From positions 1 through 13,293 of the forward strand of contig JARRRI010000048.1 in NCBI GenBank assembly GCA_037380845.1: DNA of 13,293 bases, read 5' to 3'. The notes under the pieces were generated by a model. That model saw only the letters and a program-made list of their open reading frames with translations. It did no database searches and was not told the origin of the DNA. The DNA comes from Candidatus Sulfobium sp. GTDB taxonomy: Bacteria; Nitrospirota; Thermodesulfovibrionia; Thermodesulfovibrionales; UBA6898. The translations under genes and the position numbers were made by a program. Below, one piece after another: positions 1 to 13,293 of this stretch (positions are counted from its first letter, which is position 1; every line of letters begins with the position of its first letter).

Positions 1-4
1 TCGT

Positions 5-100
5 CCTCTGGCAGCTCGGCCGTCTCCTGCAAGTATAACTCTACTGAAGACCCGCCGCTTTCCGCCCCATCCTCGCGGAGGGTTTGGCTTTGTCGAGAGA
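5..100 (-). ncRNA. Cyclic dinucleotide riboswitch aptamer, c-di-GMP-I (GEMM-I) class
   Basis: The reverse complement reads CUCUCGACAAAG-CC-AAA-CCCUCC-GCGA-GGAUGG-GG-C-GG-AAAGC-GGC-GGGUCUUC...GGAGAC-GG-CC-GA-GCUGCC-AGAG. It shows P2 with a GNRA (GCGA) tetraloop, the AAA internal loop, the CGGAAAG junction, P3 with GGUCU/AGAC, the terminal GCUGCC, and P1 CUCU/AGAG. Matched by eye to the GEMM-I consensus. Confidence 0.9.
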
Positions 101-116
101 GCCTTTATTCGATCTT

Positions 117-145
117 ATTATTGCCGCAGAAGACGTTCCTGTCAA
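117..145 (-). promoter_or_regulatory. Sigma70-type promoter driving the riboswitch leader
   Basis: Minus strand TTGACA (145-140), 17 nt spacer, AATAAT (122-117). The predicted start near 110 is about 10 nt before the aptamer. Confidence 0.75.
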
Positions 146-343
146 GTTGAAGTTCGAATGATGAGGGCATCTAATAATTTATTGTTTATCATCGGTCTCG
201 GGAGGGTTAATGAAAAAACAGCCAACCAGAGGCGCTTTGTTTGCAACGGAAGACAATCGGGCAGATTTCCTCTCCCGGATGGCCACATGCAGGTGGGGGG
301 GCGGCCACGAAGGAACCGCGCCAGCGAACGAAGTTATGGCCGC

Positions 344-1312
344 TCAAAATCCCGTAATTCCAGGACCTGTCTTCTCTTCCGAGCAGGCTATCCTGACTGC
401 TTCTCTGAAGGGTGTCTTGTCGACTTTAACAAAATCATCTATCTTGTTTTCCCTGCAAATCACTTCGCTCTTCAAACCTTCTATGAGGGGATGGGCTACG
501 CCGGAGGGTACAGGAGTTACGAGGTCGACCCAGTATGCAGAGAGGATGGGAGTCAAGAAGGGCACCCGGAAAATGATCCGCTTCGCCAGTCCTCGTGCCT
601 CTGCGTACTGCTGCATCATCTCACGGTAAGTGAGTATATCAGGTCCCCCTATATCGAAGGATTTTCCGGCTGTCTCCGGGTCAAGAAGGCATCCCGTCAG
701 ATATGCAAGGACATCCCTGAGCGCTATGGGCTGGATCCTCGTGTCTATCCACCTCGGGCATCCCATGACCGGCAGCCTTTCCACCAGATATCTGAGCATC
801 TCGAAGGAGGAGCCGCCCGCCCCGATAATGATGGCGGCCCGGAGGACGGTTGCAAGGGGTTTTCCCGAGGAGAGTATTCCGGCAACCTCCGCGCGGCTCT
901 TCAGATGTTCTGAGAGGTCCTCGTGGGTCTCCCCCAGTGCCCCCAGATAGATAACTCTCCTGAGCCCGGTCCGGCCAGCGGTCTCCGTGAAATTCCGCGC
1001 GGCTTTCTTGTCCTTCTCGGCGTACTCCGCATTTCTGAACACTGTCCTGCCACTCATGGAGTGGACGAGATAAAAGGCCGTGTGGATATGCTGAAGAGCG
1101 TCTTCCAGCCCTTCGCCGCTTATGAGGTCTCCCTGTGCGACTTCGCAGTCCGCCCCTCTGGGAATGAGCCCGGAAGTACGAGACCGGTTACGCGCGAAGA
1201 TCCTCATTCTGACTCCCTTCCCGTAAAGCTCGGGGATCAGTTTTCTGCCTATGAACCCTGTTGCGCCAAGTATGAGTACCCTGTCATCCGGAGCGATCCG
1301 AAGGCCTTCCAT
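344..1312 (-). CDS. NAD(P)H-binding atypical SDR / epimerase-like protein (YbjT/NmrA-like)
   Basis: Rossmann motif LILGATGFIG, plus AFYLVHSM, RVIYLGALG, SEHLKSRAEV, LRAAIIIGAGGSSFEMLRYLVERLP and FDIGGPDILTY, all typical of YbjT-like proteins. 322 aa, with no long C-terminal extension. Confidence 0.88.
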   Translation of the reverse strand: MEGLRIAPDDRVLILGATGFIGRKLIPELYGKGVRMRIFARNRSRTSGLIPRGADCEVAQGDLISGEGLEDALQHIHTAFYLVHSMSGRTVFRNAEYAEKDKKAARNFTETAGRTGLRRVIYLGALGETHEDLSEHLKSRAEVAGILSSGKPLATVLRAAIIIGAGGSSFEMLRYLVERLPVMGCPRWIDTRIQPIALRDVLAYLTGCLLDPETAGKSFDIGGPDILTYREMMQQYAEARGLAKRIIFRVPFLTPILSAYWVDLVTPVPSGVAHPLIEGLKSEVICRENKIDDFVKVDKTPFREAVRIACSEEKTGPGITGF

Positions 1313-1318
1313 AAGTAA

Positions 1319-1327
1319 ATTGTACCA
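1319..1327 (-). promoter_or_regulatory. Extended -10 promoter, putative leaderless start of the SDR gene
   Basis: Minus strand TG-G-TACAAT followed by TTACTT-ATG(1312). No SD in the 15-nt intergenic gap. Confidence 0.5.
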
Positions 1328-1708
1328 TCAAAGGATGCCTACTGCCGCTCCGGTCATGCATGTGGCCAGGGTGCCGGCCACTATGGACCTCAGCCCAAGC
1401 GAGATGATTTCGCTCTCCCTTTCAGGAGCCATTCCCCCGAGCCCGCCGATCATTATGCCCAGGCTGCCAAAATTTGCGAAACCGCACATCGCATAGGTCA
1501 TTATGAGGCGGCTCCTTTCGCTCAGTGCCCCCGAAGGAAGATGAGCAGGGTCGACATAGGCGATAAATTCGTTCAGGACAGTCTTGGTACCCATCAACGC
1601 GCCCGCAGTGAAGCGCGCCCTTCCAGCCACTTCCCTTCTCTTTTCGCTAAAGAGCCACGCCAGACCGGCCAGGGCAAAGAGGCCCGTGAGGCTCTGAATC
1701 CTCAGCAT
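1328..1708 (-). pseudogene. NupC/CNT-family nucleoside transporter with a large in-frame internal deletion
   Basis: The N-terminal CNT segment (QSLTGLFALAGLAWLFSEKRREV) is joined directly to the C-terminal segment (LMGTKTVLNEFIAY...TYAMCGFANFGSLGIMIGG...APER...AGTLATCMTGAAVG). 126 aa versus roughly 400 aa for bacterial CNTs. Confidence 0.8.
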
Positions 1709-1761
1709 ATCGGTGTAACCGGGTACTTTGTCAGATTATCTCCGGCAAGAGCGATAACCAT
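1702..1761 (-). CDS. Putative 19-aa upstream ORF (MVIALAGDNLTKYPVTPIC)
   Basis: Strong SD AAAGGAGGT (1777-1769) 7 nt before ATG 1761. The TGA stop at 1704-1702 lies just past the nupC ATG (ATATGCTGA). Confidence 0.4.
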   Translation of the reverse strand: MVIALAGDNLTKYPVTPIC

Positions 1762-1794
1762 AACGCCGACCTCCTTTCCGGGGAGAGTATCGTC

Positions 1795-1803
1795 ATTATA
1801 CCA
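1795..1803 (-). promoter_or_regulatory. Extended -10 promoter upstream of the uORF/nupC remnant
   Basis: Minus strand TG-G-TATAAT, a perfect extended -10. No recognisable -35. Confidence 0.55.
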
Positions 1804-1905
1804 GAACCCTCTTCACGATATCTGATTCGAAGGGCAGGGAAAATGCCTGAAGTCTCTTTCCGGCAGCGGGTCAGTCTGTAATCCAGCAGGCTATTTGCCG
1901 CCTTC

Positions 1906-1934
1906 TTGAGAGCGGCATGAAATTGCATTATACT
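1906..1934 (+). promoter_or_regulatory. Sigma70-type promoter for the M28 peptidase gene
   Basis: TTGAGA (1906-1911), 17 nt spacer, TATACT (1929-1934), ending 64 nt upstream of ATG 1999. Confidence 0.6.
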
Positions 1935-1998
1935 TTGAAGTGAGTTCTCGTCTGCCTGATATTTTTGGGAAAGAGGTGCCCGACGGAAAAGGCGATCT

Positions 1999-2862
1999 AT
2001 GATTCACATAAAATCCAATCTCATTGAGACTGTGTCCCATCTCTCAGGGGAAATAGGCAGGAGAAGCTATCTCGATATCGGCAAGCTCGGCGAAGCGGCC
2101 GATTATATCGACGGGAAGTTCCGCTCCTTTGGTTGTCCCGTTGCGAGGCAGCCGTTTGCTTACAGTAACAACACTTACTACAACCTGGATGTGGAGGTGC
2201 CGGGAAGCGGGGGCCGGGACGAGGGCATCCTCATTGTCGGTGCGCATTATGACACGGTCCCGGACACGCCCGGCGCCGACGACAATGCCAGCGGTGTCGC
2301 CGGACTCCTTGAACTGGCAAGACTTGCTTCGCTGACGCCTTTCCGGAGGACCGCCCGTTTCGTCGCCTTCTGTCTGGAGGAACCGCCTGCCTTCATGACG
2401 AGCCGGATGGGGAGCCACCTATACGCCCAGAGAGTGTTTGTAGAGGGGACGAGGGTTCACGGGATGATATCTCTGGAAATGCTCGGATATTACTGCCAGG
2501 ACGACGGATGCCAATATTATCCTTCATCGCTGTTCAGGCTTTTTTACCCGAAAAAGGGCGATTACATAGCGTTTGTCGGAAATATATCGTCACGCAGGTT
2601 TACTCGTGAGGTGAGAGATTCATTCAGGGCCGTATCTTCTCTGGCTGTGGAATCCCTGAGCGGCATTTCACTCATTCCGGGAGTAGATTTCTCCGACCAC
2701 CGGAGCTTCTGGAAATTCGGCTATCCGGCCTTTATGGTGACCGATACCGCTTTTTACAGGAACCCGAACTATCACGCTCCCGGCGATACCGCCGAAACTC
2801 TCGATTACGAAAAGATGTCCGCACTGGTGGAGGGGTTGTATAAAGCTCTTCGGGAAATATGA
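1999..2862 (+). CDS. M28 family zinc peptidase
   Basis: IVGAHYDTV..TPGADDNASGVAGLLEL, the catalytic EE (FCLEEPP), ISLEMLG, SDHRSFW and YHAPGDT. No N-terminal signal peptide is visible. Confidence 0.9.
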   Translation: MIHIKSNLIETVSHLSGEIGRRSYLDIGKLGEAADYIDGKFRSFGCPVARQPFAYSNNTYYNLDVEVPGSGGRDEGILIVGAHYDTVPDTPGADDNASGVAGLLELARLASLTPFRRTARFVAFCLEEPPAFMTSRMGSHLYAQRVFVEGTRVHGMISLEMLGYYCQDDGCQYYPSSLFRLFYPKKGDYIAFVGNISSRRFTREVRDSFRAVSSLAVESLSGISLIPGVDFSDHRSFWKFGYPAFMVTDTAFYRNPNYHAPGDTAETLDYEKMSALVEGLYKALREI

Positions 2863-2975
2863 TGAAGGAAGAAAGGGGCGGGACATTTTGATAAGATGTT
2901 TTTAAGAAGTTTTTTGAGAACCGGTAGCGAACGGGCCGGTCGGGCCCTGTCGGCGCGGGGGATGGTGCATAACGA

Positions 2976-4163
2976 ATGAAGAAAAAAGACGGACCGAAGA
3001 AAAGCAAATCCAGGGGGGCGCCAAGCCACGGAAGGAAATCGACCGGCGAGGCCACCCTTTTGTATCATGCCATCTTCGAACAGTCTCCTTACGGAATCCT
3101 GCTTATAGATACGGACGGCGCGATCATTGAATTCAATGAGGCTGCCCACCGGGACCTCGGATACTCGAGGGAGGAATTTGCCGAGTTGCGTCTGACAGAC
3201 ATTGACGCGTCTCAGAGCGTCGGACAGATCAGGGCCAGTGTCCGGAAGGTGCTAAGGGAAGGAAAGGCGGAATTCGAGGTAAGGCACAGGGCGAAGACGG
3301 GAAATATAAGAGACGTCTATGTGATCACGAAGGTGACGGAGTTGTCGGGCCGGAAGGTATTTCAGACAATCTGGCAGGATATAACCGAGCGTAAGAGGGA
3401 CGAGGAGGAACTGAAGAACTACCGCGAGCATCTGGAGGAGTTGGTCGCCGAGCGCACAACCGCATTGAAAGAGACAAACGAACAGCTCCGGAGAGATATC
3501 GCCAGACGCAGGAGGGCTGAAAAGGCGTTGTCGGAGAGCGAGAAGCGCTACCGTACGCTTTTTGAGAGTGCCCGGGACGCCATTTTTATCCTGGGGGCGG
3601 AGGGTGGAGAGGCAGGCAGGATTGTGGCAGCCAACAAGGCCGCTGCCGAAATGCACGGGTATTCGGTTGAAGAATTGCTGTCCCTGCGCATCAGTGACCT
3701 GGATTCTCCCGATGAAGCCCGAAAGGTCCCGGCCAGGCTCCGCCGGATGTTGAAAGGCGAATGGCTAAAAGCGGAAATGACACATATGAAGAAGGACGGT
3801 ACAATGTTTCCGGTGGAGATCAACGCGGGTCTGATGGAACTCGGCGACCGTAAATTCGTCCTTGCCTTTGACAGGGACATCACCGCACGAAAGTTTGCGG
3901 AAGAAGAGAGAGAAAAGCTTATTGTCAAACTCCAGGACGCTCTGGAGAAGATCAAGACATTGAGAGGACTGCTACCGATGTGTGCCTGGTGCAAAAAGAT
4001 TCGCGACGACAAGGGATACTGGAAAAAGGTGGAGGACTACCTGAGAGAACACTCAGACGCCACGTTTACCCATGGCATATGTCCGGAATGTCTGAAAAAA
4101 GTGAGTCCGGAGACGTACGCTGAAAAGTTCCCTAAGGGAGGCAGGAAGAAGGGTAGCGGCTAA
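2976..4163 (+). CDS. Soluble PAS-PAS sensor protein with a C-terminal Cys/His-rich module
   Basis: Two PAS/PAC domains (FNEAA...GYSREEF...QDITERK; ANKAA...GYSVEEL...RDITARK) linked by a signalling helix (LEELVAERT). The C-terminus is LRGLLPMCAWCKKIRDDKGYW...FTHGICPEC. No HisKA, HATPase, GGDEF or EAL domain. Confidence 0.88.
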   Translation: MKKKDGPKKSKSRGAPSHGRKSTGEATLLYHAIFEQSPYGILLIDTDGAIIEFNEAAHRDLGYSREEFAELRLTDIDASQSVGQIRASVRKVLREGKAEFEVRHRAKTGNIRDVYVITKVTELSGRKVFQTIWQDITERKRDEEELKNYREHLEELVAERTTALKETNEQLRRDIARRRRAEKALSESEKRYRTLFESARDAIFILGAEGGEAGRIVAANKAAAEMHGYSVEELLSLRISDLDSPDEARKVPARLRRMLKGEWLKAEMTHMKKDGTMFPVEINAGLMELGDRKFVLAFDRDITARKFAEEEREKLIVKLQDALEKIKTLRGLLPMCAWCKKIRDDKGYWKKVEDYLREHSDATFTHGICPECLKKVSPETYAEKFPKGGRKKGSG

Positions 4164-4336
4164 GAAAGGATGGGGTTCCGCTACAGTCGGTCGCCGGCAG
4201 GGTGCCGAGGAAGTATTTTTGGGCCTTTCCGGCCATTGCCGGGCGCTGCGTGATAAAAAGTCCGGTTCCTCCGACGGGGCGGCTCAATCTATCCGCCGTC
4301 ATTTCCGATCGGTAACGGGACCGCATCCTGCCCCCG

Positions 4337-4345
4337 TGTTATAAT
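4337..4345 (+). promoter_or_regulatory. Extended -10 promoter, putative leaderless start of the EndoQ gene
   Basis: TG-T-TATAAT, then TTGTC, then ATG 4351. No SD upstream. Confidence 0.6.
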
Positions 4346-4350
4346 TTGTC

Positions 4351-5637
4351 ATGCGCTTTATCGCCGACCTCCACATCCATTCAAGATATTCGCGCGCCAC
4401 AAGCAGTGACATGTCTCCCGAGAGCATCTGGAAGTGGGCCCAGCTAAAGGGGATCACCGTGGCAGGCACGGGTGATTTTACACATCCGGGCTGGATAAGA
4501 GAGCTTGAAGAAAAGCTGGAGCCGGCGGACAATGGCCTTCTTGTGCTGAAAAAGGAGTATGAACCCGGCGGTGTCCCGCGGTCATGCAGGGCCGGGGTCT
4601 TCTTCGTTCCCTCCGTCGAGATTAGCTGTATTTACAAGAAAGGCGGAAGGACCAGGAAGGTGCATAACCTTGTCTTTGCCCCGGACCTTGAAACCGCGAC
4701 ACACATAAGCAGGGCCCTTGACCGCGTGGGAAATCTCAATTCCGACGGAAGGCCTATCCTCGGGCTGGACTCGAAGGATCTTCTGAAAATCGTCCTCGAT
4801 TCCGCTCCCGGAGCACTGTTTGTGCCCGCGCACGCATGGACTCCGCATTTCTCCGTCTTCGGCGCCGCATCCGGTTTTGATTCTCTCGAAGAATGTTTCG
4901 AGGAACTGACGCCGCATGTCCGAGCCATAGAAACGGGTCTCTCATCAGATCCGCCGATGAACCGGCGACTGTCAGCCCTGGACGGGATAAATTTGATATC
5001 CAATTCTGATGCCCATTCCCCCGCCAGGATGGGGAGGGAGGCCAATATCTTTGATACGGAAGTTTCGTGCGACTCACTCATGAAGGGTATCGCGACCGGG
5101 GAAGGCCTGACGGGCACGATAGAATTTTTCCCCGAAGAGGGCAAGTATCATTACGACGGGCACAGGTCGTGCGGCGTCTGCCTGTCACCCCGGGAGACTT
5201 TGCGGCGCAACTATCTCTGTCCCGTATGCGGAAAGAAACTTACGGTGGGAGTAATGCACAGGGTATGGAAGCTTGCGGACAGGGATGGCTGCTCCGGGCT
5301 TATGGACCCGGACTACCGGTCTCTTATACCTCTGATCGAGATTGTCGCGGAGGTACGCAAGATGGGGGCGAACAGCAAGGCGGTCGGAAGAGATTACCTC
5401 AACTTGCTTGAATCACTCGGGAACGAATTCGGCATACTCATGGACCTTCCGACCGGGGAGATAGCTGCCGCCGGGTTTCCGGGCGTCGCCGATGCCATTG
5501 GAAAGATCAGGAGGGGAGATATATCTGTCTCGCCCGGTTTCGATGGTGAGTACGGAAAGATAAGGGCCTTGGGCGAGTTCGCGACAAGAGCGAGGTCAAA
5601 GGCCGGGAGATGCTGCTTTAGCCGGGATTATTCATGA
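4351..5637 (+). CDS. Endonuclease Q family PHP-domain protein with Zn ribbon (stand-alone, not UvrD-fused)
   Basis: ADLHIHSRYSRATS, GTGDFTHP, PAHAWTP, IETGLSSD, SNSDAHS, EEGKYHYDGHRSC-x2-C...CPVC...GVMHRV and PGFDGEYG. Confidence 0.88.
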   Translation: MRFIADLHIHSRYSRATSSDMSPESIWKWAQLKGITVAGTGDFTHPGWIRELEEKLEPADNGLLVLKKEYEPGGVPRSCRAGVFFVPSVEISCIYKKGGRTRKVHNLVFAPDLETATHISRALDRVGNLNSDGRPILGLDSKDLLKIVLDSAPGALFVPAHAWTPHFSVFGAASGFDSLEECFEELTPHVRAIETGLSSDPPMNRRLSALDGINLISNSDAHSPARMGREANIFDTEVSCDSLMKGIATGEGLTGTIEFFPEEGKYHYDGHRSCGVCLSPRETLRRNYLCPVCGKKLTVGVMHRVWKLADRDGCSGLMDPDYRSLIPLIEIVAEVRKMGANSKAVGRDYLNLLESLGNEFGILMDLPTGEIAAAGFPGVADAIGKIRRGDISVSPGFDGEYGKIRALGEFATRARSKAGRCCFSRDYS

Positions 5638-7206
5638 ACGTCGGCGGGACAGAGGCTCCTCTCCCATTACAAAAAGGTCTTCTTTCAGGATCTCTTCTTT
5701 TGGGCCCTGAGCGGCGATTTTACCGTGGTCGAGGACCAGGACGTGACTGATGGAGGGTATGATCTCGTCCCTGTGATGGGTGACGAGTATCATCCCCACC
5801 GGGTCCTGCGATATCCTGTTCAGAAACTTCGCAAAGTCACTTTTTGACCTGGAGTCGAGACCGCTGAACGGTTCATCGAGCAGGAGTAAGGCGGGGGCCT
5901 TTACAAGCGCCCTCGCAATAAGTATCTTTCTGAATTCACCGTAGGACATCCTGTCCACCTGCCTGGGCCCCAGTTTTTCGATGCCGAGGCGTCTCATCAA
6001 TTCTCCCGAGAGCCTTCTCTGTTTCGGGGTCACCCGCCTGTAGAGTCCTATGCTTGAGAAAAAACCGGACACGACCACGTCTTCTCCGGTCATGTTTTCA
6101 TCGTATTCAGCCTGCAGTTCCGGCGAAATGTATCCGATCTTCTTTTTCAGGTCCCATATGCTGCCGGAGCCTCCTACGCCGAACCTCCTGATGTTCCCGC
6201 CGGACGCGGGACGGCAGTCGCCGGCAACAAGCCTCAGGAATGTCGATTTCCCGGCACCGTTTTTCCCCACCACCGCCCAGTTTTCGCCGGCCTTCAGCTC
6301 CCAGTCTATGCTCCCCAGGACAATCTTCTGGCCCATGTAAACATTCACGCCTCTCATCTTTATCACGGAGCGCCTGTTTTCCAAAGGTCCGGTTTCCGCC
6401 TCCTGGCGTACCACTCTGTCTTTCCGTCCGGCTTTTACTGTTTCGCGAAGGCCGAGGACATACCTCAGGTTGTCCGGCGCAAGGACCTGTTCTCTCCTCC
6501 CCTGCAGGAAAATTCCGCCTTCTTTCAGAAGCGCGGCGTGGGTAATAAAACTGTCGAGACCGGATATCCTGTGTGTAGCGAGGACATAAGGCACACCCCC
6601 CTGCACCGTCTTCTCCAGCAGGCCCGAGAGTTGTTTCCTTGCATGTGGGTCGAGTCCGCTGAAGACCTCATCCATCAAAAGTACTCTTGGATTGAAGACG
6701 AGCGCCCTTGCGATAAGGACCTTCCGCGCCTCGCCGCGGGACATTGCAAGAATGCTCCTCTTCCTCAGATCATCCAGGCCAAGGAACGAGATGAGGCGGC
6801 GCGCAGCCCTGACCATGGAAGGAGATGGCCTTTCCTGCAGCCAGACGCTGTCAAAGAAGCCCGTGAGAACCACCTCTTCCCCGGGAATGTCAATGCCGTT
6901 TCTTACGTATCTGTCCTGAAGTTCGGGGTCGACAAGGCCGATGAGCTTCCTCATTCCCAGAGGGGTGTCCTGGCGTTCGCCTTCCAGACAATAAATCCTC
7001 CTTGCAGTTTTTTTCGGGTCAGGCCAGAGATCGCCGCGTATGAGTTTTAAAAATGTCGACTTGCCGGCGCCGTTGGCTCCGATGACGGCCCACTTTTCAC
7101 CCGGTCGCAACTGCCAGGAAATGGAGCGAAGGACCTTCCAGCCTTCCCTTGACACGTCGACGTTTGTGATGGAAATGAGGTAATCCGAGCTCTGCTCCGA
7201 CATCAT
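5632..7206 (-). CDS. ModF-like protein with two tandem ABC ATPase domains
   Basis: Two Walker A motifs (GANGAGKST, GKNGAGKST), variant signatures MSRGE and MSYGE, Walker B LLMDE and LLLDEP, H-loops ATH and VTHH. The GE(K/N)WAV and SIWDLKKKIGYISPELQ segments are ModF-like. The start may be 7203. Confidence 0.85.
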   Translation of the reverse strand: MMSEQSSDYLISITNVDVSREGWKVLRSISWQLRPGEKWAVIGANGAGKSTFLKLIRGDLWPDPKKTARRIYCLEGERQDTPLGMRKLIGLVDPELQDRYVRNGIDIPGEEVVLTGFFDSVWLQERPSPSMVRAARRLISFLGLDDLRKRSILAMSRGEARKVLIARALVFNPRVLLMDEVFSGLDPHARKQLSGLLEKTVQGGVPYVLATHRISGLDSFITHAALLKEGGIFLQGRREQVLAPDNLRYVLGLRETVKAGRKDRVVRQEAETGPLENRRSVIKMRGVNVYMGQKIVLGSIDWELKAGENWAVVGKNGAGKSTFLRLVAGDCRPASGGNIRRFGVGGSGSIWDLKKKIGYISPELQAEYDENMTGEDVVVSGFFSSIGLYRRVTPKQRRLSGELMRRLGIEKLGPRQVDRMSYGEFRKILIARALVKAPALLLLDEPFSGLDSRSKSDFAKFLNRISQDPVGMILVTHHRDEIIPSISHVLVLDHGKIAAQGPKEEILKEDLFVMGEEPLSRRRS

Positions 7207-7211
7207 GAAAA

Positions 7212-7979
7212 CTAAACTTCTGCCACCTCAAGGAGGATGAGGCTTACATTGTCGGCGGCCCCGGCCTCCAGTGTTTTCCTGAAAAGGCACTCTGCACCTT
7301 CCCTGATCCCCTTATGGTGGAGACATTCCGCCATATCCCGGCAGCCCAGGCTTTCCCACAGGCCGTCGCTGCATAGAAGAAACTTCTGACCTTTTACTGT
7401 TGTCATTTTTTCAAGAGAATAGCCGGGAGGACCGGTCTTTAAATCTCCGATAATAGCCGAAGTGATAATATTCTTCTGTGGGTGGGTCCTCATCTCCTCT
7501 TCGGTAATTGTCCCGCTGTCGACAAGTTCCTGTACTAAAGAGTCGTCCCTTGTAATCTTTCTGACAGAGCCGTTCGATTCATATACCCTGCTGTCACCGC
7601 AGTTAAGGAGGAACGCCTTCGAGTCGGAGAAAAAAATGCCGGCCACCGTGGTCCCCAATCCGAATATGCTCCCGTCTTTCATCACCATACGGTCCAGGCT
7701 TTCTTTCGCCAGCAGGACAAGGTCCCCGACCTGTTCAGCCGTCCGCAGGTCCTTGTATCCATCTTTAAAGACGGTGAGGACCCCGCTGCTCGCGACCTCA
7801 CCTTTTGCGTGTCCGCCCATCCCGTCGGCTACCATATAGACCAGCCTGTCGCCTTTGGACCTCACCGTCTCGACCTCCCTCATGTTGCCCGTGACAAGCG
7901 TCTCATTAATCAGGAGGCTGTCCTCGTTGTTCCTTCTGACCTTGCCGGTGTTTGTCACGTAACAGGCATTTATCAGCAT
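7212..7979 (-). CDS. PP2C/PrpC-type Ser/Thr protein phosphatase
   Basis: GKVRRNNED, VADGMGGH, GTT, NCGDSRVY, LLCSDGL and DNVS motifs. The start was moved from 8045 to ATG 7979 because family similarity begins there. Confidence 0.9.
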   Translation of the reverse strand: MLINACYVTNTGKVRRNNEDSLLINETLVTGNMREVETVRSKGDRLVYMVADGMGGHAKGEVASSGVLTVFKDGYKDLRTAEQVGDLVLLAKESLDRMVMKDGSIFGLGTTVAGIFFSDSKAFLLNCGDSRVYESNGSVRKITRDDSLVQELVDSGTITEEEMRTHPQKNIITSAIIGDLKTGPPGYSLEKMTTVKGQKFLLCSDGLWESLGCRDMAECLHHKGIREGAECLFRKTLEAGAADNVSLILLEVAEV

Positions 7980-8079
7980 TTCCGTGGAAAATGAGGATGC
8001 AGGAGTTCGGGTGCAGCTGAGAGGAGAATGCATCCGCCTCCCCACTGCGTAGTATTTGAAGATAGGGTGAAGTCCCGTT

Positions 8080-8361
8080 TCACTCGGGATTCAGCGCTTC
8101 CTTGAGTGCCTTGCCGACCTTGAAATAAAGGACCTTTTTGCCCGGTACGTCTACAGACTCACCCGTCTTGGGGTTCCTGGCCTTCCTCGGCTTCCTGGAC
8201 TTAAGACGGAAGTTGCCGAACCCCCTGATCTCTATCTTCTCTCCGTTCATCAGAGCCTTCTTGATGCTGTCGAAGACGGTATCGACGACGATCTCGGTCT
8301 GGTTCCTGGTCAAACCTTCCACCCTCTCAGAGACCTTTTCGATAAGAACAGATTTTGTCAT
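8080..8361 (-). CDS. ihfB: Integration host factor beta / HU-family DNA-binding protein
   Basis: MTKS...IEIRGFGNF...ARNPKTGE...YFKVGK. SD AAGGAGG. Canonical position after rpsA-sppA. Confidence 0.85.
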   Translation of the reverse strand: MTKSVLIEKVSERVEGLTRNQTEIVVDTVFDSIKKALMNGEKIEIRGFGNFRLKSRKPRKARNPKTGESVDVPGKKVLYFKVGKALKEALNPE

Positions 8362-8370
8362 GAATCCTCC

Positions 8371-9219
8371 TTACGGTGAATAGAGATATTTTATTTTTGC
8401 GGTCGGAAGGACATCGCTGAGTTCCCTGGGAAATTTGCCGCTGAGGAGATCGAAAAAAGAAAACCTGCCCGTCTTTTCCACCACCTGCGGCTCTCCGGAG
8501 ATGCCGGCAAGTCTGGCGGCCGTCCTGACTGCGTCTTCAAGTGATCCCAGCTGATCGACCAGGCCGATCTTCATGGCCTGTTCGCCGCTGAATATCCGTC
8601 CGTCGGCGATTTTCCTGACATCCTCCACCTTCATCTTCCGGCCTTTGGCAACGGCCCTGATGAACTGGTCATGGACATTATCCATCACTCCCTGCAGTAT
8701 CTTCCTTTCCTCTGGCTTCATCTTGCGGAAAGGCGTTCCTATGTCTTTGTTCTTTCCGCTCTTTATGATCACGGTCTTAACGCCGATCTTGTCCATAAGT
8801 CCTTCTACATTCGGTATTTCCATTATGACGCCTATCGAGCCGGTGAGGGTCCCGGGGTCGGCGACTATTCGCGTGGCAGGAGAGGCGACGTAATACCCTC
8901 CCGATGCGGCAATTGAGCCCATGGAAACAACCACCTTCTTCCTGGCGGCCGTTCTCCTTACTTCCTCATATATTTCCTGGGAGGGGGCCACGGCCCCTCC
9001 GGGGCTGTCGATCCTCAGGACAATAGCCTTGACTGAAGCGTCCCCGGCATATCCCTTGATCTCGTCGATCAGTTTCTTGGACCCCGTTATCGGTCCTTCA
9101 AGTCTGACGATGGCCACTTTGCTGCCCAGGGGCATGCTCTTCTGGAAAAGGGTCAGCACCAGGCTTGCTACGATGAGGACCAGGAAAACAATTGTTGCGA
9201 TCACGCACGCCTTCTTCAT
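8371..9219 (-). CDS. sppA: Signal peptide peptidase SppA, short form (S49)
   Basis: N-terminal TM anchor, LRIDSPGG, AASGGYY, TGSIGVI and IADGRIFSGEQA. Confidence 0.93.
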   Translation of the reverse strand: MKKACVIATIVFLVLIVASLVLTLFQKSMPLGSKVAIVRLEGPITGSKKLIDEIKGYAGDASVKAIVLRIDSPGGAVAPSQEIYEEVRRTAARKKVVVSMGSIAASGGYYVASPATRIVADPGTLTGSIGVIMEIPNVEGLMDKIGVKTVIIKSGKNKDIGTPFRKMKPEERKILQGVMDNVHDQFIRAVAKGRKMKVEDVRKIADGRIFSGEQAMKIGLVDQLGSLEDAVRTAARLAGISGEPQVVEKTGRFSFFDLLSGKFPRELSDVLPTAKIKYLYSP

Positions 9220-9222
9220 TCC

Positions 9223-10797
9223 TTATTCCTTTTGCAGGTTCTTCATGCTCAACCCGATCTTCCTTTCCTCCAGGTCGATCTTTATGATCCTGGCGGGTAT
9301 TGTGTCTCCTTCCCTGACAGGCTCCTCTTCTCCCGAAGGCTGGACGATTTCAGACGAATAGATGAGGCCTTCCACACCGCCTTCCAGTTCCACGAATATA
9401 CCGAAGTCGGTAATCCTGAGAACCTTTCCGGTCACCTCGTCTCCGAGTTTGAACATGGATGGTATTTTCCGGATCCACGGGTCCTCTTCCAGTTGTTTGA
9501 GCCCGAGGGCCATTTTCTCATGCTCCGGGTCGATGCTCAGTATGACCGCCTCGACTTTCTGTCCCCTCTTGAGTAATTCGGAAGGGTGGCGCACATGTTT
9601 CGTCCATGAAAGGTCGGATATGTGGATCAGCCCGTCAACTCCTTCGGGGAGTCCTACGAAGGCACCGAAGTCCGTAAGGCTCTTCACTTTGCCCGTGATC
9701 CTCTCCCCGACCTGGTAACGCTCGCTGATGACCTCCCAGGGACTCGGCTTCGTCTGCTTGATGCTGAGGGACAGTTTCCTTTCCTCCTTGTCCACCTTCA
9801 GGACAACGGCCTCCACGGTTTCGCCTATGGAAAGATATTTCGAAGGGTGCTTGGGCCTCGGTGCCCAGTCTATTTCGGAAATATGTACAAGACCCTCCAG
9901 CCCCTCTTCAAGTTCGATGAAGGCGCCGTAATCCGTTATGCTTACGACTTTGCCTTTCACCTTCTGACCCACGGGATATTTCTCGTAGACATCTGCCCAC
10001 GGGTCAGGACGCTTCTGCTTGTAACCCAGGGTTACCCTCTCGCTCTCTTCATCAAATTTCAGGACCATCACCTCTACCTGGTCCCCCACCGCGAAGAACT
10101 CGGACGGATGGTTTATTCTCCCCCAGGAGATGTCGGATATATGCAGGAGGCCGTCAATCCCTCCGAGGTCGATAAATACCCCGTAATCGGTTATGTTCTT
10201 GACAGTCCCTTCCAGAAGAGCACCTTCCTTGATGGTGCCGATGATTTCGCCTTTCTTTTTGTTCCTCTCTTCTTCCAGTATGGCCCTTCTGGAGACGATA
10301 ACATTAGAGCGCTTATTGTTGATCTTCAAGACCCTGAATGAGATCTTCTGGCCTATCAGGGCGTCCAGGTCTTTCGTGATCTTGATGTCCACCTGCGAGC
10401 CGGGAAGGAAGGCCTTCACCCCCGCGATATCGACCGTCAGTCCGCCCTTTGTTTTTTCCGTTATCGTCCCTTCCACCGGTCTTCCTTCCTGAAAAGCCTT
10501 TTCCAGGACTTCCCAGGTCTTTATTTTTGCCGCGCGGTCTTTGGATAGTTTGACGGCCCCCTCCGCGTCCCTTATATTTTCGACATAGACTTCTATCGGA
10601 TCGCCCGGCTTCAGTGCCTCCAGTTCATCAGGCGTGAATTCGTCAATCCGGACGAACCCCTCCGATTTGTAGCCGATGTCGACTATAACTCCGTCGGGCT
10701 TTATTGCGAGAACTTTCCCTGTGAGTATCGCTCCTTCCTTGATGCTGCGGAAAGTCTCGGCATAAAGCCTTTCCATTTCATTGTTTTTAATGTCCAT
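9223..10797 (-). CDS. rpsA: 30S ribosomal protein S1
   Basis: Six S1 repeats (e.g. ITDYGVFIDLGGIDGLLHISDISW), plus VDIGYKSEG and AFLPGSQVD. Confidence 0.97.
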   Translation of the reverse strand: MDIKNNEMERLYAETFRSIKEGAILTGKVLAIKPDGVIVDIGYKSEGFVRIDEFTPDELEALKPGDPIEVYVENIRDAEGAVKLSKDRAAKIKTWEVLEKAFQEGRPVEGTITEKTKGGLTVDIAGVKAFLPGSQVDIKITKDLDALIGQKISFRVLKINNKRSNVIVSRRAILEEERNKKKGEIIGTIKEGALLEGTVKNITDYGVFIDLGGIDGLLHISDISWGRINHPSEFFAVGDQVEVMVLKFDEESERVTLGYKQKRPDPWADVYEKYPVGQKVKGKVVSITDYGAFIELEEGLEGLVHISEIDWAPRPKHPSKYLSIGETVEAVVLKVDKEERKLSLSIKQTKPSPWEVISERYQVGERITGKVKSLTDFGAFVGLPEGVDGLIHISDLSWTKHVRHPSELLKRGQKVEAVILSIDPEHEKMALGLKQLEEDPWIRKIPSMFKLGDEVTGKVLRITDFGIFVELEGGVEGLIYSSEIVQPSGEEEPVREGDTIPARIIKIDLEERKIGLSMKNLQKE

Positions 10798-11644
10798 TAC
10801 GGGATTTCCCTCCTCTATCTCTAATTCTTATTTCTACTTCGCTTATAAGCCAGTCGGGCGTTGACGCCCCGGCGGTAATTCCGACTGCCCGCGATCCGTC
10901 GAACCAGGCATCTTCTATTTCACCGGCGGTCTCTATATGGAAGGTCTTTACCGATAAAGACCTGCACAAGTTTGCAAGCTGAGTGGTGTTCGCACTGTTT
11001 TTTCCGCCTACCACGACCATCACGTCGGTCTTTCGCGCCATATCACCCGTTTCTTTCAGCCTCAGCGCAGTGGAATTGCAGATCGTATTGTAAACCTTGA
11101 CTTCCCTGGCCCGCTCCACTACGCGGGAGAGGACTTTTTTCAGAGCCTCGATGGGCTGGGTGGTCTGAACTACTATCCCCACTTTCGACTTGTACCCCCG
11201 AAGCGGGATATCCTCGTTCACAACCAGCACGTCCTCGCCTGCAAAGCTCACAAGTCCTTTTACTTCCGGATGGTCCCTGTCGCCGAGGATCACGACCTGA
11301 TAACCCTTTTCGGCGAGATGCTTTGTGTAACGCTGAGCCTTTTTGACGAAGGGACAGGTCGCATCGATTATTTTAAAGCCATGTGCCGATATACTATCAT
11401 ATACCTGGGCGGGTATTCCATGTGTACGTATGATGAGCGCCTTGATGTCCTTTTTACCGATGTCCTCTATATCGATTGGCATTATACCCTCATCCCTGAG
11501 CTTTCCTATAACCTGCGGGTTGTGGATGATCGGACCGAGTGTGAATATCCCGGCCTTTTCCTTCCTGGCCATATTGAAGGTGATGTCGATCGCCCTCTTT
11601 ACGCCGAAACAGAAACCCGCTCTCTTGGCCTTGATTATCTCCAA
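10787..11644 (-). CDS. ispH: 4-hydroxy-3-methylbut-2-enyl diphosphate reductase
   Basis: Three Fe-S cysteines (GFCFGV, DATCPFV, TICNST), plus HPEV, QTT, GGKNSANT and TAGASTP. TTG start with upstream GGAGAGG. Confidence 0.96.
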   Translation of the reverse strand: MEIIKAKRAGFCFGVKRAIDITFNMARKEKAGIFTLGPIIHNPQVIGKLRDEGIMPIDIEDIGKKDIKALIIRTHGIPAQVYDSISAHGFKIIDATCPFVKKAQRYTKHLAEKGYQVVILGDRDHPEVKGLVSFAGEDVLVVNEDIPLRGYKSKVGIVVQTTQPIEALKKVLSRVVERAREVKVYNTICNSTALRLKETGDMARKTDVMVVVGGKNSANTTQLANLCRSLSVKTFHIETAGEIEDAWFDGSRAVGITAGASTPDWLISEVEIRIRDRGGKSRNGH

Positions 11645-11684
11645 TGCAGATCCTCTCCCCGCCCGGCTGTTAACGTCAATGTTA

Positions 11685-12335
11685 TCATGACCTTATGACT
11701 CCCATCATCTTCCTGAAGACTTCTTCAACGGGGATTCCGCTTGAGTCCAGGACATATGCGTCGGCGGCCTTCCGGAGCGGGGCGATATCGCGGCGGGAAT
11801 CCCTGGTGTCCCGCTCGGTTATGTCCATTCGGACCTGCTCTTCATCCACCGCAACGCCCATGGAATTCAGTTCGAGCGTCCGCCGCCGGGCCCGCTCCTC
11901 CGCGCTGGCGTCGAGATAGAATTTCCTGTAGGCGTCCGGGAAGACCACGGTCGTCATATCCCGTCCTTCAGCCACGAGGTCTCCGTGCAACGCCGCGTCT
12001 CTCTGAATATCCAGGAGATATCTGCGAACAGGTTCCTTCGCCGAGAATACCGATGCATAATGACTTACCTCATTGGAGCGTATTTCGTCCGAGACCTCTT
12101 CCCTGTTCAGCAGCACCGCCCCCTTGCTGAACTCGACATGTATGCGAGTGAGGGCATCGGCTATGTCCTTATCGGACGCGTCCTCCCGGACCCCGAACCT
12201 CAGAAGCTGGAGCGCGACGGCACGGTAAAGCGCACCGGTGTCGAGGTATTCGAACCCCATTTCTTTCGAAATGAGCTTAGCAACTGTGCTTTTGCCGGCG
12301 CCCGAAGGTCCGTCTATCGCAACGACCCGTTTCAT
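11685..12335 (-). CDS. cmk: Cytidylate kinase
   Basis: AIDGPSGAGKST, LDTGALYR, EGRDMTTVVFPDA and RDTRDSRR..APL. Confidence 0.96.
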   Translation of the reverse strand: MKRVVAIDGPSGAGKSTVAKLISKEMGFEYLDTGALYRAVALQLLRFGVREDASDKDIADALTRIHVEFSKGAVLLNREEVSDEIRSNEVSHYASVFSAKEPVRRYLLDIQRDAALHGDLVAEGRDMTTVVFPDAYRKFYLDASAEERARRRTLELNSMGVAVDEEQVRMDITERDTRDSRRDIAPLRKAADAYVLDSSGIPVEEVFRKMMGVIRS

Positions 12336-13293
12336 GCCGTCAGCCCTTTCATGATATCGAAGAAACCCGGGAATGAAATGTCCACCGCCCCGGCACCGTG
12401 TATGGTCGTGGTCCCTTCGGCGGCCAGGGCGGCGACGGCCAAAGACATGGCTATCCTGTGGTCTCCGTGGCTGCTCACTTCGGCCGCCCTCAGGGCATCG
12501 GAGCCCTTTATGGAAAGTCCGTCCGGGTATTCCTCTGTCACAACGCCCAACTTCCGCAGTTCGGACGCCATCGACTTTATTCTGTCGGACTCTTTAACGC
12601 GCAGTTCTTCGGCGCCCCTTATAGTTGTCGTACCGTCGGCGGAAGCCGCAGCCACGCAAAGGATGGGAAACTCGTCTATCAGGGCGGGTATGCTTTCCGC
12701 GGTCACCTCAACCGACCGCAGCCGGGACGCTCCCCTGCAATAGATATCGGCGACCGGTTCGCCTGAAACTTCGTGCACGTTTGTCATATCTATCGTCGCT
12801 CCCATTTTTCTCAGAACCTCCAGGAGGCCCGTGCGGGTCGGGTTTATGCCGACATTTCTCACCATCAACTCGGAGCCGGGAATGATCAGGGAAGCTGTTA
12901 TGAAGAAAGCAGCGGAAGAGAAATCGCCGGGCACCTCAACGTCGATCGGTGACAATTCCCTGCCTCCCTTAACTATAACCCTAAGCCCTTCAACTTTCAA
13001 GTCCGCCCCGTGGGAAGGCAGCATCCTCTCCGTATGGTCGCGGGACCTGGCCGGTTCGACAACCACTGTTTCACCATCCGCATACAGGCCGGCCAGCAGG
13101 AGGGACGATTTCACCTGCGCACTCGCCACGGGCATGGCATAAGTAACAGCCTTCAGTTCGCCGCCCTTTATGGCGATGGGCGGATAACGGTTGTCCGATC
13201 TTGCCATCATCGCAGCCCCCATAAGACCCAGGGGCTGTATGACCCTGGCCATCGGCCGTGTGCGCAGCGAATCGTCCCCGGTAAGCACAGAAA
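12332..13293 (-). CDS. aroA: 3-phosphoshikimate 1-carboxyvinyltransferase (5' end outside the window)
   Basis: GDDSLRTRPM, ASAQVKS, SRDHTE, PGDFSSAAFF, ELRVKESDR and DHRIAM. ATGA overlap with cmk. Confidence 0.97.
   Translation of the reverse strand, partial: SVLTGDDSLRTRPMARVIQPLGLMGAAMMARSDNRYPPIAIKGGELKAVTYAMPVASAQVKSSLLLAGLYADGETVVVEPARSRDHTERMLPSHGADLKVEGLRVIVKGGRELSPIDVEVPGDFSSAAFFITASLIIPGSELMVRNVGINPTRTGLLEVLRKMGATIDMTNVHEVSGEPVADIYCRGASRLRSVEVTAESIPALIDEFPILCVAAASADGTTTIRGAEELRVKESDRIKSMASELRKLGVVTEEYPDGLSIKGSDALRAAEVSSHGDHRIAMSLAVAALAAEGTTTIHGAGAVDISFPGFFDIMKGLTA

Follow-up and report, generated by a model that had tools for sequence, protein, structure and literature searches.

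Our analysis indicates that the left edge of the window very probably encodes, on the minus strand, a class-I c-di-GMP riboswitch with a G20/A47/C92 pocket that is driven by its own sigma-70-type promoter and serves as an ON switch for an oxidoreductase gene. The window is the stretch of DNA analyzed here, the entire 13,293-nt contig C48, whose edge lies 5 nt past the aptamer. The rest of the leader and the gene are found at the start of a second contig of the same genome, C11. We propose that, without ligand, the P1b/P1 3′ strand, including C92, would be captured by a 16-bp terminator hairpin that lies downstream and is followed by a U-tract, and transcription would stop. With c-di-GMP bound, the aptamer would retain this 3′ strand, and the polymerase would read into a gene for a 444-aa FAD-dependent oxidoreductase, with the gene for a cNMP-binding/GAF protein probably next in the same transcription unit. 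The elements of the locus are listed below.

145..140, minus strand: −35 hexamer TTGACA, identical in the orthologous leader of G001, a genome of the same genus
122..117, minus strand: −10 hexamer AATAAT, preceded by a 17-nt spacer and kept in G001
97..6, minus strand: complete GEMM-I aptamer (c-di-GMP-I clan), identified by cmscan and covariation
62..87, minus strand: P1a hairpin, with outer pairs 87/62 and 86/63 and a 6-bp stem of 82..77 with 72..67
13..59, minus strand: P1b hairpin, which exceeds its counterparts in the other paralogues by about 13 nt
88, minus strand: G, equivalent to Vc2 G20 (alpha base recognition), at RF03167 model position 10, adjoining the outer P1a pair on its 5′ side
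61, minus strand: A, equivalent to Vc2 A47, at RF03167 model position 37, just 3′ of the outer P1a pair
11, minus strand: C, equivalent to Vc2 C92 (pairs the beta guanine), at RF03167 model position 75, adjoining the 3′ strand of P1 on its 5′ side
1..21, minus strand: 5′ arm of the intrinsic terminator, formed by bases that also make up the 3′ strands of P1b and P1, C92 among them
C11:197-222, beyond the window: 3′ arm of the terminator and U-tract
344..1312, minus strand: upstream gene for a 322-aa NAD(P)-binding epimerase/NmrA-like protein, a locus marker outside the switch

The original prediction placed a complete minus-strand aptamer directly behind a TTGACA-17-AATAAT promoter, and both parts of that claim are borne out. 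The promoter motif (145..117, minus strand) matches sigma-70-type hexamers at 11 of 12 positions, with a spacing within 16–18 nt. Two promoter-like sites were observed in window positions 1..500, compared with the 0.4 expected from shuffles. In G001, both hexamers are identical to those of the window and the spacer differs at 6 of its 17 bases. Transcription would start about 7 nt past the −10 hexamer, near coordinate 110. The riboswitch of G001 also lies 3′ of an ortholog of the epimerase gene. A plus-strand ORF that overlaps this region (158..913) is without a Pfam family, and we took it to be an antisense shadow of the epimerase-like gene at 344..1312.

The aptamer itself was identified with covariance models, the check that had been suggested together with the prediction, and the matches to the Rfam c-di-GMP-I models are significant. 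In a cmscan search against Rfam 15 at gathering thresholds, RF03167 (c-di-GMP-I-GGC) matched 97..6 of the minus strand over its full model (1-80) with 60.2 bits (gathering score, 59) and an E value of 2.1e-12. This was the single above-gathering match in all 13,293 bases, in an output from which the lower-scoring clan member is suppressed. Searched alone, RF01051 (c-di-GMP-I) scored 51.5 bits at C48:7-98, well over its gathering score of 35.

Covariation backs the P1/P1a/P1b three-helix GEMM-I fold. We aligned 15 aptamers, namely the copies from the window and from C11, another 11 paralogues and two from the same-genus genome G001, with the Rfam structure imposed on them. Two own-genome matches were left out, one because it is cut by a contig end (C83) and one because its score of 32.4 bits is under the cut-off and its 3′ half is degenerate (C20). 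Standard pairs fill 93.0% of the 314 cells of this alignment, and both-sided changes occur at 12 of the 21 pairs, including all six pairs of P1a. None of 500 shuffles reached any of five covariation measures, a control that overstates covariation because the aligned aptamers are related, being paralogues and two orthologues. When the structure was slid along the alignment, only 39–56% of cells were paired, compared with 93% for the real one. The slide control and the P1a double changes are therefore stronger evidence for the fold than the shuffles. The P1a stem is closed by a GCGA tetraloop at 76..73. By nearest-neighbor energy, the consensus aptamer fold is at −19.4 kcal/mol, whereas this RNA can reach −35.8 kcal/mol in another fold. 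Since the consensus fold is the poorer of the two, the active fold would depend on tertiary contacts and on the ligand.

The original prediction also held that the aptamer controls an unseen gene left of base 1. This gene is on C11, and the gap is bridged by metagenome contigs. The first 195 nt of C11 are 96% identical to window positions 195..1, with eight differences. We compared C11:1-700 with Logan contigs of marsh-metagenome runs and found it spanned in one piece by a contig of 23,505 nt in one run (X1) and by a contig of 11,102 nt in another (X2). At C11 positions 70, 84, 111, 127, 164, 166 and 193, seven of the eight differing sites, both contigs agree with the window; position 12 was not reported. 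The terminator and gene on C11 are thus physically continuous with an aptamer of the window type, and C48 and C11 represent adjoining parts of a single locus that were assembled from slightly differing strains. Relative to C11, the bridging contigs have an extra T behind position 197, at the terminator top, and a T>G change at 227, and the 12 lower terminator pairs are unchanged.

The expression platform, whose retrieval had likewise been proposed, follows directly. A terminator-like site lies at C11:175-212, followed by TTTTCATTTG. Its 16-bp hairpin shares 16 nt with the aptamer 3′ strand, including the C92 equivalent, and the G001 ortholog has this terminator too. The minimum free energy structure of the C11 leader (88-225), at −66.2 kcal/mol, contains the 16-bp terminator and has a z score of −4.95. 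The best fold with the aptamer pairs enforced is at −42.0 kcal/mol, and the terminator hairpin alone is at −31.3 kcal/mol. Because 16 nt are shared, the aptamer and terminator folds are mutually exclusive. From this exclusivity we infer that termination would be the default state and that a ligand-held aptamer would permit read-through, as in an ON switch.

The first gene behind the terminator, C11:283-1617, encodes 444 aa from a GTG start, with a GGAGG at C11:272-276. In C11 as assembled, this region reads ATG-GCG-TGA and offers no canonical start before the GxGxxG motif, so a pseudogene or a recoded TGA was considered. Both ideas were dropped, since the metagenome contigs have G in place of C at 282 and T in place of G at 284, which makes codon 283-285 a GTG, in frame and 6 nt past GGAGG. 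The protein has no Pfam match at E ≤ 0.001. NCBIfam geranylgeranyl-reductase families match below threshold (TIGR02032, with 39.6 bits where the cut-off is 158.8), and the ESM Atlas leads to clusters of NAD(P)/FAD-dependent oxidoreductases, which serves as a lead only. The controlled product is most likely an FAD-dependent, geranylgeranyl-reductase-like oxidoreductase. The next gene on C11 encodes a 301-aa protein with cNMP-binding and GAF domains. Behind it lies a second GEMM-I aptamer (C11:2562-2640), followed by two ORFs without a family and then by a CHASE2-nucleotide cyclase.

The closest orthologs of the oxidoreductase belong to a Candidatus Sulfobium sp. MAG (85% identity), where the coordinates coincide with those in G001, and to Nitrospiraceae bacterium Ngb-4 (84%), and further close orthologs occur in several Thermodesulfovibrionales and Nitrospirota MAGs. 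The Geobacter framing of the original prediction was therefore wrong for the organism, whose relatives are Candidatus Sulfobium and Thermodesulfovibrionales MAGs. The genome under study is that of a Candidatus Sulfobium-like Nitrospirota from a marsh. No GEMM-I aptamer was found upstream of the oxidoreductase orthologs in six genomes of other genera, nor in eight further named records that were scanned, including Ngb-4. These eight are among ten named ortholog loci; the other two, L056 and L060, match L019 and L022 by coordinates and were thus covered with the six genomes of other genera. Given the other orthologs without an upstream GEMM-I aptamer, the pairing of riboswitch and oxidoreductase appears to be young and confined to the genus.

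Two alternative accounts concern the integrity of this locus. In one, C48 and C11 would be separate paralogous leaders, and the window copy would drive some other, unassembled gene. The imperfect identity of their 195-nt overlap, with its eight differences, would fit such an arrangement. However, in each of two metagenome runs a single contig runs from the window-type letters into the terminator and gene of C11, and only two contig ends in the genome, those of C48 and C11, contain the promoter part. Moreover, G001 shows the same order, broken at a similar place: the end of its contig C6 carries, in succession, the epimerase ortholog, an extra ORF, the promoter, the aptamer (RF01051, 44.4 bits) and the terminator, and its oxidoreductase gene lies 31 nt from the start of another contig, C42. 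We therefore regard separate paralogues as extremely unlikely. In the other account, the window holds a decaying or nonfunctional copy, and control of the gene is left to the promoter plus a terminator that acts constitutively. The aptamer is indeed irregular. Its P1a stem has a C80·U69 mismatch where the C11 variant has a C-G pair, P1 contains a bulged A9, and by RF01051 score the window copy stands only 11th among the 15. These features may weaken its affinity. The mismatch is, in addition, the majority letter in the metagenome contigs (C11 position 127), and the gene variant on contig C11 lacks a canonical start codon. Against decay, the window aptamer retains every invariant column of the family alignment and still scores 16 bits over the RF01051 cut-off. 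Promoter, aptamer and terminator are all conserved in G001, and the GTG at C11:283-285 in the metagenome contigs, 6 nt after GGAGG, is a normal start. A copy in decay is thus very unlikely, and a working riboswitch joined to the oxidoreductase gene remains our preferred reading.

The assignment of a ligand begins with the pocket. We take RF03167 model positions 10, 37 and 75 to be Vc2 positions 20, 47 and 92 by comparison with the Vc2 structure, with support from the text of PMC6140456. The cmscan alignment then puts G20 at coordinate 88, A47 at 61 and C92 at 11, exactly the assignments made in the original prediction, including its G at the specificity position. The A47 and C92 columns are invariant across all 15 aligned aptamers. 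With this numbering, G20/A47/C92 would be the canonical c-di-GMP triad.

The original prediction further described the scaffold as cGAMP-type, which turns out not to be diagnostic, since the scaffold is common to the GEMM-I aptamers of this lineage. The genome holds 15 such aptamers on one scaffold, 13 with G20 and two with A20. The two A20 copies, both confirmed by cmscan, are as follows.

C17:44464-44544: A20 copy
C83:1-59: A20 copy, cut by the contig end

In five relatives there were 23 matches, of which we fetched 20 and, by regular expression and by eye, scored 13 as G20, six as A20 and one as unclear. The A20 and G20 copies of the genus are near-identical around the pocket except for an AG/GA exchange at positions 19-20. 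Since one scaffold carries both G20 and A20, it is a lineage trait and uninformative about the ligand. Gene context, by comparison, separates the two types in the genome. Behind the A20 aptamer on C17 lie genes for multihaem cytochromes (PF09698, PF09699). The first encodes 573 aa, with PKD and cytochrome c3 signatures as well as the Geobacter CxxxxCH...CXXCH motif (PF09698), and is followed by a gene for a 247-aa protein with four paired-CXXCH motifs. Behind the G20 aptamers lie genes for an NmrA-like protein, an SBP56 protein and a DUF134 regulator, as well as small lipoprotein-like ORFs.

A search of the genome for Hypr-type GGDEF proteins, another step proposed with the original prediction, yielded two candidates. 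The genome has 14 GGDEF-domain places. At the position of GacA Ser348, two have Ser, ten have Asp and one has Asn; the remaining place, on C44, has Asp but a degenerate catalytic motif. The first candidate, on C30, is a 439-aa GAF-GGDEF protein (GHLVGS...RYGGDEF) whose best PDB match is 6d9m, the Hypr domain of Geobacter GacA, with 177 bits compared with 119 for the next structure and with the Ser aligned. The second, on C22, is a 441-aa HAMP-GGDDF protein in which the Ser is present and PDB matches are weak; it resembles GSU1937 as described in PMC8835794. Together, the Hypr candidates argue for a separate cGAMP branch that would be served by the A20 aptamers, rather than for dual sensing by the G20 aptamer of the window.

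What is known of GEMM-I recognition points the same way. According to PMC6140456, G20 contacts the alpha guanine at its Hoogsteen edge, C92 pairs the beta guanine, and in cGAMP riboswitches G20 is replaced by A. The same paper gives wild-type Vc2, a G20 aptamer, a KD of 10 uM for cGAMP, compared with a picomolar value for c-di-GMP. PMC6456294 reports that Geobacter cGAMP riboswitches precede cytochrome genes. It also reports that the GEMM-Ib aptamer of Geobacter Gmet_0970, when engineered to carry A20G, shifts its selectivity from cGAMP to c-di-GMP, giving an in vivo c-di-GMP reporter. The original prediction had left the ligand as either c-di-GMP or both c-di-GMP and cGAMP. The first part stands, c-di-GMP being the likely ligand by the G20/A47/C92 pocket and by analogy with these aptamers. 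The second part is weakened: dual sensing is unlikely, because A20G makes the Geobacter cGAMP aptamer c-di-GMP-selective (PMC6456294) and in view of the Vc2 affinities cited above (PMC6140456).

Two other readings of the pocket have to be weighed against c-di-GMP. Taken at face value, the top clan match would make this RNA a c-di-GMP-I-GGC variant whose ligand is possibly other than c-di-GMP, since RF03167 wins with 60.2 bits against its cut-off of 59. The label "GGC" presumably denotes positions 20/47/92, a reading we base on the family name and on what Weinberg et al. reportedly described in 2017. The position-47 column is what separates the two consensus sequences, "GACGCGAAgCc" with G in RF03167 and "GACGCAAAgCc" with A in RF01051. 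The window has A at this site (coordinate 61), and the cmscan match line is blank at RF03167 model position 37, where the window A faces a consensus G. The label therefore misleads. In the genome, both models find all 15 GEMM-I matches, and nine of these 15 exceed the RF03167 cut-off. All 15 aligned aptamers nonetheless have A47, so the model cross-hits canonical aptamers of the lineage, and its higher score reflects scaffold likeness rather than a variant pocket. A GGC-type pocket is accordingly hardly probable. The stronger competitor holds that the RNA senses 3′,3′-cGAMP, or cGAMP as well as c-di-GMP, because the lineage scaffold, and not position 20 alone, sets specificity. Mutations outside the pocket can reportedly shift specificity in the GEMM-I fold, as Ren et al. 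are said to have found in 2015. A20 aptamers of the same genus sit on an almost identical scaffold (L083, L088, L089, L092 and L094, and C17 in the genome itself), and the genome encodes the two GGDEF proteins with the Hypr Ser, one of which best matches the GacA Hypr domain. Several natural GEMM-Ib RNAs are, moreover, bispecific (PMC6140456). However, all the bispecific cases cited there carry A20, whereas position 20 of the window aptamer is G, so that it departs from GEMM-Ib at the defining base. A20G on a Geobacter cGAMP scaffold gives c-di-GMP selectivity (PMC6456294), and the gene context of the window copy is unlike that of the A20 copy. We thus consider cGAMP or dual sensing unlikely and retain c-di-GMP as the probable ligand.

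These observations bear on several issues. For knowledge of riboswitches themselves, very little is changed: the window switch is an unannotated addition to a well-understood class. Its downstream gene, for an FAD-dependent oxidoreductase, is not usually linked to c-di-GMP. For annotation, the consequence is practical, since Rfam clan competition tags the canonical G/A/C aptamers of this lineage as "GGC," and automated annotation would mislead. More broadly, the sequences suggest that Hypr-GGDEF/cGAMP signaling before multihaem cytochromes also occurs in Candidatus Sulfobium-like marsh Nitrospirota. Studies of such a module of Hypr GGDEF, cGAMP and multihaem cytochromes have so far dealt with Geobacter and with few groups besides. 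Hypr GGDEFs were reportedly surveyed by Hallberg in 2016. Our literature search for Nitrospir* together with Hypr GGDEF, GEMM-I or a cGAMP riboswitch found, among the papers it covered, no treatment beyond a passing mention in a review, and "Sulfobium" was absent among the best 8 of 7,489 literature matches, a weak negative. A Geobacter-like module of Hypr GGDEF, A20 riboswitch and cytochrome in Nitrospirota would be more interesting than the window switch and merits a study of its own. One can imagine an entire two-signal system in a sulfate-reducing lineage of Nitrospirota, in which a single scaffold toggles between G20 and A20 through the apparent AG-to-GA swap at positions 19-20. Genes would thereby be divided between two regulons, a large one for c-di-GMP and, for cGAMP, a small one that resembles that of Geobacter and comprises a Hypr GGDEF and multihaem cytochromes. 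In its boldest form, the window aptamer, weakened by its P1a mismatch, would keep sufficient affinity for cGAMP to integrate both signals at the oxidoreductase gene. We offer this picture as speculation that is improbable on present evidence.

It is useful to contrast the window riboswitch with its known counterparts. It shares with Vc2 of Vibrio cholerae (RF01051) the three-helix junction, the GNRA-capped P1a, the G20/A47/C92 pocket and a covariance-model score above cut-off. It differs in its outer P1a pairs, which are C-G/C-G where the consensus has G-C/C-G, in its GYRA-type tetraloop (GCGA), its long P1b and the C·U mismatch in P1a, and in being apparently an ON switch that works through a terminator reusing the aptamer's own 3′ strand. 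With RF03167 it has in common its best bit score and a very similar overall consensus, but it carries A47 where that family has a consensus G47. The engineered A20G Gmet_0970 aptamer described in PMC6456294 resembles the window aptamer in placing G20 on the kind of scaffold that is also used for cGAMP. That aptamer, however, is a point mutant from Geobacter metallireducens used as an ON reporter (PMC6456294), whereas the window aptamer is natural and comes from a Nitrospirota. There is a parallel in mechanism with the GEMM-Ib cGAMP riboswitches of Geobacter (Gs1761/pgcA and pilM). These are likewise ON switches, in which the 3′ strand of P3/P1 is drawn into the terminator together with the equivalent of C92, as described for pilM (PMC9262584). 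The lineage of the window even has A20 copies before multihaem cytochromes, as Geobacter does. The window switch itself nonetheless parts from the Geobacter examples in two respects: it has G20 where they have A20, and it would control an FAD-dependent oxidoreductase rather than a cytochrome, pilus or polysaccharide gene.

In the Candidatus Sulfobium sp. genome (G000), GEMM-I aptamers of the cGAMP type by sequence, with A at position 20 (Vc2 numbering), occur on two contigs, one of them beside cytochrome genes.

C17:44464-44544 (L008:1500-1580), minus strand: GEMM-I aptamer, A20
C17:42588-44309 and 41654-42397, 3' of that aptamer: two multihaem cytochrome genes
C83:1-59 (L016), minus strand: second A20 aptamer, cut at the contig end

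The two cytochrome genes carry the Geobacter CxxxxCH...CXXCH motif (PF09698), paired CXXCH motifs (PF09699), PKD and CarboxypepD_reg domains. Because the C17 A20 aptamer lies 5' of these genes and has orthologous A20 copies in two genomes of the same genus, G002 and G003 (L088, L089), our analysis suggests that a cytochrome regulon is under cGAMP control in this Nitrospirota lineage.

The GEMM-I family is expanded in G000, which has 15 matches versus 2 to 7 in each of the five relatives searched, these latter counts being lower bounds because the assemblies are fragmented. The 15 aptamers of the whole G000 genome all have A at position 47, yet 9 of them pass the gathering score of RF03167 (c-di-GMP-I-GGC), a family whose consensus has G there. 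Thus, Rfam clan competition would mislabel the canonical aptamers of this lineage. A degenerate GEMM-I-like sequence (C20:1100-1178, minus strand) scores 32.4 bits, under the cut-off, and its 3' half is unconserved. With the replication-associated protein gene 3' of it (PF23343, REP_ORF2-G2P; C20:43-753, minus strand), it may reflect a mobile-element context.

Contig C11, which continues the window locus, carries a further aptamer downstream of the oxidoreductase gene.

C11:1575-6468, in order: cNMP-binding/GAF protein, G20 GEMM-I aptamer, two family-less ORFs, CHASE2-adenylate/guanylate cyclase
C11:2562-2640: the G20 aptamer, second GEMM-I aptamer on C11

This region is a predicted nucleotide-signalling gene cluster under two riboswitches. 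At the start of the contig, C11:259-285 (L002) reads ATG-GCG-TGA and then lacks ATG, GTG or TTG up to the FAD-binding motif, whereas C11:283-285 is GTG in metagenome contigs. Errors or a rare strain's version of the sequence would thus account for the opening ~300 nt of C11. Within the window, a 126-aa ORF (1328-1708, minus strand) matches solely the C-terminal half of the Na+-dependent nucleoside transporter domain (profile 106-213 of 213) and is probably a gene remnant. Beside the epimerase ortholog of one relative (G017), the group II intron domain model RF00029 has a match of 45.2 bits (L030:1646-1718, minus strand).

Two GGDEF-family proteins of G000 have Ser at the position that marks the cGAMP-making Hypr subclass.

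C30 (ORF L044:1480-2799), minus strand: GAF-GGDEF protein, 439 aa, with GGDEF motif
C22 (ORF L055:718-2043), plus strand: HAMP-GGDDF protein, 441 aa

The C30 protein is a candidate cGAMP synthase by sequence, and its top PDB match is the Geobacter GacA Hypr domain (6d9m; 177 bits versus 119 for the next). The C22 protein fits Geobacter GSU1937 as portrayed in PMC8835794.
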